64,000 nt of DNA from an uncultured Phycisphaerales bacterium (GTDB lineage Bacteria; Planctomycetota; Phycisphaerae; Tepidisphaerales; Tepidisphaeraceae). Where the stretch lies: contig CAWJPJ010000006.1 of the NCBI GenBank assembly GCA_963844715.1, positions 928,001 through 992,000 of the forward strand, in the 5' to 3' direction. The translations under genes and the position numbers were made by a program. Position 1 is the stretch's first letter. Each line of letters opens with the position of its first letter. A model generated the notes under the pieces. The model did not search any database. It was not told where the DNA came from and worked only from the letters and a program-made list of their open reading frames with translations. This document shows positions 1-64,000 of this stretch, piece after piece.

Positions 1-2
1 TG

Positions 3-1301
3 AAGAAACTGATCCTGGTCGATACGCCTGACCTGGACGGAGATCAGCCGGCGCATCATGCTCAGGCCGAGAGGGTATTTCGCTGGGCGGAGGGGGTGGT
101 GTTTCTTGTCTCGCCGGAAAAGTATCAGATGACGGAATTGCTGCCTTATTACCGATTGGCGCGGCGGTATGGGCTGCCGGCGATTTATGTCATGAACAAG
201 TGCGAGACGAGCCAGATGCTCGATGATTACCGGAAGGTTCTGGCCATCGAGGGGGTTGCGGGCGCCGTGTTTGCGATTCCCCGGGACGATGCGGCGTATG
301 AGCCGCCGCTGGAGGCGAATCAGAATTCTCTGCGCGCGGCCGTGACGGATTTTTCGCGGCCGAGCGCGGCGGATCGCCAGGCGGGATTGCGAAATCGTGG
401 AATCGATCTGCTCGGACGGCTGCGCGATCAGGTGATCGCGCCGATTCAGGCGGAAAGGCGCGACGCGGCCAAGATCATCGCCTCGCTGCAAGCGATGGAG
501 CGGCCGCCGCTGGGGATCGACGTGAATCCGATCACATTGCAACTGCAAAGACGGCTTCAGCAGCGCAGTGTGCTTTATTTGATGGGGCCGGGACGGGTGA
601 TGGATCGAGTGAGGCAGGTGCCGGGAATGCTGGTGCGGCTGCCTCGGACGGCGTGGGATTTCTTTCTGCATGGGAATGTCTCCGGCCCGGCGGATCCGAT
701 GCCGAATGAGGGGAATGGCCAGGTGCCGGATTTCGCGGCGACGTTGAAGGATCATTTCGTCATTTTGCAGACGCGGATCGCCGACGCCGTGCGCGCGACG
801 CCGAGCGGGCAGCTGTGGATATCTGCGGATTGGGATCAGTCGCTCATCGATCCGGCCGCGGCGGGGAAGATCGCCACGGAAGAGTTGAATGATTTGAACG
901 CCTGGCTGCAAAAGCGGTGGAACGCGACGCCGCGCGACACGGCTTTGCTCATGCGGCTGCTGAAGCATCTGCCGGGCGGGGAGAAATTGGCGCAGTGGAC
1001 GGAGGCCGCGCCGTATCTCCTGGCGATTGTCGTGGCGGCGCATCACGCGATTTTTGGTCCGGTGGACCTCATGGTTCTCGGCGGGTATGGGCTGGCGGCG
1101 TGGATCGTCGAGCGGCTGAGCAATGAAGTGGCCTCCCGCACGCGGCAGGCGAACCGCGCCATTGACCTACGCTTTGAAAAACTCGCTCACGAGCAGATTC
1201 GCAAGACGATCGCCTGGATCGAATCGCGCACGCCGTCGGCTGAGCAAATCCGCGCCGTCGAGGCGGCGGCGCAGCGCTTTGAGGAGTCGCTGGTTTCATG
1301 A
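3..1301 (+). CDS. P-loop GTPase (dynamin-like/IniA-IniC-type), 5' partial
   Basis: Frame is open from position 3: KKLILVDTPDLDG (G3-like), VMNKCE (G4-like), followed by a helical region and a C-terminal hydrophobic hairpin. Confidence 0.7.
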   Translation, partial: KKLILVDTPDLDGDQPAHHAQAERVFRWAEGVVFLVSPEKYQMTELLPYYRLARRYGLPAIYVMNKCETSQMLDDYRKVLAIEGVAGAVFAIPRDDAAYEPPLEANQNSLRAAVTDFSRPSAADRQAGLRNRGIDLLGRLRDQVIAPIQAERRDAAKIIASLQAMERPPLGIDVNPITLQLQRRLQQRSVLYLMGPGRVMDRVRQVPGMLVRLPRTAWDFFLHGNVSGPADPMPNEGNGQVPDFAATLKDHFVILQTRIADAVRATPSGQLWISADWDQSLIDPAAAGKIATEELNDLNAWLQKRWNATPRDTALLMRLLKHLPGGEKLAQWTEAAPYLLAIVVAAHHAIFGPVDLMVLGGYGLAAWIVERLSNEVASRTRQANRAIDLRFEKLAHEQIRKTIAWIESRTPSAEQIRAVEAAAQRFEESLVS

Positions 1302-3009
1302 ATACAGCGCACATCGAACAACTCGTCCATGATACGGTCGATCTCACCGGCGCTGCCCCCCCGCCGCTGCTGGAGGATAATTCGCCGACGCTCAGGGACG
1401 ACGCACTGGACGGCGAGATGTATCTCGTCGGCTTGATCGGCGGGAAAGACGTCGGCAAGAGCGCGCTGGTCAATGCGCTGGTCGGGCAGTCGATCACGCA
1501 AAGCACCAGTCACGGACCGGGAACGGAAAATGTGATCGCTTATGCCCACGCGGATCAGAAAGCGGAACTTTCAAAACTTCTGGACGCCCAGACGCCCGGC
1601 AGCTACATGATCGTGACTCATCGGCAGGAGGAACTGCGGAACCAGGTTTTGCTCGATTTGCCGGATATCGATAGCCGGTTCGCGGAGCATGTGCAGACTA
1701 CGCGGAAGATGCTGCGGCACATGCTTTTCCCGCTTTGGATTCAGAGCATCGAGAAGTATGCGGATGCCCAGCCGCAGAGTCTCTTGGCGCAGGTTGCGGC
1801 GGGGAACGATCCGAAGAATTTTCTCTTCTGTCTCAATAAAGTCGATCAGCTTGTGCGGAAGGAAAAGACGGCGGCCGACACGCTGCGGCAGGATTACGCG
1901 GCGCGCATCGCCAGGGTGCTTTCACTGCCGGAGCCGCCGAAGGTGTTGCTGATCTCCGCGATTCAGCCGGAGGCTTGGGATTTGCCGGCTTTGGCGAAAT
2001 TGCTCTCACGCCAGAAATCGAGCGGGGACGTCGCAGATTCCCTGCGCCTGCGCAAAAGCGGCGGCAGCGATCGCTTCTGGATTGGCTGGTCGCCCAGGAT
2101 TTGCCGGCGCGGGCGGCGCGCCTCGCGAGATTGGAAGATGAAGCATCCGATTTGCTCAGCGAGAGACTTGGGGAGCCGGTGATCGAGGAAGTGGTGCCCG
2201 GGATTTTGGATGATGCCGCGTACAGGTCGGTGATGACCGAGGGATTGTTCGATCGGCGTGTGGCGCGCTGGCCGGTGGTAAATATTTTGCATGCGGCTTT
2301 GTCGCCGCTGCTCATCGTGATTCGAGAAAACGCGGCGGCGGGAAGCGGCTTCGGCGGAGCTGATTCCCTGGTCGATGGACACCTGTCGGCACTCCAGCCG
2401 GATGTGCCGGCGAACATACAATCCGCCTTCGCTCAGTTGCACCAGACGAACCCGGCCGTCGCGGACCTCTACACGCGGCGGAAATTGTGGGAGTCGATGG
2501 ACGCCCAGGCGGCCGCGGCGTCTCTGCGCGGACAAATGATCGAAACCGTTCAGCGCCAGCGGCAAGCCGTCCTGGAGAAACTTTCCGGCGGCGAGGGGTG
2601 CCTGTCGCCGATCGTTCGCGTCGGATTGACGATCGGGGCGATCGTCTGGTTCCCGATCGTTCAGCCGATCCTGATGTTGATGCTGACAGCCGGCTCGCCC
2701 CTGCGAAGCTTGCACGACGCCGGAGTGATGTTCGTCGAAGTGATGAGCACGGAGGTCCTGCTTAAAAACGCCGTTTTCCTGCTCCTCTGGCACTTTTTCC
2801 TGTGGGCGATGCTCCGCTGGGACACGCGGCGGCGAGTGGACCACCTCCTGAGCGACTGGCAATCCGCCAAAAATCCCGATGCGGAGATGAATCTGACGAC
2901 CGTGGCGCTCCGATGGATCGATGATTTGACGAAGGAAATCCGATCGGCCAAGGGGACGACGGAGAGTCTGTCGGCGAAGGTGGAAACCCTCCGCGCCGAA
3001 CTAACGTAA
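1298..3009 (+). CDS. Second P-loop GTPase (dynamin-like) with C-terminal TM segments; frameshift near 2050
   Basis: GLIGGKDVGKS (G1), LLDLPDIDS (G3), NKVD (G4) in 1298..2182, continuing in 1975..3009 with two TM helices; ATGA overlap with the upstream GTPase. Confidence 0.7.
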
Positions 3010-3069
3010 ACACGTTCTTTACACAATCCTAATACCAAAGCGTATGGAAATGGCGAAGATGGGCGTTCC

Positions 3070-4581
3070 ATGGCGGCAGACTCTCAAGGACGAGAATCGT
3101 CTCGTGGGCTCTCAAAGCCTGCGCCGGCCTGGCTGGGGAAGAAGGTCGGGCGGTTCAGACTGCTGGCAAGCGTGGGGCAGGGGTCGATGGGGCGGGTCTT
3201 TCGGGCCGAGGATTCCAATCTCAATCGGCAGGTCGCTCTCAAGGTTTTGCCTAACAAGTTGAAGCTTGACGACGAGGAAGTCGCCGTCGAGCAGTTCATT
3301 CGCGAGGCGCGGTCGGCCGCGACGCTGGAACACCCCAACGTCGTGCACATCTACGAAGTCAACCAGACGGACAAAATCTGGTATATCGCCATGGAGCTTC
3401 TGGAGGGGGGGAACCTGCGCGAGTTGATCAAAGCCAACGGGCCGATGGACATGATTCGCGCCTGTCAGGTAGCCGCGGAAGCGGCGGAGGCGCTGGATTA
3501 CGCTCACAAGGCGGGGATTGTGCATCGCGACGTAAAGCCGGCGAATTTAATGCTCACGCGCACCGGGCGATGCAAATTGACGGATTTCGGCCTGGCGAGG
3601 ATCGACGACGCGAACGATTCGTTTCACATGGGGACGGAGAGCGTCGGCACGCCGCTCTACGCCGCGCCGGAAGTCACCCGTGGGCGGGCGGCGCAGGCGT
3701 CGGCGGATATCTACAGCCTTGGGTGCACGCTCTATTACCTTCTGACGGGGACGCCGCCGTTTTACGCCAAGACCGCTCCTGAGCTGATGCAGTTGCATCA
3801 GACGGCCCCCCCGCCGCATTTGTGCAATGATCGGCCGGACCTGCCGGAGACGCTCGCCCAGGCGATCATCCGGGCCATGGCCAAAGAGCCGGAGGAGCGA
3901 TTCGAATCGGCCGGACAGTTTGCCAAGGTTTTGCGCATGCACACGATTCCGGTCTCGGGATCGGGATCGGGATTAGGGGCGGGATCGGGATCGGCGGCGA
4001 ATTTCATGCAGGGGAGCGGGTCGAATCCGCTCGCGCCGGCGGCCGCGCCGCAGTTTTCTCGGCGTTTACTTGTTGGCGGAAGCATCGCCGCGGTTCTGGT
4101 TCTGGCCGGCGGAATTTCCGCGGCGGTTTATTTCGCGGCTCGGTCTGAAGCTCCGCCCATGCTGGCCGCGCCCCGGGTTACAGTCCAGCCGGCGGCGGAC
4201 GTGCAGAATTCCGTGCCGCCACCGCCACCGAAAGCCGACGCCCTGCAAGAGAATCTCGTTCCCGCCGCGACTTTCCAGGCTTCAGAGACCTCCCGCTTGA
4301 TGGCGATCGCCAAGGGGGATGATCCCAGACTTGCGGGGAAGCCGGTATCCGTCGTGGGTCAGATCGCCACGATTCACCCCACGCCGTCGGGCAAGTCGAT
4401 GCGGATTGAATTCGTGGGGTCGGATTCCGATGTCTTTTGCGCAACGTGCCCGCCGTCGTTGGCTAAATTGATTCAGGATGGATTTACGGGCCGGCTGATC
4501 CGCATTACTGGAGTTCCCCTGCTGCATAAGGATCGGGCGGAAATTCGCATCGATTCGCTGGATCAGATTCAGGCGAATTGA
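3070..4581 (+). CDS. Hanks-type Ser/Thr protein kinase with TM helix and C-terminal extracytoplasmic (possibly OB-fold) domain
   Basis: GQGSMG, VALK, HRDVKPAN, DFG and APE motifs; TM segment LLVGGSIAAVLVLAGGISAAVYF. Confidence 0.93.
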   Translation: MAADSQGRESSRGLSKPAPAWLGKKVGRFRLLASVGQGSMGRVFRAEDSNLNRQVALKVLPNKLKLDDEEVAVEQFIREARSAATLEHPNVVHIYEVNQTDKIWYIAMELLEGGNLRELIKANGPMDMIRACQVAAEAAEALDYAHKAGIVHRDVKPANLMLTRTGRCKLTDFGLARIDDANDSFHMGTESVGTPLYAAPEVTRGRAAQASADIYSLGCTLYYLLTGTPPFYAKTAPELMQLHQTAPPPHLCNDRPDLPETLAQAIIRAMAKEPEERFESAGQFAKVLRMHTIPVSGSGSGLGAGSGSAANFMQGSGSNPLAPAAAPQFSRRLLVGGSIAAVLVLAGGISAAVYFAARSEAPPMLAAPRVTVQPAADVQNSVPPPPPKADALQENLVPAATFQASETSRLMAIAKGDDPRLAGKPVSVVGQIATIHPTPSGKSMRIEFVGSDSDVFCATCPPSLAKLIQDGFTGRLIRITGVPLLHKDRAEIRIDSLDQIQAN

Positions 4582-4690
4582 ATCCTAATCTTTCTCTTTC
4601 TCTTTCTCTTAATCCAAATCCTAATCCTAATCTTCATCTTAATCGTAATCTCGGAAACGGATTCGCGCACGGCGACTCGAATGAGATTAA

Positions 4691-5584
4691 GAGCCTCTAA
4701 CAAAAATGCGAATGAAGCCTGTTCCAACAGATCATTGCCTCACCCACGGTCATGAACGCGGCGTGGATGTCGGGCCGTTTTTCGTAACGGACTCGCAGTC
4801 GGCGATTCTGATGCAACCAACTCAGCGTACGCTCCACCGGCCAGCGGGTTTTGCCAAGACCACTTCCGTGCGGGCGGTTGCGTCGGGCCAGCAACGGGCG
4901 GCTGCCACGCTGACGCAACGCCTTTCGGTGCGGTTCGGAGTGATACGCCCGGTCTCCCTGCACCACCTCGAACCGCCAGCGCGGCCGGCCCGGTTTGCCC
5001 GAGACCTTTGGAATCGCATCGATCAGCGGCAGCAGTTGCGTGATGTCGTGGCGGTTGGCCGCCGTCAGGAGGGCAACCATCGGCGTGCCGTTGCCATCGG
5101 TCAATACATGGTGCTTGGAACCGTTTTTCCTGCGATCTACCGGGCTCGGACCCGTTTTTTTCCCCCGTGCACGGCCCGCACGGAAGCAGAATCCACCAAG
5201 GCCCGCGACCAGTCGATGGCATTCGACCGCCGCAATCGATTCAGCAATAGTCCGTGCAGCTTCGTCCAAACCCCACGATGGTTCCAATCGCGCAGTCGAC
5301 GCCAGCAACTCATGCCGCTGCCGCATCCCATCTCCTGGGGAAGGTATTCCCACGGAATGCCGGTTTTGAGCACGAACAGAATACCCGACAACGCCGCGCG
5401 ATCGTCCAGCGGCGGCCGGCCGCGCTTTCCTGGACCACTGCGGTGCTTGGGAAGCAGGGGTCGGATCAACTCCCAAAGCTCGTCGGTCACCAACGGCTTG
5501 GTCATAAAGCCCTCCATGGCTAAGACCAAGCCGTATTGTCCGATCAACCATAAACATGGGGAAGTGCATTTTTGTTAGAGGCTC
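4691..5584 (-). mobile_element. IS5-family (IS427-like group) insertion sequence
   Basis: Perfect 19-bp terminal inverted repeats GAGCCTCTAACAAAAATGC (4691-4709 and 5566-5584); TAA target duplication (4688-4690 and 5585-5587). Confidence 0.92.
4697..5505 (-). CDS. IS5 transposase, orfA/orfB joined by a probable programmed -1 frameshift
   Basis: orfA MTKPLVTDELWELIRPLLP...TGIPWEYLP; slippery GGGGGAAAAAAAC near 5154-5166; orfB GSKHHVLTDGNG...GDRAY...RWPVERTLSWL...RYEK; stop codon lies within the IR. Confidence 0.9.
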
Positions 5585-5653
5585 TAAGATTAAGATGAGG
5601 ATTAAGATTATGAAGAGGAGTAAGAGTAAGAGAAAGATTAGGAACTTGGGCGT

Positions 5654-7186
5654 TCAAGCCAACTGATGCGCGGGCTTGGGAAGATCATCGTGAATCGTCT
5701 GCTGCTTGGGTTGATCGCCGGCAAAGCTGAATAGGATCATGTCATCGTCGATCTTGGCCTGCAAATGTACGGGGCGCTGCCAGATCTGGTAGAGGTTCTT
5801 CAGGGTTTCGACTGCGTATTTGATTTCCAGATCCAGCCCGTTGTGTTTGTGGGCGAGGAATAACTCGCCGCGGTTGGCGTAGTTTCCGTCGACGACGTAA
5901 ATGAACGGGCGGCCCATGTTGGTGAGCTGATAGAGCATCGTCTGCTTCACGCGCTGATGATCGCGGCTGACGACGCGAAGCTGGCCGGTGTGGGGGTCGC
6001 GGCCGTATTGATAGAATTTGTGCTTATCCACGAATTCCTGAGTGAGGAATTCGTCGATGAAATTCACGTCGTTATAGACGCGCCGGACTTCGAAGATTTT
6101 CTCGCGGCCCTGCCCCAGGCCTTTATCCCAGGCTTTCTTTTCGCCCAGGTTGTCGGATTCCTCATAGGCTTTGCCGAATTTTCCTTTGTTCCAGCGGTCT
6201 TCGATGTCGCGGAAAAGCTCCAGGCCGATCTTGTACGGATTGAAATTCCCCGGCGGCATGTGGACCGTCCCGCTGTGATGATCGGCATAGTCGATGATCT
6301 CGCGCACTTCGACAAAATGCTTGGTCATCAGCGTGCTGTGCCAATAGCTGGCCCAGCCTTCGTTCATCACCTTGGTCATCCCCTGCGGCGCGAAGTAATA
6401 CGCCTCCTCGCGCACGATGGAAAGGAGATCCATTTGCCAATCGTCGAGCCGCGCGTGTTGGAGGAGATAAGACAGCACATCCCGCGTGGGCCGGGCCGGC
6501 GTGACGTGGCGCATTTTGTCGCGCTCGGCGCGGATTTTCTTGGCCTCGGCCTCGATGACCTTCGGCGGATTGATCCAACGGTCCAGATATTCCTTGGCCC
6601 GGAATTTCGCGACGGGTTCCTCCTTCGGCTTCGGCTGCTGCGGGTCCTGCTCCATCGGGCCGCGATTCAGGAACATGCTGTGGGCGTCGATCAGGTCCTC
6701 GAGGCTCAGGCAAACGTCCAAAAATTTCTCGACGACGTCGAAGCCCTCTTTTTCTATGTGCCGGCGGACGCGCGTGGAGTGGTTCGCCATTTCATCGACC
6801 ATTTTGCGATTGGTCTGCGCGAACCAGAGATTGTTCTTGAAAAAATCGGCGTGGCCGTAGACGTGGGCGATGACCAGCTTCTGATCGACGAGCTGGTTCG
6901 ATTCCTGAAGATAGGCGTAGCAGGGGTCATTGTTGATGACCATTTCGTAGATTCGGCCCAGGCCGTAAAAGTGCTGTTTGCGGAGCCGTTCGTATTCGGC
7001 TCCGAATCGCCAGTGGGGGTATCGCTGGGGGAAGCCGCCATAGGCGGCAACCTGGTTCATCTGCTCGTAATCGCACATTTCGAAAACGACGGGGAAGAAA
7101 TCCAGGCCGTAGGATCGGGCCCGCTCGCGAATCTGTTTCTTCGCCGCCAGCAGTTCCGCGGGGAAGGTGGCGGAATGTGAACGCAT
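5654..7186 (-). CDS. spoVR: SpoVR family protein
   Basis: YPHWRFG, IYEMVIN, AHVYGHADFFKNN, TKVMNEGWASYWH, NPYKIG motifs. Confidence 0.92.
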   Translation of the reverse strand: MRSHSATFPAELLAAKKQIRERARSYGLDFFPVVFEMCDYEQMNQVAAYGGFPQRYPHWRFGAEYERLRKQHFYGLGRIYEMVINNDPCYAYLQESNQLVDQKLVIAHVYGHADFFKNNLWFAQTNRKMVDEMANHSTRVRRHIEKEGFDVVEKFLDVCLSLEDLIDAHSMFLNRGPMEQDPQQPKPKEEPVAKFRAKEYLDRWINPPKVIEAEAKKIRAERDKMRHVTPARPTRDVLSYLLQHARLDDWQMDLLSIVREEAYYFAPQGMTKVMNEGWASYWHSTLMTKHFVEVREIIDYADHHSGTVHMPPGNFNPYKIGLELFRDIEDRWNKGKFGKAYEESDNLGEKKAWDKGLGQGREKIFEVRRVYNDVNFIDEFLTQEFVDKHKFYQYGRDPHTGQLRVVSRDHQRVKQTMLYQLTNMGRPFIYVVDGNYANRGELFLAHKHNGLDLEIKYAVETLKNLYQIWQRPVHLQAKIDDDMILFSFAGDQPKQQTIHDDLPKPAHQLA

Positions 7187-7207
7187 ATCCCAATCTTAGA
7201 CGCGGAT

Positions 7208-8980
7208 TTACGATCGTAAAGGGGTGTGCCCGGACTGGCAGAAGCGGCGCCAGAACAACCGATAGGCGGCCTCAACGCCCCGGACGAACCCCGGCCCGTC
7301 CATGAGCGGGGATTTCCGCATCCTGTCGCGAAGGGTCGAGCGGATTTCGGATAGACGTGCCGAATCCTGGGCAAGCTGTACAGCGATCTTCGTGAATTCG
7401 GTGGGACTCGCCGCGGCCAGTTCCGGCAGACCGAGATTGGAAAGCTCGGTCCATCCGGCCCGGCCGACGGGGGTCTGGCCTATGAGCGTCAGCACGGGCA
7501 CGCCCATCCAGAAAGCGTCCAGACTGGTTGTATGCCCGTTGTACGGAATCGTATCCAGGCAAAGATCGATGCGGTGATAAGTTTGGAGATAATCGCGGCG
7601 AGATTGGCGGGAAATGAATTCGACGCGATCGGCCGAAATTCCGCGACTGAAGAATTTTTCCGAGATGCGCTGGCGGGCGGACCCGTCGGGGGCCAGCAAA
7701 ATCATTCGCGAATTCGCCACCGCGCAAAAACCCCCGCCCACAAATCCAACGTCAAATCGTTCAACTTGAAAAAGTTGTTTAAGCACCCGAACGTTATAAA
7801 CCCGTTCCGCGAAGCGGGTGGCGCTTGCACCTCCGGTCCCTCCTCAAGCGGGTCGTAACACCAAAAGCACCCCGGCAATTGATACGGGTAATCCGGAAAC
7901 GAATTCCGCGAATCGCTCGGCTCCAGAAACGAATCGGTTAATCGATAGTCGATGGTCCTCAATCCGCTCGACCCCGGATACCCGAGCCAACTCACTTGTA
8001 CTGGCGCCGGCTTGCGCAAAAACCATCAGCCGGTTGTTGGCCGTGTGGAGCTTTAGATCGACCAGAATGTCGATCTGGTCGGCGCGGACCTGTTGAGCGA
8101 TTTGCTCGTCTGAATGGCCGACGGTGCTCCGCCAACGATCCGAGACGGATTTGAACCGGTCGGTCATCCCGTCGGGATTCATCACTTCCGCGTAGCAGGT
8201 GATCTCAAATTCATGGCGGTCATGATTGCTCAAGAGCGGCCAGAGAAAAAAGGCGGAGGAGTGATCCCGGAAATCGGCCGAAACGTAGCCGATGCGCAGT
8301 CGCCGGTCCGGATCGCGATCATTTGAATGAGGCGAGATCCCCGCGCGAAGGGGGCGGGCGTGCTGGGCGTCCCATCGCTCTAATTCCGCCGGGAAGGAAT
8401 GGATCAACGTCGGCGAATATTGCATCTGCACGATCAAATTACTGTGCAACGCGGCATCCGACGGCGCGAGCTTCAGGCCCTGACGAAGGCACGCGAAGGC
8501 TTCCTCGGCACGGCCGTCGTTGAAAAGCGCTTTGCCCAAGTTGTTGTAGGCGGAGATAAAATTGGGCTGAAGTTCCAGAGCTTTTTTGCAGGCGGCGATC
8601 GCCTCATCCGTGCGCCCTGACGCTTCCAGGACGTTGCCAAGATTATTAAATGCTTCGGCCATGTTGGGCTGAAGCGCGACGGTGCGCTGATACGCCTCAA
8701 TGGCCTCGGCGGCGCGACCCAAAGTGGTCAAGACGGCGCCGAGATTGTTGCAGTAGTTGGCGGCCGAGGGATTGGACGCGATGGCGCGGCGGATAAGCTG
8801 TGCGGCCTCTTCCTGACGCCCCAGCGAATGGGCGACCAAGCCGAGAAGGTGAAGCGCTTCGGAATCGCCGGAATTTTTCAAGATTAATTGCTGACATAGC
8901 GACTCAGTCTCAGCGAATCGCCCTGCGCGAAAATGCTGTTTTGCCGCGGCCAGAAGCTGATCAGCCGATGTAGAAGTCAT
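7208..8980 (-). CDS. TPR-repeat O-GlcNAc transferase-like protein (GT41/SPINDLY), two frameshifts
   Basis: TPRs plus LRIGYVSADFRDHS (7844..9064); KPAPVQVSWLGYPG (7702..8019); [22 protein letters not shown] (7208..7786). Confidence 0.85.
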
Positions 8981-9074
8981 CAGACGCGTTCCCGGTAAGA
9001 GCGATAATAACCGGCTTGCTGGAAAAAGATGAGGCGCGGCGATTGTGAGCGGTGCGAAGAACATACGATAATAA

Positions 9075-9659
9075 ATGAAAGCACAGGTATTCGAAGAGAC
9101 GGGAGTTGAGATGACGAGCCTAAATCAATGCTTGACCTGCCCGGTCGCGGTCGACGCACGCAAGCCCATTTTCGGCGATGCCGGCCACCGTTTTGTGCTG
9201 CAAAGGGTTCAGCCGGCCCTCTTGGGTTTGATGGACGGGTCGGTTTCGACATTGGCGCCGATTTTCGCAACCGCGGGTTTGACCGGGCGGCCGATCGACG
9301 CGTTCTTCGTCGGGCTTGCGGCTTCGGTCGGCGCGGGGATCAGCATGGGTCTGGCCGAGGCGCTTTCAGATGACGGGAAAGTCACCGGGCGCGGGCAGCC
9401 GATTCTGCGCGGAATCATCACCGGGGTGGCGACGGTCGTCGGCGGGATGCTTCACACGATGCCGTTCCTTCTCCCGAATCTGCGCCTCGCCCTGCATCTG
9501 GCGTATGCCGTGGTCGTGTTTGAACTGCTTCTCATCGCGTACATCCGGTTCAAATATATGAAGACGCAGCTCGTCAAGACGATCGTTCAGGTGATCGTCG
9601 GCGGCGCGATTGTTTTTGCAATCGGATTGTGGCTGGGCAAAATGGGGGCGGGGTCGTAG
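9075..9659 (+). CDS. VIT1/CCC1-family (MbfA-like membrane domain) metal transporter
   Basis: [21 protein letters not shown] and [14 protein letters not shown] motifs; about 5 TM helices. Confidence 0.85.
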
Positions 9660-9660
9660 A

Positions 9661-10086
9661 TCAGGGCTTGGTCGCCGGGGGCTGGCGCGTCGATTCCAAC
9701 TGCGATTTTTCCGCCTTGGCGCGATTGATCAGCGCGGCTGTGTCTTCCGTGCCGCTCATGGGCTCAAGAGTGTAGTGGAACGACTTCCGATCCTTGATGG
9801 TGATCGGAATCAGGTCAGCGAGAAGATCGATCGGTGGAATCTGGTAGATCGGCCTGGAAACGTCGGCGGTGGTCTTGAGGGATTCGTAACCCTCCATGCG
9901 CAGGGCCACGTCATATTTGCCGTACCAGATGAAATCATGCTCCATGGGGGTTCGGCCGATTTCCTGTTCATTGAGATAGACCAATGCCCCGGGCGGGTCG
10001 GATTGCACGGATAGGGTCCGCTCCACGCATCCGCCGGCCAGGAACAGCGCGGCGGTGCAACCGAGCAGGTTAGCGCGCATGTTCAT
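9661..10086 (-). CDS. PEGA-domain lipoprotein
   Basis: Lipobox LAGGC, then VERTLSVQSDPPGALVYLN...IGRTP. Confidence 0.8.
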   Translation of the reverse strand: MNMRANLLGCTAALFLAGGCVERTLSVQSDPPGALVYLNEQEIGRTPMEHDFIWYGKYDVALRMEGYESLKTTADVSRPIYQIPPIDLLADLIPITIKDRKSFHYTLEPMSGTEDTAALINRAKAEKSQLESTRQPPATKP

Positions 10087-10174
10087 GTCGGACGGAAGTA
10101 TAGATGCGGCCGGCCCGATCACAAGCCGTCCTCCCCCCTGCCAGGGGCGTAATCGGTTAGACTGAAAAGGCCTT

Positions 10175-11395
10175 ATGCTGATCATTTCGTTCTTCGGTAT
10201 TCTGGGCGCGTTTATCTGCCTGGACACCGTATTTTGGATCCGGGTGGATCAGCTTTTGCGCCCGGTGAAGTGGGGGAAACTTTATCGATCGATTCTGGCG
10301 ATCGTGATGTTGCCGTCCATGTCTTTCATGCTGGCGACAATTTTCGCGTTTCACGCGACGGCTCGGGCGCACAAATACATTCCGCCGCTCCTGGGGGCCT
10401 ACATTTACATCTGGAATTTTCTGATCGTCCTGCCGGCGGTGATCGTTTTGATGGGGCAACTGCTGATCGTGAAATTAAAGGCGGGATACCGAGAAGCCCG
10501 TTGCCGGCTGGGCTGGGACCGCCGGCCCGCCCCACCGCCGCCCGAGGAGCCTCAAGCCCTTTGGTCGCGGCGGAATTTTCTGGCAGCGACGGCGTTTGCC
10601 GTCCCTCCCCTGTGCACGCTGGCGCTTTCCGACGTGGCCCTGGCACAGCGCGGGGTGTTTCAAATCAAGGAATACGATCTGGCGCTGCCGGGCTGGGAAA
10701 AAGAACTGGACGGGTTCACGATCGCCCTGGTCGCGGACGTGCACACCGGGATTTTCACGACGCCGGCAATGCTGAACAAAATCGCCGACGCGACGAACAA
10801 TTTGCGATGCGATCTGATCCTGTTCGGCGGCGACTTGGTGAATCTCTCGCATTCCGATCTTCCCAGCGCGCTCGATATGGTCACCCGGCTCGACGCGCCG
10901 CAGGGCCTCTACATGATCCAGGGCAACCACGATGTCGTTGAGCCGGCGTGGGATTTCAACAAGACAGTCCGCACACGCGGCGTGAATCTGCTGGTCGACC
11001 AGATCGCAACCCTGACCCCGCGCGGCGTGCCGATCCAAATCCTTGGGACGCGCTGGTTCCAGAAGGAAGAGGACATGCGCCTTTCCGTGGCAAGGGTGGC
11101 CACCAACCGCGATTTGACCTGCTTTCCGATTCTCCTGGCGCATCATCCGCACAGTTGGGATGAGGCGACCGCGCGCGGCCTGCCGCTGACCCTTTCCGGC
11201 CACACGCACGGCGGGCAAATCATGCTGACTAAAAATATCGGGGCGGGACCGCTGCGTTTCCGATATTGGACGGGACTGTACGAAAAGCCGGGTTCGAAAC
11301 TGATCGTTTCCAACGGCGTGGGCAACTGGTTCCCCATCCGCATCAACGCCCCGGCCGACATTCTGAAAATTACCCTTCACCCCGGCGATGCTTGA
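10175..11395 (+). CDS. Membrane-anchored metallophosphoesterase (YkuE-like)
   Basis: DVH, GGDL, GNHD, LAHHP and SGHTHGGQ motifs; N-terminal TM helices. Confidence 0.9.
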   Translation: MLIISFFGILGAFICLDTVFWIRVDQLLRPVKWGKLYRSILAIVMLPSMSFMLATIFAFHATARAHKYIPPLLGAYIYIWNFLIVLPAVIVLMGQLLIVKLKAGYREARCRLGWDRRPAPPPPEEPQALWSRRNFLAATAFAVPPLCTLALSDVALAQRGVFQIKEYDLALPGWEKELDGFTIALVADVHTGIFTTPAMLNKIADATNNLRCDLILFGGDLVNLSHSDLPSALDMVTRLDAPQGLYMIQGNHDVVEPAWDFNKTVRTRGVNLLVDQIATLTPRGVPIQILGTRWFQKEEDMRLSVARVATNRDLTCFPILLAHHPHSWDEATARGLPLTLSGHTHGGQIMLTKNIGAGPLRFRYWTGLYEKPGSKLIVSNGVGNWFPIRINAPADILKITLHPGDA

Positions 11396-11403
11396 GAATC
11401 GCC

Positions 11404-13713
11404 TCAATTCTGACGGGCTCTCAAAAGCGCCGCGGCGATGAGCGCGACGGCCATCCCGCTGAAGGTCGGCGCCAAGGGCACGTCTCGCGGGGGCCAGTTG
11501 AAGGCGAGCTTGCCGTTGTCTCCCGGCCAGATAACCTCTCCCCCGCTCTGATCGGCGAGTTTCTGCATGTTGTCGTGATTATTGCCTATCGCCGTGAATT
11601 CCGGGGCATAGCATCCCGGAACCGCAATGCGGTCGACGATCAGCCCGGAACAGGAGAGCGTGGCGATCGACGGCTGCGCTGATGCGGCAAGTGATCCCGC
11701 GTAGTGGCCCGGACCAGTCTGCTGGATGTCGACGGAGCGCGTGCCGTCGTCGCCGGTCAAATCGAGCGTGAAGTGCAAATCGTTAAGCGGTCGATGCTCG
11801 TCGGCGGCGACGACGTCGGCGCTCACGTTCGCTCCGGTCGTCCAAGTGACGGAGTATCGCGGATCGCGTGGTTTGAGGGCGGTCTGGTCCGCCAAATCCA
11901 TGACGGGTTGAACATCGGGCGAAAACGCGACGGCTGTCACAGTTCCGCGTCCAAATCGCCAGGTCGCGGCCATCGGCACGTCGGTTTCCTTATACAAAGC
12001 CCGCGTGATTTCCTGGGCGTGATCCTTCAGCCAGGTGCGGTTCCAGGCGGCGATGGATTGGCCATCCCCGAAAACAGGCGGGGCAACGGAGCGGAGCATC
12101 ACAGGGCTTTCGATGATGGATTCGGGCAATGCCGAGCGGCCGAGCTGCTGCAAGGACGATGCCCACCGGCCGGCCTCGGATTGCTCGAGGACGTTTCCGC
12201 CGGTTGCGATGGCGATCCGCCGGACCGTGTCGATGCCGCTGCCGTGCCCGATCGCCAGGACAAATAGTTCGATTTTCTTCGCATTCAGCAGCTCGGATAG
12301 CTGCTCCGGCTGACTGATTTGCACGTCGCAATCGGAGACGAGCAGCAGCCGGGTCGGCAACGAGGCGTCGGTTTCCGAGGCGATATGATCGAGCGCCGCT
12401 TCAAGATCGGTCGGCCCGATGGGGACGGCATCCGTCGGGGGAAGCAATAGCTGCGCCGTCGCGGCGGCGCTTTGATTCGTCGACCACCAGCGCAAATCCG
12501 CCGCGAATTGACCGATTTGCACCGGATCCTGAGGCGGGAGAGTGGGGACAAGTTTGACGGCTGCGGTGCTGGCGGCTTGCCAGCGCGTCAGGTCTCCCCC
12601 GGTCGAGGCGCTCATCGAGCCGCTGGAATCGACCAGAATCATCCAGCGCATGAGCGGCCCGGGCGGGGAACTCGCCAGCGGCGACAGCGCGTCCAGAGGC
12701 GTACCCGTGTATCCACCGGCGGAAAAGGCGTGATCGCCGCCGAGTATCAACAGCGAACCGCCCAGATCGCGGACGTATTGCGTGAGATCGTCCGTCGTCG
12801 TCGGGCTTAGTTGGTCGGGGGATACGTTATCCAGAACAATCACCGCCGCGGCGAGATAGCGAGATGTGCTATGCGGCATCTGCGGCGCCTGCATCGATTT
12901 CCAGGTCGATCCGAACGGCCCGGTTTGTTCCGAAGCCGTGCGCGACCCGACCCACCAGGATTCGCCTGCAAATTGCGGCGAGTTTTGGATGGTCATCGAA
13001 TCGTTTTCCGGCCAGAGGTCGTTGGGATTTAGCTCAACCGTCGCCGAAGTGGCCAGCGAGGAAAGGTTTCGGGCCACGCGGGAGGACCCCGTGGGGATGG
13101 GAACGTCCGGTGTGCCGACCGTTCCGTCGAAAATCGCCACGCGGGGGTTGCCGGAATTGGCGAAGGTGGCGCGGAGGCGGTGCCCGTCGATTTCCAGGCT
13201 ATCCACGCGGGCGTCGCTGGTTTGCTCGAGGCTGGGATCGACCACAACGTAAGTCGGAGGGCACCAGCCGGGCACGGCAAACTGGCAGTCGCTGAAAAGA
13301 ATGATTGCGTCCGCCTGGACCGGCATAAAGTGGGTCTCGTCGCACGGCATTTCGCTCAAATTGGGGGGAAATTCAACCGGCGCTCCGCCGGCAAACCCCC
13401 ATAAATGGTACGACGTTTTGCCGAGAAGATCGCGCAATCGGCGCGAGAGGAAGGTTGGGTCCCGGAAAGTCGCCCCGCGCGTACTCGGCGAGAGATCGAC
13501 CATGACGGCGACGCCGCGCTCGGCGGGACGATGCCAGACCGGCCTTCCCGCCGCGATCGCCAGGCAAAGCACTGCCGCCAGCGAGATCCAAAGCACCGTT
13601 TGCGGCAGATTCGGGCGGCGCGACAAGACGATCCAGCACGCCGAGATCGCCAAAATCGCGGCGGCGATGAGCATCGGGATGGAAGTAAAGGTAACCGGCA
13701 CGGTCGGTTGCAT
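11404..13713 (-). CDS. Membrane vWA-domain protein with glutamine-amidotransferase-like domain
   Basis: Two MIDAS-like motifs (VDLSPS, VDSSGSM); GGSLLILGGDHAFSAGGY; terminal TM segments. Confidence 0.75.
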   Translation of the reverse strand: MQPTVPVTFTSIPMLIAAAILAISACWIVLSRRPNLPQTVLWISLAAVLCLAIAAGRPVWHRPAERGVAVMVDLSPSTRGATFRDPTFLSRRLRDLLGKTSYHLWGFAGGAPVEFPPNLSEMPCDETHFMPVQADAIILFSDCQFAVPGWCPPTYVVVDPSLEQTSDARVDSLEIDGHRLRATFANSGNPRVAIFDGTVGTPDVPIPTGSSRVARNLSSLATSATVELNPNDLWPENDSMTIQNSPQFAGESWWVGSRTASEQTGPFGSTWKSMQAPQMPHSTSRYLAAAVIVLDNVSPDQLSPTTTDDLTQYVRDLGGSLLILGGDHAFSAGGYTGTPLDALSPLASSPPGPLMRWMILVDSSGSMSASTGGDLTRWQAASTAAVKLVPTLPPQDPVQIGQFAADLRWWSTNQSAAATAQLLLPPTDAVPIGPTDLEAALDHIASETDASLPTRLLLVSDCDVQISQPEQLSELLNAKKIELFVLAIGHGSGIDTVRRIAIATGGNVLEQSEAGRWASSLQQLGRSALPESIIESPVMLRSVAPPVFGDGQSIAAWNRTWLKDHAQEITRALYKETDVPMAATWRFGRGTVTAVAFSPDVQPVMDLADQTALKPRDPRYSVTWTTGANVSADVVAADEHRPLNDLHFTLDLTGDDGTRSVDIQQTGPGHYAGSLAASAQPSIATLSCSGLIVDRIAVPGCYAPEFTAIGNNHDNMQKLADQSGGEVIWPGDNGKLAFNWPPRDVPLAPTFSGMAVALIAAALLRARQN

Positions 13714-13763
13714 CGGCTCCGATTATATAGGGAGATGATGAAAAAATGCTGAATGATGGGACA

Positions 13764-13818
13764 AGTTTCCAGTTGCCAGTTGCCAGCGAAGAGCGGGTAT
13801 TTACTGGCAACCGGCAAC
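13764..13818. repeat. Heptamer-repeat palindrome (REP-like) upstream of dnaE
   Basis: GTTGCCAGTTGCCAG (13772-13786) pairs with CTGGCAACCGGCAAC (13804-13818). Confidence 0.6.
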
Positions 13819-13881
13819 CATCCTTCATTTTCTACTGGCGGGGTCTTGTCGCGCGGGGGGACAAACCGCACAATCGAAACC

Positions 13882-16800
13882 ATGGCCTCGCCGGCGTTTG
13901 TTCATCTCCATTGTCACACCCATTACTCGCTGCTTGACGGCGCTTGCAAGATTCCCAATCTCGTGAAGCGAGCCAAGGAACTGGGGATGGACAGCCTGGC
14001 GATCACGGATCACGGATGCCTCTTCGGCGTAATCGAATTCTTTACCGAGTGCAAAAAGGAAGGCATCCGCCCGATTTTGGGGATGGAAGCCTATATGGCG
14101 CCCGGCGACCGGCGCGACCGGACTTCCGCCGGGCCGGGCGGCTCCGATGCGGCTTATCATCTCCTGCTCCTCTGCCAGAACATCGAGGGATACCGAAATC
14201 TGCTCAAGCTCTCGACCACGGCTTATCGCGACGGGTTTTACTACCGGCCGCGAATCGACAAGGAAGTTTTGCGCGAATTGAACGGCGGGTTGATCTGCAC
14301 GAGCGCGTGCCTCGGCGGGGAAATTCCGTCGGCACTTTTGCATCGCGACGCCAAATCGGCGCGGAAAATCGCCGAAACTTATCTCGATATTTTCGGGCCC
14401 GAGCGATTTTTCATCGAGGTGCAAAACCAGGGGATCGCCGAGCAGAATATCGTCAATCCGGAACTGGCGGAGATCGCCAAAAAACTGGGTGTCGGGCTGG
14501 TGGCGACCAATGACGTGCATTTCCTCAACCGCGACGATCACCACGCCCACGACGTTCTCTGCTGCATCAGCATGGGGAGGCTGGTCACTGACGAGGGGCG
14601 GCTGAAATACCCCGAGCACCTTTACCTGAAAAGCCCGCAGGAAATGCAGGAATCGCTCGGCGGATTCGACCAGGCCATCGAAAATACCGTCGCTATCGCG
14701 CGGCGCTGCGATGTGGCGCTGGAATTCGGGAAAAAACACGCGCCGGTTTACAAAGTTCCCAAGGAAGCGATTAAGTCGAAATCCGGCGGGGACATGCCGG
14801 ATGACGCCCGATATCTGCGCCAGCTTTGCGAAGAGGGATTGTCCTGGAGATACGGCAAAAGGGAAATCTCGCCGGAGATTCGCTCCCGGCTCGATTACGA
14901 ACTAGAGGTGATCACAAGCAAAAACTTCTGCTCCTATTTTTTGATCGTTTGGGATTTCTGCAATTTTGCGCGCAGCAGGGAATTCCGGTCGGCGCTCGCG
15001 GCAGCGGCGTCGGGACGATGGTGGGATATTTGCTTGGCTTGTGCAACGTCGATCCGCTTCGCTATGGATTGCTCTTCGAGCGATTCATGGACCCGAACCG
15101 AAACGAGATGCCGGATATCGATATCGATATCTGCCAGGAAGGACGAGGCAAAATCATCGAATATGTGCGGCAGAAATACGGACACGTCGCCCAGATCATC
15201 ACCTTCGGCACGCTTGCCGCGGCGCGGTTTGCAAGGATGTCGGCCGGGTATTGGGCGTGCCGCTGGCGATCACGGATAAGCTCACCAAGCAGATTCCCGC
15301 GGCCGTGGGGATGACGCTTCAGAAGGCGCTCGATCAATCGCCGGAATTGGCCGCGATGGTCGAGTCGGACCCGCAAGTCAAGAATATCGTCGAGATCGGG
15401 CAGCGCCTCGAAGGCCTATGCCGCAACGCGGGGATGCACGCGGCGGGCGTGGTGATCGCGGATCAGCCGCTGGAGAATTTCGTCCCGCTTTACAAGGCGG
15501 GCGACGACATTCTCACCCAATTCGAAGGGCCGATTGTCGAAAAAGTCGGCCTGCTCAAGATGGATTTCCTTGGGCTGCGCACGCTCACAGTTTTGCAGCG
15601 ATCGATCGAACTGGTGAAGAAGATCAAGGGGATCGACATCGACATCGAGGCGATCGATCAAAGCGACAAGAACGTTCTGGCCCTGTTTTGCCGAGGGGAA
15701 ACGAAAGGCGTGTTCCAATTTGAGTCCGGCGGAATGCAGGATTTGCTGATGAAGATGCAGCCGGATCGGCTGGAGGATTTGATCGCCGCCAACGCGCTCT
15801 ATCGCCCCGGACCGATGGAGCTCATCCCGCTTTATTGCAATCGCAAGCACGGGCGCGAAAAAGTCCCGCAAGTCCACCCGATCATGGACCGCATCCTTTC
15901 CGAGACCTACGGGATCATGGTCTACCAGGAACAGGTGATGCAAATCTTCAATCAGCTCGGCGGCATCGAACTCAGCGATGCTTACAAGCTGATCAAAGCC
16001 ATCAGCAAAAAGACCAGCGATGTGATCGCCAAGTATCGGCCGGACTTCATCAAGGGCGCCAAGGCGAAGGGGATCGCGCAGGAACAGGCCGAGGACATTT
16101 TCGAGCTGATCCTTAAATTCGGCGGGTATGGATTCAACAAAAGCCACTCGACGCGCTACGCCATCATCGCCTTCCAGACGGCGTTTATGAAGACCTATCA
16201 CCCGCTGGAATACATGGCCGCCCTGCTCACGTTCGAAATGGGCTCGACGGACAAGATGGTCGAGTACATCGAGGAATGCAAGAGGATGACCGTGGACGGG
16301 CATCGCGGGATTCGCGTTTTGCCGCCGGACGTCAATGATTCCGATCAGGATTTCACGCCGGTTTATATCGAAGCCGCCGGGAAGAAGCGCAAGGCCGCGA
16401 GCAAGACCGGAGTGATCCGATTCGGACTGGTCGCGGTTCGCGGCATCGGCGAAAAAGCCGCCGAGGCGATCATCGAACAGCGCCGTGCCAAGGGGCAGTT
16501 CCTCAGCATTTACGATTTCTGCGAGCGCGTGGATATGCGCCAGGTGACGCGATCGACCACCGAAGCGCTCATCAAATGCGGCGCATTTTCATCAACCGGA
16601 GCCAGGCGTTCGCAATTGCTGTCCGTGTTGGATCGTGCCGTCGAAATGGGTCAGCAGATGCAGCAGGATCAGCGGTCGGGGCAGTTGAATATCTTCGGCG
16701 AGGCGAGCCCCGCCGGTGCCACTGCCGGGCGGGGAGGATCGCTGCCCGATGTTCCGGAAATCCCCAGCGCGGAATTGCTGAAATTCGAAAAAGACTTGCT

Positions 16801-17536
16801 GGGATTTTACGTGACGAGCCACCCCCTGGCGGAACATCAGATGGCGCTTTCGAATTACGCGACGGCGACCACGCGCGAGGTTCAGAAAATGGCCGAGGGA
16901 TCGGAAGTCGTTGTCGGCGGCTTGATTTCGCGCGTGAAGCGCACGGTAACCAAACAGGGCCGGTCGGCGGGGAAGCCGATGGCGATCTTGACCCTGGAAG
17001 ATTTGGAAGGGCAAATCGACGCGACGCTCTTCGCCGAAACTTTGGCTCAGACCACGGAAAAATATCCGGACGCGGTCGCCGTCGAGCAGATCGTTTTTCT
17101 CAAAGGCAAGGTCGATCGGCGACGGGAGACGCCGGGAATTCTGGTCAACGAGCTTTTGCCAGTGGACGACGCGATTTCGCGGCTGACCAGCGACGTGAAG
17201 GTGCAGATCGACGTCGCGGATTCGGCGACGATCATCGCCGATTTGAAGCCGGTGCTGGCACGGCATCGGGGGCGGGTCAAGACGTTTTTGCAAGTCCCCG
17301 CCTCGGGGGTCAAGAAGGCACTGATCCGCCTCGATGAGCAATGGTATCTTCGCCCTACGCGGGCGATGGTGGACGAATTGCAGGCGGCGTTAGGCTCGCG
17401 CGGAAAAGTTGAACTTGCCGGCGAAGGAACGCGCCGGCTCAAACGATTGCAGCAGCAGCAACTTTTCCAAAACGCCGCGGTCGAATCGGAGCCGCCGAGC
17501 GATGTGCCGGCGGATGTTGTGGAACAGGAAGTGTAG
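13882..17536 (+). CDS. dnaE: DNA polymerase III alpha subunit (frameshifts near 14970 and 15225, probably sequencing errors)
   Basis: PHP domain FVHLHCHTHYSLLDG; GIPVGARGSG...MPDIDID in the middle frame; KMDFLGL, YGFNKSH and an OB domain in the last frame. Confidence 0.95.
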
Positions 17537-17546
17537 CGCGACTAGG

Positions 17547-18056
17547 ATGGACCCTATGCCGATGAGCAATCCCTTTGACATCCTCCTCGCCCACGACAAA
17601 TGGGCGACAGGCCAGATCATCAATGCGTGCGTTCCGCTCAGCCCCGAGCAATTTCATCGCAAATTCGAGATGGGTCCGGGGTCGCTGCACAATACGACAC
17701 TCCACGTGCTCTCCGCGATGCGATTATGGACGGATGTGCTCAACGAGCGCGAAATCCGGCCCCATTTCGATCCCAATGCCTCGCCCCAAACGCCCGAGGC
17801 CCAACTGAAGCTGCTGGACGAAATCGCCGATAATTTTGCCGCGACGGCACGTAATTTCCCGTTGGATGGCCTGATAAAACGCGAGCGAGGCGGAAAGATG
17901 TACACTTTCGCCCGCGGCGCGGTAGTCACGCATGTCACCACCCACGGGATGCACCACCGCGCTCAATGCCTGAATATGCTTCGCCATGTCGGAGTGACTC
18001 CCCTACCGCCCAGCAGCGTGATCGAGTGGGTGCGCCTCGTGGATGCCCCCCAATAA
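17547..18056 (+). CDS. DinB/YfiT-family protein
   Basis: GSLHNTTLHV and HVTTHGMHHRAQ His motifs. Confidence 0.85.
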   Translation: MDPMPMSNPFDILLAHDKWATGQIINACVPLSPEQFHRKFEMGPGSLHNTTLHVLSAMRLWTDVLNEREIRPHFDPNASPQTPEAQLKLLDEIADNFAATARNFPLDGLIKRERGGKMYTFARGAVVTHVTTHGMHHRAQCLNMLRHVGVTPLPPSSVIEWVRLVDAPQ

Positions 18057-18070
18057 ATTCGCCGAACGGC

Positions 18071-19342
18071 ATGCAAACCAGCGACTCATCTCTGACGTGT
18101 CGTCGCGTTGCCAATCTTTATTTCGCCATCACGGCATTCAAGCTGCTGCTGATTCTCGTCGCCGCCGGCGCGGGAAGATTCAAGCCATTCCTTGGGGATA
18201 ACGCCAAGACATTGTATCTGCCTATTGCCCAGAGGATTCTGGAAGAGCAGCGCTTCAACGGCCCCGACAGCCGGGCCGACAGCAAGGTGCCGATCGGTTA
18301 TCCGGCGTTTCTTGCCGGATGCGAATGGCTCGTGGGAGAGAAGTATTTCCTCACGCTCGCCTGCTGTTTGCAGGTGACCGCCGACCTGGCGGTGGCCGGA
18401 TTGCTCTTTTCCATTGGATGCCGGGTTTGCAACCCACGCGCCGCCGCGCTGGCGGGAGTCATCTGGCTGGTTTTCCCCCCCGCGGTGCTAATTTCCACCT
18501 GGATCACAGCCGAAAATCTCTTCACGCTTCTGCTCATCGCAAGTATCGCGATTCTTCTCGCGTCGGTTTCTCGTTCCGGGCCGTGGCGCACGTTTGGCTC
18601 GGGGCTTATGCTCGGCGTGGCGACTCTTTTTCGAGGGACAACCATCCTGCTGCCGGTATTTCTGTTCCCTCTATGGCTTTGGCGCCGAGTTTCGCACGGT
18701 TGGTTAAAGGGTCTGGCGCTCGTCGCGGGACTGGCGATCGTCATCTTCCCGTGGATGCTCAGAAATCGAGTCGCCTTACATGACCCGATCCCCGTGGCAA
18801 CCGGGTTTGGCAGCGCGTTTCTCCAGGGCTCCGATTCCAAATTCTTCACCATCTCCGGCAAGGACGAAAATTACCCCGAAGCCTTCGCCCAGGCGGCGGA
18901 AGACGGCCTTCCCAAGCCTCCGGACACCGCTTTGGAATCCGTAAAAGATCGCTGGCAGTTCAAAGTCGGGCTCGATCAATATCGACTGAGATTGCGCCAG
19001 CGCCCCGCCTCGTTCGTCGTGCTGGCGATCCAAAAAGCCTTGCGCGTCTGGTATGGAACGGAGTCGGGAAAACTCTGGCAGGAATTCATCCAGGCGGTTA
19101 TCTCGCTTTGCGTGGTGCCGTTGGGGCTGTGGAGAATTTTCGCCTGGCGGAAATCAAATCCGATGGCCGCCGCGTTCATCGGCGGGACCATCCTCTACTT
19201 CTTCCTTCTGCATTGGGTGACGCTGCCGGAGTATCGCTACGTCCATCCGGTCACGCCGCTGTTGGTGCTGGGAATGGCTGAGGCGGTCGAATCATTTTCT
19301 TGTTGCTGCCGACGAAGCCATGCCGACCATACCACGCGATGA
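18071..19342 (+). CDS. GT-C fold glycosyltransferase (ArnT/GT39-like) membrane protein
   Basis: Multi-TM protein with DN..LY, PIGYPAFLA, AENLF, PWMLRN and RYVHPV motifs. Confidence 0.7.
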   Translation: MQTSDSSLTCRRVANLYFAITAFKLLLILVAAGAGRFKPFLGDNAKTLYLPIAQRILEEQRFNGPDSRADSKVPIGYPAFLAGCEWLVGEKYFLTLACCLQVTADLAVAGLLFSIGCRVCNPRAAALAGVIWLVFPPAVLISTWITAENLFTLLLIASIAILLASVSRSGPWRTFGSGLMLGVATLFRGTTILLPVFLFPLWLWRRVSHGWLKGLALVAGLAIVIFPWMLRNRVALHDPIPVATGFGSAFLQGSDSKFFTISGKDENYPEAFAQAAEDGLPKPPDTALESVKDRWQFKVGLDQYRLRLRQRPASFVVLAIQKALRVWYGTESGKLWQEFIQAVISLCVVPLGLWRIFAWRKSNPMAAAFIGGTILYFFLLHWVTLPEYRYVHPVTPLLVLGMAEAVESFSCCCRRSHADHTTR

Positions 19343-19679
19343 GATGATCGCGCTGGAGGGGATAAGGCTTGCGGCCGAAGGGGAGGGTCTTTAGAACCAG
19401 TTCCACTGCGTGCTCGTCGGCAAGACCGCAGACGGTTCGCAGAATATGCGTTCCATTTCCCTGGCCCGGCTGAAGCGTCCAGAGCCGATGGATCACAACT
19501 TGCCTGCCCGATTGAATGATGAACTGCACCCAGCCGCGGCATTTCCCTTGCGTACACGGAAAAGCGTAAGCCCCCCCGCCGACGGGCGGCGCGACTTTCG
19601 ACAGCCCCGCGATGAATTTTCCGACATTCTCAGGATGCGGAGCGGGAGTCTTCCTGCTTAGGAATCGGAACAGGGACAT
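19251..19679 (-). CDS. Small GNAT-like hypothetical protein
   Basis: QPGQGNGT acetyl-CoA-binding-like motif and WYGRHGF. Confidence 0.55.
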   Translation of the reverse strand: MSLFRFLSRKTPAPHPENVGKFIAGLSKVAPPVGGGAYAFPCTQGKCRGWVQFIIQSGRQVVIHRLWTLQPGQGNGTHILRTVCGLADEHAVELVLKTLPFGRKPYPLQRDHLIAWYGRHGFVGSNKKMIRPPQPFPAPTAA

Positions 19680-20144
19680 TGAGCACCGGGGAAAAACAAC
19701 GATCAATCTGGGAGGGAACGCCCGCTAGCCAGAGACGGGCGCCGCGGCGACGCTGTGGCTGTCGCCGCCGCGGACCCGTCCCACATCATATGGCAAAGCC
19801 AATGCCATGGAATTGGCGGCTCAAACCGCATTTATTAGGTCAGAAATGAGGTTTAGGTGCGCGGAGTTGCGCCGATTCATGCAGACTTGCCGGACTGGCA
19901 TTGCAAAATTGCAAGACCAACCAGTCACCGGCACCGGCATCCGATCCCGGGAGGAGGAGGGCTTTCGTGAGAAATGCGAGCAGAGAAGCGACCGCCAATG
20001 TGATCGCGAGTTTGTAATTCCTGGCTCAAATCATCCTCGCTCGTTTCTGGCCGCGCGGCGAATTTTATAGTCGGCGCGCCCAAAGTAACCAGAGTCACAG
20101 CGCGTCGATCCGAGGAGGTGAGCGAGACCGATCACACCAACCTA

Positions 20145-21032
20145 GGGCCTGTCTGATGAATCGCTTTTGGTTATAAATAGCGGTTTTCAGACGAGGTGTC
20201 ACGGATGCGACGTTATGAGCTCACGGATGAGCAGTACGAGTTGATCGGCGATCTGCTGCCCGGCAACGGCAAGCGCGGCGGGCAGTGGAACGACCACCGC
20301 ACCACGCTCAACGGCATGTTCTGGATTCTGCACTCGGGCGCTCAATGGCGCGAGATGCCCGAACGTTACGGCAGATGGCAAAGCGTCTACGACCGCTTCA
20401 ACCGCTGGAGAAAGGACGGAACGATTGATCGAATCCTCCAGCGGCTGCAGATGAGGTTGGACAAGCAAGGACGAATCGACTGGGACCTGTGGTGCATCGA
20501 CGGCACCAATGTGCGAGCCAGTCGATCCGCCGCCGGAGCCAGAAAATCAAAACCGCCCCGGAAGAACCGGCGGATCACGCGTTGGGCCGCAGCCGAGGCG
20601 GGTGGGGCAGCAAGCTCCACCTGGTTACTGACGGCCAGGGAGTTCCGCTCGCCGTCGAGGCCATGCGCCGGCCAATGCCACGAGAGCCGGTACGTGGAGC
20701 CGGTGATGAACGCGATGCGCATCGGTCGCCGCCGTCGTCGCCCCAGGAGGCTGGCGGGCGACAAGGGATACAGTTACGGAAATGTGCGGCGATGGCTGCG
20801 TCGCCACCGAATCCAAGCGGTGATCCCGGCGAAATCGAATCAGCCGCCGCAGGAGAACTTTGATCGCAAGGCGTATCGCCGACGGAACGTGGTGGAGCGT
20901 TGCGTGAATTGGATGAAGGAGAATCGCCGCCTGGGCACGCGTTACGAGAAACTGGCGGTGAACTTTCAGGCCATGGCCAAGCTCGCCATGATCCGTCGCT
21001 ATTTCAGGATTTTGGATTCATCAGACAGGCCC
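20145..21032 (+). mobile_element. IS5-family insertion sequence in a CTAG target
   Basis: Perfect IRs GGGCCTGTCTGATGAATC (20145-20162) and GATTCATCAGACAGGCCC (21015-21032); CTAG at both ends (20142-20145, 21032-21035); exact IR/TSD boundary is ambiguous. Confidence 0.92.
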
Positions 21033-21035
21033 TAG
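20205..21035 (+). CDS. IS5 transposase; central segment encoded in an alternative frame
   Basis: RRYELTDEQY, WREMPERYGRWQSVYDRF, IDGTNVRA; ALGRSRGGWGSKLHLVTDG in the other frame; GDKGY and YRRRNVVER. Confidence 0.88.
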   Translation: MRRYELTDEQYELIGDLLPGNGKRGGQWNDHRTTLNGMFWILHSGAQWREMPERYGRWQSVYDRFNRWRKDGTIDRILQRLQMRLDKQGRIDWDLWCIDGTNVRASRSAAGARKSKPPRKNRRITRWAAAEAGGAASSTWLLTAREFRSPSRPCAGQCHESRYVEPVMNAMRIGRRRRRPRRLAGDKGYSYGNVRRWLRRHRIQAVIPAKSNQPPQENFDRKAYRRRNVVERCVNWMKENRRLGTRYEKLAVNFQAMAKLAMIRRYFRILDSSDRP

Positions 21036-21100
21036 GGGAATACTCTGATTTTTCCGGCGAAATTAAGTGAACATATATTTCGTGACGAGTTAACCAATAC

Positions 21101-22462
21101 ATGCGCACTCAACCCATTCCCAAAAATAGCGAAGCGAAGTTCCATATCGACGAACTATTCTTTTCCACGACGGATCCCAAGGGCATCATCCTGGCGGGAA
21201 ACGATGTGTTCGTGCGGGTCAGCGGGTATTCGAGCGAGGAACTCGTCGGAAGCCCGCATAACATCATCCGGCACCCGGATATGCCGCGCGCGGCGTTTTG
21301 GCTCGTGTGGGATTATCTGCTCAAGGGCAAGAGCGTCGCGGCATACGTGAAGAACATGTCCGCCGATGGTTCTTACTATTGGGTGCTGGCGGCGATGGCG
21401 CCGATCAAAGGCGGATTCCTATCCATTCGCATGAAGCCCTCGACGCCGATGCTGGCAAAAATCGAGGGGCTCTATCAGCAGTTGCATGAAATCGAAAGCA
21501 AGGCCAAAGGCCCTGGCGATGCGCGAGCGGCCGCGCTGGAGGAGTCCAAGGCGGCGCTCATGGCCGCGCTCACGACCCTGGGATATGAATCGTACGATGT
21601 GCTCATGGGAGAAATGCTGCTTGCGGAAGTGAAGGCCCGGAAAGAGGCGATGGCGCAAATCCGGCATCTGACCGATTCCCACGCCGTCGCGTCCGACTCG
21701 GCGCGAGCCGAGGAGCTGAGGGGCCTTCAGGAACAGTGCGCCTTTCTGGGCAAGCAAGTCACCGATTTGTTCAAGAGCCTGGGATCGTTCATGACCCTGG
21801 AAAAGGAGCTGGGGGAAACGATTAAGTTCATTCAGCAATTGAGCCGGCGGCTGCGATTGCTGGCGCTGAATTCGCAGATCCAGGCGATGGGACTGGCCGT
21901 CGAGGGCCGCCCGCTGCAGGTGATCGCCGACCAGATGAGTTCCTGCACCGGCGGCGTCATCAATTCGGCGATGGACATCTGCAAGCACATGATGGACGTG
22001 AACAAGGTCCTGAAGAGCGCGGCCGCCCAGATCGCCACCAGCGACCTGAGCGTGGAAATGATGGCCAAATTCCTGGACGAAATGACGCGCTCCAAAGGGG
22101 ACCAAAACTCCAACATTCGCCGCGAGATCGCGCAATTGGCGGAGGTGGCGGCGAACAATCTCGATACAACGCTGACTCTGGTCCGCTCGTCGGCGGAAAA
22201 CGTCGATGTGCTGCGACGGCGCCTGGAAGTCCTCCTCCGCGAGATTCGGACCCTGGAAATCCTGCGCGTCTCCGCCAAGGCGGAGATCGCCCAGTGCAAG
22301 AATTCCGTCAGCGTCTCGACGATTTTTGAGAACCTTTACGCCCAGACACGCGAGGCGCGGAACAAGATCACGTTCCTGGTCGATCTGGTCGCGGCGGCGC
22401 GGATCGAAGTGCCGGATGCCGGCGCGATCAAAGCAAGCGTGTCGCAGCTTCTGGCGGCTTGA
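21101..22462 (+). CDS. Aer-like PAS sensor with short chemoreceptor-type coiled coil
   Basis: STTDPKGIILAGNDVFVRVSGY...PHNIIRHPDMP...VKN...YYWV (Aer PAS); LRLLALNSQI (MCP-tip-like). Confidence 0.8.
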   Translation: MRTQPIPKNSEAKFHIDELFFSTTDPKGIILAGNDVFVRVSGYSSEELVGSPHNIIRHPDMPRAAFWLVWDYLLKGKSVAAYVKNMSADGSYYWVLAAMAPIKGGFLSIRMKPSTPMLAKIEGLYQQLHEIESKAKGPGDARAAALEESKAALMAALTTLGYESYDVLMGEMLLAEVKARKEAMAQIRHLTDSHAVASDSARAEELRGLQEQCAFLGKQVTDLFKSLGSFMTLEKELGETIKFIQQLSRRLRLLALNSQIQAMGLAVEGRPLQVIADQMSSCTGGVINSAMDICKHMMDVNKVLKSAAAQIATSDLSVEMMAKFLDEMTRSKGDQNSNIRREIAQLAEVAANNLDTTLTLVRSSAENVDVLRRRLEVLLREIRTLEILRVSAKAEIAQCKNSVSVSTIFENLYAQTREARNKITFLVDLVAAARIEVPDAGAIKASVSQLLAA

Positions 22463-22735
22463 GCGGGGACCACAGATTCACAATCTTATTTCCCCAATAA
22501 TTCCCGCTTAAATTTCGCGGCGAGCCATTCGGCGTTTCCGCGATCATGGATCGCCCCGCAAATTTTTGTGCGGCCACAATCCGGTTACCGAACGTAGCTC
22601 CCACCGCGCCGGACAACGAGGAATCTTTTATCTTGATTGGAACTGGGTTCATTGCCCGGGCAATATTCTATCTGAAATTTATGGCTTGTCGCCTGTTGCG
22701 CCGACCGCTTAACATGGGAATTAAAGGAGGCCGGC

Positions 22736-23210
22736 ATGCAAAAGATCACCCCATTTCTGTGGTTTAACGGCCAAGCCGAAGAAGCGGCGAATTTTTATAC
22801 TTCGATTTTTAAGAATTCCAAGATTGTGAAAGTGGTGCGCGTACGGGGAGGCCGGGCCGGGGAGGAAGGGGGAGGTGATGCTGGTCGAGTTTGAGCTTGA
22901 GGGGCAGGACTTCAAAGCGCTTAACGGCGGGCCGCAATTAAATTTCACGCCCGCGATTTCATTGATGGTCGACTGTGTCGACCAGAAGGAGGTGGACGAT
23001 CTTTGGGAGAAACTCACCGCTGGCGGAAAGGAAATAGAGTGCGGGTGGTTGACGGATAAATACGGCCTGTCCTGGCAAATCGTACCGAGGGCCTTGATGC
23101 AAATGATCCAGGACAAAGACGAAAAAAAATCCCAGAGCGCCATGAAGGCGATGATGAAGATGGTAAAGATCGATGTGAAGAAAATAAAAGAGGCGTACGA
23201 CAACGCCTGA
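22736..23210 (+). CDS. VOC/PhnB-like (3-demethylubiquinone-9 3-methyltransferase family) protein; frameshift near 22841
   Basis: [37 protein letters not shown] and [16 protein letters not shown]. Confidence 0.88.
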
Positions 23211-23215
23211 CGAGC

Positions 23216-23728
23216 CTACGGCTCGATCCGCACCGGCTGATTGAATTTCTTGCCTAAAGCATTCAGATAATCGTCGATAGTTTTGGTGTGGCCGATGATG
23301 AATTGGCTGACGAAGCGGAAGATAGGGTTGGTCACGTCCCCCTCTTCCGTAATTCGGCACGTGCAGCCGGCGCTCGTCGGAGCGAGTTCCCACGTCCAGG
23401 TCCCGGAAAACGGTAGATTCTTGTCGGCGATTTGCGAGCGATAAAGCCGCGGCGGGTCCGAGGCGACTTCCTCAAACGTGATGGCTCGATGCCCGGATTG
23501 CTCGCGCCACATGCGATGGCCGTTTTGCGGCGCAAGCTCGGTGGACGCTACGCCGCGCCAATCCTGCGGACCCGTGATGGCGGCGAAGATAACCTCCGGC
23601 GGCTGACTGAAGCTCGCCATGCGCGTCGCCCGATGGGATTTAGGAAGCATCAGGCCGATCAGGGCGACGACCGCGATTAACGCGACCAGGCCGGCGCCGA
23701 CAAACAGGATCCATTTCATGGATTTCAT
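23216..23728 (-). CDS. SRPBCC/polyketide-cyclase-like protein with N-terminal TM
   Basis: LPKSH...FSGTWTWEL...ITEEGDVTNPIFRF. Confidence 0.75.
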   Translation of the reverse strand: MKSMKWILFVGAGLVALIAVVALIGLMLPKSHRATRMASFSQPPEVIFAAITGPQDWRGVASTELAPQNGHRMWREQSGHRAITFEEVASDPPRLYRSQIADKNLPFSGTWTWELAPTSAGCTCRITEEGDVTNPIFRFVSQFIIGHTKTIDDYLNALGKKFNQPVRIEP

Positions 23729-24198
23729 CCTTGTTTTCGAGCGTCGTGGGATTTTCCGGACGCCATCATTTCGCCCGCCGCCCGCGCGAGGATGCGCAGG
23801 CCGGTCATCGCAACCTCGCGGTCTTGCTCAGGCATGCGCCGCAGCATCAATTCCACCCGGCGAGGGTCCAGAACCTTTTGCCGTCGCTTGATGCGAAGCC
23901 CGGATCGAGTCAGGCGAAGATTGACCCGCCGCGCATCGAGCGAATCGCGGCTCCGACGCACGTAGCCATGGCGCTCCAGGCGATCGACCATCAGCGACAT
24001 GCTGGAAGGCGTGATCCCCATGTGCCCGGCCAGCTCGTGCAAATGCGTCGGCTCGATCGGATCGAGGTGATCCAACACGGAGGCCTGGTGCGAACTGATG
24101 AGCCGTTTGGAGGACTGGTCGCGCACATGGCGCACATGGCAGGCAAAGAAAATCCGTGGGTAGCAGTCGAGCACCGTCTGAACCGCCGCGCGAATCAT
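23725..24198 (-). CDS. MarR-family regulator
   Basis: ELAGHMGITPSSMSLMVDRLERHGYVRR..DARRVNLRLT. Confidence 0.88.
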   Translation of the reverse strand: MIRAAVQTVLDCYPRIFFACHVRHVRDQSSKRLISSHQASVLDHLDPIEPTHLHELAGHMGITPSSMSLMVDRLERHGYVRRSRDSLDARRVNLRLTRSGLRIKRRQKVLDPRRVELMLRRMPEQDREVAMTGLRILARAAGEMMASGKSHDARKQG

Positions 24199-24625
24199 GG
24201 GAAATAACCTATTTCAATTACTTTGATTTGTCAAATCAAATTAATATGGGCGTCGCATGGGAAGAGAATGGGGCATCTTTACACGGGTCCGGTCACAGGC
24301 GGTTCCGCCTGGGGGGGCCTGGCATCAGAAATGAACTTCGCAAGGCACCGAACGTTTTCAAAAACCAGCGTCTGGGGCGCGAAATGCAAAAATGCGATTT
24401 TTGGCTTGATTTTTTCATTTTTTGTGAAACAATTCATCCTCGTTCGACGTTATGTCGATGGAGAAACCTATGCGGCAGCGATATCAAATTAATATGTTCG
24501 GTACACCAGCCAAACGAGTCGGATCATCCGAACTCGATTGGGCGATACTATAACTCCCCCGCCGCGTCGGCCGGGAGTTCTTCCCGGCTGAAAGTAATCG
24601 TTACATTCAATTCCGGGAAGAATTT

Positions 24626-24698
24626 GGGCCTGTAGCTCAGCGGCCAGAGTGCTTGCTCGACACGCAAGAGGTCCGTGGTTCGATTCCACGCCGGCCCA
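24626..24698 (+). tRNA. tRNA-Val(GAC)
   Basis: Anticodon arm CTTGC-TC GAC AC-GCAAG; T-loop TTCGATT. Confidence 0.88.
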
Positions 24699-24721
24699 CT
24701 CTCGGTTCGCGCCGCATTCGG

Positions 24722-24959
24722 GCGCCTAGAGCGGCTTGCGGCTCCGCGTAGCGAGCCAGTTGGCCTCGGCTGCAACGGAGGCAAGGATGAACGACGAGGC
24801 GTATCAGAAAATCAGATACGTTGAGGAGCGAAGACGCGGCATCCGTTGCAGCCGTGGACAAATGGCCGCTAGGCGGAGCCGCAATCCGCTCTAAGCTCAA
24901 TCGGCGAGAGCGCCGCGCTTACATCGCGGAGGATGTTGGTTCGAGTCCAGCTTGGCGCA
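24722..24959 (+). tRNA. tRNA-Val(TAC) interrupted by a hairpin insert (24727-24893)
   Basis: 5' GCGCC at 24722 pairs with 3' GGCGC-A at 24954-24959; D arm, CCGCG-CT TAC AT-CGCGG and T arm follow the insert. Confidence 0.78.
24727..24893. mobile_element. MITE-like long hairpin inserted in tRNA-Val(TAC)
   Basis: Ends TAGAGCGG...CCGCTCTA; about 55-bp imperfect stem; TA at both ends. Confidence 0.7.
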
Positions 24960-25050
24960 TGGAGATGAAAAATGACGGGAATGCCCGGAAAATCAAGGTG
25001 TTTTCGCGTTGTTGACTGAACGGAAACGCCGCGAGAATCAAGGTTTTTTT

Positions 25051-25122
25051 GCGCTGTTAGCTCAGAGGCAGAGCACCCGGCCGATAACCGGGAGGCCGGA
25101 GAGTCGAGAACTCCACGGCGCA
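25051..25122 (+). tRNA. tRNA-Ile(GAT), atypical T arm
   Basis: CCCGG-CC GAT AA-CCGGG; acceptor GCGCTGT/ACGGCGC; T-loop GTCGAGA is non-canonical. Confidence 0.72.
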
Positions 25123-25187
25123 CTGAATTGGCGACGCGTCGTTAGCAGGCAAATGGATTCTCGCTGAACCCCGCGCGCTCTTCTCTT

Positions 25188-25228
25188 CCCCCCTCTCCCG
25201 GTACTCCGGGGGAGGGCTGGGGTGGGGG
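25188..25228. repeat. REP-like element
   Basis: CCCCTCTCCCGGTACTCCGGGGGAGGGCTGGGGTGGGGG, resembling the common CCCTCTCCC/GGGAGAGGG REP class. Confidence 0.65.
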
Positions 25229-25275
25229 CCGGCGCAATTCAGGCAAGATCCGCGGTAATCGGCAGTTCGCCTCGG

Positions 25276-25350
25276 GCACTGGTAGCTCAACTGGATCAGA
25301 GTTCCGGTCTACGAAACCGGAGGTTGAAGGTTCGACCCCTTCCCAGTGCG
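25276..25350 (+). tRNA. tRNA-Arg(ACG)
   Basis: CCGGT-CT ACG AA-ACCGG; acceptor GCACTGG/CCAGTGC. Confidence 0.9.
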
Positions 25351-25407
25351 TTATGAACGAAAAATGGTTGTATATATATCTATTGCAATACAACCAGAAG
25401 TGTCCGC

Positions 25408-25479
25408 GCACTCGTAGCTTAAGGGTTAAGCCGCCGGTTCTTACCCGGCCTGATGCAGGTTCGAATCCTGCCGGGTGCA
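25408..25479 (+). tRNA. tRNA-Lys(CTT)
   Basis: GCCGG-TT CTT AC-CCGGC; T-loop TTCGAAT. Confidence 0.85.
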
Positions 25480-25534
25480 TGAAAGGAGAATCGAAAAATG
25501 AGCCCGAGCAGAACCAAACGGTGCAGGTAAATCC

Positions 25535-25609
25535 GCACCGGTAGCTCAATGGAAACAGAGCAACCCTCTTCTAAAGGGTCGGCTGAGGGTTCGAGTCCCT
25601 CCCGGTGCA
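25535..25609 (+). tRNA. tRNA-Arg(TCT)
   Basis: ACCCT-CT TCT AA-AGGGT. Confidence 0.9.
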
Positions 25610-25623
25610 TGTAGATTCCGCGC

Positions 25624-25695
25624 GCACCGGTAGCTCAACGGCAGAGCCGCCGCCTTTTAAGCGGAGTGATGCGGGTTCGAGTCCTGCTCGGTGCA
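25624..25695 (+). tRNA. tRNA-Lys(TTT)
   Basis: CCGC-CT TTT AA-GCGG. Confidence 0.88.
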
Positions 25696-25707
25696 TGAAT
25701 ACACCAC

Positions 25708-25781
25708 GGTTCAGTAGCCCAATCGGCAGAGGCGCCTGACTCAGAATCAGGATAGTGCAGGTTCGAATCCTGCCTGAACTA
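25708..25781 (+). tRNA. tRNA-Leu(CAG), short variable loop
   Basis: CCTGA-CT CAG AA-TCAGG; 5-nt variable loop ATAGT; A73. Confidence 0.85.
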
Positions 25782-25792
25782 TTTCGGCGAAC

Positions 25793-25868
25793 GTTGCGGT
25801 AGCTCAATCGGATTCAGAGCGCGGCCCTCCGAAGGCCGAGGGTGAAGGTTCGATTCCTTCCCGCGACA
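25793..25868 (+). tRNA. tRNA-Arg(CCG)
   Basis: CGGCC-CT CCG AA-GGCCG. Confidence 0.9.
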
Positions 25869-25878
25869 TCGAAAATTC

Positions 25879-25950
25879 GGGCCCGTCGTCTAACGGAAAG
25901 ACTCCTGGCCTGCACCCAGGAAATGAGGGTTCAATTCCCTCCGGCGTCCA
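25879..25950 (+). tRNA. tRNA-Ala(TGC)
   Basis: CCTGG-CC TGC AC-CCAGG; G3-U70 retained; one extra base in the 3' acceptor strand. Confidence 0.82.
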
Positions 25951-26036
25951 TGCGAGCGGCTTCGTCCGCTCCAGAAAGAAGGTGATCGATCATGAGCGAA
26001 AACTCATCGGAAAGTTCATCTAGCGGCTCCACATCC

Positions 26037-26124
26037 GGAGGGTTGGCTGAACGGCTAAGGCACCCGTCTCGAAAACGGGCATTCCCGATGACTGGGATTG
26101 GGGGTTCGAATCCCTCACCCTCCG
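26037..26124 (+). tRNA. tRNA-Ser(CGA)
   Basis: CCCGT-CT CGA AA-ACGGG; long variable arm. Confidence 0.9.
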
Positions 26125-26149
26125 CTGAAGTAAACGAGAACGTGCGCAT

Positions 26150-26239
26150 GGAGGGTTGGCAGAGCGGACGATTGCGCCGCGGTGCTAACGCGGAAGGCGC
26201 CGACTAGGCGTCTCGAAGGTTCGAATCCTTCACCCTCCT
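26150..26239 (+). tRNA. tRNA-Ser(GCT)
   Basis: CCGCG-GT GCT AA-CGCGG; long variable arm. Confidence 0.88.
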
Positions 26240-26282
26240 TTGGAATGTGCGAGAGGGAACGGAGCTGGTCCGTTCCCGGAAT

Positions 26283-26294
26283 GTTCTTTGACAA
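26283..26294 (+). promoter_or_regulatory. boxA-like antitermination sequence inside the tRNA array
   Basis: GTTCTTTGACAA resembles rrn boxA (GCTCTTTAACAA); preceded by hairpin GGGAACGGA...TCCGTTCCC. Confidence 0.5.
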
Positions 26295-26310
26295 TCCGGT
26301 GGCGTAATTC

Positions 26311-26384
26311 GCCGTCATAGCTCAGTCGGGATGAGCGTCCGGTCGTCAACCGGAAGGTCATGGGTTCGATTCCCATTGGCGGCG
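26311..26384 (+). tRNA. tRNA-Asp(GTC)
   Basis: TCCGG-TC GTC AA-CCGGA; G73. Confidence 0.87.
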
Positions 26385-26412
26385 TTGGGCGCGAATTCCG
26401 CGCGCCTTCGAA

Positions 26413-26484
26413 GTGGATTTAGCTCAATCGGTAGAGCAGAGGTCTGAAAATCCTCCCGCCCTGGTTCAATTCCAGGAATCCACA
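26413..26484 (+). tRNA. tRNA-Phe(GAA)
   Basis: GAGGT-CT GAA AA-TCCTC; acceptor GTGGATT/AATCCAC. Confidence 0.87.
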
Positions 26485-26506
26485 TGTCGGCCAAAGGCCG
26501 CGAATC

Positions 26507-26578
26507 GCGTCGGTAGTTCAGCGGGTGGAACACCGCTATGCCAAGGCGGAGGCCCGGGTTCGATCCCCGGCCGGCGCA
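26507..26578 (+). tRNA. tRNA-Gly(GCC)
   Basis: CCGCT-AT GCC AA-GGCGG. Confidence 0.87.
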
Positions 26579-26583
26579 TTCTC

Positions 26584-26655
26584 GCAGTGGTAACTCAATC
26601 GGCAGAGTACCGGTCTTCCAAACCGGCAACGTGGGTTCGAATCCCGCTCACTGCA
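26584..26655 (+). tRNA. tRNA-Gly(TCC)
   Basis: CCGGT-CT TCC AA-ACCGG. Confidence 0.88.
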
Positions 26656-26691
26656 CTAAAGGGACTTTCGACGGTTGAGGATCTTTTTCAA

Positions 26692-26764
26692 GCCGTGGTA
26701 GCTCAACGGGTAGAGCAGTCGTCTCGTAAACGACAGATTGCCGGTTCGATCCCGGCCCGCGGCT
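26692..26764 (+). tRNA. tRNA-Thr(CGT)
   Basis: GTCGT-CT CGT AA-ACGAC. Confidence 0.9.
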
Positions 26765-26777
26765 TTTCAAAAAAATC

Positions 26778-26851
26778 GGGTGCGTAGCTCAGCGGCAAGA
26801 GCAGGGGCCTCATAAGCCTCAGGTCGTTGGTTCAAATCCAACCGTTACCCA
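26778..26851 (+). tRNA. tRNA with CAT anticodon (elongator Met or Ile2; not initiator-like)
   Basis: GGGGC-CT CAT AA-GCCTC; G1-C72 paired; one extra T in the 3' acceptor strand. Confidence 0.8.
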
Positions 26852-26852
26852 G

Positions 26853-27203
26853 TCAGGGATAGTTCAAACCGGTAGAACGCTCGGCTCTGAACCGGGATGT
26901 TGGAGGTTTCGGAGCAGCTTCATCTGTTTTGTAGCGTCTGCGTTGCGTCCAGATGGGCCGGGCGCTAGGCAGAGCGACGAGTTGGGTCAGGCACAGCGAC
27001 CCGGCGAGGAGCGATAACGACGCGAACGGCCCATCTGGACGCAACCCTCCGGGTCGCCGCCTTTTGCGGCCCATGCGTCGTTACTCCTCCTCGCCGTATC
27101 GTTTCACCTGATACGACTCGTCGTCGCGCCTAGCCTGTGCCGCAAAAGGCGGCGACGCAGACGCTACAAAACAGATGAAACTGCTCTGATCCTTCTCCCT
27201 GAA
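26853..27203 (+). tRNA. tRNA-Gln(CTG) interrupted in the T-loop by a 277-nt insert
   Basis: TCAGGGA...CTCGG-CT CTG AA-CCGGG...GGAGG TTTC [insert 26911-27187] GAT CCTTC TCCCTGA A. Confidence 0.82.
26911..27187. mobile_element. Branched MITE-like hairpin insert in tRNA-Gln(CTG)
   Basis: Ends GGAGCAG...CTGCTCT; perfect 25-bp outer stem (26919-26943 with 27155-27179); two internal stems of 19 and 18 bp. Confidence 0.72.
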
Positions 27204-27204
27204 T

Positions 27205-27277
27205 TGAGCCGTAGTTTAATCGGTAGCAATGCCGGTCTTTGAATCCGGAGATCGTGGTTCAAATCCACGCGGCTCAA
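27205..27277 (+). tRNA. tRNA-Gln(TTG)
   Basis: CCGGT-CT TTG AA-TCCGG; acceptor TGAGCCG/CGGCTCA. Confidence 0.85.
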
Positions 27278-27283
27278 CTTCTT

Positions 27284-27356
27284 ACCCATGTAGCTCAACC
27301 GGTAGAGCAGGCGGCTGTTAACCGCCGTGGTGGTGGTTCGAATCCATCCGTGGGTG
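27284..27356 (+). tRNA. tRNA-Asn(GTT)
   Basis: GGCGG-CT GTT AA-CCGCC; G73. Confidence 0.88.
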
Positions 27357-27448
27357 TGGGCGGCGCTTCGCGCCACCAGAGCGTAGAAAGTAGAGGCCGA
27401 GAATTTTCTACTTTCCACTTTCCACGAACCACTTTCTCGCGCAGCGCC

Positions 27449-27520
27449 GCTCCTGTCGTCCAACGGTCAGGATACCGGGCCTTCAACCGGAGAATGTGGG
27501 TTCAATTCCCACCGGGAGTG
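27449..27520 (+). tRNA. tRNA-Glu(TTC)
   Basis: CCGGG-CC TTC AA-CCGG (one C short, possibly a homopolymer error); acceptor GCTCCTG/CGGGAGT. Confidence 0.75.
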
Positions 27521-27536
27521 CATGGAGAAATGATTT

Positions 27537-27610
27537 CAGCGTGTGGCGTAGCTTGGTAACGCACGTGCCTCGGGCGCACGGGATCGAAGGTTCGAATCCT
27601 TCCACGCTGA
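27537..27610 (+). tRNA. tRNA-Pro(CGG)
   Basis: CGTGC-CT CGG GC-GCACG; C1-G72, A73. Confidence 0.9.
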
Positions 27611-27615
27611 CTTTC

Positions 27616-27701
27616 GCGTAGGTCGCATAATTGGCATTGCAGCGGGCCGTAACCCCGCCGACCCTTAGTGGTCCCTGGGGGTTCAAATCCCTCCCTACGC
27701 A
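27616..27701 (+). tRNA. tRNA-Tyr(GTA)
   Basis: GCGGG-CC GTA AC-CCCGC; long variable arm. Confidence 0.85.
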
Positions 27702-27827
27702 TTGCCGCAAAGCGGCAATAGAGCGGTGGCGCAGTCGAACAGCCAACGAATGACTCGAGGAAATCGTCCCCGTCAGACGATCCCACCGCGGTCTACTGCT
27801 CCCCTGCTCTACTGTTCAGAATTTTCC

Positions 27828-27900
27828 GCGCCGGAAGTTCCAACGGCGGAACGCCCGCCTCCAAATCGGGAAGCGGCAGGTTCGATCCCTGCTCGGCGCG
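27828..27900 (+). tRNA. tRNA-Trp(CCA)
   Basis: CCCGC-CT CCA AA-TCGGG; G73; A at position 8. Confidence 0.82.
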
Positions 27901-27911
27901 CTGGCAGTTTC

Positions 27912-27983
27912 GAGGATGTGGCCGATTGGACAGGCGCGGGTCTGCAAAGCCCGTCGATGCTGGTTCGAATCCAGTCATCCTCT
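27912..27983 (+). tRNA. tRNA-Cys(GCA)
   Basis: CGGGT-CT GCA AA-GCCCG; U73. Confidence 0.88.
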
Positions 27984-27989
27984 TTTGAT

Positions 27990-28064
27990 GGTGGCCGTAG
28001 CTCAAACGGTCAGAGCACCGGGCTGTGAACCCGGTCGGTGTGAGTTCGAGTCTCACCGGTCACC
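27990..28064 (+). tRNA. tRNA-His(GTG)
   Basis: G-1/C73; CCGGG-CT GTG AA-CCCGG. Confidence 0.9.
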
Positions 28065-28096
28065 CTGTATTGCTGTTGATGGCTGGAAATTTGAGA

Positions 28097-29064
28097 TCAA
28101 CTGCTCAGGTGACCATTTTGAAGCAGTTCGTCCAACACCCTTTCCAGCAACCTTATCTGTGCACGATCCACCGGCGCGGGTTGATCTTGATTGAACGGCT
28201 GGCTTTGTTCCGCCAGGAAACAAAAGCACTTCTCCGCGGTGTAGAAATCTAGGGCCTTCCGTTCAAGTTCGTTCAACCGCATGCCCGCGCACCAATAATC
28301 GATGTAGTCGGTCGGCAGCCCCTTAGCCATGAGCGCCATCCGCGTTAGTCCCAAGTGCGCGATGCGATCTCCGAAGCAGACCTCATCCACATCCACGATG
28401 CCGGAAAGTTCGCCGTGCTGGATCAGCACATTCTTGGTCGTGATGTCGTCCAGGAAAGACTGGGGGCGAGTCGCCTCAAAGTATTTTGAAAGCCGGCTCG
28501 CCGCATCCCGTAGAGGTTGGCGCGTTGCCCATCCACCACTCCGGCCTCTTCGATCCACCGTTCGCTGCGCTGAATAGACGCCTCCACGGCTTCGCCCCAA
28601 CTCTCATAAGGTGGCGCATGTCCCGGGTCGCTTTGGAATCCAAACCCCTTCCCTTCCGGCAGGCGTCCCAAGATCTCCTGCACCGCCGCCAGTCGGTAAG
28701 CCAGTTGCGCTTTCTCCTGCGCGGTCAATCGGGAATAAACCGCGCCCAAATCCTGCCCGGGTAAGCGCTCCAAAATCATGTATGGAAAGACCGTGCAATT
28801 CGGCGCGGCCTCCGCGTAAAGCAACTCGGGCAGCGGAATTCCCAGCGGTCGAAGAACGTTCGACCAGTGAATTCCGCCACGCAAATAGTGCCGATTCTCC
28901 GGCCGGGCAAGCCGCAACACCACCGCTCGCCCGTCGGCAAGAACCGCATCGTAAACATAGTGACATAAGCCGGTCGGAAATCGCTCAGCGGAAACCAACT
29001 CCGCTCCCAATGCCTCGTGCACGATAGCACGTAAGTCATCCGATGTTGGGCTTACCACCGCCAT
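28097..29064 (-). CDS. Aminoglycoside phosphotransferase-like (APH/kinase fold) protein; frameshift near 28520
   Basis: GLCHYVY...VVLRL, YMILERLPGQDL in the first frame; LDDITTKNVL...GIVDVD in the second frame. Confidence 0.75.
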
Positions 29065-29234
29065 GACGCCAACATTTGCCCTATTCGCCTTCGAAATCAA
29101 CCTACTTGTCGAGCAACTTATAAATAGCATCAAAATTCCGCCCGGCCACGCTATACCCCCCGCCGAGCGGATCGCATCCGCCTGATCCGATAATTATTCG
29201 CCTTTTCGCGTCGCGGCGGCCGATAAGTCGGCTG

Positions 29235-30395
29235 ATGAGCGACACTGCGTACCGAGATTCTCCGCCACCGGCCCAAGCCGATTCGCCCCGCGTTCTGGCA
29301 ATCCACCCGGTTCTGGAAGGGACCGCTTTCAATCCCCAGGCCGGGGGCAAGGACCTGGGCGCGGGGGAATGCACCGACGTTCTGCTCGAAATGGGCTGCC
29401 GCGTTAGCGTCTGGCCGCTTTCCTGGGGCGGACTGGCCGCCACGGAAAAGATCCTCTCGCGCCACCACGAAGTGATCTGGGGCAGCCACGGCCGCATCAA
29501 GCTCGTCCCAACCTGCGCCCCCGGCAGCCCGATGCGCGAGCCGAAGGACCTCGTCGACGATGTTCTGCGCGAACACCGCCCCCAGTTGCTGCACGTTCAT
29601 CAAACCCAAAACCCGCTCGTCGAACAGATCAAACAAAAGTCGCCCCAAACGCGAACCCTGCTCAGCAATCATTCCGGCGTCGTCAGCTCGCACATCGACA
29701 AATACGATCAGGTCGTCGTTCCCAGCCGATGGATGCGCGAACAGATCGTCGCTTCCCGGCCGGAGTTGGCCGATCGCGTGCGGACCATCCCCTATTTCCT
29801 GCAGCCCGAATATGAATGCGACCCGCCGCAGGAACCGGCGCGATCCGGAATCGTCTTCATCGGCCTGCTTACGGACCACCGCAAAGGCCTAGACACACTC
29901 CTCGATGCGTTGGCTCTGTTGAAAGCCGACGGGCAGACCTATCCCCTGACGGTCGTCGGCGAAGGGGCGGCCTTGGGCCAATTTCAGGAACAGTCACAGC
30001 GTTTGAATCTCGAGGTGACATTTCTCCGCAGGCTCGACCGCGAACAAAACGCCGGGCTCATGCGGCGATCGGCGCTCTTCTGCATGCCCAGCCGAGTGGA
30101 GAACTTCCCCATCGTCTTTATCGAATCCCTCTCCTGCGGCACGCCGCTCATAGGCCATGCCCCCGCGGTCAGCGAACTATCGCAAATCCTGCAATGCGAA
30201 ATCGGCGCCCCCTTCGACGGACAGCGCGCCGACGTCCCGGAACTGGCGGAACTGATCAGCCAATGGATGCTCATCCGATGTACGCAATTTGCCGAACTGA
30301 GGGACGTAGTGAAAAAACGGGTGCGAGCCTCGTTTTCCCACGAGGCCTATCGCGCCGCCTATCGGGCTGTTTACCAGCAGTTGTTGGCAGCCTAG
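29235..30395 (+). CDS. GT4 glycosyltransferase
   Basis: FIGLL..RKG, MPSRVENFPIVFIESLSCGTP (EX7E). Confidence 0.88.
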   Translation: MSDTAYRDSPPPAQADSPRVLAIHPVLEGTAFNPQAGGKDLGAGECTDVLLEMGCRVSVWPLSWGGLAATEKILSRHHEVIWGSHGRIKLVPTCAPGSPMREPKDLVDDVLREHRPQLLHVHQTQNPLVEQIKQKSPQTRTLLSNHSGVVSSHIDKYDQVVVPSRWMREQIVASRPELADRVRTIPYFLQPEYECDPPQEPARSGIVFIGLLTDHRKGLDTLLDALALLKADGQTYPLTVVGEGAALGQFQEQSQRLNLEVTFLRRLDREQNAGLMRRSALFCMPSRVENFPIVFIESLSCGTPLIGHAPAVSELSQILQCEIGAPFDGQRADVPELAELISQWMLIRCTQFAELRDVVKKRVRASFSHEAYRAAYRAVYQQLLAA

Positions 30396-30405
30396 GAGTT
30401 TTATC

Positions 30406-31152
30406 ATGAAAAATGTCGTGATCGTGACGGCCAAGGGTGGTAACAGCCTCATCAAGAATAAAAACGTCGTTCCGATCCTCGGCGTGCCGGTCGTTCTCTA
30501 TCCCATCCGCGCCGCCAAACTTTCCTTCCGAACCGAGCGCATCTATGTCAGCACCGAAGATGCGCTGATCAAGAATCTCAGCCAGAAGGAGGGCGCGGAA
30601 ATCATCGATCGGCCGGCGGAATTGAGCCAGCCTGACAGCCTGCACAAGGACGTCATCCGCCACGCCGTCGAGCACATTCAACGTCTGCATGGCGCAGTCG
30701 ACAATGTCGTGGTTTTGCTCGGAAATACCGTCATGATCCTGCCTGCGATCATCGACCGAGCCTTTGCGATGCTCGAAAGCGGCGAAGCCGATTCCGTCGT
30801 CTCGGCCTGGAAGGCGCAGGACGATCACCCCTACCGCGCCCTGCGCATCAACGACGAAGGTTATGTCGAATCATATTTGAACGTGCAATGCGGCTCGAAC
30901 CGCAATTCGTATCCCACCGCATATTTTTACGACCAGGGCATCTGGGCCTTCAAGGCGCGTTGTGCCCTGGAGCAAAAAGGCCCGCCGCCGTGGGTGTGGT
31001 TGGGGAACAAATGCCGGCTGATCGAACGCCCCTGGGTCACCGGCCGCGATATCCATACCTGGATCGACGTCTCGGCCAGCGCCTGGTATCTAACTGCAAT
31101 CCAAGCCAACGATTTGAATGATTATCGGGAACCGTTGAAAGAAGCATCCTGA
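30406..31152 (+). CDS. Cytidylyltransferase (NeuA/CMP-nonulosonate synthetase-like)
   Basis: VTAKGGNSLIKNKNV...IYVSTED...IIDRPAELS. Confidence 0.8.
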   Translation: MKNVVIVTAKGGNSLIKNKNVVPILGVPVVLYPIRAAKLSFRTERIYVSTEDALIKNLSQKEGAEIIDRPAELSQPDSLHKDVIRHAVEHIQRLHGAVDNVVVLLGNTVMILPAIIDRAFAMLESGEADSVVSAWKAQDDHPYRALRINDEGYVESYLNVQCGSNRNSYPTAYFYDQGIWAFKARCALEQKGPPPWVWLGNKCRLIERPWVTGRDIHTWIDVSASAWYLTAIQANDLNDYREPLKEAS

Positions 31153-31200
31153 CCATGGCGCGCTCAGCGCCAATACAGCGGCAGATGAGTGGGAACGCGC

Positions 31201-32013
31201 ATGCCTGATCCCCCCCTACTACAGCAGAGCATTGCCAAGCTTCGGTACTACCTAAACCATGCTCACATTCCGACGCGCCCGGACGACATGGGGTTGTTGC
31301 GGCTGAAGAACCGCCATCGAGGGCGGCGTTGTTATGTCATCGGAACGGGGCCGAGTTTGCTTATGTCTGATTTGGATGCGCGTAGCGGGCGCGGGGAGAT
31401 CTGTCTGGCTTCGAACAATATTTTTTTGGCGTTTGAATCGACCAAATGGCGCCCGACCTACTACGCCGTTGAGGACACGGATTTGGCGATCAAGTCGTGC
31501 CATAAAATCAACGAGCTTGTGCATTGCCCGACGCTGGCTCCTCATTACCTGCTTCCGATTCTCGGGCGGGTCCGCAACCGGACTTTTTTCCGCCAGCTAA
31601 AGCGCGTGCAACCGCCGAAACATCCCGGGTTTTCCCGCAATCTGCTCCGAGGGATCAACTGCGGGGGCACGATCACCTATACCCTGCTGCAAATCGCCGC
31701 CTGGATGGGCATCACTGAGGCGTATTTGCTGGGCGTCGATTTTTCATATGATTTGCGGAAGCTCGCCCCGAGCCGTGAATATCCCGGGTTCAATACCTAC
31801 GTCTATCAGACGCAAGCCCGGCGCAATCACTTTGTGCAAGGTTATTTCCAGGACGGGCAAACGATCGTTGCGCCAGATATGGAATCGGCGCGGCTGGCGT
31901 ATCAATCGGCGCAGGTTGAATCTCACGAGAGAGGACAGATGAGGATCTACAATGCGACGCGGGGAGGACAGCTGGACGTTTTCGATCGCCTCGATTTCGA
32001 TTCCCTCTCTTAA
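31201..32013 (+). CDS. DUF115/MptE-like (Maf-type) putative nonulosonate transferase
   Basis: RCYVIGTGPSL, LASNNIF, AYLLGVDFSY, IYNATRGGQL. Confidence 0.78.
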   Translation: MPDPPLLQQSIAKLRYYLNHAHIPTRPDDMGLLRLKNRHRGRRCYVIGTGPSLLMSDLDARSGRGEICLASNNIFLAFESTKWRPTYYAVEDTDLAIKSCHKINELVHCPTLAPHYLLPILGRVRNRTFFRQLKRVQPPKHPGFSRNLLRGINCGGTITYTLLQIAAWMGITEAYLLGVDFSYDLRKLAPSREYPGFNTYVYQTQARRNHFVQGYFQDGQTIVAPDMESARLAYQSAQVESHERGQMRIYNATRGGQLDVFDRLDFDSLS

Positions 32014-32858
32014 GCGGCCGCGGACAGGAAGGACGACTGCGTCGCGCCGGCCTGACTTGGGGCGATCGCTTCATACTGCCGCAGAATGTCCGTCAAATCC
32101 AATTCAGGCCGCTGGGTGGAAAACGCATAGTGGGCGAAGAGAACCTCGCCGAATATGCAGTTGGGACGGTTCAGGGCTCTGGGCTTGGGGACGGTGAGCC
32201 AGTATTCTTCCGCCCGGTCCACCCGCCCCTCGAATTGCTTGAATTCGCGCCCCAACCATGAAATGCAGTTGATGCTGACCCGTTCAAAATCGTGCAAGAC
32301 CCATTTCGGAAAACGGAAGCGGTCGACGTTTCCGCATTTGAGTTGAGACAGGAACTGCGTGTGCACGTAATGCGCAAAGTCGGGGCGCTTCCAACCCAGT
32401 TCGGCCATGCACGAATAGTCGGTCCGGCCGAGGGCTTGGCCGACGGCGCCCTGGCTCTGGTGGATATACGACATGACGGCGTTGTTGACGACATTGCCGA
32501 TGACCAGAAAATATTGGGGATTCGCAATTCGAAATTGGATCAGCCGGTCGATCGCGGCGCGTTCAATGTAAACAATGTCGTCGTCGAGGCGGACATAGAC
32601 GGTGTTGTCATCCACACATTGACGAAAAAAAACATGAATCGAACAGACCCCGTCGAAGGGAATCGGTAAGGGGCGCGTTTCGATGAAATCATATTGCTCG
32701 GCCAACGATTGCATATATTCGAGGTCGCCAGCGTCCTGGGTGTTGAGCCACAAGATCCAACGGTCGAACTCGCCGGCGCTTTTCGCGCGAATCAGGTACC
32801 GGAGGAGGATTTCCAAGCACGATTTCCTGCCGCCGGGCGTCACGATCCACCGCTTCAT
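32010..32858 (-). CDS. Putative GT-A glycosyltransferase
   Basis: VTPGGRK...YVRLDDDIVYI (DxD); inverted within the glycan cluster. Confidence 0.6.
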   Translation of the reverse strand: MKRWIVTPGGRKSCLEILLRYLIRAKSAGEFDRWILWLNTQDAGDLEYMQSLAEQYDFIETRPLPIPFDGVCSIHVFFRQCVDDNTVYVRLDDDIVYIERAAIDRLIQFRIANPQYFLVIGNVVNNAVMSYIHQSQGAVGQALGRTDYSCMAELGWKRPDFAHYVHTQFLSQLKCGNVDRFRFPKWVLHDFERVSINCISWLGREFKQFEGRVDRAEEYWLTVPKPRALNRPNCIFGEVLFAHYAFSTQRPELDLTDILRQYEAIAPSQAGATQSSFLSAAA

Positions 32859-33119
32859 AGAAGGGTATATCGGCAGGCCCGGCGAATTTTGTGCGAGTCG
32901 GAGGGCGATGGAGCCCGCCGCAGCGCCCCTGCGGCATTAGCTGACGGAATGATCAATGGGGTACTCCGATCATTTTTGGTGTTTCTGGCACAAAGCCGCC
33001 GATAGTTTGAGGATACGCTGCGATTCCACCCGGCAATGCGGCGCCGCCTGGGCAGCGTATCTGGCCGCCAACGAACGCCGACGAACTGGACGAATGCCGC
33101 AAATCATGAGCAAAGCGCC

Positions 33120-33932
33120 ATGATCGTCAAACCCTACTTGCAAATGGGGATCGGCAAGCTCCGCTTCTACCTGAACCACGCGCAGATTCCGACCCGTCCG
33201 GACGACATGGCGTTAATTCGATTGAAGAACCGCCATCGGGGGCGGCGATGTTTTGTCATCGGGACCGGGCCGAGCCTGCGCATGGCCGATTTGGAGCGCC
33301 TCGCCGAGCGCGGCGAACTTTGCCTCGCGTCCAATAATATTTTTCGAGCCTTCGACGCGACGCGCTGGCGGCCAACCTACTACGCCGTAGAGGACAACGA
33401 CCTGGCGACGAAATCCCGCGAGCAGATTAACCAGCTTGTGCATTGCCCCACGTTCATCCCCAAAAACCTGCTGCCGATTCTCGGGCGCACGCGCAACCGG
33501 ACGTGCTTTCGCTTTTTGAAGCGCGTAGCGCCGCCGGGTCACCCACGATTTTCACGCAATTTGCTCCGCGGGATCAACTGCGGAGGCACGGTCACTTACA
33601 CGTTGCTCCAAGTCGCGGCTTGGATGGGTGCCGCGGAGGCATATCTGCTCGGCGTCGATTTCTCATACGATCTGGGGGAACTGACGCTCACCGGCGAAAA
33701 TCGCAAGTTTCATACCTACGTCTATGCGACGCGCACGCGTCGCAACCATTTTGTTGCGGATTATTTCAAGGACGGCCAAACGATCCCCGCGCCGGATTTG
33801 GAGTGTTCCCTTCTTGCTTATCAAACGGCGCAGGTTCAATGTCACGAGACCGGCCGGATGAAGATTTTTAATGCCACGCGCGGCGGACGCCTGGAGGTCT
33901 TCCAACGCGTTGATTTCGATTCATTGATCTAA
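33120..33932 (+). CDS. DUF115/MptE-like protein, close paralogue of 31201..32013
   Basis: Shares long near-identical blocks such as KLR(F/Y)YLNHA.IPTRPDDM and FSRNLLRGINCGGT. Confidence 0.78.
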   Translation: MIVKPYLQMGIGKLRFYLNHAQIPTRPDDMALIRLKNRHRGRRCFVIGTGPSLRMADLERLAERGELCLASNNIFRAFDATRWRPTYYAVEDNDLATKSREQINQLVHCPTFIPKNLLPILGRTRNRTCFRFLKRVAPPGHPRFSRNLLRGINCGGTVTYTLLQVAAWMGAAEAYLLGVDFSYDLGELTLTGENRKFHTYVYATRTRRNHFVADYFKDGQTIPAPDLECSLLAYQTAQVQCHETGRMKIFNATRGGRLEVFQRVDFDSLI

Positions 33933-33948
33933 GCATCCGCCCGCAACG

Positions 33949-34930
33949 ATGACCTCCCTTATTCCAAACATCGCCGTCGGAGCAACCGCCGGGATCGGCC
34001 GGCGCGGCCAGCGCCTCTCCATCATGATTCCGACGTTTAACTGCGCCGCGTATTTGCGCGCACGCTGGCCTCCCTGCTGGAACAAAACGACAATATCGCC
34101 GACGCCCAGATCGTCATTGTGGATGACGCGTCCACCCAGGACGATCCGCGCCAGGCCGCGGAGGACGTCTGGCCCGGCCGGACGGATGTCATTCGCCAAT
34201 CGCGAAACGTCGGGCTTGTCGCCAATTTCAACCATTGCCTCGAGATTGCCGAACGTCCATGGGTACATATTCTTCACGGCGATGACGTGGCGCTTCCCAG
34301 AGCGTACGAGGAATTCGACCGCGTCACGTCTCTCTATCCGCACGCGCCCGCCATCTTCGGTCGCTCGGTCTTCATGGAAGCCCGGGGATTCTGGAAAGGG
34401 ACAACGCCGATTCTGGGCGACGACGAGCGCGGCATTTTGAATTACCGCCCGCTGGATTGGATCACCTGTCCGGTCCAGTGCGCCGGCGTTCTGGTTCGGC
34501 GTGACGAAATCCGAAAGCTCGGCGGCTTCGACCCTCATTTCACGCACGCCGCCGATTGGAATCTCTGGTGGCGCATTGCCAGAACCGGCCGCGCCGCCTT
34601 CACCAACCTGTGCGTCGGCGGTTACCGAATGTTCGAAGGCAATCACTCCTCCACCCTGCGCCGCAGCGGCGCCAATCTCGCGAGGGGATCGACCAGATCA
34701 ACCGCCTCAGTCCCGATTTGCCCGCCGATTCTTCGCCGCGAGAAATTTGGCGACCAATGGTCGAGCAAATCGCCCGACAATGCCGGAGTTTTGAAAATGA
34801 CCCGCAAGCGCTGGCCCAAAATCTGGCGCTGCTCGATTTGCTGCCCCCCGAGGCGATCTCCTGGCGCATTCGCTCCCAATTGCAACGACGATATTCGCGA
34901 TCGATAGGTTCAAGAAAGCACGCCGCATAA
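33949..34930 (+). CDS. GT2 glycosyltransferase, two frameshifts
   Basis: LSIMIPTFNCAAYL; VDDAST...ILHGDD...ADWNLW spread across three frames. Confidence 0.8.
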
Positions 34931-34935
34931 TTGCC

Positions 34936-35887
34936 ATGGCGCCGACGGTTTCCATCATCCTCTGCACACGAAACCGGGCGGCGAGATTGCGCACAACTTT
35001 AGAGACAATCGGGCGATGCCGGATTCCCGCCGATTTAGCCGCGGAATTGCTCATAGTCGACAACGGTTCGACAGACGAGACTCCCCAGGTTGTCCGCCAA
35101 TTCCATCTTCCCAACATGCCCGTGCGATATGTTTGTGAACCCACGCCCGGCCAGTCGCGCGCTCGTAACCGCGGCCTGGCGGAGGGGGACGGCAGCATCC
35201 TGCTCTTTACCGACGACGACGTGCGCGTTCCGCCCGATTGGATCGACGGAATGTGCCGGCCCATTCTCGAAGGCTCGGCCGATGCCATCGCCGGCGGTGT
35301 CCGTTTCCCGCCGGAATTGGATCGACAACTCCGCATGTGCAGAAGCTGGTTTGCCTCGACGGAGGATATCCTTCCGGATCGGCCGGATCGCTTCGTCGGC
35401 GCCAACATGGCTTTCAGCCGCGACGTCCTGGATCGAGTGGCCGCCTTCGAAGTCGAACTCGGCCCCGGCGCCCTCGGCTTCGGCGACGAAACCCTCTTCA
35501 GTTTCCAGCTTCGCCAGGCGGGGTATCGCCTCGTCACTCGCTTTGACGTGGCGGTTGAACACCATTTCGATCCGGCCCGATTGACCCGGTCAAAAATGCT
35601 CGAGGCGGCCCGCCAGATGGGCCGTTCCAAAGCCTACGTCGCCTACCACTGGCATCACGCCGATTTGCCCACTCGCATAAGTTTTCGAGCGCCGGAGCTG
35701 GTACGGATTTGGCTCGGCCGCCTGGCGCAATTCGGCCAAACCCCCCGCGCGGGAAATGAAGCGGATCGAATCAATCGAATTGCGCCGGCAATTCCTCCGC
35801 GAATCCCAACGGCCGCGTAATTATGCCAAACGCGGCCTCATCAAGCTCCACGGCGACCTGCCGACCATCCAACAATTGGTCCGATAA
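34936..35887 (+). CDS. GT2 glycosyltransferase (probable C-terminal frameshift)
   Basis: SIILCTRNRA, IVDNGSTD, FTDDD, GANMAF. Confidence 0.85.
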
Positions 35888-35959
35888 AAATTCACGTCAC
35901 GGGGACCGCACGCCCGATGATCTGCCACAAGGCCATGGACTGCGCCCAGGCTGCGTCGT

Positions 35960-38109
35960 TTGTCAGCCGCGAGGAGACGAGTTGAATCATGTCCAATCAC
36001 AACCGTCGTGGGTGCCTCTGGCGATGCTGTGCGCCAGGCTCGACAGCAACATCGGGGCCTTGCGCCGCGCGACCCAAAACTCGCCCAGGATTTGCAATCG
36101 CACCAGCCCCGCCAGACCTATTGCATCCAAACAGCGGGCGACAATCTCGTGGTCGGCGTGCAGACGGCAGATTCCGTCCGCCCCCTCCCGCAAACGCTTC
36201 CTCCGGCCAGGGCGCTCCAGATCACGGCTCAGATTTACCCCGAGGGCCGCTACAACCAAAGCCTTTTAATCGCCGACGAAGACCTCGGCTGGCTTTGCAA
36301 TCGCGTCTATCAACTTCCCAACGAATCGTATCAAACGCACAAATGGCCCCTCTATCTCGTCTTCCGCGACCTCGAGCGGTTCTGGATGATCCTGCATATC
36401 CATGATTGGCATGAGTTGGTGACCGACCTGCGCGTCCGCCTATTTGTCGGCGAAGACGCTCCCGATCGATTTCGCCGCAGCTTGACCGAAGATCTCTCCT
36501 CCCCTTGGCCGTCGAATTCCGTCGTGGCCGATCCGACGAACTGGCCCGAGGGCGAATCGGCTGCCGAGTTGCTTCGGGCCGCCGCTGAAGATCTGGATAA
36601 AAAACAGGCCCGGCTCAAGCAGCAATCGCGCGCGATCTTCGCCGATCGCACGCCGGGATCTTTCCTCGACAAAATCAAGACCAATCAGCCGCTGAAAGTC
36701 ATGGGCGTCTGCACCCGCCATTCGGTTTTCGTTCGCTACTCGATGCGCGACTGGCTCGAGGCGTTCGAGCGCCTCGGCCATCGCACGCACCTCGTCACGG
36801 AAACCGCCGATTATCAGATCGTCAGCGCAACCGCCGTTTCCCAGGCCCTGGTCGACTTTAAGCCCGACCTGGTCCTGATGATCAATCACTACCGCGCGGA
36901 AATGGGAGTCGTTCCGGATCAGGTGCCTTTCGTCATGTGGGCGCAGGATTGGTGTGACAACATCACCTGTTCGACCGCCGGCGCAGTGCAGGGGCCGATG
37001 GATTATGTCCTCGGGCACAACCCGATGCGAATGGCCCACGCCCACGGATATCCGATCAGTCGATACCTCCCGGCGGTGGTGGCCGTCAACGACGCGCGAT
37101 TTCAACCCCGCCCGCTGACTGCCGCCGAATTGACGGAATACGCCTGCGACGTCTCCTTTGTGAGCAACGCCGGCATTCCGGCGCGGACGCTCTTGGACCA
37201 GGAAATCCGCCGCATCGGCTCCCCCGAATTCGGCCGAGCTCTGAACTTGATCTTCGCCGAACTCGAATCGGTCTATCAAAACGGCGGCTCGATCACCCAA
37301 ATCGGCGGCATCACTCCGATGCTCGTTCGCCATTTGAAAGCGGCCGGGATTGGGCTTGCGCGTGAACAGTTTCGCGCCCTGGTCGATTTCTTCTCCCATT
37401 CGATCAACAGCGCGCTCTTCCGCCACCAGGCGCTGCAATGGGTCGCCGACCTCGGCGTCGATCTGCGCATTTACGGGCGCGGCTGGGATCGCCATCCGAC
37501 GCTTTCGCGCTTTGCCCGCGGCGTCGCCGACAATCTCAACCAACTGCCTCTGATCTATCAGGCGAGCAAAATCAATCTTCAGATCAGCCCGCATGGGGTG
37601 ATGCACCAGCGCGTCATGGAGAGCCTGGCCGCCGGCGGGTTTTTTCTTTTTCGCAGTTGCTCGGGCGACCAGGTCGGCCGGCATTTTAAAGCCGTTTTGG
37701 ATTGGTGCGCCGCCAATCAGATCACCGACGACGAAATGTTGCGCAGCGCGCCCCCCAACCGATTCAGGACCATCTTTCCGAGATCGCGCGCCTGCTGCAT
37801 CGCGATCCGTTCGACAAGCAAACCTTCGGCTTCGTGCCGTACCTGCAATTCCACGCTAAACACGGCTATCTCGAACTGGCCGACCTCCTCTGGGGAGACG
37901 ACGCCCAGGCGGTCAGCTTCGATTCAGCAAGCGAACTGGCCGCCAAAGTCCGATATTTTCTTCCGAATCCGGCCGAGCGATCCCGCGGAATCGAGTCGAT
38001 GCGCCGGCCTGTCATGGACCGATATACCTATCTGGCCACCGTCCGCAGGCTGCTGAATTTCATCGCCGCCGACCTGGCCGGGCAGTCCCAAGCGAAAACG
38101 GCGGCATGA
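35960..38109 (+). CDS. Large CgeB/DUF3880-like glycosyltransferase; start uncertain, frameshift near 37750
   Basis: CDVSFV, LRIYGRGW, YQASKINL...HQRVMESLAAGGF. Confidence 0.7.
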
Positions 38110-39335
38110 AAACCTCACTCCAATCGTTCGCCGACGACGACGCCCCCCTAGTGACTTTCGTCATCGCGACCCACAATCGCCGCGCCGTGTTGTTGCAAAC
38201 CCTCCAGCGCCTTCTCTCGACCTCAGACATAAGTCAGACAAGCGAATCAACAGCCATTCGGTCCGAGATCATTCTCGTCGACAACGCCTCGACGGACGGG
38301 ACCGCCGACGCCGTCGCCGCGCGATTCCCCGCCGTTCGCATTCTCCGCCAGGCGCGCAATCGCGGCGCCTCCGCCAAAAATGCCGGAATCCCCATCGCCT
38401 GCGGACAATTCATCGTCTTTCTCGACGACGACTCCTATCCCAAGCCCAACTCCACGCGGCGGATGGTTCAGTATTTTCGCGCCCATGCCGATCTCGGCGC
38501 CGTCGTCTTCGACGTCGTCCTCAAGGACGGCTCCCACGAGTGCTCCGCCTTTCCCACCGTCTTCATCGGATGCGGCGCCGGCTTCCGCCGCGAAGCACTC
38601 GATCAGGTCGGCGGACTCCCCGACGATTTTTTCTACCAGGCCGAGGAATATGACCTCTCCCTGCGATTGCTGGAAGCCGGCTGGGACATTCAGCGCCACG
38701 ATGACCTCCAGGTGCTGCATCTTAAAACCAAAACCGGACGCTGCCCCGCGCGCACCACGCGATTGGACGTGCGCAATAACTTCACGCTCATCACCCGCTA
38801 TTTCCCGCGGCGTTGGATTCTCCCCTTTGCCATCACCTGGATGCGCCGCTATCGCTGGATCGCCCAAACCAAAAGCTGGCGGCACCGCCCGGCGTTCTGG
38901 CTCGGGCTCGCCCAGGGCATCGGCCGCTCCCTTCGCCCGGGGCATCGAAGACCCGTCTCCGAAGCCGCTTTCGAGCGCTTTGCGATGATCCGCATGATCC
39001 ACGAGCGCATGAAACAACTCACCGGCGACGGCTGCCGATCCGTTCTCTTTATCGATGTAGGAAAAAATATTTTGCCCTTTTGGCTGGCCGCGCGAGCCTG
39101 CGACCTGCGCGTCGCCGCCATCGCGGACAACACGCTCGCCAAAAAACGCCGTCGCTTCCACGGCATTCCGATCGTCGACGACGCCAGCGCCGCCCGCCTT
39201 CAATTCGACGTCGCCATCATCGCAAACGTCTCGCCCGTTCATGTCGCCCAGCGGCTGGCGGAGATGCGCGGGCTCTTGGTTCAGCCGGTCGTTGATCTAC
39301 TGGAACCGCCGAAACCCATCGCGATGGTCGCCTGA
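38106..39335 (+). CDS. GT2 glycosyltransferase
   Basis: VIATHNR, VDNASTDGT, FLDDDS, EEYDL. Confidence 0.87.
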   Translation: MKTSLQSFADDDAPLVTFVIATHNRRAVLLQTLQRLLSTSDISQTSESTAIRSEIILVDNASTDGTADAVAARFPAVRILRQARNRGASAKNAGIPIACGQFIVFLDDDSYPKPNSTRRMVQYFRAHADLGAVVFDVVLKDGSHECSAFPTVFIGCGAGFRREALDQVGGLPDDFFYQAEEYDLSLRLLEAGWDIQRHDDLQVLHLKTKTGRCPARTTRLDVRNNFTLITRYFPRRWILPFAITWMRRYRWIAQTKSWRHRPAFWLGLAQGIGRSLRPGHRRPVSEAAFERFAMIRMIHERMKQLTGDGCRSVLFIDVGKNILPFWLAARACDLRVAAIADNTLAKKRRRFHGIPIVDDASAARLQFDVAIIANVSPVHVAQRLAEMRGLLVQPVVDLLEPPKPIAMVA

Positions 39336-39353
39336 ACCGCCGCGTGTCAGCTT

Positions 39354-39989
39354 ATGCAAACGTGCGATGCCCCCCAACCCGTTGAAGTCGCCGGGCTCAC
39401 GCTCTTCGGCCTGGGTCACACCGACGAATTGCTGATGCGCCTGCCGGTGCGAAAGCACATCGTGCCCGTTGCGCTTCACCGCCTCCCCGAGCCCGCGTGT
39501 TACGCCGAGTTTCGCTTTTTTCTGCGCCCCGTCCCGGTCACCACCGACTACGTCGGCTTCGTCTCCTGCCGCTGGTCAGAAAAATTCCCGGCCGCGACGC
39601 CGATCGATCAGCTCCATCAATTGCCCCTCTCGCCAAACTGCGTCTACGCCCCCTCCCCCACCGGCGGAATTGACTGGGTCGCGCACAGCAACCATGTCCA
39701 CCCCGGCCTGGCCGCCCTGATCCCCGAGCTAGCCGCCGCCATGGGCATCGCGCTCCTGCCCAAAGCTCCCACACTCTGGACCGGCAACTTCATTTGCCAC
39801 CGCCAAATATGGGAGTCCTACCAAACGGCATTCATCGCCGCCTCCCAATACGCCGCCCAAGGCTGGCGCACCGACCCGCCATTCAGCGTCGGCCGTTACG
39901 ATCCAACCCGCAAAGTCGCCTACCTCATGGAACGAGCCACAATGGCCTACTTCGCATCAAGGTCAGATTTGAAAATCGTGAAGATCTGA
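39354..39989 (+). CDS. Hypothetical protein, possibly glycan-related
   Basis: Co-oriented end of cluster; DYVGF...NFIC...AYLMER resembles DUF4422-like proteins. Confidence 0.5.
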   Translation: MQTCDAPQPVEVAGLTLFGLGHTDELLMRLPVRKHIVPVALHRLPEPACYAEFRFFLRPVPVTTDYVGFVSCRWSEKFPAATPIDQLHQLPLSPNCVYAPSPTGGIDWVAHSNHVHPGLAALIPELAAAMGIALLPKAPTLWTGNFICHRQIWESYQTAFIAASQYAAQGWRTDPPFSVGRYDPTRKVAYLMERATMAYFASRSDLKIVKI

Positions 39990-40013
39990 GCGAACCGCCA
40001 ACTGCCTGATTAC

Positions 40014-40056
40014 CCAAAATCGGAATGACAAGACACCCGTTGACCTTTCCTGCGTT
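40014..40056. repeat. att-like direct repeat B, copy 1 (degenerate tRNA-Pro 3' end)
   Basis: 38/43 identical to 43342-43384. Confidence 0.8.
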
Positions 40057-40436
40057 TTCTAAGCGGAAACAAGGTTCGATGCGCTCCCATTTGGAATTTG
40101 ACTTCAGGCGAAATAGGCGAGTTCGACATCCCGTCACTCCCTGCCCGTCCGGGCAGTTTGGCTGCGGCTTGTTCGGTAGGTTGCCCACGTAGAGCCGCGC
40201 TCAGTTCGGCCCCGCGCCGGCAGAACCTTCGGGCTCCAGTCCAGTCCCACCCGCTCGGGAAACTCGCCGCAAGCAGGCGGAGGGGTAAGGGAATCCGGGT
40301 TATCTGAGCCGCGGGCGCGACATCCGTCCACATACAACTCGGTCCGTTGTCCATGCGAAGATTGGTGGTATATTGTGCCTGAAATCGCTTGGTCCGCACA
40401 AGCGCAAAATCCAACCCCCTATCAGGCAAATCAATC

Positions 40437-41819
40437 ATGGCTCTCTCGACTGCACTACCAGGCGATCACAACGAAGATATCTTCGCCTCCGAGGACTTGG
40501 CCAACCCGCTTCCGAAAAAGCATTTTCCGCGCCATCAGCGGGATCCGCGGCGAATTTACCAGGCGGTGCGCGACGAACTGCTTCTGGATGGGAACTCGCG
40601 GCAGAACCTGGCCACGTTTTGCCAAACCTGGATCGAGCCGGAGGTCCGCCAGCTTCTGGACGATTGCATTGACAAGAACATGGTCGATAAGGATGAGTAT
40701 CCGCAGACCGCGGAAATCGAGAACCGCTGCGCGCATATGTTGGCGAACCTCTGGAACTCGCCGGATGCGGCGGCTTCAGTCGGCTGCTCGACCACCGGTT
40801 CGAGCGAAGCGGCGATGCTGGGCGGCATGGCCATGAAATGGCGCTGGCGCGCGATTCGCAAGGCGGCGGGAAAACCCGCCGAACGTCCCAATCTCATCAC
40901 CGGTCCGGTGCAGATCTGCTGGCATAAATTCGCCCGTTACTGGGACGTCGAACTTCGCGAAATCCCGATGGAAGAGGGCCGGCTGCTCATGAACCCGCAG
41001 GAGGTGCTTGCCCGCTGTGATGAAAACACCATCGGCGTCGTGCCCACCCTGGGGGTCACATTCGACGGACGCTACGAACCGGTCAAGGCAGTCGCCGATG
41101 CCTTGGATGAATTTCAAAAGGAGTCGGGGCTCGATATTCCCATCCACGTGGACGCCGCCAGCGGCGGTTTTCTTGCTCCGTTCTGCGCGCCCGACCTGGT
41201 GTGGGATTTTCGCCTGCCGCGCGTGAAGTCAATCAACACTTCGGGCCATAAATACGGACTGGCTCCGCTGGGCTGCGGATGGGTTGTGTGGCGCCAGCGA
41301 AGTGATTTGCCCGAGGATCTGATCTTCAACGTCAATTATCTCGGCGGCAACATGCCGACGTTCGCCTTAAATTTCTCGCGGCCGGGCGGACAAGTCATAG
41401 CGCAGTACTACAACTTTGTACGGCTCGGGCGCGATGGATACACCCAGGTGCAGTCCGCCTGCTATCGGACCGCGCAGTATCTGGCCAAAGAGATCGCCGC
41501 CCTGGGCCCCTTCGAGATGATCTTCGACGGCGACCCCGTCGGCGGCATTCCAGCCATTTGCTGGAGGATTCCCAAAGGAATAAACCCCGGCTACACCCTT
41601 TACGATCTGGCCGAGCGGCTGACTTTGCGCGGCTGGCAGGTGCCCGCCTATTCCCTGCCGGCGAATCAGCAGGACACGGTTGTGCAGCGGATTATCATTC
41701 GCCTGGGAGTCAGCCGCGATATGGCGGGGCTGCTGGTCGACAATTTCAGGGCCGCCGTCGACTTCCTGACCACGCATCCGACCATGCGTCAGCCGGACGG
41801 CACCGCGTTTCATCACTGA
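40437..41819 (+). CDS. gadB: Glutamate decarboxylase
   Basis: [44 protein letters not shown] (PLP lysine), RGWQVPAY. Confidence 0.93.
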
Positions 41820-41843
41820 TTGAAGAATGGAACCGGTTTCACA

Positions 41844-43139
41844 ATGAATCTCAAGTCAGGTTTTCTGCCTTGGTTGATCTGGGTTTTGGCGGCGGTGTTC
41901 GTGGTCTTTAACTACGTTCAACAGGTCGTCCCCAATGTCATTGCCGTTGATTTAAGTCAAGCGTTTAACGCAAGTGGGAGCACGCTGGGAAATATTGCCG
42001 CCGCTTATTTCTATGCGTACGCGCTTCTGCAAATTCCGGTTGGGCTAATCGTGGATCGCTTCGGCACGCGCTGGCCGCTGGTTATTGCAATCCTCGCGGC
42101 CGGCATCGGTACGCTTGGATTCGCCCGAGCGCATGATTCCGGCAGCGCGCAGCTTGCCCGATTGCTTATGGGCGCTAGCGCCGCTTTCTCGTTCATCGGT
42201 TGCCTGAAATTGGCGCAGGCATGGTTCCCGCCATCGAAGTTTTCCACTTTGGCTGGGATGACAAATACGGCAGGAATGCTCGGCGCCGCCAGCGGCGCGC
42301 CTGTCGCGGTGCTGGTAAAAGCAATCGGCTGGCGCGCGGCAGTGGCTTGGATGGGCGGCGCGGAGATGGTTCTGGCGATCCTTGTTTTCGCGGTGGTTCG
42401 TGATCGTCCGGCGGACAAGGGCTCATCCCCAGCCACGCATCCATCCGCAAAAACATCTGAAAGATTGCTTGGCGTGCTGGCCGATCCGCAGGTGTGGATC
42501 AATGGCATATACGCGACGACCATCAGCCTGGTGTTTGTGGCTTTTGGCGGACTTTGGGGCGCGGGCTACATCCAAAAGGTTTATGGTTTGGACACGGTGG
42601 GCGCTGCCGGCGCCGGGTCTTATCTGTTCCTTGGCGGCATCGCAGGAAGTCTGTTCTTCGGCTGGTTTTCCGACTATCTCGGGCGGCGGAAAATCCCGAT
42701 GGTTGTGGCCGGCGTTGGGGCGCTGGCCGCCATGTCCGGACTGCTTTATCTGCCAGGACTGCCGCTGGTTGAATTTAAGGCGGGGCTTTTTCTGGTGGGA
42801 TGTTTCAGCAGCGCTAACATTATTTCCTATGCGGTTGCCCGCGATCTCTATCCGAGGCTGGCCGGCTTTTCGATTGGATTCTTAAGCACCTGTTATTTCG
42901 CCGGCAGCGCGGCGTCGCAGCCGCTGGTCGGAATGCTGCTTGAGCGCGGCCACTCCAACGGCAGCGTTACGGGACTTGCCGCCTTGACCGTGGGCGACTA
43001 TCGCTTTGCCCTATCGCCGCTGGTGGGATTTATGTTTGTGGGATTAATTGCCTCGTTGCTGCTGAAGGAACCTTCAACGGAGAACATAGCCGCGACCTCG
43101 TCGGTTTCCCTAAAGACCGCGGATGTTGGCCAGTCGTAG
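41844..43139 (+). CDS. MFS transporter
   Basis: 12 TM pattern; GLIVDRFGTR and GWFSDYLGRRK motif A copies. Confidence 0.9.
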   Translation: MNLKSGFLPWLIWVLAAVFVVFNYVQQVVPNVIAVDLSQAFNASGSTLGNIAAAYFYAYALLQIPVGLIVDRFGTRWPLVIAILAAGIGTLGFARAHDSGSAQLARLLMGASAAFSFIGCLKLAQAWFPPSKFSTLAGMTNTAGMLGAASGAPVAVLVKAIGWRAAVAWMGGAEMVLAILVFAVVRDRPADKGSSPATHPSAKTSERLLGVLADPQVWINGIYATTISLVFVAFGGLWGAGYIQKVYGLDTVGAAGAGSYLFLGGIAGSLFFGWFSDYLGRRKIPMVVAGVGALAAMSGLLYLPGLPLVEFKAGLFLVGCFSSANIISYAVARDLYPRLAGFSIGFLSTCYFAGSAASQPLVGMLLERGHSNGSVTGLAALTVGDYRFALSPLVGFMFVGLIASLLLKEPSTENIAATSSVSLKTADVGQS

Positions 43140-43183
43140 GGAAAGACTGGAGCGCATCAATCCAAGAGGTACAGTCCCACCTG

Positions 43184-43288
43184 GACATTAGGCTCAATGG
43201 CGCAACGCTCGGTTTTGAAATGAGGAAGCCCTTCAACGCGCTGGCCAAAGGGCTCGTTGTCCCGTCAAATTGGAGTGATAGGATTTGA
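43184..43288 (+). pseudogene. Probable C-terminal remnant of a site-specific recombinase gene ending in the att site
   Basis: Reads DIRLNGATLGFEMRKPFNALAKGLVVPSNWSDRI*; its last codons are the tRNA-Pro 3' fragment. Family assignment is from recall, not a search. Confidence 0.5.
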
Positions 43289-43298
43289 ACCGATGACC
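43271..43298 (-). repeat. Duplicated tRNA-Pro 3' fragment (T arm plus acceptor strand)
   Basis: TGGAGTGATAGGATTTGAACCGATGACC versus TCGGGGTGATAGGATTTGAACCTACGACC in the intact tRNA at 45286-45314. Confidence 0.85.
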
Positions 43299-43384
43299 TG
43301 TCGGCGCGGCAACCGCTCTAAAACGCGTTCCCCACGGACTTCCAAAATCGGGGTGACAAGTCACCAGTTGAACTTTCCTGCGTT
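43299..43384. repeat. Repeat R copy 1 overlapping repeat B copy 2
   Basis: 43299-43356 matches 45235-45294 (about 50/60); 43342-43384 matches 40014-40056 (38/43). Confidence 0.8.
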
Positions 43385-43656
43385 CTTCGCTCAGAAATGA
43401 GGGCGTAAAGCGGCGCGGTGCATCGCCAGTTATAACGACCTCGTTCAGTTCCCGGACGGGGTATACGCCGTAGATTGCCAGCCCCTTCAGTGTTGGTTCA
43501 ACCTGAAATGGAACGAGGGCGATTCCCATTCGTGACATCGAAAGGTCCATGAGTCTGATTGAGAGCTGGCGATGTCATTTGAACGAGTCAGCCTTCCAGA
43601 ATAGGCCGGCGACGGACCAGAACATCGACACCAAACGAGGGGGAGTCGCCCAGCAT

Positions 43657-43698
43657 TATAGCACCGCTATAGACACCGACGTATAGCAGTGCTATAGT
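43657..43698 (+). promoter_or_regulatory. Sigma70-type promoter overlapped by two TetR-like operators
   Basis: TATAGC-N3-GCTATA at 43657-43671 and 43682-43696; TAGACA-17 nt-TATAGT ending 6 nt before the ATG. Confidence 0.7.
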
Positions 43699-43704
43699 GC
43701 TCGG

Positions 43705-44262
43705 ATGACTACGCGAGAGACGCTGGTAACAGCGGCGATAAAAATCATCGAAAGGGACGGGGCGGCGGAGTTTTCCACGCGGGCGGTCTGCACGCTCGCG
43801 AAGGTAACCGCACCGACGCTCTATCACCATTTCGGCAGTGCCGACGGCCTGCTGAGCGCCGCCATCGAGGAGGCGTTCAACCAGTTCCTTGAACGCAAAA
43901 AGGCCGTTGCGCGACAGCCCGATTCTGAGTCTGCTCTGCGGCACGGCTGGAACAACTACGTCCGCTTTGCCGCGGAGCGCCCGCGACTCTACGCGGCGAT
44001 GATTTCCCGCCTTCTTCTGGGAGCCAAGATCCCGGCTGCCGAGCAGGCGAGATTGCACTTGATGGCACGCATCAAGGCCGTCGCCGACAAGGGACGGCTC
44101 GCCATCGCCGCCGACGCCGCCGCCGATCTCGTCTGGGCCTCCTCCCACGCAGCCGCTCTTCTCTACGTCATGGGGAAACCCGATCAAGTCGTTATCGACG
44201 GCCTGCGTGACCGGGCGATGGGGATAGTCTTCAAACCAACGACAAAAGGAAAAAACAAATGA
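43705..44262 (+). CDS. TetR/AcrR-family regulator
   Basis: FSTRAVCTLAKVTAPTLYHHFGS HTH. Confidence 0.92.
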   Translation: MTTRETLVTAAIKIIERDGAAEFSTRAVCTLAKVTAPTLYHHFGSADGLLSAAIEEAFNQFLERKKAVARQPDSESALRHGWNNYVRFAAERPRLYAAMISRLLLGAKIPAAEQARLHLMARIKAVADKGRLAIAADAAADLVWASSHAAALLYVMGKPDQVVIDGLRDRAMGIVFKPTTKGKNK

Positions 44263-45227
44263 AAGTCTTTGTCACCGGAGGCTCCGGCTTCCTTGGTTCG
44301 CGTATGATCAAACAGCTTGCGGCCGACGGTCACAACGTTCTTGCCCTCACCCGGTCTGAGGCGTCTGATGGGAAAATTCGTTCGCTGGGAGCGACCCCGT
44401 TGCGGGGTGACATTGAGCGGCCCGAGTCGCTATCTCTGCCCGCGATCGATGCCGTCATCCATGCGGCGGCCTACTTCCGTTTCGCAGGTCCACGTAAACC
44501 CTATTTCAACGCGAACGTGGTGGGTACCTCCGCGATCCTGAAAGCAGCGGAGCAGGCCGGAGCAAAGACCTTCATTTACGTGAGCGCCGGCGCGGTTGTC
44601 ATGGACAACCGGGGCACGGCCGTCCACAACGCCGACGAGAGTGCCCCCACATTTCCCGACAGCTTCTCGGGCTACATCGCGAGCAAGGCACGCGGTGAAG
44701 CGGCGGTGCTGGCGGCGAACAAAGCCGGCTTCCGCACGGTCGCCATTCGGCCACCTGCCATCTGGGGGCCGAACGACAGGTTCAGCCACGAACTCCCACG
44801 CGTCATTAAATCCGGCCAGTTCGCCTTCATCGATCGCGGCAACTACGCATTCGCAACTTGCCACGTCGATAACGTGATCGAGGCCGTGCAAGGTGCGCTC
44901 GATCGCGGCACCGGCGGACGGGCCTACTTCGTTGCCGACCGCGAGCCCACGAGCTTTCGCAGATTCGTCGCCACGATCGCGGAGAGGCAGGGGTTGTCCG
45001 TCGACCGGCTACGGTCCATCCCTTATCGCCTGGCGTTCACGTTGGGACGAGTCATGGAACTCGTAGCGGCCCTCAGGTTCTCCAAGACTGACCCGCCGTT
45101 GTCACGTACGATGGTGCGGATGATCGGGCGGGAATTCACAACCAACGACGCGGCCGCGCGCCGTGAGCTGGGCTACGTTGGCAAGACCTCAAGGGCTGAG
45201 GGTATGGCGACATATCGCAGCGCTTAG
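44259..45227 (+). CDS. NAD-dependent epimerase/3-beta-HSD-like extended SDR
   Basis: VTGGSGFLG, HAAA, YIASK, IRPPAIWGP. Confidence 0.9.
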   Translation: MKVFVTGGSGFLGSRMIKQLAADGHNVLALTRSEASDGKIRSLGATPLRGDIERPESLSLPAIDAVIHAAAYFRFAGPRKPYFNANVVGTSAILKAAEQAGAKTFIYVSAGAVVMDNRGTAVHNADESAPTFPDSFSGYIASKARGEAAVLAANKAGFRTVAIRPPAIWGPNDRFSHELPRVIKSGQFAFIDRGNYAFATCHVDNVIEAVQGALDRGTGGRAYFVADREPTSFRRFVATIAERQGLSVDRLRSIPYRLAFTLGRVMELVAALRFSKTDPPLSRTMVRMIGREFTTNDAAARRELGYVGKTSRAEGMATYRSA

Positions 45228-45234
45228 GGCGGCA

Positions 45235-45294
45235 TGTCGCCGCGGCGACCGCTCTAAACCGAACGCCCCACGGACTACCGAAAAATCGGGGTGA
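45235..45294. repeat. Repeat R copy 2, abutting the tRNA-Pro 3' end
   Basis: Matches 43299-43356; contains the perfect palindrome GTCGCCGCGGCGAC. Confidence 0.8.
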
Positions 45295-45362
45295 TAGGAT
45301 TTGAACCTACGACCTCTTGGTCCCGAACCAAGTCGCTCTAAACCAAACTGAGCTACACCCCG
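45286..45362 (-). tRNA. tRNA-Pro(CGG), stand-alone copy
   Basis: CGGGGTG acceptor, CTTGG-TT CGG GA-CCAAG, GTAGG TTCAAAT CCTAT; one extra base before the anticodon stem. Confidence 0.92.
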
Positions 45363-45533
45363 GCGTTTCTGCTTTCCTGACGATCTCCGGGGCGGAAAGT
45401 CTATCTGATGCACCGCGGGAGGCAAGCGAATCGGGCCGGGCGCGAAAACAGAGGCGTTTTTCAGCGAAAGCCGACAGATAGCCATCCGTTGGTTTTTTTT
45501 GTACCTTGTCCACCCACCAACCAAAGGAGATGC

Positions 45534-46022
45534 ATGGCAAAGCAGTACCCGCAGCAGCCGGCGATGACGATCGACGCCGCCAAGAATTACACCGCGACGA
45601 TCGACACGACCAAGGGAAAGATCGTCTGCCAGTTGTTTGCCAAGGATGCGCCGGTGACCGTGAACAATTTCGTCTTCCTCGCCCGCGAGAAGTTTTACGA
45701 TGGGACGAAATTTCACCGCGTGATCGCCGACTTCATGGTTCAGGGCGGGGACCCCACCGGCACGGGAACGGGCGGGCCGGGGTACAAGTTTGCCGATGAG
45801 ACGAGGAATAATCCCAACAAGCACAAGGCCGGTTCCCTCTCAATGGCCAACGCCGGGCCGAACACCAACGGCAGCCAATTCTTCATCACCCACGTCGTCA
45901 CCGATTGGCTCGACGGCAAGCACACCGTCTTCGGCCAGGTGAAGGACAAGGCCGGCCAGGACGTGGTGAACTCAATTAAGCAAGGTGACAAGATCAACAG
46001 CGTCGAGATCAGCGAGGCGTAG
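45534..46022 (+). CDS. Cyclophilin-type peptidyl-prolyl cis-trans isomerase
   Basis: [56 protein letters not shown]. Confidence 0.95.
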
Positions 46023-48069
46023 AATCGCGCCAAATCTGCCGAAGGGCGGATTCGAAATTCCGCGTAAACCGCTTCGCGTCCATCAGCGGGGACTTGCGCA
46101 TCCGATCGCGCAGACTCCCCCGCAGTGCGCGTAAGCGTGCCCAAATCCGCCGCCAGTGCCGCGGCGTTCTTGACGAATTGCTCGGGCGAATCCGCGACCA
46201 AATCCCCCGCGAGCCCGAGATTTTTAGATTGACTATAGCCCGCGCGCGACACGGCCGTCTGCCCGCGAAGCGTGACGATCGGCACGCCCATCCACGAAGC
46301 GTCCAGGCTGGTCGTATGCCCGTTGTACGGGAACGTATCCAACCCGATGTCGATGCGATGGTAAATCTCCAAGTATTTCCCGCGCGGCTGCGGCTGCACA
46401 AATTCAACGCGCGAGGCGTCCACGCGTAGCTTTTCGATCAGCCGCTGCCGATGTTCCCCCGCCGGCGACATGAGAATAAGCCGGGAGTCCCCCACCACCG
46501 CCAGCACCTTCCCCCAAAGCTCGAAAGTCTCCTCATTCGTCTTGACGAAATTATTCAGACACCCGAACGTGATGCTCCCGATCGACTGCGCCGGCAGCGG
46601 CGAAGGCTCGCCGGTCTCCATTAATTCCATCGCATCGAAGTCGTAGCACCAAAAGCTATCCGGGAGCCGTATCGACTTTTCCCGGTAGAATGAATCCGAT
46701 TCGCCCGGCGGATCAAGATGCGGGTCCGTCAGACGATAGTCCATCGTTTCCAAACCGGTCCCACCAGGATAACCGGCAAAAGTCATCTGCACCGGGGCCG
46801 GCTTGTAAGCAAAAAGAAGAATCCGATTGCCGCGCATATGCAGGGCGAGATCAACCAGGATGTCGATGCGATCGTGCCGAATCGATTCGGCCACATTCTC
46901 ATCGGAAACCCCTGCTATGTCGCGCCATCCGTCGGCGTATGCCTGAAACTGCTCGGTCATCGAATCGGGCCGAATCGTATTGGAATAGCAGAACACCTCG
47001 AACTGATCCGCGTTGCGATGCCGCACCAGCGGCAGTATGTTCCGCCCCACGACATGCTTACAAAAGTCGGGCGATACCAGCCCGATTCGCAGCCGCCGAT
47101 CCGGATTTCGGTCCGCATCGTGCCAGCGGCGCAGCGCTCGCAACGGCGCGGCGTGCCGATCGTTCCATTCCGCGTGCTTTCGTCGAATCAAATCCGCGTC
47201 CGCATTCGGATCAAAATGCAGGGCGTACACCAGATTGCTGTGAATGGAGGAATTCCCCGGCTGGAGTTTGACGGCCCGCGTAAAAGCATCGATCGCAGCG
47301 TGAATGTCGCCCGCCGCCTGAAACGCATTGCCCAGGGAATTCTGCACCTCGGCATCATCGTTGTTTTCCCTGGCGATTTTACGCAGCACGGATATCGATT
47401 CATCCAGATCGCCGTTCAATGCCAACGCCTGGCCAAGCAAAATCGAGGTGCGCAAGAATTGCGGTTGAAGCTGAACCGCCCGGCGAGCCGCGGGAATCGC
47501 GAGCGACGACCTGCGCGAGCCAAAAGCGCGTCCGCCAAATTGGCGAAGATCAAAGCTCCATCCGGCTGCAACTCCGTGGCACGGCTCAAACAGGCGATCG
47601 CATCATCCAGCAACCCCAACGCCCGCAGCGCACGCCCTAGATTGTTATGAGCCGCCGCATAATTCGGCCGCAGCGCCAGCGCCCGCCGCGCCGCGGCAAC
47701 CGCCTCCTCGAATTTCCCCGTCTCGCACAACGCGTCGGCCAGATTCGCGTACGCCTCCGGATAATTGGGATTCAGTTCCAGCGCCGTTTTGTATGCCGAG
47801 ACCGCTTTCTCCGGCTGATTCGATTTCGCCAGGGCGGACCCAAGATTGCACTGGTAATCAGCCGCCTGCGGCGCGGCGGCGACCGTGCGCGAAAGAAGCG
47901 CGACCCCTTCCTTCAAGTCGCCCAGTTGACACTCAACGATCCCCAGAATGTGCAGGATGGCGGCATCGTTCGGATCAGCGGCATGAGCGATCCGATATAG
48001 CGCCCGCGCGTCTTCGAGCCGGCCGGCGCGATAATGCCCCAGCGCCAAGTCGAGCGGCCGTTCGCTCAT
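46009..48069 (-). CDS. TPR-repeat GT41/SPINDLY-like protein, frameshifted
   Basis: TPRs; [38 protein letters not shown]-terminus [12 protein letters not shown] in another frame. Confidence 0.85.
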
Positions 48070-50032
48070 CCAGTTAAACCTTTCAGTGCGCCGGCCAACC
48101 GTTCGATCGGCACACTCCAGTCGCCGATGGTTTCCTGTCTGAAAAGCCGCATCGTGGGATACCACGGCGAGTCCGTGCGATCCAGAAGCCAACGCCAGTC
48201 CGGAACGCGCTTCAATAACGTCCAAACGCGCTTGCCCAGCGCCCGGCAAGCTGCGCGGCGGCGGTGTCGACGCTGACGATCAAATCAAGCTGATCCATCA
48301 GCGCCGCGGAATCGGCAAAATCCTTGATGTGCGACGTCGTGTCGATCATATTCATTCCGGACGGCGGATTTTTCGCCTCTGCCGCGGCGTTACCCAATTG
48401 CACGCTGTAAAACTGAATTCTCGGATCGGCCAGCGGCGCCAGCATATTCAGCGAGATCGATCGCCCCGGAGGAAGCGCGCGTCCCGCCCAGATCAGGCCC
48501 ACTTTCAATTTGCCCGCGCCCTGTGCGATCGCATCCGAAAACTTCTGCCGCAATTCGGGATCGCTCTTCAAGTACGCCCCCTCCCATGGCACATCCTGCG
48601 GACTCACCAGCCGCATTGCCAGCGGAAGACTCGGCAGCGGGCAATGAACGTCGAATTCCGGAAGCGTCTGGCCGGGGGCAATGAACTCAATGTCTGCATT
48701 CAATGTTTCCAAAAGCCGTCGCATCGGCGGCTGATAGAGGAGAAATACTTTTCCACCGCGCCGCGCCACCATTGGTATATAGCGCGCAAAGTGAATCGTA
48801 TCGCCAAACGCCTGCTCGCAGTGGAGGAGGATCCGCTTCCCCGTAAGATCGCCTCCCCCCCAGATCGGAACCGTGAATCTGGAAATTCCCGGCAAGAACG
48901 CGGGAACTCTCTTCCGCCATTCATATTCCGCCCAGCCATTTTGAAAATCGCCTTGCAGGAGCAGGATCAACCCGATGCTCCAGCGGGCCAGCGCCAAATC
49001 CGGTTGAAGCTCCAACGCGCGCCGATGCGCCGCCAGCGCGCCGGAGAAATCACCCTTCAAATGGAGCGCATTCCCGATGTTATTCTGAGCCTCCATAAAA
49101 TCCGGCCGCTGTGACAGCGCGATGAGATAGGCCTCTTCCGCGCCGGCGATCTCCTGGTTGGCCAGAAGCGCATTGCCAAGGATATTAAAAGCCTCGGGAT
49201 AATTCGGGCGCAGCGCGACGGCTTGCCGCGCCTCGGTCACCGCCCCATCGCAATCCTGTTTCGCCAGCAATGCCGCCGCCAGCGCCGCATGAAATTCGGC
49301 CGAGTCGGGCTGCTCGGCCAGCGCTTTCCGATACATCTCGATGGCTTCGTCCAATTGCGACTTCGCCAGCAGGGCGTTACCCAGGTTGCAAAACGTAATC
49401 GGCGAATTCGGCCGCAGCGCCAGCGCCCGCCGATACGAGTCGATCGCCTCATCGAATCGATGCTGCGCCGCCTGCACGTACCCCAGATTGTTATGGGCAT
49501 CCGCATAATCCGACCGCAGCGACAGGGCTTTGAAAAACGCCTCCGCCGCGCGGTCCCAATCGCTTTGGGCGGCCAGCGCATTTCCGAGATTGTTCCACAC
49601 CTCCGGCGAATCAGGCCGCAGCGCCAGCGCCTGGCGATATGTGTTCATCGCCTCTTCATATTGCCCCAGCGCTTTAAGTGCGATCCCAAGATTGTTGTAG
49701 ATATCCAGCGAGTTCGGGCTGAGCTGCATCGCCTGGCGGTAGCACGCAACCGCCTCCTGCAGTTTTCCGGTGGACGCCAGGGCCAGTCCCAGGTTGCTGT
49801 GAAAATGAGCGCGATCGGGATGCAGTTCCACCGCGCGGCGCAGGGCGTCGACGGCGGTGACGAGATGCCCCGACTGAAGCGCCACGATCCCCAGCAGATG
49901 CCAGGCCTCGCCGTTCTCCGGCTCGTGAGACAAAACATCGCGGCAGAGCCGATCCGCTTCCTGCCACTGCCCGGATTGCCGGCAATGTTCGGCCAGGTCC
50001 AACGTCTGCTGAAGAGACGACACGGTCATCAT
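48066..50032 (-). CDS. TPR-repeat protein with GT9-like C-terminal domain; frameshift near 48240
   Basis: About 9 TPRs; EQAFGDTIHFARY, DLIVSVDT; tail PDWRWLL..DSPWYPTMRLFRQ in another frame. Confidence 0.85.
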
Positions 50033-50089
50033 TTGAAATGATAAACGATATCCGTAAAAAGTGCTGAATGGGGATTGATGAGTGCGGAA

Positions 50090-50722
50090 TTAAATCGCTG
50101 TTTGCATCTTGCGGGATTGCAACTGATTAAGAAGCTTGCGCCAAGCTCCATCGATCGATGCCAAAATTTCGTCGGGAGACTGGCGGTGCAGTTCCATCGG
50201 CGGACCATAGATGAGGCGGACTGGATGGGACCGGAAAATCCGCCTTCCCTTCGGCCACGCCTGAAATGACCCCTCGATTGCCACCGGCACGACCGGCACC
50301 TCCGCCCGGCGGATGATCAGAGTCACCCCCTTCAATATGGAGCGGATTTCCCCCGTTTCCGAGCGGGTGCCTTCCGGGAACACATTGAGCAGATTCCCCG
50401 CGGAAAGCTGCCGAACGCATTCCTTCAGCGCCCCGATATCCGCCGAATTGCGCTCGACGGGAAACGCGTGAAACTCGCGAATCACCCGATTCAAGAATGG
50501 ATGCTCGAAAAGCGTGCTTCGAGCCATGTAGCTCACCGGACGGCGAAGATGCACGGCCACCAAGATCGGATCCAAAAAACTCTGATGATTGGAAACGAGC
50601 AGCGCCCCCCCTTTTTCCGGAACGTTGTGCTCGTCATATGTTCGCAGGTCGAACATCAACGTCGTCCAGATTCGCGCAATGCATTGGCAAAACCGCCAGC
50701 TTAGCGAACGTTCCATCTTCAA
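50090..50722 (-). CDS. plsC: 1-acyl-sn-glycerol-3-phosphate acyltransferase
   Basis: SNHQSFLD and FPEGTRS motifs. Confidence 0.9.
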   Translation of the reverse strand: MKMERSLSWRFCQCIARIWTTLMFDLRTYDEHNVPEKGGALLVSNHQSFLDPILVAVHLRRPVSYMARSTLFEHPFLNRVIREFHAFPVERNSADIGALKECVRQLSAGNLLNVFPEGTRSETGEIRSILKGVTLIIRRAEVPVVPVAIEGSFQAWPKGRRIFRSHPVRLIYGPPMELHRQSPDEILASIDGAWRKLLNQLQSRKMQTAI

Positions 50723-51400
50723 TTCCTCGGCGGCTGCTGGGGCGACTCCTGGCGAACCACGTCGATGATGCGCTGCACGACCTCGTCCTGGGTCATGCCG
50801 GTCGTGTCGATCACCCGCGCATCGGCCGGACGCGTAAGCGGGCCCACGCTTCGGCGCGAATCGCGCGTGTCTCGCTCGATAATCTGCCGCTGCAATTCCA
50901 GCATATCGACCACCTCCCCGCGAGCCCGCAATTGGGCGGCGCGGCGCCGGGCACGCTCGGCGGGTGCGGCGTCCAGATAAAATTTAAATTGCGCATCCGG
51001 AAATACCACCGACCCTTGATCCCGCCCCTCGGTAACCAGATTATGCCGCTGCGCGCCTATTTGCCGCTGCTGGGCGACGAGCAGTTGCCGGACTTCGGGC
51101 ACTTGCGCCACATACGAAACCGCGCCGGTCACCTCCCCTCCACGAAGCTGGGCGGTGACGTCATGTCCGTTAAGAAGTAGATTCGGCGGCTTCCTCGTGA
51201 AATCGAAAACGATTCTCGCCGAGCGCGATCAGCGCCAGCTCGCGCTGATCTTCAAGGCTCACCTTGCGGCGCAACGCCGCCAGGGCCACGGCGCGATACA
51301 TGGCGCCGGTATCCAGAAAATCAAAGTCTAATTTTTCGGCCACGGCGTGAGCCACCGTCGACTTTCCAGTGCCCGCCGGACCGTCAATTGTGATGATCAT
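50719..51400 (-). CDS. cmk: Cytidylate kinase, frameshifted
   Basis: [45 protein letters not shown]. Confidence 0.92.
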
Positions 51401-51943
51401 GAGCCAAACAAAGTCAGATAATGCGGAAATACACTTATGTCGCAAGTGCGCTCAGATTGTGTAATCAGGCAGTTAATGACATTTAGTCCGTTTAATATGG
51501 GCAAAAGATAGCAGGAATTAGGGGTTTTTTGCCCAAATTAACTCAAAATTTGGAATCGAAACAACTTTCGAGTCGATGAACATTGCGAATGAAGCATTGG
51601 GGTAAAAAGCGGCGAGAAATTTTTTCGATAGCTCGGAATTGTTCGTTGCAAACGCCGCCACGATACGCATTGTGTGAAATACACCTTTGACGACGGCGAT
51701 TTATCGCCTGGACCACAAAGGTGGCTCACAAACGATCGCCCGCTAGATCACTGGGGGCGACCACGCCAGGACGCGATTTGTTCTGCCGTTTGTGAGGGGA
51801 GAGAAAAACACGCACCCATGCCGATCGGGGTGGAGGACTGACCCCCCAACGTCGGTAGCGGCAACACGCTTTTAGTTAGCGCTGTCGAGCGCCACACGGT
51901 TGTTCCGTGGCCAGCAGCAGCGTCGTCATCACAGGAGGCCAAG

Positions 51944-54170
51944 ATGTATCGCACGACCAGGAAATACCGCAACGCCGTCGAAAGAACACGCCAGGCCGTT
52001 TTGGAGGGTCTGGAGATGCGGCAACTGCTCAGCGTCGTTTCAGTTTCAACCAACGCCCAGCTCGCCGCCGCCGTCGCCAGCGCAACCGCTGGAACCGAAA
52101 TCGACCTCGCCGCCGGCGATTACAACGGCTTTCAACTCTACCAACAAAACGGTACCGCCTCCGATCCAATCATCATCAAAGGCACGACCGGCACCGTCAT
52201 CAACGGCACGGCCGCCGATTACAACGGCGAAATTGACATCACCAGCTGTTCTTATATCACGCTCGAAGATCTCGACGTGGAAATGAACGACAACACCTCT
52301 GTCCGCGCCGGAATCTGGGGCGGCGGGTCGGCGGGAGACAATGTCAACGGAATCACCATCGAAGATTGCACCGTTGAGCACTCCGACATGTGGAATATCC
52401 TTCTTGGATTCACCAACAATTCCGTCATCAAGGACAACACACTCAACGGCACGCTGGGTCAGCACGACCTCTATATTGGAAACTCCAGCAACGACGACAC
52501 CATCGAAGGCAATTTGCTTGAAAACGCCAATGACTGCGGCCTGGAAATCAACGAGGACGGAACCCAGGGCGGTCCCGGCACCGGCGGCGGCATGATCGTC
52601 GATGGAAATACCATCGTCGGTTGCGGCAATTCCGCCGGCGCGTCGATCAACTTCGACGGCGTGCAGGATTCCATCATCGAAAACAACCTCATCTACGCCG
52701 GACAGCGCAACGGCATCGCCCTCTATCAGATCAACGGCAACGCCCCCTCCACCGGAAACACCATCGTGAACAACACGATCTATGTGAACTCCGCGGGTCC
52801 GGCGGGCTATGCCGCCATTTCGCTGATCGACGGTTCCGCCGATACAAAGATCTATAACAACGTCCTCAGCTCCGCGGAAAATTCGCTCAGCATCTCCGCG
52901 GATTCCCAAGTCGGCTTGCAAAGCGATTACAACATATTTAGCTCCGCTGCTATCGATCCAACCGGTAACGGCGACTACACCCTGACCTCCTTCGGCGGAA
53001 CCGCCATTACGCTCTCCGCCTGGCAGGGGATGGGATACGACAAGCACTCCATCGAGGTCGACAACATCGCGGGCCTGTTCGTCAACGCCGGCAGTGGAAA
53101 CTTCCAGCTCGCCAGCGGCAGCGCTGCAATCGGCGCCGCTCTGTCGACCATGGCGCCCGTAACTGACATGCTCGGTAACGCGCGTCCCACCAACGGGTCG
53201 TACGACATCGGCGCCTACCAGTATGATGGCACGCCGTCCAGCAGTTCAGGAACCGGCTCCAGCGGATCGGGATCCAGTTCAAGCGGTTCCGGGTCCAGCG
53301 GCTCCGGTTCAAGCTCCAGCGGCTCAGGCTCAAGTTCGAGCGGATCAGGCAGCAGTTCGAGCGGGTCCGGTTCCAGCTCTAGCGGCTCAGGATCGAGTTC
53401 AAGCGGCTCAGGATCGAGTTCGAGCGGTTCGGGCAGCAGTTCCAGCGGTTCCGGGTCCAGCTCAAGCGGGTCAGGTTCCAGTTCGAGCGGCTCGGGCAGT
53501 AGTACCAGTGGTTCCGGCTCCAGTTCCAGTGGTTCCGGTTCAAGCTCCAGCGGCTCGGGCAGCAGCTCCAGCGGTTCGGGATCCAGCTCGAGCGGCTCCG
53601 GTTCGAGTTCCAGCGGCTCAGGTTCGAAGAGTTCGTCTTCTCCGCCGGTCATGGGTCCGGCCGCGCCGACCGATCTCGAAGCCCTGGCCAAGTGGACCGG
53701 GACCGTCGAACTACAGTGGTCCGACACCGGCGCCAACGTCGATCATTACGATATCGAGTCGCAGCGCCGACGGCGTCACCTACAACGTGATCGGCACCAG
53801 CACCGGTTTGTTCTACTCCGACGACACCGCGGCTGCCGGCGTGCCTTACGCCTATGAAGTGGTCGCCGTCGATTCCGCCGGGAACCTCTCAGCGGCGTCG
53901 AACGCAGTCGGCGTCACGCCCGTCGCGGGCGGCGATCCCACCGATCAGGGCAAGTTTACCAGCCAGGACTGGGACAGTGCCCCGCCGTCCGATCTGGTCA
54001 GCGCCAGTGCCGGCCCCTCGGCGGTGGTCTCGGATTCGGCCAGAACGACCAGCAAAACGACGGCCGGCAGCACCCCGGTCGCCAGCGACTCCTCCAACAA
54101 CACCCAGCCGAAGGACAAGTGGAGCCGGTGGGGCAAACGCGGCGGCGGCTGGTATTGGAAATGGTCCTAA
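51944..54170 (+). CDS. Secreted right-handed beta-helix protein with Ser/Gly linker and FN3-like domain; frameshift near 53762
   Basis: LEGLEMRQLLS motif, PbH1-like repeats, YDIGAYQY, (GSGSSSS)n, APTDL...YEVVAVDSAGN. Confidence 0.8.
53238..53640 (+). repeat. Coding tandem repeat (GSGSSSS, about 17 units)
   Basis: 21-nt period with varied synonymous codons. Confidence 0.9.
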
Positions 54171-54198
54171 GCCGATTCCAATCAGGTTTCTGAAATAG

Positions 54199-54235
54199 AA
54201 AAGACGACCCCCCGAAAAGGGGTCGTCTTTTTTTC
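54199..54235. terminator. Bidirectional intrinsic terminator
   Basis: AAAAGACGACCCC-CCGAAAA-GGGGTCGTCTTTTTT between convergent genes. Confidence 0.85.
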
Positions 54236-54265
54236 TTTGAAATATCTGTCGCGTGCGGCTTTGAG

Positions 54266-56780
54266 CTACCCGTTGGCTTTTTCCAGCGTGGGCAATGCCG
54301 CCGGCGCGGCGGGAGTTATCTGCTGATATCGGACCGCGACGTTGGAAATCAATTCGTAATCGCGAGCCTGGTCCACCGGCCCCTTGTATCCGTCCTCCGC
54401 CGCGCGGGCGAGGTTATACATCTCTCGAGCGGTGACATAGTGAAAATAAAAATGGCTGTCGAACATCGCGCGCGCCGCAAGGGCCGTATGAAATTTGCAG
54501 ATCGCCTCGCCGAGCAGGATCTTTCGATTCGCCTCCGGAGCGCCATGCGTGTGCAGCTTCACAAAATACCAATCCGGCCGCGTCGGAACCTGCACGCTTG
54601 CCTTGATCCACAAGTTCAACCGATCCATCGATGGCGACTGATTCGCCTGAATGCACCCATTTTCAACGCGCGGGAAGATTCCCATCTTGCGCTGCCCCCA
54701 ATTCAGCATCAGCGGGCCCTGTATCATCATCAGCCCCCCCTCGGGCCGGGGCCCGGAGCCGACGTCAACCCCGCTTTCGTGCGAACGCGGGCACCCGTCC
54801 TCCACGGCGTAATAAATGCTATTGATCTTTCGAACCTGCGTCGAATTGGGCGCGGACGGAAGCGTGAAATCGGCGTAGCAGCCCGTCTGGCGAAGCACGT
54901 CGATCTCGTCATCAACCCCGCACCAGCGCCGATCCGGGCGTGAATTATCCAGCGCCCAGTTCCCGTGAACGAAGCCGTACATGATCCCGCCATCGCGGCG
55001 GTGCGTGCAAAGCAGGCCAAATCGATCCGCCAGCATGTGCGCATAGCGGAGAAGCTGGCGGCGCAGGTTCTCGGACGTATCTCGGTCGTGGTGGAGGTGC
55101 ACCTCAACCTCGCCGTACCCCGCCCGGCAAAGCTCCGAGAGCATCGACATCTCCGCCGCGTCAAACTGCTCCAGCGGATAGAAAAACGTATGACGAGGCG
55201 GCTTGCCGTCGCTGTCGCGGTACTTGGACAGCATCAACGGGTAATCCTCGTACCACCGCCGCACCCGCTCCATCGCGCGATCCGGCGAGACGTTGCCATT
55301 CTGCGGCTCATAGTGATCCGCGATACACAACAGCACGTGAATTTCCTTCGATTTTCTGCGCGCGGGCGAAACGAGGCTACCAGATACGGCCCGATCCAGC
55401 GATGAACGTTCCGGTTGTACGCCGCCCGCAAAACCGACGCGATCCCCACCAGCCCCAGCGCCGCCGCCGCGCTGGCCCAGATCTTCCCGCTCAAATCGCT
55501 GTGTGATAGCGAATGATTCCAGTTCGGCGCCACCAGCCCCCCGGCCGTATTGTCCCCCGTGCGCTGATACGCTCCGATGGCAGGATGCTTCGCATCGATC
55601 GGCGTCTTCCCCTCGATATCCTTCGCCGGCGCGTGATCGGGCGATCCCGCGTTCTGCTCCGGGCTCGCCTCCACAAGGTGGTAATCCCCCTTGTCCAGAT
55701 TCGCGAACATTCCCTCCGGCGTCGCCAGCATCGAATGCGAGTCCTGCCCGGTCGCCTGCTGCCAGTCCTGGAGCGTCAAAGTGGAATCCCCGCCGTCCGC
55801 GCTGAATCGATCCGTCACGGCGTTAAAATCGCTGGTGAATCCCACCTTGCTGTCCCCGTCCACGCTCAACCCGCCGTTACGCTTGCTGTACGTCAGGATG
55901 ATGTTGTTCCCCACGTAAATTCCCGACGCATCGTCTTTGATGCTGATCGCCCACCGCGCGTTTTCCGCCATGACGATGGTGTTGTTGACGACGGTGTCAT
56001 CCTTCGGCGGCGCCGCCCCGTCGTGGCGATAGAGGGCAATCCCGGCGGAGTGATTGTTGTAAATGAGATTATCCTCGATGGTCGATTGCTCAACGCCGTC
56101 GAAGTTAATCGCCGCCCCCCCGCCGACTCCGTTGTTGAAGATAATGTTCCCGGATACCAGCGCTCCCGTGATGATGCCCGTCCCGCCCTGGGTGGCATCG
56201 GAATTGATCTGAATGCCGCAGTCGCGATTGTCCGCGACCACGTTGTTCCGGATGATCGGATTGGTCGCGCTGTTGCCGACATAAATGCCGTGCTGCTGGA
56301 TTGAGCCGGTGACGGTGTTGCTTTCGATGTCCACATTGGTGCTGAAACCTGTGAGGATTCCCCACACACCCGAACCATCGATGTGATTATCGAAAATGCG
56401 AACGCCCTGATCCTGCACCGCGCGGATGCCGGCGCGGGGGATTCCGGCCACGGTAAATCCCTCAATCAGCGCAAAGCTCGCCCCTTCCAGATTAATTCCA
56501 TCCGGCGTGTGGGGATTGGCGCGTTGATGACGACCCCGCTGGCCGCGGCAAAAGAGATGGGCTGGTCCGCCGTCCCGCTGGTCGAAAGCTGAAATCCGGA
56601 ATATTGCCCGGGAAGAACGGTCACCGAGTCGCCCGGCGCGACCGAATCCGCGGCGTGTTGCAACGTCGCCCAGGGCAAATCGGGCGTACCCGGGTTGGTA
56701 TCGCTCCCGGTCGGCGAGACAACATAATTGGTGAACAACCGCCGCTTCTCCAACGCTTCCGCGCAAGGCACGCTCCTCAT
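54266..56780 (-). CDS. Secreted beta-helix + TM + ADHYEP-type (putative carbohydrate esterase/hydrolase) fusion; frameshifts near 56515 and 55340
   Basis: AEALEKRRLF motif, beta-helix repeats, TM WASAAAALGLVGIASV, then CIADHYEP, EVHLHH, FVHGNWALDN, VKLHTHG. Confidence 0.65.
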
Positions 56781-57976
56781 GCCGCCTCCGCGTGGTGAGC
56801 GGATTCGGCGCGGCGATGGGTTCGCTTCCATGTTCCCCCGCGGCGACCGAATAACCATTGCACGTATCCCGCAAAAAGTGCCGCGTTCATCCCGACGAAC
56901 ATCGCCGCCAGGCGGAGCGGTTTAAAGATTCCGATCCGCGGCGGCAGAAGCGCCGACGCGACGCTGCATAAATAAAATCCGATTTGCAGGCCCAGCATCC
57001 AGCGAAACACCGGGCGGTTCAAGAGCAAAAGATTGGTCCCAATCAACAATAGCATCAGAAACGGACAGAGCCAACGCAGGATTTTGTGTGAAAAAAAGAC
57101 CAGCGCCACCCAGCCGCGAAATGGATTCAGTAACGGCCATAACACTGCCAGAGATTGTACCCCCCCGCCGCCGATTCTGCGCGACGTGAAAATTCTGCAC
57201 CCAGATCAGGGGGAGTCAGTTCGTAAGCCGTAGCGCGATCTTCATAAATAATTTCCCCTCCGTATTTCAGCCGCGCCACCAGCGGTATCACAAAATCGTC
57301 GATTCGCGTTTCCGGAGGTATGGGAACGAACTGCTCTCGCCGCATCGCATAAATCGCGCCGTTCGACCCGAGCAATGCTCCCAAGCGCCCTTCGCTGCGC
57401 TTGAGGAACGTTTCATATTTCCAGTACATGCTGTCGGCGTTTTTTCCCGTGACCGGATCGGTGAGCAGCAATCGCCCGCAAACCGTGATGATCCCGGGAT
57501 CACTCAGCCACCCAACAAGCTGTCGGATCGCGTCGCGGGTGTAATTCGTGTTGGCGTCCGAAAGGACCACCACCGACCCGCGAAGTTGCGGTATCGAGTT
57601 GTTCAGCGCCGTGGCTTTGCCGAGATTTTCGGGATATTCGATCAGCCGGACGCCGCGACCCTCATAAGTTCGCACGATCGCGCACGTTTCGTCGCTCGAT
57701 CCGTCCGAGGCCACCGCGATTTCCAATTTCTCGCGCGGGTAATCGCTGTCCAGCGCATTGTCGATCCGCCGGGCGATCACCTCCTGCTCGTTGTGGGCGC
57801 AAATCAGCAGCGAAACCTGCGGCAATTCCGACTCCGCCGGCGTCGGGCGCTTCCCGCTTGGGCGCAAATAGCCCCGACGCGATCCGAATCAGCACCGGGT
57901 AAGCGCCGTAGCAATAAAAGACGCCGCCCAGACAACTCCAAAAGGCGGCGGCGAGCATGGTTTGCAAGGTCGTCAT
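56777..57976 (-). CDS. GT2 glycosyltransferase (IcaA/cellulose synthase-like), two frameshifts
   Basis: ICAHNE, SDGSSD, SDAN, DDF, FFSHKILRW. Confidence 0.85.
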
Positions 57977-60046
57977 GGCGCGACCGTTTCCATCGTGACT
58001 TTCGGCGCCGGTTCCGTCGGCTCGTGCGGCTCGATAGGTGGGGCCGCCTCGCGCCCCAGAACATCCACCCGGCAATACCACTGCGGCAAAAGATTCGCGT
58101 GCACGCTGCGGAATCGCAAATGGCTCAAAGCGCTATGCAACCGGTACCGCGACAGCGGCGATTGCCGCCTCAGAATCCCCAGCAGCAACTCGGAAACCCC
58201 GCCGAGAGTGAACACCACCGAGCGCGCGACCCTTAGAACTTTCGCCTCCGGCGGAAGGAGGTGCCGCAGCACTTCATTTTGCGTCGGCTGGCGATCATTG
58301 ACGAGTTGGATGATCTCGCCCGATCGAATATCCGCGGAAGCCGATTGAACGATCGCCTCAACGACGTCGTCCACATGAATCAGCGGCAGCCGCAGAGTCC
58401 CGTCCCCAAGAACCACCCAACGTCCCCCCATTTTCCGCGCCACCGCCCCCGTCAGCAGCGGCATCTTCGGCCCAAAAATCTGCCCGGGACGCAAAATCAC
58501 CGCCGGCAAACCATGATCGCGCACCGCGCGGCTCACCGCCTGCTCGGCTTCCAATTTCGCTCGCGTATAACTTCCCCGCTTATCCGGGTGTGGCTCCAGC
58601 GGCGAATCTTCATCCACCGTCTTCTCGTTCTGCCCCGCCCAGTCGATGACCGACATCGAACTGATGTGAACCAGCTTCACCACGCGATGTTTCAAACACG
58701 CGTCGATAATATTCTGTGTGCCGATCACCGTGCCCCGTTCGTGCTCCATCCACGGCCCTTTCATCGCCGCCCCCGCATGAATGACCAGGCTCGCCCCCTT
58801 CACGGCACGATCCACCGCCGCGGCATCGCCCAGATCGCCCAAGGCGACCTCCACGTTTTCAGGAACCACCGCCGGCGGGCGACGCACCAGAATTCGCACC
58901 TGCTCCCCGGACTGGAGAAGTTTCTCGACAATCGCGCTGCCTAGACCCCCGGAAGCCCCCGTCACCAGCACCGGAACTTCGTCGCTCAACGTCAATGTCG
59001 AAATGCGCTCCGCATATTCGGCGTCCGCCGCCCGGGCGATTTTCTCCGTCCATTCCACCGGCGCAATCGCCTGCCGCGGTGTCACCGGCGCCGGCTCCCC
59101 CTTTTCGATCGCTTCATAAAACGCGGCCACCAAATCCTGAAGGCCGTGGTACGGCAACGCGCGCTTCGTGATAAACGACGCGACGCCGATCGGTACGTCG
59201 ATCATCGGCTTGAGCGATTCGGACATCGCATTGAGCACGCGCTCCGCCGCCTTCGGCACCGGCAAATTCGCCCGCTTCGTCTGGTACATCGCAAAGAGAT
59301 CAACCCGCAAAATCCCCTTCGTCCCCTGGATAATCATCTGGTTCTGTAGCGGTCGGACGTTCCACGAGAGATGCACCTGCCCCACGCCGCCCTTGCAGCG
59401 CACCTGCGCTCGCCAATCGTCGTAGGCAAGATTCGGATCGCCGCCAAGGCTGCGCCAATCCGCCGTGACGTTCTCGATCTCCCCGAGAAATGCTTCCAGC
59501 AGATACAGCGCATGAATTCCCAAATCGCGGAAGGGATACCCAGCGTTGCGATATTGCGGCGGCAATGGCCCGGGCCCAAATGGCGGGTACGTCGATGCCC
59601 GGAAGATATCCACCCCAACGATTTTCCCGAGCTTGCCGCTTTTGGCGGTATTGATCGCCTTGCGAATTTGCGGATCGAACAGAAGCGAATGATTGACGCA
59701 GACGAGCTTGCCGACGGTCTCCGACGCTTCCTGAATCCGCCGGCAATCCTCCACGTCCACCGCCAGCGGCTTTTCCACCAGCACGTGCCGTCCAAGTTCC
59801 AGCGCTCGCAGCGTAATCTTCGCATGCGAATCCGGAGGCGTCAGCACGTGAATGACATCCGCCCCCGCCTGCACGGCGTCCTCCAGCGAAGCGAGTATCG
59901 GAATATCGAACTTATGAGCGATCGCCTGGCGCGCGCGATTCGTTCAGATCGCTCACGCCGACGATCTCCACGCCGATGCGCCGAAGCGCCGCGACGTGGT
60001 ATTCGCAAATGTATCCCGCCCCAACCAGAGCGGCTTTGAAATTCAT
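57973..60046 (-). CDS. Gfo/Idh/MocA oxidoreductase fused to an NAD-dependent epimerase; N-terminal frameshift
   Basis: ALVGAGYI, HVLVEKP, DLGIH; then LVTGASGGLG, YTRAK. Confidence 0.85.
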
Positions 60047-61263
60047 GTCCGACATTTTTGACCGTTGATCTCCATCACTTTAGCCGCCGTGTGGGCAACC
60101 TTCGTCGCCCAATCCTCGCCGGCCATCAAATCGCTCCGCCGCCGGCGCCCTTCGGGGGTGTCCCCAGCGATCGCTGCAGCGGCGGCACGCTCAAAGTCCT
60201 CGTAATTCTCGGCAACCACAACATTGGGAGCATACTCCCTCGCCTCGGGCAATGCCGTGCATACCACGGGCAATCCGGCGGCGAGATACTCCCGCAGCTT
60301 CAGCGGGTTCATATGAATCGTCAATTCCGTAACCTTTTGTGGGATAATGCCCACCGTCATTCCCTTGCAGTACATCGGCAGGGAATCGTGCGGTCTGACC
60401 CCCAAAAAATGCACGTTCCCCAGCCGCGAAAGCCCGGAAATATCCGTCATGGTTTTACCAATGAGGGCGATCGACCATTCCGGATGCCGTTTGGCCAAAA
60501 ACGCGATCAATTCCAGGTCCACCCAGTTCTGAATCGTCCCGTAAAACCCGAGCACAGGCTGCTGCAAACGAGCCATCTCCTCCGGCACTTTTGTCGATTC
60601 CGATAGTGCGGTGCGGAAGAGTTCGACATCCACTCCGTGGCGGGCCAAAAACGTCCGCGGATTATATTTTTTCTTCGACTCAACCAGCGACGCCGACGTT
60701 GCGAACACCACGTCCACCTTCCGGCAAAGCCGTTCTTCCGCCGCCGCCAGACGCGCCCCGTCCACGTACGAAAACTTCGACCACTCATCCACGCAATAAT
60801 AGACCGAGACCGATTCCCCCATTCGCCCAATATAATCCCCCACCGTCGGCAGAAACGACCAGAGCTGAAAATCCTTCATCCCCAATTTAAGCCGCAGGAT
60901 TTTGAGCGTCGTCCGCAAAATCATCCGATTGATCGCCGCCGCAAAACGATTATGCGGCAGCGGAATCACAATCGGCGAATAAACCCACAAATTGGGCCGA
61001 ACTTCCTTCGCCCCCCGGAAAAATCCCGCCAGCTTCCGAAACACCTTCTTGATATCGCGCCCGCTGGCAAAGTTCGGCGCACGCGTCGCCACGGAATTAA
61101 GCCACAGAACCCTGTTCCGTTTCGAGAGCGCCGCCATCACATGATTGTTGCTCGTCGGCGTTTCAAACCAATCCCGCGCGAAACAGACCACGTTCTCCCC
61201 CGCCATCTCGTGAGCGGGGGAAAATTCGGTTGGCTCCGGCATGGTTTCGTGGCGTTTAAACAT
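60043..61263 (-). CDS. GT4 glycosyltransferase (TuaH-like)
   Basis: YYCVDEW, HGVD, NPLKLREYLAAGLPVV. Confidence 0.87.
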   Translation of the reverse strand: MFKRHETMPEPTEFSPAHEMAGENVVCFARDWFETPTSNNHVMAALSKRNRVLWLNSVATRAPNFASGRDIKKVFRKLAGFFRGAKEVRPNLWVYSPIVIPLPHNRFAAAINRMILRTTLKILRLKLGMKDFQLWSFLPTVGDYIGRMGESVSVYYCVDEWSKFSYVDGARLAAAEERLCRKVDVVFATSASLVESKKKYNPRTFLARHGVDVELFRTALSESTKVPEEMARLQQPVLGFYGTIQNWVDLELIAFLAKRHPEWSIALIGKTMTDISGLSRLGNVHFLGVRPHDSLPMYCKGMTVGIIPQKVTELTIHMNPLKLREYLAAGLPVVCTALPEAREYAPNVVVAENYEDFERAAAAAIAGDTPEGRRRRSDLMAGEDWATKVAHTAAKVMEINGQKCRT

Positions 61264-62510
61264 CACGCGGATTTGAGCGAAGCCCCAGAGTAACCCTCCC
61301 GCTCCACGGGAGTTTTACCGAAAGATAAAATTCGCGACAGCGCTTCGGCGGATTCATCCCAATCCGGCAAATGCGCGGATGCACTCGCAGGCTTTCCCAT
61401 GGCCGCTTGCATCGCCCCGGCCAGCGCTTCGGGATCTTTCGGCGGGACCAGAAGATCCCCATCGCCGGCAATCTCGCCAATTCCGCCCACGTCCGTCGAG
61501 ATAAACCGCGTCCCGCACGCCAACGACTCACGCAGCACGTTCGGCAGTCCCTCGCTATGGCTCGTCATCACGGTGCGATCGGCAGCGCGATAATACTCCG
61601 CGATCTCCCGAGCGTTTTTTCCCCCCGCGAAGGAGACGTTTTGCGTCAATCCCAGCCGCGCCGCGCTGCTTTCCAACGCGCCTCGCAATGGCCCATCGCC
61701 AACAATGATCATGCGAAATTTGCACCCGCGATCCGCCAGAATGCGGCACGCCGCCAAAAAGATGTCGATGCCTTTCACGGGCACAAGTCTGGCCACCATA
61801 AGGAAAAGCGGATCGGACGTTTCAACCCCCAGATTCTTTCGCGCCGCCTGCTTGTCTGCCGGATGGAATATCGCCGCGTCCACCCCTTGCGACCAAACAT
61901 GCACTTTCCCCGCTTGAATACCCAGCGCTTCCACAGCCGATTTGAGCTGCCGGCTGACCGTGACAACCGCATCCGCCGCCGCAAGCGCAGCCGTTACGGC
62001 GCTTTTCCGAGATGAATCCTGAGGCAGAAGCAGCACATCCGACCCCCCGACGATGATCGCCGATGGCGCCCCCAGTTTTTTCGCAATGACATTCCCCGCC
62101 GCGCCATCAGGGTGGGCCCAGTACGAGAGCACCGCGTCAGGCCGCCAATTCTCGCACGCAGCCGCCGCCGCGCCGCGAACGGACCAGTTCATCCAGCGGT
62201 GATAAGTCGAGCGGAAGAATTTCGGGGGATAGACGTAAGTCGGCCGCCAGACCGGAAAATCGGGCGTGTCAATCGACGTGGAAGAGGCTGTCCATCGCGT
62301 CGGCCAAGCAATCGGCGCAATCACGCGCAAATCGTGCCGCCGCGAAATCGCCGCCGCAAGCGCAAGGTTGAACGGCCCGCGCGTCGGCAGTTGGGGCGAA
62401 GGAAAATCGCTGGCCAGAAAGAGAATTCGCATCGGCTCATCAGCACTTTTGCGCAGGGGGGCCGCACAGGGCCCGGTATTCGTCGTCGTATCGCTGCGCG
62501 GTTCGGGCAA
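61263..62510 (-). CDS. GT4 glycosyltransferase (TuaC-like)
   Basis: YWAHPDG, GSDV, SEGLPNVLRESLACG; start uncertain. Confidence 0.87.
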   Translation of the reverse strand: MPEPRSDTTTNTGPCAAPLRKSADEPMRILFLASDFPSPQLPTRGPFNLALAAAISRRHDLRVIAPIAWPTRWTASSTSIDTPDFPVWRPTYVYPPKFFRSTYHRWMNWSVRGAAAAACENWRPDAVLSYWAHPDGAAGNVIAKKLGAPSAIIVGGSDVLLLPQDSSRKSAVTAALAAADAVVTVSRQLKSAVEALGIQAGKVHVWSQGVDAAIFHPADKQAARKNLGVETSDPLFLMVARLVPVKGIDIFLAACRILADRGCKFRMIIVGDGPLRGALESSAARLGLTQNVSFAGGKNAREIAEYYRAADRTVMTSHSEGLPNVLRESLACGTRFISTDVGGIGEIAGDGDLLVPPKDPEALAGAMQAAMGKPASASAHLPDWDESAEALSRILSFGKTPVEREGYSGASLKSA

Positions 62511-63616
62511 GACTGTATTCCGTCTCCACCCGCCGCCGCCCCTCCGCCGCCAGATCCGACGCCAGTTTATGATTCGATATCACTTCCAGCATCGCCGCCG
62601 CCAGTTCCGTTTCGTGTCCCGCCGGAACCAGAATTCCGTTGCGCCGCTGCTCGATAATCTCCGGGAGCCCCCCCACCTGAAACGCCACCACCGGCTTCCG
62701 CGCCGCCCACGCCTCCAGAACCGACAGCGGCATCCCCTCCGACGCGCTGCTCAGCGCGAACAAATCCATCGCCGCCAAGTATTTCTGCGGCTTGTCCTGA
62801 TACCCCGCAAAATGCACCGCATCCGCCAGGCCCAGTTTCCACGCGAGCTTGACCAAATCCGTCCGCCGCGGCCCGTCGCCAACCAGAAGAAGATGAACAT
62901 CCGCATTTTGACGGCGCAAGCGAGCCAATCCCCGAATCAGCACATCCTGCCGCTTCACATCGCTCAGCCGCCCCACCGTTCCAATGACCGCCGCGCCCAG
63001 CGGAATCCCCATCTCCGTTCGAACCTCCGCGGCATGCCCCGGATCGATCGCTTCCATGTCGATCCCGTTGCGCACCACGCTCAATTTTGAAGTTCCCACG
63101 ATGCGCCATCCCGCGACTTCCGCCGCGATGTCGCTGCTGACGCAAAAGAATTTCTTCGCATATCGCCCCGCCCAGCGGCCCAGCCAGCGGGTGCGGAATC
63201 GGCGGGCATAATTCTTTCCGTGCTCGGTATGAACGACCTGCCCGATCCCGGTCCGCTTCGATGCCCGCCCCGCGTAAAACAGTGCGGTCACCTGATGCGT
63301 GTGAATGATGTCGGGGCGATGCTCCTTCAGTAAAGCCGCGATCGGCTTGACGATGCTCGGATGCAAACCGGGGGCTTTATTGACGCAATAAACCTTCGCC
63401 CCCAGCTTTTCGCATTCCTCCGCCAGATCGCCCCGCCGTTCGAGGCACAGCACCGACGGAATCTGCCCCAGGCTCGCGGACCGCGAGACAAGCGCCAGCA
63501 CCACGCGCCTCCAGTCCCCCCACGTCGAGCGAAAGCACCACGTGCATGACGCGCAGCAGCTTCCCGCCGCCGCCCGGCAGAGCCGATGAATCGGGGATGG
63601 TGGGAACTGCGCTCAT
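62440..63616 (-). CDS. GT4 glycosyltransferase; frameshift near 63510
   Basis: RVMHVVLSLDVGGLE then HTEHG, GRLSDVKRQ, SEGMPLSVLEA. Confidence 0.87.
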
Positions 63617-63999
63617 GAAGAGACGGTCTGATACATCGCCGCCGGTTCGCGCTTCGGCGCTGTCACCGGCGCGCGATCCGTGTATGCAACGAGAATCACA
63701 TTGGTAAAGATCGGCCGCAGCGGCGCGCTTTGAGTGATCTTTTTCTGCCAGCGCCGCGGAAAGAGGCCGATGATCGCTTCCAGCCCAAAAACCAGCGATT
63801 GCGGCAGCCGCATGAATCGCCCCTTCAGCCCAGTCCAAACCCTCGTAAACGCAAATCCCGATCGCTTGAAAACCGCGTCCAGCTCGCGATAGGTATATTC
63901 CTTCAGGTGGAATCCGCACGCCTCGTCGGAAAAGAATTTCGAGATGTCGTGCGGCCCGGAATATCGGTGCGGCGTGATGCAGACATAGACGCCGCCGGG
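63613..63999 (-). CDS. Class I SAM-dependent methyltransferase, 5' partial
   Basis: Frame is open to the window edge: PGGVYVCITPHRYSGPHDIS...HLKEYTYREL. Confidence 0.65.
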   Translation of the reverse strand, partial: PGGVYVCITPHRYSGPHDISKFFSDEACGFHLKEYTYRELDAVFKRSGFAFTRVWTGLKGRFMRLPQSLVFGLEAIIGLFPRRWQKKITQSAPLRPIFTNVILVAYTDRAPVTAPKREPAAMYQTVSS

Positions 64000-64000
64000 A

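Follow-up and report, generated by a model that had tools for sequence, protein, structure and literature searches.

Two interrupted genes in a tRNA array

The window, i.e., the whole stretch of 64,000 nucleotides analysed from an uncultured Phycisphaerales bacterium, includes an array of 27 tRNA genes within 3.4 kb, which exists beside a full dispersed set. Two members of this array are interrupted by inserts, termed F1 and F2, and one has an irregular anticodon loop. F1 contains one copy and F2 two copies of a module which holds the structured core reported in a preliminary description of this DNA. The features are as follows (coordinates of the window).

24722..24728, +: 5' remnant of tRNA-Val(TAC) (GCGCC), then the left flanking TA; intact homologues in the relatives G100 and G053
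24729..24891, +: F1 element, GAGC...GCTC, 163 bp, one module; repeats in the genome; folds as a single long hairpin
24729..24753, +: left terminal inverted repeat of F1, GAGC at 1-4, TAGCG at 21-25; partner 24867-24891
24760..24861, +: module copy 1, holding core 24780-24838; covariance-model match, 89.8 bits
24892..24959, +: right flanking TA, then 3' part of tRNA-Val(TAC) from D arm to acceptor end; Rfam tRNA
26852..26911, +: 5' fragment of tRNA-Gln(CTG), interrupted within the T loop; weak Rfam tRNA match; intact homologues in the relatives G005 and G015
26912..27186, +: F2 element, GAGC...GCTC, 275 bp; repeats in the genome
26943..27044, +: module copy 2, holding core 26962-27024; covariance-model match, 110.7 bits
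27054..27155, -: module copy 3, holding core 27075-27135; 106.8 bits on this strand vs 39.6 bits on the + strand
27189..27203, +: 3' end of tRNA-Gln(CTG); aligned by reading against the relatives' intact genes

F1 splits tRNA-Val(TAC) where its acceptor stem meets its D stem; the 3' part of this gene matches the Rfam tRNA model at 24888-24959 with 48.4 bits and received no ARAGORN call. The intact homologues in G100 and G053 read GCGCC-NN-TA-GCTCAA, and the F1 junction deviates by one base from what a plain TA duplication, applied to the sequence of the relatives, would give. The 5' part of tRNA-Gln(CTG) is matched at 26853-26914 with 24.6 bits, and the short piece behind F2 comprises the end of the T loop, the 3' strand of the T stem, the 3' strand of the acceptor stem and the discriminator; intact homologues are present in G005 and G015. 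The flanks of this F2 copy are CG and TG, not TA, and a clean TA duplication is absent. For neither tRNA gene do the relatives' intact genes give a clean reconstruction of the pre-insertion sequence, at either junction. The interruption of both genes, as described preliminarily, was corroborated by contigs of public DNA runs, which bridge the F1 insert (24699-25000) and the left (26553-26935) and right (27127-27338) F2 junctions without differences. Among the contigs of four low-depth DNA runs, no form without the inserts was found. Consensus scans of 24300-27500 gave 0 promoter-like sites and 4 terminator-like sites, the latter equalling the shuffle mean and lying outside the inserts.

Fold and covariation of the module

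The coordinates of the three cores proved right within one base. A scan of the window for CGACGAG-N18-30-GAGGAG gave 4 matches at 3 places, one place counting double owing to GAGGAGGAG, compared to a mean of 0.03 in shuffled windows and at least 4 matches in 0 of 100 shuffles. Complementarity of the apical stems is kept while their sequence varies among the three copies, which agrees with the covariation claimed from them. The likeness of copies 2 and 3 is not independent, since each forms one arm of a single inverted-repeat element. As had been proposed, a covariance model was run on this and other genomes, which revealed further copies in which the covariation holds.

The module is a rod of about 100 nt with three covarying helices. 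From the bottom up, it consists of a 17-bp basal helix, an invariant purine-rich internal loop (A.G, G-C, G.A), two 4-bp blocks, each being either Watson-Crick or C-G/G.A/A.G/C-G, an invariant tandem G.A and an 8-bp apical helix with a free loop. In an alignment which was fitted to the model's structure and in which many rows are kin, 88.8% of 1997 cells were paired, compared to 61.7% in shuffles and 33-37% with slid partners; double changes occurred in 32 of 36 pairs, and the covariation score was reached by 0 of 500 shuffles. These counts bear out the earlier view of a conserved fold on diverging carrier stems. The carrier stems are in part the terminal inverted repeats of the elements, which covary for the sole reason that the same protein must bind both ends.

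The tandem G.A pairs of the preliminary description hold beside the apical stem, with G42.A117 in 55 and A44.G116 in 53 of 56 distinct rows; in other copies, Watson-Crick pairs take the place of the second pair described (CGAC facing GGAG). The internal loop is kept to a similar extent (A27.G129 in 50, G28-C128 in 56 and G29.A127 in 53 of the 56 distinct rows), and the positions adjoining these invariant pairs alternate between G.A and Watson-Crick. The observation that every loop begins with AG applies to the three copies in the window and is lost among 57 aligned modules, which feature A in 27, T in 15, a gap in 10 and C in 3 rows at the first loop column and G in 25, A in 17, a gap in 11 and T in 2 rows at the second, with 2 rows not broken down in either case.

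The module is strongly asymmetric, sense strands scoring about 100-113 bits and antisense strands 38-47 bits by the covariance model. F1 folds as RNA with -105 kcal/mol (z -10.1). F2 is composed of outer inverted repeats, a sense module, a 9-nt mini-hairpin and an antisense module, for which the energy model favours a single long rod formed by pairing of the two modules (-181 kcal/mol), the alternative with a local hairpin in each module reaching -171 kcal/mol. The scan against Rfam 15 that had been suggested gave no match in the inserts at gathering scores, in line with the earlier failure to assign the core to a named RNA family; relaxing the threshold to E 10 added only tRNA fragments and a microRNA match of 22.8 bits (cut-off 79), which is ascribed to chance. 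Accordingly, the ribozymes, group I/II introns, riboswitches and sRNAs of Rfam 15 are discarded, as no curated covariance model matches the inserts. A kink-turn has a bulge of three nucleotides between two helices, and tandem G.A pairs come after it. The module was considered as such and rejected, because in nearly all rows neither strand has a bulge where the invariant tandem G.A links two helices.

Terminal repeats, target site and a resident insertion sequence

Copies located by BLAST and the covariance model confirmed that the cores lie within mobile DNA, i.e., inside the repeated elements F1 and F2. The genome contains 7 copies of F1 with 84-100% identity (BLAST, alignment), while F2 is present 6 times in full, once in a diverged form and once as a fragment (BLAST). 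These 15 copies or fragments measure 163-280 bp, are filled over their entire length by hairpins and have no transposase gene of their own. F1 and F2 elements all start with GAGC and end with GCTC, between flanks of the form YTA...TAR. Terminal inverted repeats with 20-nt arms and 0-2 mismatches occur at 13 of 13 full F1 and F2 copies and were confirmed in 38 elements from many genomes. Filled and empty sites were found by comparison with the congener G001: an F1 copy (C7:502799) reads cctTA[element]TAgaa here and cctTAcat at the empty site, and an F2 copy (C4:233457) reads cccCA[element]TAtat here and gccTAaca at the empty site, with the left TA of the duplication mutated to CA. For a further F1 site (C6:754043), an orthologue was looked for in G001 and G002 without a match. 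Inverted repeats, TA duplication evident from filled and empty sites, small size at multiple copies and ends like those of a resident insertion sequence, all present in F1 and F2, are together the marks of IS630/Tc1-mariner MITEs.

This insertion sequence, IS1030, is a 1030-bp member of the IS630 family with 13 copies and TA flanks. Its orfA shows HTH_28, HTH_23 and Tc3-type HTH matches and its orfB a DDE_3 match (E 1.6e-31); IS1030 accounts for every one of the genome's 14 DDE_3 matches. Counted by eye, its first 25 bases are identical to one F2 subfamily at 20 of 25 positions, and GAGC at 1-4 and TAGCG at 21-25 are, again by eye, common to all ends. The covariance model found no autonomous element carrying the module in this genome, the IS copies being without it. 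F1 and F2 would be moved by a DDE transposase supplied in trans, for which IS1030 is the most likely source, judging from the likeness of ends and the same target; insertion occurs at TA (target YTAR) under duplication of TA. Two copies have landed in genes of the tRNA array, with the core as the conserved internal payload of the elements.

Distribution in the Planctomycetota

By the covariance model, this genome has 21 sense modules, all inside F1 or F2 elements. Within the family, the module occurs in 38 of 141 genomes; samples of the class and of the phylum gave 25 of 151 and 20 of 151 genomes, respectively. This genome is part of each count, and far copies retain the conserved letters. Across the Planctomycetota, out to distant families, the module is joined to several, at least five, unrelated kinds of ends; one of these groups, the class-B elements, has a 3-bp TTA duplication at the ends in 3 of 4 cases. 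As the module thus stands between quite different ends elsewhere in the phylum, some with TTA, no single transposase family covers all carriers. In the genome G210, a pair of modules 2.5 kb apart comes from two complete F2-like copies, which enclose TPR and zinc-ribbon genes but no transposase.

A pattern scan of all species genomes gave at least 112 stretches, 80 of 112 of which were listed. Among these listed matches, none from other phyla reached 48 bits by the covariance model, and one Fibrobacteria record scored 41 bits. Plasmid and phage collections, searched in distant mode, gave no match. The literature searched contained no description of these elements, and 'Planctomycet' is absent from the review PMC10969869.

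Role of the conserved fold and alternative explanations

Bacterial MITEs are usually seen as inverted ends with an arbitrary filling, and in the elements described here the filling is the best-conserved part. As a kind, MITEs are already known; the core is kept with unusual care across the whole phylum. It is highly probable that the inserts are MITEs and that their conserved fold is under selection. The reading which dispenses with such selection, and which we consider rather unlikely, takes the module as the inherited filling of an old MITE lineage without a function of its own, its palindrome being kept up by repair or conversion between the arms. In line with this, palindromes make up the whole of each element, even copies of one genome that are about 90% alike differ by compensated changes, as arm-to-arm correction predicts, and no transcript, protein partner or phenotype is known. 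Nevertheless, arm-to-arm correction should erase mismatches, whereas in 50-56 of 56 distinct rows no Watson-Crick replacement is seen at two tandem G.A pairs and the A.G/G-C/G.A loop, although their neighbours switch freely; moreover, the module persists across the phylum while the terminal repeats are exchanged.

We infer that selection targets a single strand in its self-folded form, which may be read-through RNA or single-stranded or extruded DNA, and F2, with one module per orientation, would offer a sense module on either strand. The role we favour lies at the RNA level, where the fold may act within neighbouring transcripts as a site that confers stability, is processed or is bound by a protein; as second preference, it may help to bring both ends together during transposition. 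More tentatively, and with no great confidence, the module could be a functional structured RNA or ssDNA in its own right, which acts in catalysis or processing or is the ligand of a conserved planctomycete protein, and which uses the MITEs of several transposase families as vehicles; this would explain why it outlives the terminal repeats and why its non-Watson-Crick pairs are invariant across the phylum. A fold that serves the element would show on what, apart from its ends, the success of a MITE depends; a fold that serves the host would represent a widespread structured RNA, absent from Rfam, in a phylum that has been little studied.

The preliminary description had also suggested an ssDNA hairpin read by a transposase or HUH nuclease. 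On this reading, the hairpins would be signals for a HUH (Y1) transposase of the type that acts on REP/RAYT or IS200/IS605-derived elements. The fold is indeed specific to one strand, the word GTAGCG occurs in F1 and F2 ends, and 5 Y1_Tnp genes lie above the Pfam cut-off in the genome, so that a HUH role cannot be dismissed through a missing enzyme. However, the elements show long terminal inverted repeats, TA duplications and ends like those of an IS630-family (DDE) element, to which GTAGCG itself belongs as part of the shared end, and the coordinates place no Y1_Tnp gene closer than about 17 kb to a copy on the same contig. HUH elements are not known to have terminal inverted repeats or target duplications, nor REPs to have terminal repeats or duplications. 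This lead is hence very unlikely to be correct. Even less can be said for inserts that are introns, or are otherwise removed from the precursors, of two tRNA genes which still work, an explanation we regard as extremely improbable. Both inserts lie inside tRNA genes on the tRNA strand, and the tRNA halves are otherwise well kept. Yet 13 of the 15 genome copies and all 37 other loci checked lie outside tRNA genes, which hold merely 2 of 15 and 0 of 37, respectively; the apparent tRNA link is thus incidental, and a tRNA intron, which would occur in tRNA genes only, at fixed points, and be cut out to yield a working tRNA, was rejected. Besides, the insertion points (acceptor/D stem junction and T loop) are not in the anticodon loop, a threshold as loose as E 10 brings up neither a group I intron nor another Rfam family, excision of the element plus one flank fails to restore the relatives' sequence exactly, and no contig joins across the inserts.

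Comparison with known repeat elements

One of the closest described repeats is RUP of Streptococcus pneumoniae, a MITE thought to be moved by IS630-Spn1 (PMC2229807). Like the elements here, RUP is a small non-coding repeat with a TA target, inverted ends resembling a resident IS630-family element and a transposase assumed to act in trans; IS1030 is the counterpart of IS630-Spn1. In contrast to RUP, with its 107 bp and one species group, F1/F2-type elements measure 163-280 bp and extend over the phylum, and their 100-nt module, whose non-Watson-Crick pairs are invariant, is found between other ends as well. Terminal TA and inverted ends are likewise shared with the Correia or NEMIS elements of Neisseria, for which PMC2229807 gives transcripts folding into long hairpins and a proposed internal site for a host factor; transcripts of the module elements would fold likewise, and their module is a proposed internal site of this kind. 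The internal site of Correia elements is a duplex IHF site, and their RNA hairpin is formed from the ends and cut by RNase III, whereas the conserved part here is an internal strand-specific hairpin rich in G.A without a known host factor. ERIC and YPAL of enterobacteria resemble F1 as intergenic repeats of 130-170 bp with an end-to-end fold and filled and empty sites among relatives, although YPAL, as described, is without terminal TA and features variable-length duplications, unlike the TA duplication of F1.

IS200/IS605-derived elements are not known to have inverted ends or a duplication and insert beside a fixed short word; the inverted ends and the TA duplication speak against such palindrome elements. 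Strand-specific intergenic hairpin repeats and Y1 genes in the genome are common ground with the REP/RAYT system, which was rejected on the basis of element sizes of 163-280 bp, terminal repeats and TA duplications, with no Y1 gene beside a copy. REPs are described, in PMC3733652 and PMC2817692, as 20-40 bp long, present in hundreds and often paired in alternating orientation.

Fate of the interrupted tRNA genes

Relatives have intact tRNA-Val(TAC) and tRNA-Gln(CTG) genes in the same redundant array. The array holds 24 of the 74 tRNA genes of the genome, and the rest form the dispersed set, including Val-TAC and Gln-CTG. As the array duplicates this dispersed set, the two interrupted genes are most likely simply knocked out. 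For genome annotation, the finding accounts for two 'broken' tRNA genes, and the covariance model marks these repeats in planctomycete assemblies, where repeats often end contigs. Long tRNA gene arrays have been described previously (PMC4758250, PMC8421152), and the array here, which exists beside a dispersed tRNA set, matches them; it differs in its two MITE-interrupted members and one irregular anticodon loop.

Two Repeat Families Inserting at TA

The elements concerned lie in the tRNA gene array of the window as follows:
24626-28065, tRNA gene array
24729-24891, F1, insert in tRNA-Val(TAC)
24780-24838, plus strand, core copy 1, in F1
26912-27186, F2, insert in tRNA-Gln(CTG)
26962-27024, plus strand, core copy 2, in F2
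27075-27135, minus strand, core copy 3, in F2

The three structured cores named in the preliminary description were recovered at their places, with CGACGAG-N18-30-GAGGAG giving four matches at three places in the window against a shuffle mean of 0.03 (100 shuffles). In the whole genome (4.55 Mb, eight contigs), the same pattern had 27 matches, compared to six in a reversed control, with the hairpin being present at nine places among the 27. Contigs of public DNA runs span the F1 insert with both flanks, as well as each F2 junction, with zero differences, so that an assembly artefact can be dismissed as the source of the inserts.

BLAST with the inserts revealed seven F1 copies in the genome (84-100% identity) and six full F2 copies (90-100%), plus one diverged copy and one fragment of F2. 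According to alignments with flanks, every copy starts with GAGC and ends with GCTC, and the left and right flanks of F1 are YTA and TAR, respectively. F1 is a single long hairpin of 163-173 bp, while F2 (approximately 275 bp) features an outer inverted repeat, a sense module, i.e., a hairpin rod of about 100 nt holding the core, a 9-nt mini-hairpin and an antisense module. Thus, core copies 2 and 3 are the two arms of one element. Comparison with the same-genus genome G001 yielded two pairs of filled and empty sites, ...cccCA[element]TAtat... and ...gccTAaca... for F2, and ...cctTA[element]TAgaa... and ...cctTAcat... for F1, which represent a 2-bp TA duplication. The mobile setting proposed previously is borne out by terminal repeats and this duplication, and it is well supported that F1 and F2 are MITEs inserting at TA.

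Besides, individual copies showed further peculiarities. One F2 copy (L003 1437-1720; source genome G000, C4:233457-233736) has its 3' border three bases upstream of the start codon (ATG) of the following frame; the TA target of the matching empty site in G001 lies two bases upstream of that ATG, so that the insertion replaced the gene's entire upstream leader. Three of the seven F1 copies (G000 C7:1129767, C1:137339, and C7:1359188) and the F2 fragment at C7:404440 have the 3' half of their apical hairpin swapped for the same stretch of about 21 nt, ending ...TAGTTTCCGCAGGA. A word resembling it was also found after one copy of a 1386-bp insertion sequence. Moreover, locus L208 (G210:C76:25300-29000) harbors two complete F2-like elements (469-761 and 2895-3191), inverted relative to each other, with arms 92-97% complementary, enclosing a TPR-repeat gene and a zinc-ribbon gene; this arrangement looks like a composite transposon without transposase.

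Relation to the tRNA Array

ARAGORN called 24 genes in the array, to which Rfam adds three tRNAs at 24888-24959, 25051-25122 and, weakly, 26853-26914. The array is redundant, since the remainder of the 74 tRNA genes of the genome is a dispersed set including Val-TAC and Gln-CTG. F1 is located between acceptor-stem position 5 and the D stem, F2 in the T loop. Intact counterparts occur in relatives, namely tRNA-Gln(CTG) in the homologous arrays of G005 and G015, and tRNA-Val(TAC) in G100 and G053. The exact pre-insertion sequence was not recoverable from these genes at either junction, with the Val junction being one base off the relatives' sequence and the Gln junction showing CG and TG where TA is expected. 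This loose end is taken as decay of disabled genes. No special tie of the core to tRNA emerged: the remaining 13 F1/F2 copies in this genome all lie outside tRNA genes, as does the element at all 37 loci examined, which come from this and further genomes. The association with tRNA genes is incidental, and the neighborhood is ordinary chromosomal DNA with a MarR regulator, glycosyltransferases, a chemoreceptor-like gene, and a further IS5-family transposase.

Two side observations concern the array itself. An ARAGORN tRNA with undetermined anticodon ('tt') at 27449-27521, where the relatives' arrays have a tRNA-Glu, is probably another decaying member. In addition, two tRNA genes are separated by a 48-nt G+C-rich hairpin repeat at 25183-25230 (CCCCTCTCCC...GGGGAGGG...GGGGTGGGGG). 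It represents a distinct family of short repeats that is very abundant, with dozens of matches (85-98% identity) across many genomes of the bacterial family and a depth spike in the metagenome contigs (151.9 vs. about 5 in run X1).

A Candidate Mover

A genome scan for GAGC...GCTC ends with complementary 20-nt arms found two insertion sequences besides F1 and F2. IS1030 (1030 bp, 13 full copies, TA flanks within YTAR) codes, in two frames that join at a T and A stretch, for an HTH protein (HTH_28, HTH_23, Tc3-type HTH) and a DDE_3 protein (E 1.6e-31), and belongs to the IS630 family; the 14 DDE_3 matches of the genome all fall within it. IS898 (898 bp, 12 copies, one at window 4689-5586) shows a 3-bp TAA or TTA (TNA) duplication and is placed in the IS5 family by its DUF4096 and DDE_Tnp_1 domains. 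Judged from sequence, IS1030 would be the obvious candidate mover of F1 and F2, since end words, target, and duplication are the same. Its first 25 bases are alike to one F2 subfamily at 20 positions (counted by eye), and GAGC at 1-4 and TAGCG at 21-25 are common to all F1/F2 ends. The outer stems differ by subfamily and nevertheless stay complementary because one transposase must fit both ends. Hence, of the conserved fold under diverging outer stems described before, the stem part is explained partly by such terminal repeats.

A further IS5-family element of 1386 bp (DUF772 and DDE_Tnp_1, 4-bp YTAR duplication, 12 near-identical copies; e.g., G000 C7:1129935-1131320) lies directly 3' of GCTCTAR in seven of 11 copies inspected, all outside the window. 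As this word equals an F1, F2, or IS1030 end plus TA, the element seems to prefer such ends as target. An IS4/5-type transposase frame was noted at window 20196-21035.

Fold and Covariation of the Module

A covariance model built from 15 module copies, all of this genome, identified 21 sense modules, 14 in seven F2 elements and seven in F1; in the genome, none was found outside F1/F2 and none in insertion sequences. Scores were 90-113 bits on the sense strand and 38-47 bits on the opposite strand at the same places. For 57 sense modules (56 distinct) from 36 sources, aligned by fitting to the model and with many rows related, the structure comprises the following parts.

Parts of the module
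Basal helix, 17 bp: up to four pair types per position
Clamp: G-C, C-G
Internal loop: A.G 50/56, G-C 56/56, G.A 53/56, then C.A or A.G
Two 4-bp blocks: two middle pairs G.A/A.G or Watson-Crick
Tandem G.A/A.G: near-invariant, 55/56 and 53/56
Covarying R-Y pair: G-C 26, A-T 23
Apical helix of 7 bp with loop of about 4-9 nt: loop without conserved letters

In this model-fitted alignment, 88.8% of 1997 cells of the 36-pair structure were paired, compared to 61.7% in column shuffles and 33-37% with partners slid by 1-3 columns. Conservation of the fold and covariation of its stems were thus supported, with double-sided changes in 32 of the 36 pairs (many rows being related) and a covariation score of 0.644 (shuffle mean 0.163) reached by none of 500 shuffles. 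The 4-bp blocks read, e.g., CGAC facing GGAG here, and elsewhere GTCG, and CTCC facing GGAG. The earlier pairing of CGACGAG with YGAGGAG accordingly applies to this genome; in general, it is one invariant tandem G.A and one variable block.

Spread Across Planctomycetota and Exchange of Ends

By the covariance model, with this genome included in all counts, the module is present in 38 of 141 genomes of the same family (22 of 76 genera; the count takes in the unpublished genome G004, whose sequence was not used), 25 of 151 class-sample genomes from seven families, and 20 of 151 phylum-sample genomes, with up to 23 copies per genome. Far copies retain GC-N-AGG, CGA-R, Y-GAG, and AAC-R-N-N-GC. An exact-pattern scan with one genome per species gave at least 112 stretches, 80 of them among the matches listed; 24 of these 80 loci had model matches of at least 48 bits, and all 24 are labeled Planctomycetota, Phycisphaerae, Phycisphaerales, Tepidisphaeraceae or 'Planctomycetales'. 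Among the matches listed, no other phylum reached 48 bits, with one Fibrobacteria record at 41 bits. No similar sequence turned up in the plasmid and phage collections searched.

Several unrelated kinds of ends were distinguished among 38 elements taken from many genomes.

Kinds of ends among 38 elements
16: GAGC followed, after 16 variable bases, by TAGCGTCTGCG or a closely similar word
4: F1 type
4: GAGC[C/T]TCTAA start, like IS898, with 3-bp TTA duplication in 3 of 4
2: GGCTCTG start
12: other, e.g., GAACGTGTG, AAGAATCTATCTC, GAGGCTATCTC, GGGGCTCTAAC

Consequently, the module outlives its terminal repeats or has repeatedly recombined with new ones.

Comparison With Known Systems

The nearest described systems are RUP with IS630-Spn1, Correia/NEMIS, and ERIC/YPAL, as far as the consulted text of PMC2229807 extends. 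The core had been left unassigned to a named family at first, and no family in Rfam 15 matched the module; a literature search at the level of main texts gave no description of module or elements. F1 and F2 are new MITE families within a known kind of element, with a payload that is unusually conserved, strand-specific, phylum-wide, and exchangeable between ends.

The HUH nuclease considered at the outset as reader of the hairpin is made very unlikely by the terminal repeats and duplications of F1 and F2, despite five Y1_Tnp genes in the genome. Those genes (G000 C7:856148, C6:612548, C8:63110, C6:877904, and C7:477178; frames of 197-277 aa, two with identical score and frame length) adjoin none of the F1/F2 copies. 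An intron is likewise made very unlikely by the copy distribution (none of the 37 loci in a tRNA gene) and the absence of an intron model match.

Possible Role of the Fold

Three observations argue for selection on one self-folded strand rather than on duplex DNA or mere upkeep of a palindrome: non-Watson-Crick pairs are invariant while their neighbors vary freely, both arms of a given strand carry GA as conserved words, which thus form no duplex palindrome, and predicted stability is higher for the sense than for the antisense hairpin (RNA energies of -64.9 vs. -47.3 and -57.4 vs. -52.8 kcal/mol). With one module per orientation, F2 would offer a sense module irrespective of the strand that is read. 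A role as RNA on read-through transcripts may apply and is ranked first, because several copies are a few bases at most from neighboring reading frames and Correia and ERIC elements provide precedents for an RNA role of such repeats (PMC2229807, in the text consulted). Extruded or single-stranded DNA hairpins pulling the two ends together are ranked second, and the absence of any function third. Should the module turn out to be a working RNA or DNA structure, the elements would gain in significance.

For F2, the energy model slightly favors a single rod pairing both modules (-181 vs. -171 kcal/mol as RNA); as DNA, the single rod reaches -101 and the local hairpins -97 kcal/mol. The basal and apical helices differ between the two modules of one F2, and each of them is self-complementary, which supports local hairpins.

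Follow-up and report, generated by a model that had tools for sequence, protein, structure and literature searches.

The array copy of tRNA-Val(UAC) at 24722-24959 is interrupted close to its 5' end, and the explanation that we favour, with a probability of about 85%, is that an IS630-type MITE inserted at a TA of this redundant gene and duplicated that TA. The gene lies in a window of 64,000 nucleotides (the whole stretch of DNA that was analysed), taken from a genome assembly of 8 contigs and 4.55 Mb, probably that of a Tepidisphaerales-like planctomycete, which is 85% complete. The features around the interruption are the following:

24626-28065, + strand: accessory long tRNA array, with 24 genes called by ARAGORN, a tRNA-Ile(GAT) found by Rfam only and two interrupted genes
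24709-24721, + strand: extra 13 nt, GCGCC-GCATTCGG, without counterpart in the orthologues
24722-24726, + strand: 5' acceptor-strand fragment GCGCC, paired with GGCGC at 24954-24958 in the predicted fold and used by ARAGORN after in-silico excision
24727-24728, + strand: left TA (target-site copy), from reading the sequence
24729-24891, no strand assigned: body of MITE A, 163 nt, a near-palindrome GAGCGG...CCGCTC, delimited by the aligned ends of 7 genomic copies (84-100% identity)
24765-24858, + strand: core module at the apex of A, hit of covariance model R1 at 89.3 bits
24892-24893, + strand: right TA, target-site duplication copy, from the flanks of the aligned copies
24894-24959, + strand: 3' 66 nt of tRNA-Val(TAC), from the Rfam tRNA hit and the identity to orthologues
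25051-25122, + strand: tRNA-Ile(GAT), the next array gene, 48.5 bits with Rfam, missed by ARAGORN, 69/72 identical to genome G139

The interrupted gene and its junctions

Around the insert the window reads ...GGGCGCC-TA-GAGCGG...CCGCTC-TA-A-GCTCAATCGG..., and the stretch from TAGAGCGG to CCGCTCTA (24727-24893) measures 167 nt with both TAs included, which is the size that the initial annotation had given. The remainder at 24894-24959 comprises one linker A, the D arm, the anticodon arm (TAC), the variable loop, the T arm, the 3' acceptor strand and the discriminator A. When 141 genomes of the family were searched with the 3' 70 nt of the gene, matches at E <= 1e-5 were obtained in 26 genomes, our own included, and the closest ones (93% in G139 and G056, 90% in G140, over 68-69 nt) occupy the same slot of the array. 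All seven Val genes found in the syntenic slot are uninterrupted: five begin with GCGCC and two with ACGCC, followed by two bases and TAGCTC, and in the seven of them positions 8-9 are TA. It had been proposed that the gene is split in the 5' acceptor region, and that a different 5' strand in the orthologues would speak against this; the (G/A)CGCC start and the TAGCTC continuation in 7/7 syntenic genes support the proposal. It should be noted that the anticodon in this slot differs among arrays (tac, aac, cac), and that in one related array (G005) the slot is empty and a second Val gene is lacking altogether. Upstream of the gene, the orthologues read ..tctcggttc-GCGCCTGTAGCTC, whereas the window reads ..tctcggttc-GCGCC GCATTCGG GCGCC TA... 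It is the additional GCGCC, at 24709-24713 and 8 nt upstream of 24722, that corresponds by position to the start of the orthologous tRNA genes.

The initial annotation had also predicted that tRNA scanners would miss or truncate the gene, and both outcomes were observed. ARAGORN, which called 25 genes across the window, reported none at 24722-24959, and the Rfam tRNA model recognized a truncated gene at 24888-24959 (48.4 bits, gathering threshold 29). After the body of the element and one TA had been removed in silico, ARAGORN with default settings called a tRNA-Val(tac) of 73 nt. In this product 6-67 is a T.T, a single base (A) instead of two separates the acceptor and D stems, and U8 is missing. 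What a functional gene would show, an unbroken cloverleaf with 7 bp in its acceptor stem and two bases in the 8-9 linker, is thus lacking in the split gene.

The absence of one base from the linker had been anticipated, with the suggestion that it may be an indel error. The first part of this claim was borne out and the second was not. In short-read contigs, run X1 covers 24699-25000 with both junctions, and run X2 covers 24842-25228, that is, the right junction and 335 nt beyond it, each with 0 differences and 0 gaps; run X4 covers 24666-24893 with the left junction and 1 difference, and then enters the flank of another copy of the element. These three runs belong to one study that may include the source sample, and they represent a re-assembly of reads and not an independent organism. 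Since the short-read contigs match both junctions exactly, the missing linker base is real and not an assembly error. The same contigs bear on whether the whole arrangement could be an assembly artefact, in which a repeat was collapsed or mis-joined into a tRNA gene. The element is indeed a repeat, the X4 contig departs from the window sequence at 24893 and continues in the flank of a different copy, and dnaE is divided in the window between two ORFs that overlap, a possible sign of indel errors. However, the X1 contig runs over both junctions and the X2 contig over the right one, both identical to the window, so that the artefact is largely refuted already and we assign to it a practically negligible chance. 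A contig of the empty site, joining across the element, was not found in the short-read runs, a result that at their thin coverage has no bearing on polymorphism.

The missing base has consequences for the history of the locus. The orthologues carry GCGCC-TG-TA-GCTC or GCGCC-CA-TA-GCTC, whereas the window would have GCGCC-TA-A-GCTC after excision, one base short. Judged from these sequences, exact excision would give a non-canonical gene, which obliges us to suppose either one or more lesions besides the insertion or an ancestor that was itself non-standard. The cheapest history would start from a GCGCC-TA-TA-GCTC ancestor, with insertion at the first TA (positions 6-7) and subsequent loss of T8. 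Such a course would need one indel and can be argued for but not proven; an insertion at U8-A9 of a GCGCCTG-TA-GCTC ancestor was discarded, as it needs two extra indels. Apart from these lesions, decay was not seen in the 3' part of the gene when its identity to G139 was compared with that of intact neighbours: 61/67 aligned positions of the 3' 66 nt match (91%), and the neighbours range over 71-96%. Being as conserved as its neighbours, the 3' part points either to a recent insertion or to a remainder that is still constrained.

The folding of the 238-nt stretch was also evaluated. Its predicted free energy is -136.5 kcal/mol compared with -94.3 +/- 4.7 for shuffled sequences (z -8.9; 0/200 shuffles reach this value). 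In the predicted fold GCGCC pairs with the 3' GGCGC, the long helix of the insert stacks on this pairing, and the D, anticodon and T arms are normal. The arm of the element comprises about 49 pairs with single irregular mismatches, which are preceded in turn by 13 (five belonging to the acceptor), 12, 5, 4, 3, 2 and 13 pairs, and the apex that caps it is poorly paired and contains a small hairpin. Consequently, the rod-like stem described initially holds as a long hairpin, but not in its length of ~55 bp nor in the regular spacing of its mismatches.

Non-canonical tRNA introns and split tRNAs occur in Archaea. The window gene has in common with them an intervening sequence outside the anticodon loop and exon halves that can still pair. 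The likeness is one of appearance only, since the gene is bacterial and the insert is a dispersed TA-flanked repeat. An archaeal-type intron was rejected, given that the predicted helix is continuous over both junctions, with no bulge-helix-bulge, and that no tRNA-splicing endonuclease domain (PF01974) was detected in the genome (85% complete), in a search in which 4 archaeal controls were positive. A group I intron was discarded as well: no Rfam ribozyme matches over 22000-30000, and the insert sits at the acceptor/position 8 and not in the anticodon loop.

Another aspect to consider is whether the insert could be tolerated at the RNA level, an enzyme such as RNase III removing or cutting the helix and the parts being paired or re-ligated into a working split or spliced tRNA-Val. 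The predicted fold, in which the hairpin is surrounded by the tRNA arms and by an acceptor helix of 5 bp, would allow it, and the 3' 66 nt, with all three arms, are conserved like the intact neighbours; in addition, a long-array study in Anabaena reports that an RtcB ligase is co-regulated with the array (PMC8421152). Against these points stand the continuous helix and the missing endonuclease domain, as well as the excised product itself, with its linker one base short, its lack of U8 and its acceptor T.T. Furthermore, the other copies of the element lie outside RNA genes, so that no dedicated excision system is implied. We therefore give this possibility hardly any credence, and return to the insertion of a MITE into a dispensable gene.

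Element A, its ends and its likely transposase source

A BLAST search of the whole genome revealed seven copies of element A on 4 contigs, the other six being 84-95% identical to the window copy. The aligned copies all start with GAGCGG and end with CCGCTC, one of them with a degraded right end, and this one is also the exception to the presence of TA on both sides, which is observed in six of the seven copies. The initial annotation had taken the two TAs for a target duplication, a view supported both by these copies and by the related IS630-family IS described below, whose 13 complete copies are all flanked by TA. Next to the TAs, the A copies have an outer Y at the left end and an outer R at the right end (YTA..TAR), and the flanks are otherwise unrelated except in one pair, C7:1129770 and C1:137341, which have the right flank and a downstream ORF in common and may be one duplication. 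Mobilisation of the IS1031 type, with a 3-bp (TNA) duplication, fits 0/7 copies (flanks CTA/TAA, TTA/TAG etc.). Taken as a class assignment, the length of 163 nt, the lack of a transposase ORF, the terminal inverted repeats, the TA duplication and the dispersed copies are those of a MITE.

To reach relatives beyond these seven copies, a covariance model was needed. An exact 24-mer of the A arm gave 0 hits in a wider contig collection, and nhmmer, iterated with the A core as query, yielded nothing but the 7 A copies. When long hairpins were counted by means of k-mers, 61 candidates of many families were obtained, but only 2/7 A copies were among them; this census was thus too insensitive to serve as a denominator and was left out of the enrichment estimate.

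A search for the layout TA-GAGC-N14-17-T[AG]GCG led to an element of 1026 bp, of which it detected the two ends. The genome holds 13 complete copies of this IS, with 0 differences among them and each flanked by TA with the target YTAR, and a 14th copy at a contig edge. It contains two overlapping ORFs with DDE_3 (2.6e-33) and HTH domains, HTH_Tnp_Tc3_2 among them, and on this basis it encodes a transposase of the IS630/Tc1-mariner type, probably made by frameshifting; the 14 DDE_3 hits of the genome all lie in this IS. The ends of A match those of the IS at 12-14 of the first 25 nt, including positions 1-4 (GAGC) and 21-25 (TAGCG). The corresponding figures are 13-15/25 for the element of the Gln gene (B1) and 18-20/25 for subfamily B2, compared with a mean of 6.0 for random 25-mers, 0.74% of which reach 12. 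Because the layout TA-GAGC..N16..TAGCG is common to A and to the IS630-family IS, element A is, by the evidence of its ends, probably an IS630-type MITE. A full-length IS with A-type ends was not present in the assembly. Two other insertion sequences of the window were considered as partners of A, namely an IS5-type IS at 4690-5585 (DDE_Tnp_1, 3-bp TAA duplication) and an IS427-like IS at 20143-21034, and the ends of both are unrelated to it. Hence the loose likeness to the IS5 end at 4691, noted at first, had to be abandoned, the relevant relative being the 1026-bp IS located elsewhere in the genome.

IS630-family MITEs include MITEEc1 and the Correia/NEMIS elements of Neisseria. Compared by description, element A is similar to them in being short and non-coding, with terminal inverted repeats that form a long hairpin, a TA duplication at a YTAR-like target, dispersed copies, and an IS630-family (DDE_3) IS in the genome. 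The differences are that the arms of A are almost fully self-complementary and that its apex is a module of ~94 nt with unpaired conserved strands, found also within IS5-type inverted repeats. MITEEc1_IS630 is named in a preprint in which about 90% of prokaryotic MITEs are reported as intergenic (10.1101/2024.01.18.576219); the window copy of A differs from this typical situation, as it lies inside a tRNA gene. In Candidatus Thiomargarita nelsonii (PMC4853749), functional genes are likewise interrupted by MITEs that fold into hairpins and have TA-rich ends, and one of these MITEs rides inside a group I intron. In contrast to the window, the tRNA genes treated there hold putative group I introns and not MITEs, and a shared core does not form part of that description of the MITEs.

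A core module carried by different elements

As we mentioned before, the array contains a second interrupted gene, a tRNA-Gln(CTG) that is split in the T loop by an insert present in about 6 copies in the genome:

26853-26911, + strand: 5' portion of tRNA-Gln(CTG), which extends as far as the T loop, with a weak Rfam hit at 26853-26914 and alignment to the intact Gln(ctg) of 6 other arrays
26912-27186, no strand assigned: MITE B, 275 nt, ends GAGCAG...CTGCTC, with two opposite core modules at 26948-27041 (+) and 27057-27150 (-)
27187-27202, + strand: 3' remainder of tRNA-Gln(CTG), from alignment with intact Gln(ctg)

At this site the insert is flanked by CG and TG, not by TA. According to the initial annotation, the inserts of the Val and Gln genes belong to one element family. 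By sequence this is not the case, since A and the Gln insert have only a 38-nt match at 76%, which is part of the core module; nevertheless, the end layout TA-GAGC..TAGCG and the core itself are common to both, and for this reason we group them in one superfamily.

The core measures about 94 nt and consists of a P1 stem of 13 bp, a 5' strand C.AGG..CGaCGA, a P2 hairpin of 6 bp and a 3' strand GAGgAG..ACG. Among 18 hand-picked modules, 94.1% of the cells are paired compared with 30-44% in slid controls, and changes on both sides occur in 15/19 pairs; for 61 distinct modules fitted by the model, the values are 93.4% compared with 30-44%, and 19/19 pairs, bearing in mind that the arms of palindromic mobile DNA can co-vary for reasons besides a folded transcript. 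The positions conserved at >=90% are nearly all unpaired. Our genome holds 21 modules in 14 core-bearing elements: seven belong to copies of A, two to one element at C7:72214, and the remaining 12 to six copies of B, each of which has a pair in opposite orientation. With the covariance model, the core was found in 38/141 genomes and 22/76 genera of the family (G004, one of the positives, is unpublished), and in 30/151 genomes from 8/21 families in a sample of the class. It thus extends to at least eight families of the class, and often occurs in dozens of copies.

The sequences that frame the core correspond to at least two unrelated transposase families, with IS630-type ends TA-GAGC..TAGCG on the one hand and IS5-type ends GGCCTGTCTGATGAATC or GAGCCTCTAACAAAA on the other. 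Among the loci read, the former (TA-GAGC...) surround the core in A and B of our genome and in G001, G002, G019, G028, G032, G126, G134, G136, G139, G140, G143 and G144; the latter, in the forms GGCCTGCCTGATGA.., GGCTCTGTCTCATGAATC or AGAGCCTCTAACAAAA, surround it at C7:72214 and at loci of G140, G144, G210 and G032, and they resemble both IS5-type ISs of the window. Several end types can co-occur in one genome, and in G210 the six loci read present four different end sequences around near-identical bodies. An autonomous element carrying the core was not found. Two pairs of cores in G144, 1.1 kb apart, were considered as such an element and proved to be separate MITEs with ordinary ORFs between them.

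A class-wide covarying core with interchangeable ends is the unexpected part of these results, and within the literature searched and Rfam it corresponds to an undescribed superfamily of MITEs. The open-access papers contained neither a MITE within a bacterial tRNA gene nor a description of the element or its core, and the Rfam scan of 22000-30000 at E <= 1 likewise returned no family other than tRNA. The association of one core with ends of different transposase families is unusual, and from it one could learn which features other than the inverted repeats contribute to the success of a MITE. We propose, tentatively and as one possibility among several, that the core is a structured nucleic-acid module (RNA or ssDNA) that is itself selected and on which non-autonomous transposition relies as a portable chassis; for example, it might join any pair of ends, or bind a host or transposase factor. 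If this were true, dispensable tRNA arrays would be recurrent sinks for the module.

The same conservation might suggest that the host has recruited the hairpin core as a signal of processing, termination or regulation in the array transcript, the loss of the tRNA being a side effect. Conserved unpaired motifs together with stems that co-vary across families, and the presence of the core in almost one fifth of the class genomes sampled, could be read in this sense. However, the Val and Gln inserts hold the core in both orientations relative to the transcription of the array, no T-run follows the hairpin on its 3' side, and the orthologous arrays lack an insert at the Val or the Gln site. Furthermore, a promoter/terminator scan revealed no terminator-like site at the element, and 0 promoter-like sites in the array. 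We hold such a recruitment to be very unlikely, and the presence of the core in the Val gene is better accounted for by the insertion of A as a mobile element.

The tRNA array as a landing site

The array comprises about 27 tRNA genes in 3,440 bp, all on the + strand, which places it among the L-arrays (at least 20 co-oriented genes, at least 2 per kb). Its order is common to other genera, namely Val, Ile(gat), Arg(acg), Lys(ctt), Arg(tct), Lys(ttt), Leu(cag), Arg(ccg), Ala(tgc) ... Cys, His. Compared with the compact array of G139, that of the window has lost Leu(gag) and Leu(caa), its Val(tac) and Gln(ctg) are interrupted, and its Glu(ttc) is oddly called. ARAGORN detects 74 tRNA genes in the genome, 24 of them in the array; the 50 outside constitute a full scattered set that includes Val(tac). 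A second tRNA-Val(TAC), whose existence the initial annotation had recommended checking, is therefore present, at C7:73501-73574, with a sequence quite different from that of the array copy. Because of this housekeeping gene, the array copy appears to be dispensable. In addition, the array was not found in the two genomes of the same genus that were searched (90% and 95% complete) and is present in other genera, which fits the published notion of a horizontally spread, supernumerary long array.

The presence of two hits in tRNA genes of one array had led to the alternative inference of either a targeting of tRNA-like structure or a relaxed selection on the array. Regarding the former, the elements would actively target tRNA genes, or the array, through tRNA-like structure or array sequence. 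Indeed, 2/14 core-bearing elements lie inside tRNA bodies of an array that represents 0.076% of the genome, for which the Poisson P(>=2) is 5.6e-5 under uniform insertion, or 0.002-0.005 under the assumption of a permissive fraction of 10-15%; these values are post hoc, as the case was picked because it had been noticed. Moreover, in G140 an independent core element splits tRNA-Arg(CCG) in the D loop, in the orthologous array, and one element of our genome has the housekeeping Val(tac) gene as a neighbour at a distance of 1 kb. On the contrary, the other 12 elements are found at 1 to ~63 kb from any tRNA gene, most of them between long ORFs, and each of the three tRNA hits affects another part of the tRNA (acceptor/8, the T loop and the D loop, respectively), with differing end types. 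The density of YTAR sites is 6.1 per kb in the array and 2.7 per kb genome-wide, that is, 2.2 times higher in the former, and unrelated hairpins and small ORFs occupy array spacers of other genera, as would be expected of a tolerant locus. For these reasons we think that targeting is unlikely, and of the two inferences the second one, that of a dispensable array, fits better. The over-hit array can be explained by its permissive, dispensable nature without any targeting, and it fits better as a tolerant sink than as a target.

Under the insertion that we favour, the non-autonomous 163-nt MITE would have entered a TA in the 5' acceptor/position-8 region of tRNA-Val(UAC) and duplicated it. An IS630-family DDE transposase would have acted in trans, supplied by the resident 1026-bp IS or by an extinct relative, and it presumably binds the GAGC...TAGCG ends for a cut and paste into YTAR sites. 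The helix of 163 nt between nucleotides 7 and 8, together with the missing linker base and the extra 13 nt upstream, would then block the formation of the L-shaped tRNA, and the insertion would persist as the array copy is redundant. The interrupted gene is thus best regarded as a dead, dispensable pseudogene with at least two further small lesions.

This situation is relevant for annotation, since the scanners drop array tRNA genes that are split by mobile hairpins in these planctomycetes. The gene counts and anticodon inventories of such arrays are wrong unless the halves are joined with the help of syntenic arrays. At the same time, a split gene is a natural read-out of the dispensability of single array tRNAs.

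Concerning the array itself, the L-arrays of PMC8421152 and the tRNA array units of PMC4758250 are structures similar to that of the window, with >20 tRNA genes, >2 per kb and one orientation, which likewise hold isodecoder copies beyond a complete scattered set and have a patchy distribution; in the former, Planctomycetes are mentioned among the host phyla, and insertions, duplications and deletions as frequent. In comparison with those arrays, the array type of the window is distinguished by being syntenic across many genera of one planctomycete family, and by a conserved inverted repeat of its own located upstream of the array.

Surroundings and lesions of the tRNA array

Along the accessory tRNA gene cluster (window 24626-28065, + strand, ~27 genes), four stretches were recorded outside the tRNA genes:

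24556-24625, conserved region CTCCC..GGCCGGGAGTTCTTCCCGG..N26..CCGGGAAGAA with an inverted repeat, immediately 5' of the array's first gene
25182-25235, short G/C-rich hairpin repeat between Ile and Arg(acg) (CCCCTCTCCC..GGGGAGGG)
25949-26037, gap in place of Leu(gag)-Leu(caa), with 87 nt left
27719-27811, 93-nt stretch between Tyr and Trp (start TAGAGCGG, end CTGCTCTA)

The arrays at at least nine other loci, belonging to several genera, share the first of these regions, which may serve the tRNA array as a promoter or operator. Over the hairpin at 25182-25235, short-read contigs piled up with many differing loose ends, to a summed depth of 308 in metagenome run X2, so the repeat is very common in these soil metagenomes. 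Hairpins resembling it are also present at other places in the genome. As regards the 93-nt stretch, no second copy was found in the genome; it is possibly the decayed end pair of an element, or a product of chance.

In six syntenic arrays, a Leu(gag)-Leu(caa) pair lies between Ala(tgc) and Ser(cga), and this pair is absent from the window's array. Furthermore, the tRNA at 27449-27521, which was given a two-base anticodon in the ARAGORN call, can be aligned with Glu(ttc) from other arrays; against that of genome G139, 66 of the 74 positions match.

The valine slot and inserts in other arrays

The Val orthologue in the array of G139 (locus L010, 1492-1567) carries the anticodon AAC, compared with TAC in the window, and the same slot reads CAC in G128, G129 and G153; therefore, the anticodon of the Val slot drifts. 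The exact 24-nt pattern of the Val anticodon arm was also found in MAGs with the labels Gammaproteobacteria, Chloroflexi and Planctomycetales (L029, L034 and L035). Since their acceptor stems are unrelated, these matches are ordinary Val(TAC) genes with a common arm.

In the orthologous array of G140 (L012, 2222-2400), a hairpin of ~162 nt splits tRNA-Arg(CCG) in the D loop. It has the same core module (the conserved folded apex) as the MITEs of the window, but its ends are of the IS5 type (GGCTCTGTCTCATGAATC). The insertion site shows no clean target duplication. Separately, the arrays of other genera contain conserved inserts of 240-300 nt (L046 in G129, L047 in G128, and L049), with an ATG start downstream of a Shine-Dalgarno-like GGAGG; these could be small protein genes embedded among the tRNA genes.

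dnaE and insertion sequences

The gene for DNA polymerase III alpha (dnaE, window 13753-17536) appears divided between two ORFs that overlap and lie in different frames; the split may stem from a frameshift, from an indel introduced during assembly or from a genuine break of an essential gene:

13753-15279, dnaE ORF 1, PHP and start of the alpha domain
14966-17536, dnaE ORF 2, remainder of dnaE

The window also holds two insertion sequences of the IS5 superfamily:

4690-5585, GAGCCTCTAAC ends, TAA duplication
20143-21034, IS427-like, CTAG target, ends GGGCCTGTCTGATGAATC

In other genomes, the core module is again surrounded by ends resembling those of each of these two. In addition, an IS630-family element of 1026 bp is present in the source genome in 13 complete copies (contig C6, 302491-303516, and 12 more places; L036). 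The 0 differences among these copies point to its spread in a very recent burst. Its transposase is encoded in two frames, with the break at an A-run.

Follow-up and report, generated by a model that had tools for sequence, protein, structure and literature searches.

A dispersed foldback element, probably a MITE, interrupts a tRNA-Gln(CTG) gene in a long tRNA array of a Tepidisphaeraceae-like planctomycete

MITEs that duplicate a TA dinucleotide can be mobilised by transposases of the IS630 type, and RNase III is able to cleave MITE transcripts (PMC2229807, PMC10969869). As presented in the sections of that literature drawn on here, RUP of Streptococcus pneumoniae, which is linked to IS630, and the Correia/NEMIS elements of Neisseria are non-coding, dispersed and bounded by terminal inverted repeats with TA termini, and they give rise to stem-loop transcripts, the stems of the Neisseria elements being cut by RNase III (PMC2229807). 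The insert described in this study, which interrupts a tRNA-Gln(CTG) gene, resembles these elements in organisation, but its family is larger, at about 275 nt against about 100-155 nt (PMC2229807), possesses two internal hairpin arms that may fold as a three-way junction or as a rod, and swaps its outer arms around a conserved core. The copy in the tRNA gene departs further from them, as it lacks a clean TA duplication and carries outer arms, here called type 1, for which no autonomous partner was found.

In the case of the intervening sequences of 23S rRNA, the likeness concerns the kind of host gene: in the part of the source used here, these are 100-300 nt long, stand in place of a helix loop in a gene for a stable RNA and possess a long stem suited to RNase III (PMC8708148). 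Their excision has been shown and the fragmented rRNA works (PMC8708148), whereas the host of the present insert is a tRNA T-loop, which is needed for the architecture of the molecule. The insert, unlike these intervening sequences, is demonstrably a transposon copy. Bacterial group I introns and archaeal bulge-helix-bulge introns likewise interrupt tRNA genes. However, the insert matches no group I or group II intron in Rfam and lies in the T-loop, not in the anticodon loop, and no bulge-helix-bulge motif is present at the tRNA/insert junction, where a 2x1 internal loop followed by a continuous helix is predicted in place of two 3-nt bulges around a 4-bp helix.

Long tRNA arrays, defined as at least 20 tRNA genes at a density of at least 2 per kb (PMC4758250), are described as horizontally spread, as containing supernumerary tRNAs and pseudogenes, and as occurring in Planctomycetes (PMC8421152, PMC4758250). 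The array studied here is like the known ones: its tRNA genes number more than 20, at over 2 per kb, it is patchily distributed among relatives, it is redundant with housekeeping tRNAs, and some of its members are dead. The sections of those accounts drawn on here treat pseudogenes and insertions in general terms, and not MITEs inside single tRNA genes. Our literature search, supplements aside, returned no MITE inside a bacterial tRNA gene, no MITEs of Tepidisphaera and no description of the present family, which one MITE survey (PMC11602168) may already hold; in a 2024 MITE review (PMC10969869), the word 'tRNA' has 0 occurrences.

The locus lies in a window of 64,000 nt, the whole stretch of DNA analysed, to which all positions refer unless a contig is named; the genome assembly from which it comes (G000) measures 4.55 Mb in 8 contigs and is 85% complete. 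Here, 277 nt separate the two parts of the tRNA-Gln(CTG) gene within its T-loop (Table 1). The explanation that we prefer, with a probability of roughly 0.85, is the pseudogenisation of a redundant array tRNA by a MITE, that is, an ordinary insertion and not a new kind of tRNA intron.

Table 1. Features of the two interrupted tRNA genes, their inserts and the surrounding array (window positions)
Feature	Position	Strand	Evidence
Long tRNA gene array with both split genes	24626..28065	+	24 ARAGORN genes, 26 Rfam tRNA matches, 3.44 kb
One-arm MITE, 163 nt, GAGC...GCTC, TA on both sides, in tRNA-Val(TAC)	24729..24891	.	6 own-genome copies; ARAGORN after removal
tRNA-Gln(CTG) 5' part: acceptor 5' strand, D arm, anticodon arm (CTG), variable loop, T stem GGAGG, loop bases TTTC	26853..26910	+	Sequence; sub-threshold Rfam match; ARAGORN after insert removal; uninterrupted orthologues
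Foldback MITE, bounds of the sequence-only reading	26911..27187	.	6 full own-genome copies; 22/141 family genomes; 25 copies aligned
Left terminal inverted repeat, outer arm 'type 1'	26912..26943	.	Pairs with 27155-27186: perfect 25-bp run plus 6 bp, one mismatch
Internal hairpin arm 1: 19-bp perfect stem and conserved interior module	26942..27045	.	Stem analysis, alignment
Internal hairpin arm 2: 18-bp perfect stem; interior module resembling that of arm 1, opposite orientation	27053..27156	.	Stem analysis, alignment
Right terminal inverted repeat, outer arm	27155..27186	.	Complementary to 26912-26943
tRNA-Gln(CTG) 3' part: loop bases GAT, T stem CCTTC, acceptor TCCCTGA, discriminator A	27188..27203	+	Sequence; ARAGORN after insert removal

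By the counts in Table 1, the array is a long tRNA array under the published definition. Within it, the split gene is flanked by tRNA-Met (26778-26850) and tRNA-Gln(TTG) (27205-27278). A sequence-only reading of this DNA had held that both tRNA halves are intact, and we agree: the acceptor and T stem read as it described, and the D arm and anticodon loop are in place, with the acceptor strands TCAGGGA/TCCCTGA, an anticodon loop CTCTGAA containing the anticodon CTG, and a T stem GGAGG/CCTTC with one G-T pair. The interrupted gene is called neither by ARAGORN nor by Rfam at the gathering score, a sub-threshold Rfam tRNA match (24.6 bits) being confined to the 5' part (26853-26914); when the segment from GAGC to GCTC and 2 further nucleotides are deleted in silico, ARAGORN calls a tRNA-Gln(CTG). 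A scan of the array for promoters and terminators gave 0 promoter-like sites, and terminator-like sites at chance level.

Three other members of the array deserve mention. At 27449-27521, ARAGORN calls a tRNA but assigns it no anticodon ('tt'), and Rfam scores the stretch as a tRNA at 49.8 bits; as tRNA-Glu genes come after tRNA-Asn in related arrays, this may be a degenerate tRNA-Glu(TTC). A tRNA match of 48.5 bits in Rfam at 25051-25122, for which ARAGORN makes no call, may be another decayed member. The tRNA-Phe(GAA) of the array (26413-26484) is the sole tRNA-Phe(GAA) that ARAGORN finds in the 85%-complete genome; unless the assembly lacks the housekeeping gene, the array is not dispensable in its entirety.

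The insert has an elaborate potential for self-pairing. Its conserved ends, GAGC and GCTC, delimit positions 26912-27186, preceded by a G (an A in the other copies) and followed by a T. The perfect 25-bp run of the outer stem (26919-26943 with 27155-27179) continues outward as far as 26909/27189, through one C/A mismatch and one G-T pair, and reaches a length of about 31-34 bp, and the two internal arms are paired without exception at their bases (19/19 for 26942-26960 with 27027-27045, and 18/18 for 27053-27070 with 27139-27156). The stem analysis thus bears out the pairings proposed in the sequence-only reading, including the opposite orientation of the two arm interiors. The three-way junction that it proposed fares less simply: this is the consensus fold of the 25 aligned copies and the minimum-energy fold in 13 of them, but for the copy in the tRNA gene one long rod, in which the left half pairs with the right half, is predicted as the fold of minimum energy, at -181.7 kcal/mol, the predicted junction being about 10 kcal/mol less stable (-171.6 kcal/mol). 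Either predicted fold brings the two tRNA parts next to each other, as had been claimed. In a comparison with shuffled sequences, the RNA minimum free energy of -212.9 kcal/mol stood against -132.1 +/- 5.35 kcal/mol (z = -15.1), and 0 of 100 shuffles were as good. The absence of group I and group II hallmarks, also noted from the letters, agrees with our cmscan search of 26700-27400 (E up to 10), which returned the tRNAs and weak matches of the microRNA/sRNA hairpin type and no group I or II intron; no Rfam family fits the insert on either strand.

Copies of the element are dispersed. The own genome contains six full ones, the tRNA copy and five others, with 90-93% identity in the core, and additionally one truncated copy and one core-less hairpin. 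This solo hairpin (G000:C8:591834-591885), flanked by TA, consists of type 1 outer arms with a few bases between them, and is either a deletion derivative or a bare carrier of the core. The family core is present in 22 of 141 genomes of the host's family, probably Tepidisphaeraceae, a tally that counts the unpublished genome G004 too, and spans 10 of 76 genera; a search of 24 genomes from other families of the class did not find it. In an alignment of 25 full copies (272-295 nt), every copy starts with GAGC and ends with GCTC; TA flanks both sides in 9 of them and at least one side in 22, and two have TAA on both sides. The tRNA gene is the location of a single aligned copy (1/25), the other own-genome copies lying between long open frames. 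At 272-295 nt, the element is too short to encode a transposase, and none is present in it. A second subfamily of the same architecture, 67% identical (C7:72214-72488), occurs with varied arms in 18 of the 141 genomes.

With regard to a source of transposase, the own genome is crowded with insertion sequences, which we surveyed by a scan for GAGC...GCTC inverted repeats and by Pfam searches. An element of 1026 bp, present outside the window in 13 copies with a TA duplication and ends GAGCATTTCCC..., has DDE_3 and Tc3-type HTH domains in two frames and is therefore assigned to the IS630 family. Two further elements belong to the IS5 family: one of 894 bp (DDE_Tnp_1; 12 copies, one of them at 4691-5584, i.e., G000:C6:932691-933584), with ends GAGCCTCTAACAAAAATGCG and a 3-bp TAA/TTA duplication, and one of 893 bp, represented in the window at 20141-21036, with DUF4096 and DDE_Tnp_1_2 domains, ends GGCCTGTCTGATGAATC set in CTAG and about 28 own-genome copies with identical ends. 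The MITE arms of 'type 2' share 17-19 of 22 positions with the ends of the 1026-bp IS630-family element, and the arms of the second subfamily agree with the 893-bp IS5-family ends in 15 of their first 16 bases. The type 1 arms of the tRNA copy match the IS630-family ends at just 11-12 of 22 positions, and an autonomous element with such arms was found neither in the own genome nor in the 141 family genomes. The near-matches to type 1 ends are a solo end by a duplicated flank (C6:365879-365900), a degenerate end (C7:651551-651572) and the core-less hairpin on C8.

The site of insertion can be compared with uninterrupted relatives. Orthologous arrays with an uninterrupted tRNA-Gln(CTG) were recovered in 12 of 12 cases, comprising 3/3 syntenic genomes, where the intact gene sits between tRNA-Met and tRNA-Gln(TTG), and 9/9 metagenome contigs, found by a scan with a pattern taken from the 5' part of the gene. 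Among the 11 orthologous T-loops read (all except that of G015), nine are TTCGAAT, one TTCGAGT and one TTCAAGT; the metagenome contigs account for eight of the TTCGAAT loops and for the TTCGAGT loop (8/9 and 1/9), and the nearest contigs have the same GGAGG T stem. The sequence-only reading had expected such arrays to define the target site and its duplication: the arrays exist, but a clean duplication could not be defined. The flanks of the tRNA copy read TTTCG / element / TGAT, that is, CG against TG, the orthologous TTCGAAT contains no TA, and no target site duplication was found at this insertion. Duplications of 2, 3 and 4 bp (CG, TNA and TCGA) were considered against TTCGAAT and rejected, as none fits without extra changes; from a 2-bp CG duplication, the observed junction requires three extra changes within 9 nt. 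The rest of the split gene is undamaged, its two stem differences from the orthologues being A-to-G changes that keep G-U pairs, a state equally in keeping with continued selection on the gene or with a recent insertion.

The split gene is redundant in this genome, since a second, normal tRNA-Gln(CTG) is present at C6:540874-540946 together with two tRNA-Gln(TTG) genes. Of the two options left by the sequence-only reading, a composite MITE in a dispensable array tRNA or an intervening sequence handled at the RNA level, it is the former that the data favour, by virtue of identical-ended copies outside tRNA genes, the TA duplication that is usual in the family, the likeness of one arm subfamily to the ends of a resident IS630-family element and the second tRNA-Gln(CTG). 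Pseudogenisation by a MITE would have proceeded as follows. The 277-nt insert would be a non-autonomous DNA transposon, a foldback MITE, put into the T-loop by a DDE transposase acting in trans, most likely one of the IS630/Tc1-mariner type. We infer this type of mobiliser from sequence comparison, because of the TA duplication and because one arm subfamily resembles the ends of the resident IS630 family. The variable, self-complementary outer arms would serve as subfamily-specific transposase-binding ends and not as an RNA helix, and template switching in the palindrome probably maintains the complementarity of the hairpins at the DNA level. The insertion would have inactivated a supernumerary tRNA-Gln(CTG) of the long array, and we infer that the split gene is dead. 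On a transcript of the array, RNase III would find a substrate in the long perfect stem, and its cut would sever the transcript and yield no tRNA; such cleavage at the element is its likely fate by analogy, because the long stems of MITEs are known RNase III substrates and an RNase III gene is encoded in the genome.

The array holds a second split gene, a tRNA-Val(TAC) interrupted after the acceptor 5' strand (pieces 24722-24728 and 24894-24959) by a 163-nt element. The centre of this element matches the interiors of the arms of the larger family, with E values down to 2.5e-10, which identifies it as a one-arm relative. In this case the TA duplication is clean. The interrupted gene is missed by ARAGORN, and Rfam detects just its 3' part (24888-24959); once the element and one TA are removed, ARAGORN calls a tRNA-Val(TAC). 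A housekeeping tRNA-Val(TAC) is present elsewhere in the genome. Thus, of the 13 own-genome copies of the superfamily, 2 interrupt tRNA genes in a single 3.4-kb array, which far exceeds what a random genome-wide spread would give, and simple neutral insertion does not explain it; the excess could be explained by a target preference, by tolerance in a dispensable region or by MITEs arriving with the array. Together with the missing clean duplication, the missing type 1 partner and the unblemished remainder of the tRNA-Gln, these 2/13 hits are the points that weigh against pseudogenisation by a MITE. In the array of G005, another small palindromic repeat, with CAACTGACAACTGAC-type arms round a hairpin, is situated between tRNA-Met and tRNA-Gln(CTG), and tRNA arrays seem to collect small hairpin elements.

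A different emphasis, which we regard as unlikely yet the least unlikely of the alternatives, would place selection on the hairpin module itself: the conserved module would be a DNA or RNA device riding on varied transposon ends, with a function of its own, either in promoting synapsis and mobilisation or as a signal for processing or termination, and the hit in the tRNA would be a by-product. The module is indeed more conserved than the ends that carry it. The outer arms are mutually complementary in all 25 aligned copies, and the next ~17 nt of each arm differ wholesale among subfamilies while complementarity within each copy is kept; the 230-nt core is conserved save for the distal hairpin loops. 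The module is found in elements with two arms (about 275 nt) and with one (163-169 nt), and in combination with ends like those of the IS630 family and, in the second subfamily, of the IS5 family. The consensus structure computed with RNAalifold has 98 pairs, of which 44 show compensatory changes, pairs of the internal arms included. Conservation by itself is no proof of selection, however, as the copies are related by descent, and the strong variation of the distal loops and the lack of any matching Rfam family speak against a selected module. The internal arms favour G-T over A-C mismatches (35 vs 7 and 42 vs 10), an excess that is inflated by some fixed pairs and by the prediction of the structure from that strand.

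The origin of the complementarity is a further point against a selected module. A mini-hairpin at the centre of the element, CCC-NNN-GGG (27046-27052; columns 143-149 of alignment A1), has a 3-nt loop that is inverted between near-identical copies (TCC/GGA, TTC/GAA), which points to template switching within a DNA palindrome, and this process can maintain the complementarity of hairpins without selection. The mismatches of the outer stem are balanced (G-T 10 vs A-C 13), which together with the inverted central loops places the constraint on this stem at the level of DNA and not of RNA. Covariation of the outer arms was also considered as evidence for an RNA helix and rejected, the arms being like the transposase-binding ends of resident elements and G-T and A-C being balanced.

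We consider it very improbable that the insert is an intervening sequence in the functional sense, namely that RNase III cuts the stem and the tRNA parts, held together by the acceptor and T stems or re-ligated, remain functional. The arrangement has some appeal, since the insert stands where a terminal loop would be, with ends that pair over more than 30 bp abutting the T stem, the tRNA-Gln parts are otherwise intact, the genome encodes RNase III and a region like an RtcB ligase, and another tRNA gene of the array is interrupted by a hairpin element from this superfamily. The 23S rRNA intervening sequences, in the part of the source used here, are excised by RNase III with no religation and with function kept (PMC8708148). 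This analogy concerns the possible handling of the RNA and is not evidence for such handling here.

The T-loop itself argues the other way. Its positional consensus is T54-Psi55-C56-R57-A58. Exact excision of 26911-27187 leaves TTTCGAT, as the sequence-only reading had it, which differs from the TTCGAAT of the orthologues and is not the conserved loop, and after a cut within the stem both parts would still carry extra bases; we know of no bacterial precedent for a working tRNA with an open T-loop. RNase III leaves a 5' phosphate and a 3' OH, ends that are not substrates of RtcB, and the RtcB-family match in this genome (G000:C6:884360-885378) is scattered over three reading frames, with open frames of 315, 147 and 63 aa, a pattern that a frameshift in the gene or errors of sequencing may explain. 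The outer stem, in addition, is without a bias of G-U over A-C. Removal at the RNA level is disfavoured above all by the non-canonical loop after excision, by the absence of the insertion from all 12 orthologues and by the plain nature of the element as a dispersed transposon with copies at non-tRNA sites.

Equally doubtful is a combined model in which the module would be a portable cassette, common to one-arm and two-arm elements and fitted with ends from two or more unrelated transposase families, that favours or is tolerated in the tRNA genes of mobile arrays and is excised by RNase III, with tRNA-Gln and tRNA-Val surviving as two-piece molecules. If true, these would be the first bacterial split tRNAs, and the MITE core would be functional and not merely parasitic; the 2/13 tRNA hits and the odd junction are the only features that sustain a more interesting reading of this kind. 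Misplacement of a repeat inside the array during assembly is scarcely credible: the element is repetitive and the assembly incomplete, in 8 contigs, but assembled contigs from four public runs, which belong to one study that may include the source sample so that their support is not fully independent, match 26797-26947 and 26799-26955 across the left junction and 27127-27338 across the right one, with 0 differences, and none of them joins 26910 to 27188. For the junctions, which the sequence-only reading had wanted confirmed in raw reads, the evidence of these contigs is in favour of the insert.

All together, pseudogenisation by a MITE amounts to a routine outcome of transposition in a genome crowded with insertion sequences, in which a redundant tRNA of a dispensable array has been hit and probably killed. 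As the standard tools call neither of the interrupted genes, the case also calls for caution in the annotation of tRNA genes. For Tepidisphaeraceae-like planctomycetes, it brings to light an undescribed superfamily of foldback MITEs whose ends are interchangeable around a conserved hairpin module, and it indicates, from two cases in one array, that long tRNA arrays can decay through the insertion of MITEs within single tRNA genes.

What the first reader, a model, noticed from the sequence alone, without database searches (positions are those of the whole stretch)
40014..45362. tRNA-Pro-anchored stack of small gene cassettes delimited by tRNA-derived repeats, with no integrase
Seen, left to right: repeat B (40014-40056), gad + MFS, tRNA 3' fragment (43271-43298), repeat R and repeat B (43299-43384), TetR + SDR, repeat R (45235-45294), intact tRNA-Pro(CGG). 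The B copies are 38/43 identical and the R copies about 50/60. Both contain AAAATCGG(GG/AA)TGA, the tRNA 3' end, and on the tRNA strand B keeps a degenerate T-loop (GTTCAACT/GGTCAACG). Established: integrative elements duplicate tRNA 3' ends. Inference: serial capture of 2-3 kb non-autonomous cassettes, each starting with the same att module, gives an integron-like array built on tRNA-derived sites and mobilised in trans.
Basis: partly seen in the sequence, partly recalled or inferred. Interest (0 to 1): 0.75.

Follow-up and report, generated by a model that had tools for sequence, protein, structure and literature searches.

The report
Serine-recombinase island relics at tRNA-Pro
Two small accessory gene blocks next to a proline tRNA gene are leftovers of mobile elements inserted by a serine recombinase that targets this tRNA across Planctomycetota, a little-described but not fundamentally new way of stacking foreign genes.

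Summary
The repeats, the tRNA fragment and the four cargo genes are real. Repeat B is not a loose tRNA relic. It is the element-side (attP-type) half-site plus core of a large serine recombinase (LSR) family whose gene ends inside the 3' end of tRNA-Pro. Such LSRs occur in 62 of 141 family genomes, and B occurs in 51 of 141, with no hit for the reversed control. A roughly 35-codon LSR tail remnant lies at 43181-43288, so "no integrase" holds only for intact genes. Repeat R is a separate, nearly genus-specific pseudo-tRNA-Pro module linked to small GIY-YIG genes; here it supplied a second landing site.

Best reading: two LSR islets (gad+MFS; TetR+SDR) inserted one after another and later lost their recombinase. 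Their cargo is absent from all 140 other family genomes searched. Stacks of 2-6 LSR-less, B-bounded cassettes recur in 19 of the 74 stretches examined. One 0.8-kb cassette is 93% identical between two genera, so mobilisation in trans is plausible for the family. It is unproven, and unlikely now, for this locus.

Closest known: Dehalococcoides ssrA islands and SCC composite islands. Integron membership fails. Earlier notes of this scan describe the same kind on other DNA.

The parts
39354..39989 (+). Left chromosomal flank: ORF of 211 aa with no Pfam family. About 30 nt separate its stop codon from the B1 core.
   Evidence: It is conserved at about 71-72% DNA identity in same-genus G001, where other genes follow it.
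40020..40075 (-). B1: distal att site of cassette 2 (attR type: attP left arm plus core), decayed. It has 4 mismatches to the 28-nt B pattern and its core reads CATTCCGA.
40389..41819 (+). Cargo of cassette 2: PLP-dependent (glutamate-type) decarboxylase.
   Evidence: PF00282, E 5e-87. No DNA match in the 140 other family genomes.
41820..43139 (+). Cargo of cassette 2: MFS transporter.
   Evidence: PF07690, E 7.5e-40. No DNA match in the family.
43181..43288 (+). C-terminal remnant (about 35 codons, ending ...SNWSDRI*) of a large serine recombinase gene. Its last codons are antisense to the tRNA fragment. It contains the P' half-site (43259-43269) and a hairpin at about 43226-43256.
   Evidence: 48.6% identity over 35 aa to the G010 tail, E 0.009. 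In one search, 12 of the 22 matching places outside G000 fall in query 3126-3266 (window 43182-43322, LSR tail plus tRNA fragment), in 12 genomes, at 75-81% identity. The full-length proteins carry Resolvase+Recombinase+Zn_ribbon_recom.
43270..43298 (-). tRNA-Pro 3' fragment (T-arm plus acceptor), a B-type half-site. Together with P' it forms attL of cassette 2. It is the 3' part of the pseudo-tRNA R2.
   Evidence: It does not score as a tRNA.
43299..43347 (-). R2: 5' part of a pseudo-tRNA-Pro (acceptor/D-arm remnant plus a degenerate copy of the 14-nt palindrome in place of the anticodon arm). It is the chromosomal side (B') of the B2 junction.
43348..43403 (-). B2: distal att site of cassette 1 (attP left arm of about 50 nt plus core), well preserved with 0 mismatches to the pattern.
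43649..43704 (.). 23-nt inverted repeat just upstream of the TetR gene; operator-like (inference).
   Evidence: I4, 87% complementary.
43705..44262 (+). Cargo of cassette 1: TetR-family regulator.
   Evidence: PF00440.
44259..45227 (+). Cargo of cassette 1: NAD-dependent SDR of the 3-beta-HSD/epimerase type.
   Evidence: PF01073, PF01370.
45235..45285 (-). R1: pseudo-tRNA-Pro 5' part with the exact 14-nt palindrome (45236-45249), directly downstream of the intact tRNA.
45286..45362 (-). Intact tRNA-Pro(CGG); its 3' end is the attB-type target.
45408..46022 (+). Right chromosomal flank: cyclophilin-type PPIase. It is next to tRNA-Pro(CGG) in G002 as well, and in G001 in the inverted orientation.

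Best explanation
The locus is a stack of two decayed integrative islets left by tRNA-Pro-specific large serine recombinase (LSR) elements. In this element family the LSR gene reads towards the tRNA, and its last roughly 6 codons (..RGDRI*) are antisense to the T-arm and acceptor end. The attachment site is centred on the last bases of the tRNA. The tRNA T-arm/acceptor is the bacterial-type half-site. Repeat B is the element-type left half-site: it has the same outer GTTCAA and inner TCYTGTCA motifs, set 5 nt further apart, followed by the shared core. The start of the LSR tail (TTGACGGGAC) is the right half-site. Integration therefore leaves tRNA-core-LSR...cargo...B-core-flank. In this genus tRNA-Pro genes are followed by pseudo-tRNA-Pro units (repeat R, linked to small GIY-YIG genes), and these units offer extra landing sites. 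Inferred history: the ancestral order was tRNA, then pseudo-tRNA a, then pseudo-tRNA b. One element (gad+MFS) integrated at the 3' end of pseudo-tRNA b (the 'fragment'). Another (TetR+SDR) integrated upstream of it. Deletions then removed both recombinase genes, leaving a roughly 35-codon tail in cassette 2 and nothing in cassette 1. Shown: the sites, the LSR remnant, the family-wide link between LSR, tRNA-Pro and B, and the uniqueness of the cargo. Inferred: the order of events, the crossover position, and present immobility.
For: LSR remnant: (tail match), and the window stretch 43182-43322 matches 12 places in 12 other family genomes at 75-81% identity. Full-length relatives (about 505-545 aa from their start codons; open frames of 514-555 aa) carry Resolvase+Recombinase+Zn_ribbon_recom. 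Tail matches occur in 62 of 141 family genomes. Among the best 80 of 435 relatives across Planctomycetota, 53 have a convergent tRNA-Pro overlapping the gene's end, and 72 of 80 have at least the tRNA-Pro 3' segment there. B occurs at 99 sites in 51 of 141 genomes against 0 control hits. In 6 loci the order is tRNA-Pro or its 3' fragment, then LSR or an LSR remnant, then B; in 2 of these the LSR is intact (L041 19.3 kb, L185 6.0 kb). G024:C9, G113:C6, G113:C24 and G048:C112 show the same order from the coordinates. LSR remnants come in graded lengths (about 25, 35, 80 and 114 aa, and scattered fragments), which is a decay series. The 5-nt wider spacing of the outer motif in B than in the tRNA is visible and matches the attP/attB rule of Rutherford et al. 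(PMC3783163, passages read). Some LSR-less cassettes carry a mirror-image right half-site, GCAGTTGAAC. G001, of the same genus, has an empty tRNA-Pro(CGG) site with its own terminator. The cargo is absent from all 140 other family genomes. R belongs with GIY-YIG/pseudo-tRNA units at G000:C6:558.8-559.7 kb, in G002 and in 4 further loci.
Against: Nothing recombinase-related is left in cassette 1, so its origin as an LSR element rests only on B2. The junction between the intact tRNA and R1 looks like an unoccupied site, and the proposed deletion that removed attL of cassette 1 is not documented. R1 also aligns past the palindrome with a 5' pseudo-tRNA unit at the tRNA-Pro(GGG) locus, so it may never have had a T-arm. 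Canonical LSRs recombine only attP with attB, so stacks without an intervening bacterial-type half-site in other genomes need an extra explanation. One LSR/B pair (L186) has the wrong orientation. The own genome (85% complete) has no cognate LSR and a single unrelated Resolvase-domain hit 570 kb away. No recombination was observed.
Confidence: 0.7

Rival explanations
1. The cassettes are non-autonomous mini-elements that are, or recently were, captured and exchanged in trans by LSRs of autonomous elements. This would make tRNA-Pro an integron- or SCC-like gene-collecting platform.
For: In 32 of the 38 loci with a tRNA-Pro head, no LSR hit lies between the head and B, and the cassettes measure 0.58-4.3 kb. 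19 of 74 stretches carry 2-6 same-strand B sites. The roughly 50-58-nt B module is conserved across genera while the cargo is unrelated. Some LSR-less cassettes keep complete half-sites at both ends. One 0.8-kb single-gene cassette is 93% identical over 833 nt between two genera, with no matching DNA detected between the flanks. A third, partial copy sits behind a six-site array. Another segment of about 0.8-0.9 kb is shared at 84-88% by three genera. Four of the five array-bearing genomes searched with the full-length LSR have no cognate LSR.
Against: In this window cassette 2 retains an LSR tail, so it was once autonomous. Cassette 1 has no attL. The B1 and fragment cores each differ at two positions from the consensus and from each other. 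No identical copy of the window's cargo exists elsewhere. Canonical LSR directionality disfavours insertion at attL or attR (abstract and passages of PMC3783163). Loci were chosen by the B pattern, which biases the counts.
Confidence: 0.2
2. The repeats are remnants of tyrosine-integrase islands (displaced tRNA 3' halves), or products of local segmental duplication or GIY-YIG homing, and have nothing to do with serine recombinases.
For: tRNA 3' duplications are the classic scar of tyrosine integrases. The genome has 38 tyrosine-recombinase hits. R units are clearly tied to GIY-YIG genes, and tandem duplication of such units is seen.
Against: None of the tyrosine recombinase genes lies in the window, and none was found among 73 ORFs of 8 array loci. 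B copies share derived insertions relative to the tRNA, so they are copies of one element-borne arm and not independently decayed tRNA halves. B co-occurs with LSR genes in the expected order and orientation. The sequence next to the fragment is LSR coding sequence.
Confidence: 0.05

Closest known systems
Dehalococcoides ssrA genomic islands (DsiB serine recombinase); PMC3146451, passages read
   Same: Tandem islands lie downstream of a tRNA-like gene, bounded by repeats of its 3' end. A roughly 540-aa serine recombinase gene sits next to attL on the reverse strand. A conserved element-side motif lies upstream of each repeat, and insertion is in the T-loop region. Many islands lack the integration module and are read as cis-mobilizable elements built up by accretion. 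A ParB-domain gene is part of the module, as in L185 here.
   Different: The target here is a true tRNA (all three tRNA-Pro isoacceptors), not tmRNA, and the phylum is Planctomycetota. The recombinase ORF overlaps the target. Recombinase-less units are mostly 0.6-4 kb holding 1-3 genes. Pseudo-tRNA copies act as extra sites in this genus. Homology between these LSRs and DsiB was not tested.
SCC/SCCmec composite islands with Ccr serine recombinases and ccr-less pseudo-SCC elements (recalled; CcrB is named in the passages of PMC3146451)
   Same: A large serine recombinase inserts cassettes at the 3' end of a conserved gene. Arrays form with repeated att sites, and they include recombinase-less cassettes mobilisable in trans.
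   Different: SCC targets a protein-coding gene (rlmH) and uses two recombinases. This comparison rests on recalled knowledge and was not tested here.
Phage-type large serine integrases (A118/LI, phiC31, Bxb1); PMC3783163, abstract and passages read
   Same: The domain set is the same. The att sites have dyad symmetry around a central dinucleotide, and the outer (zinc-ribbon) motif lies 5 bp further out in attP than in attB.
   Different: The elements here are islands or IME-like (a T4SS coupling protein in L185), not phages. The target is a tRNA gene whose function is preserved. The recombinase gene spans attP, so integration changes its last residues (inference).
CIME / accretion-mobilisation of ICESt-type elements (Pavlovic 2004; seen only as a citation in PMC3146451, otherwise recalled)
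   Same: att-flanked, recombinase-less islands are stacked beside autonomous elements at one site.
   Different: Those use tyrosine integrases, whose attL and attR can serve as targets. The rules for serine recombinases differ.
Integrons
   Same: The layout is similar: a row of small cassettes, each ending in a conserved recombination site.
   Different: There is no IntI tyrosine recombinase, no attI and no common promoter. The sites are double-strand LSR half-sites with no attC-like hairpin. The cassettes carry their own regulators and lie in both orientations.

Membership tests
Large serine recombinase integrative element | Recombinase with Resolvase catalytic domain, Recombinase domain and zinc-ribbon domain | tested here: met
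   Met in relatives (L027, L021, L041, L185). The window keeps only a roughly 35-codon C-terminal remnant with no Pfam domain.
Large serine recombinase integrative element | att sites with dyad symmetry around a short core; attP half-sites carry the outer motif 5 bp further from the centre than attB half-sites | tested here: met
   From the outer GTTCAA motif to the inner GTCA motif is 20 nt in B and 15 nt in the tRNA. The inner inverted repeats GTCYYGTCA / TGACGGGAC flank an 8-nt spacer. A mirror-image right arm occurs in some cassettes. The rule is from PMC3783163.
Large serine recombinase integrative element | Recombinase gene adjacent to one att site of the integrated element, with the partner site at the far end | tested here: met
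   6 loci show the order tRNA-Pro or its fragment, LSR or LSR remnant, then B, and 4 more pairs follow from the coordinates. The window shows the order fragment, LSR tail, gad/MFS, B1. One locus (L186) is inconsistent.
Large serine recombinase integrative element | Demonstrated attP x attB recombination and RDF-dependent excision | not testable with these tools
   Contigs laid on the locus showed no excision joints at 2-7x depth, which is uninformative.
Integron | IntI-type tyrosine recombinase with adjacent attI and Pc promoter | tested here: not met
   No PF00589 hit in the window. None among 73 ORFs of 8 array loci.
Integron | attC sites that fold as imperfect single-strand hairpins | tested here: not met
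   The B modules fold no better than shuffles (z -1.0 and +0.47).
Integron | Mostly promoterless cassettes in one orientation | tested here: not met
   The cassettes carry their own regulators (TetR, AraC, LacI) and their ORFs lie on both strands.
Cis-mobilizable element / accretion array (SCC-like, ssrA-GI-like) | att-bounded unit lacking recombination and transfer genes, stacked at the site used by autonomous relatives | tested here: met
Cis-mobilizable element / accretion array (SCC-like, ssrA-GI-like) | att sites still functional and the unit mobilised with or by a neighbour | tested here: inconclusive
   In the window, attL of cassette 1 is absent and the cores of cassette 2 have diverged. 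At family level there are a cassette 93% identical between two genera and two further shared segments.
tRNA gene (for R2 plus fragment) | Scores as a tRNA by covariance model or ARAGORN | tested here: not met
   only 45286-45362 scores.

The most novel reading that the evidence does not exclude
B-bounded, recombinase-less cassettes of 0.6-4 kb form a phylum-wide gene-cassette system at tRNA-Pro, driven by a large serine recombinase. In this reading, mini-elements that keep only the two attP half-sites are captured, stacked and exchanged in trans by LSRs of IME-like relatives. GIY-YIG-linked pseudo-tRNA copies multiply the landing pads. The recombinase gene spans its own attP, so integration switches its C-terminal tail.
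Probability: 0.3. Interest if true: 0.75.

Novelty: new variant of a known kind. Interest (0 to 1): 0.5.

Why it matters
The finding identifies tRNA-Pro as a gene-gain hotspot of Planctomycetota and names the enzyme family and both att half-sites. My paper searches found no description of this. Natural LSRs with defined attP/attB pairs are sought-after genome-engineering tools. This family offers many orthologues, and the 5-bp attP/attB spacing rule can be read directly from genomes. The arrays of tiny recombinase-less cassettes, including one shared at 93% identity between genera, make it directly testable whether serine recombinases can run an integron-like cassette economy. For annotation, it explains recurring 'tRNA-like' repeats and orphan accessory genes near tRNA-Pro.

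Tried and rejected
1. Looking for excision or empty-site joints in public runs. Four soil-metagenome runs from one study hold pieces of the locus as short contigs at 2-7x depth. The only joint is a 346-nt skip inside gad, in one run. This says nothing about excision.
2. Rfam at a permissive threshold on 39900-45450. Apart from the intact tRNA, the only match is a chance-level snoRNA model hit (E 0.38) inside gad. R2 plus the fragment is not a scoreable tRNA.
3. Single-strand folding of B1, B2, R2+fragment and R1. No fold is clearly better than shuffles (z +0.47 to -1.58). The attC-like reading was dropped.
4. DNA search of the cargo in 141 family genomes and 41 relatives. Only the att and LSR-tail segments match.
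5. Search for a cognate LSR in the own genome. None was found; there is one unrelated Resolvase hit 570 kb away.
6. The idea that R's middle part is a collapsed GIY-YIG gene. The alignment is too patchy to decide. R aligns at least as well to a 5' pseudo-tRNA unit.
7. Protein-coding constraint as the sole cause of B-module conservation. A common RGDxTP[VI]ELF tail is present, but part of the module is conserved at DNA level across a frame shift. Undecided.
8. Earlier notes of the scan looked up by place and by sequence: nothing found.
9. The integron and tyrosine-integrase readings were rejected (see rivals and membership tests).


Full report
OBSERVATION

The repeat finder returns three repeat pairs:
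- R: 43299-43347 / 45235-45283, 82% of 49 nt.
- B: 40014-40056 / 43342-43384, 88% of 43 nt.
- tRNA 3' fragment: 43262-43304 / 45278-45320, 81% of 43 nt.

BLAST in the whole genome gives 83.3% over 60 nt for R. ARAGORN and Rfam call one tRNA-Pro(CGG) at 45286-45362 on the minus strand. Pfam confirms a PLP-decarboxylase (gad-like), an MFS transporter, a TetR regulator and an SDR of the 3-beta-HSD type. Read on the tRNA strand the order is: tRNA-Pro, R1, (SDR, TetR), B2, R2, fragment, (MFS, gad), B1, then the end of a flanking ORF.

WHAT B IS

The sequence just beyond the fragment (43181-43288, plus strand) translates to ...MRKPFNALAKGLVVPSNWSDRI*. This matches the C-terminus of an ORF that abuts tRNA-Pro(CGG) in another genus (G010).

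- With that tail as query, 62 of 141 family genomes have matches, many in open frames of 500-555 aa.
- Full-length copies carry Resolvase + Recombinase + Zn_ribbon_recom, so they are large serine recombinases (LSR).
- Their last roughly 6 codons are antisense to the T-arm and acceptor end of a convergent tRNA-Pro. This holds for 9 of the 12 first loci.
- A scan of one genome per species found 435 relatives. Of the best 80, 53 have a tRNA-Pro (GGG 21, CGG 19, TGG 13) at the gene's end, and 72 of 80 have at least the tRNA-Pro 3' segment there.
- The named records are Planctomycetota MAGs and isolates (Tepidisphaerales, Phycisphaerales, Planctomycetaceae, Pirellulaceae, Gemmataceae).

A degenerate 28-nt B pattern hits 99 sites in 51 of 141 family genomes, and its reversed control hits none. 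B lies at the far end of LSR-bearing elements, in the expected orientation:
- L041: tRNA-Pro(CGG), intact LSR, B at 19.3 kb.
- L185: intact LSR, B at 6.0 kb.
- L014, L141, L145, L147: LSR remnants followed by B.
- G024:C9, G113:C6, G113:C24 and G048:C112: the same order from the coordinates.
- One pair (L186) is wrongly oriented.

B carries the same outer (GTTCAA) and inner (TCYTGTCA) motifs as the tRNA T-arm/acceptor, but they are 5 nt further apart. This is exactly the attP-versus-attB half-site relation described for serine integrases (PMC3783163, passages read). The inner motifs of B and of the LSR tail start form an inverted repeat around an 8-nt spacer that ends the tRNA. Some LSR-less cassettes even carry the mirror image of the outer motif on the right arm. 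B is therefore the attP left arm plus core, that is, the attR scar.

WHAT R IS

R is a different thing. It consists of a decayed tRNA-Pro 5' part followed by a 14-nt palindrome in place of the anticodon arm.

The same unit occurs at the tRNA-Pro(GGG) locus of this genome and at tRNA-Pro loci of G001, G002, G047 and G126. It is always associated with a small GIY-YIG gene (Pfam hit) that starts a few bases after a tRNA-Pro 3' end, and the units are often tandem. The R core occurs in only 5 of 141 family genomes, against 51 for B. R is thus not part of the LSR att module. It does, however, provide further bacterial-type half-sites.

MODEL FOR THE WINDOW

- Cassette 2 (40020-43298) has a complete architecture: bacterial-type half-site (the fragment), core, P' with the LSR tail, cargo, then B1.
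- Cassette 1 (43348-45285) ends in a well-kept B2 whose chromosomal side is R2. Its tRNA-proximal end shows only R1, so its attL and LSR must have been deleted. This step is inferred.
- The intact tRNA followed by R1 looks like an unoccupied site.
- No intact recombinase is in the window, and no cognate LSR is in the 85%-complete genome.
- The cargo has no DNA match in the 140 other family genomes. Only the LSR-tail/fragment and B2 segments match.
- Same-genus G001 has an empty tRNA-Pro(CGG) site with its own terminator. G002 has GIY-YIG/pseudo-tRNA units there.
- B1 and the fragment have diverged cores, and attL of cassette 1 is missing. I therefore judge both cassettes to be fixed relics now (inference).

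I examined 74 stretches; all but the window were chosen by B hits, which biases the counts.
- 38 have a tRNA-Pro (23) or its 3' fragment (15) upstream of B.
- 32 of those 38 have no LSR hit between the head and B. There the distance from head to B is 0.58-4.3 kb.
- 19 stretches have 2-6 same-strand B sites spaced 0.1-7.3 kb apart.
- Cargo in 8 arrays is diverse: methyltransferase, TetR+SDR, AraC+DJ-1+NmrA, DinB, glyoxalase, NACHT plus an antidote, and two IS transposases. No recombinase of either class was found.
- Of the five array-bearing genomes searched with the full-length LSR, four have no cognate LSR; the fifth has one on another contig, beside a tRNA-Ala.
- Cassettes are not shared between array-bearing genomes of one genus.
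- However, one 0.8-kb single-gene (P-loop protein) cassette is 93% identical over 833 nt between two genera, with no matching DNA detected between the flanks. A partial third copy sits behind a six-site array. Another segment of about 0.8-0.9 kb is shared at 84-88% by three genera.
- The graded LSR remnants argue for decay of autonomous elements. The shared mini-cassettes, and cassettes with both half-sites intact, argue that some units move without their own recombinase.
- Intact relatives look like integrative mobilizable elements: L185 carries LSR + T4SS coupling protein + ParB-domain protein.

FURTHER MECHANISTIC POINTS (INFERENCE)

- The LSR coding tail contains a hairpin directly after the tRNA, which probably serves as its terminator.
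- Reading the LSR frame across the core into B gives a conserved alternative ending, RGDxTP[VI]ELF.... The gene therefore spans attP, and integration replaces its last residues with ..RGDRI*.
- This overlap may explain why about 50-58 nt of B are conserved. Part of that conservation is at DNA level only.

COMPARISON WITH KNOWN SYSTEMS

The closest described system is the Dehalococcoides ssrA island family. It has tandem islands at the tmRNA gene, a roughly 540-aa serine recombinase next to attL on the reverse strand, and a conserved element-side motif. Fifteen of its islands lack the integration module and are read as cis-mobilizable elements built up by accretion (PMC3146451, passages read). 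SCC composite islands (recalled) are a second analogue.

Integron membership fails on every defining feature tested.

Paper searches for serine recombinase + tRNA-Pro + genomic island, for Planctomycet* + serine recombinase + genomic island + tRNA, and for serine integrases at tRNA genes found no description of this family. I saw only search listings for those. Subscription journals are not covered.

Earlier notes of this scan describe the same kind on other DNA: a tRNA-Pro LSR cassette whose gene crosses its own site, and LSR cassette arrays at tRNA-Asn, tRNA-Asp and tRNA-Met in CPR bacteria. They agree with my reading, which I reached before seeing them.

VERDICT

The locus is a new variant of a known kind (serine-recombinase islands with recombinase-less tandem derivatives), and in this window it is present as relics.

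Noticed in passing
window 24626-28065: Dense tRNA gene array: 24 ARAGORN calls and 26 Rfam tRNA hits in 3.4 kb. It includes a second, sequence-divergent tRNA-Pro(CGG) at 27537-27611 and an odd tRNA call with a 2-nt anticodon at 27449-27521. Contig C6 holds 42 of the genome's 74 tRNA genes. A Pirellulales MAG locus (L064) has the LSR abutting a tRNA-Pro at the end of a 10-tRNA array.
   Followed up: no
G000:C6:558832-559740 (outside the window); L003 1-490; L198-L201: Small GIY-YIG genes (about 80-86 aa) start 2-5 nt after a tRNA-Pro 3' end. Each is followed by a pseudo-tRNA-Pro whose anticodon arm is replaced by a 14-nt palindrome. The units are often tandem (periods of 289 and 316 nt). In L199 a complete pseudo-tRNA precedes the GIY-YIG gene and the real tRNA-Pro(GGG). 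This looks like a selfish homing-type module tied to tRNA-Pro.
   Followed up: partly
window 45236-45249 and 12 other sites in G000: The 14-nt palindrome GTCGCCGCGGCGAC occurs 13 times exactly in the 4.55-Mb genome. By my own uniform-base estimate about 0.02 would be expected. Most copies are intergenic, several beside tRNA genes or low-complexity repeats.
   Followed up: no
L134 7126-7958 and L170 2574-3405; L042 13166-13475: The same 0.8-kb LSR-less cassette (a P-loop protein of about 190 aa) is 93% identical between two genera, with no matching DNA detected between the flanks. A partial copy (82-85%) lies behind the sixth B site of another genome's array.
   Followed up: partly
L185 (G137:C43:1-7500): A compact 6-kb intact element: LSR, two small ORFs, a T4SS coupling protein (TraG/VirD4 type), a ParB_N-domain protein and two small ORFs, ending in B. 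It resembles an integrative mobilizable element.
   Followed up: partly
window 43226-43256; P' regions of L041, L014, L145, L147: The LSR C-terminal coding sequence contains a conserved hairpin directly downstream of the tRNA 3' end. It probably acts as the tRNA's terminator after integration.
   Followed up: no
window 43346-43405; L041 19840-19923: Reading from the LSR frame across the att core into the B arm gives an alternative conserved tail (RGDxTP[VI]ELF..., with a stop 16-18 codons after the GD). This implies that the recombinase gene spans attP and changes its C-terminus on integration.
   Followed up: partly
L011 (G001:C233) 1030-1330: In same-genus G001 the tRNA-Pro(CGG) and its upstream region are inverted relative to the PPIase gene. 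The site is empty: it has its own terminator and no B, R or LSR.
   Followed up: partly
window 43649-43704: A 23-nt inverted repeat (87% complementary) lies immediately upstream of the TetR gene. It is a likely TetR operator for the TetR-SDR pair.
   Followed up: no
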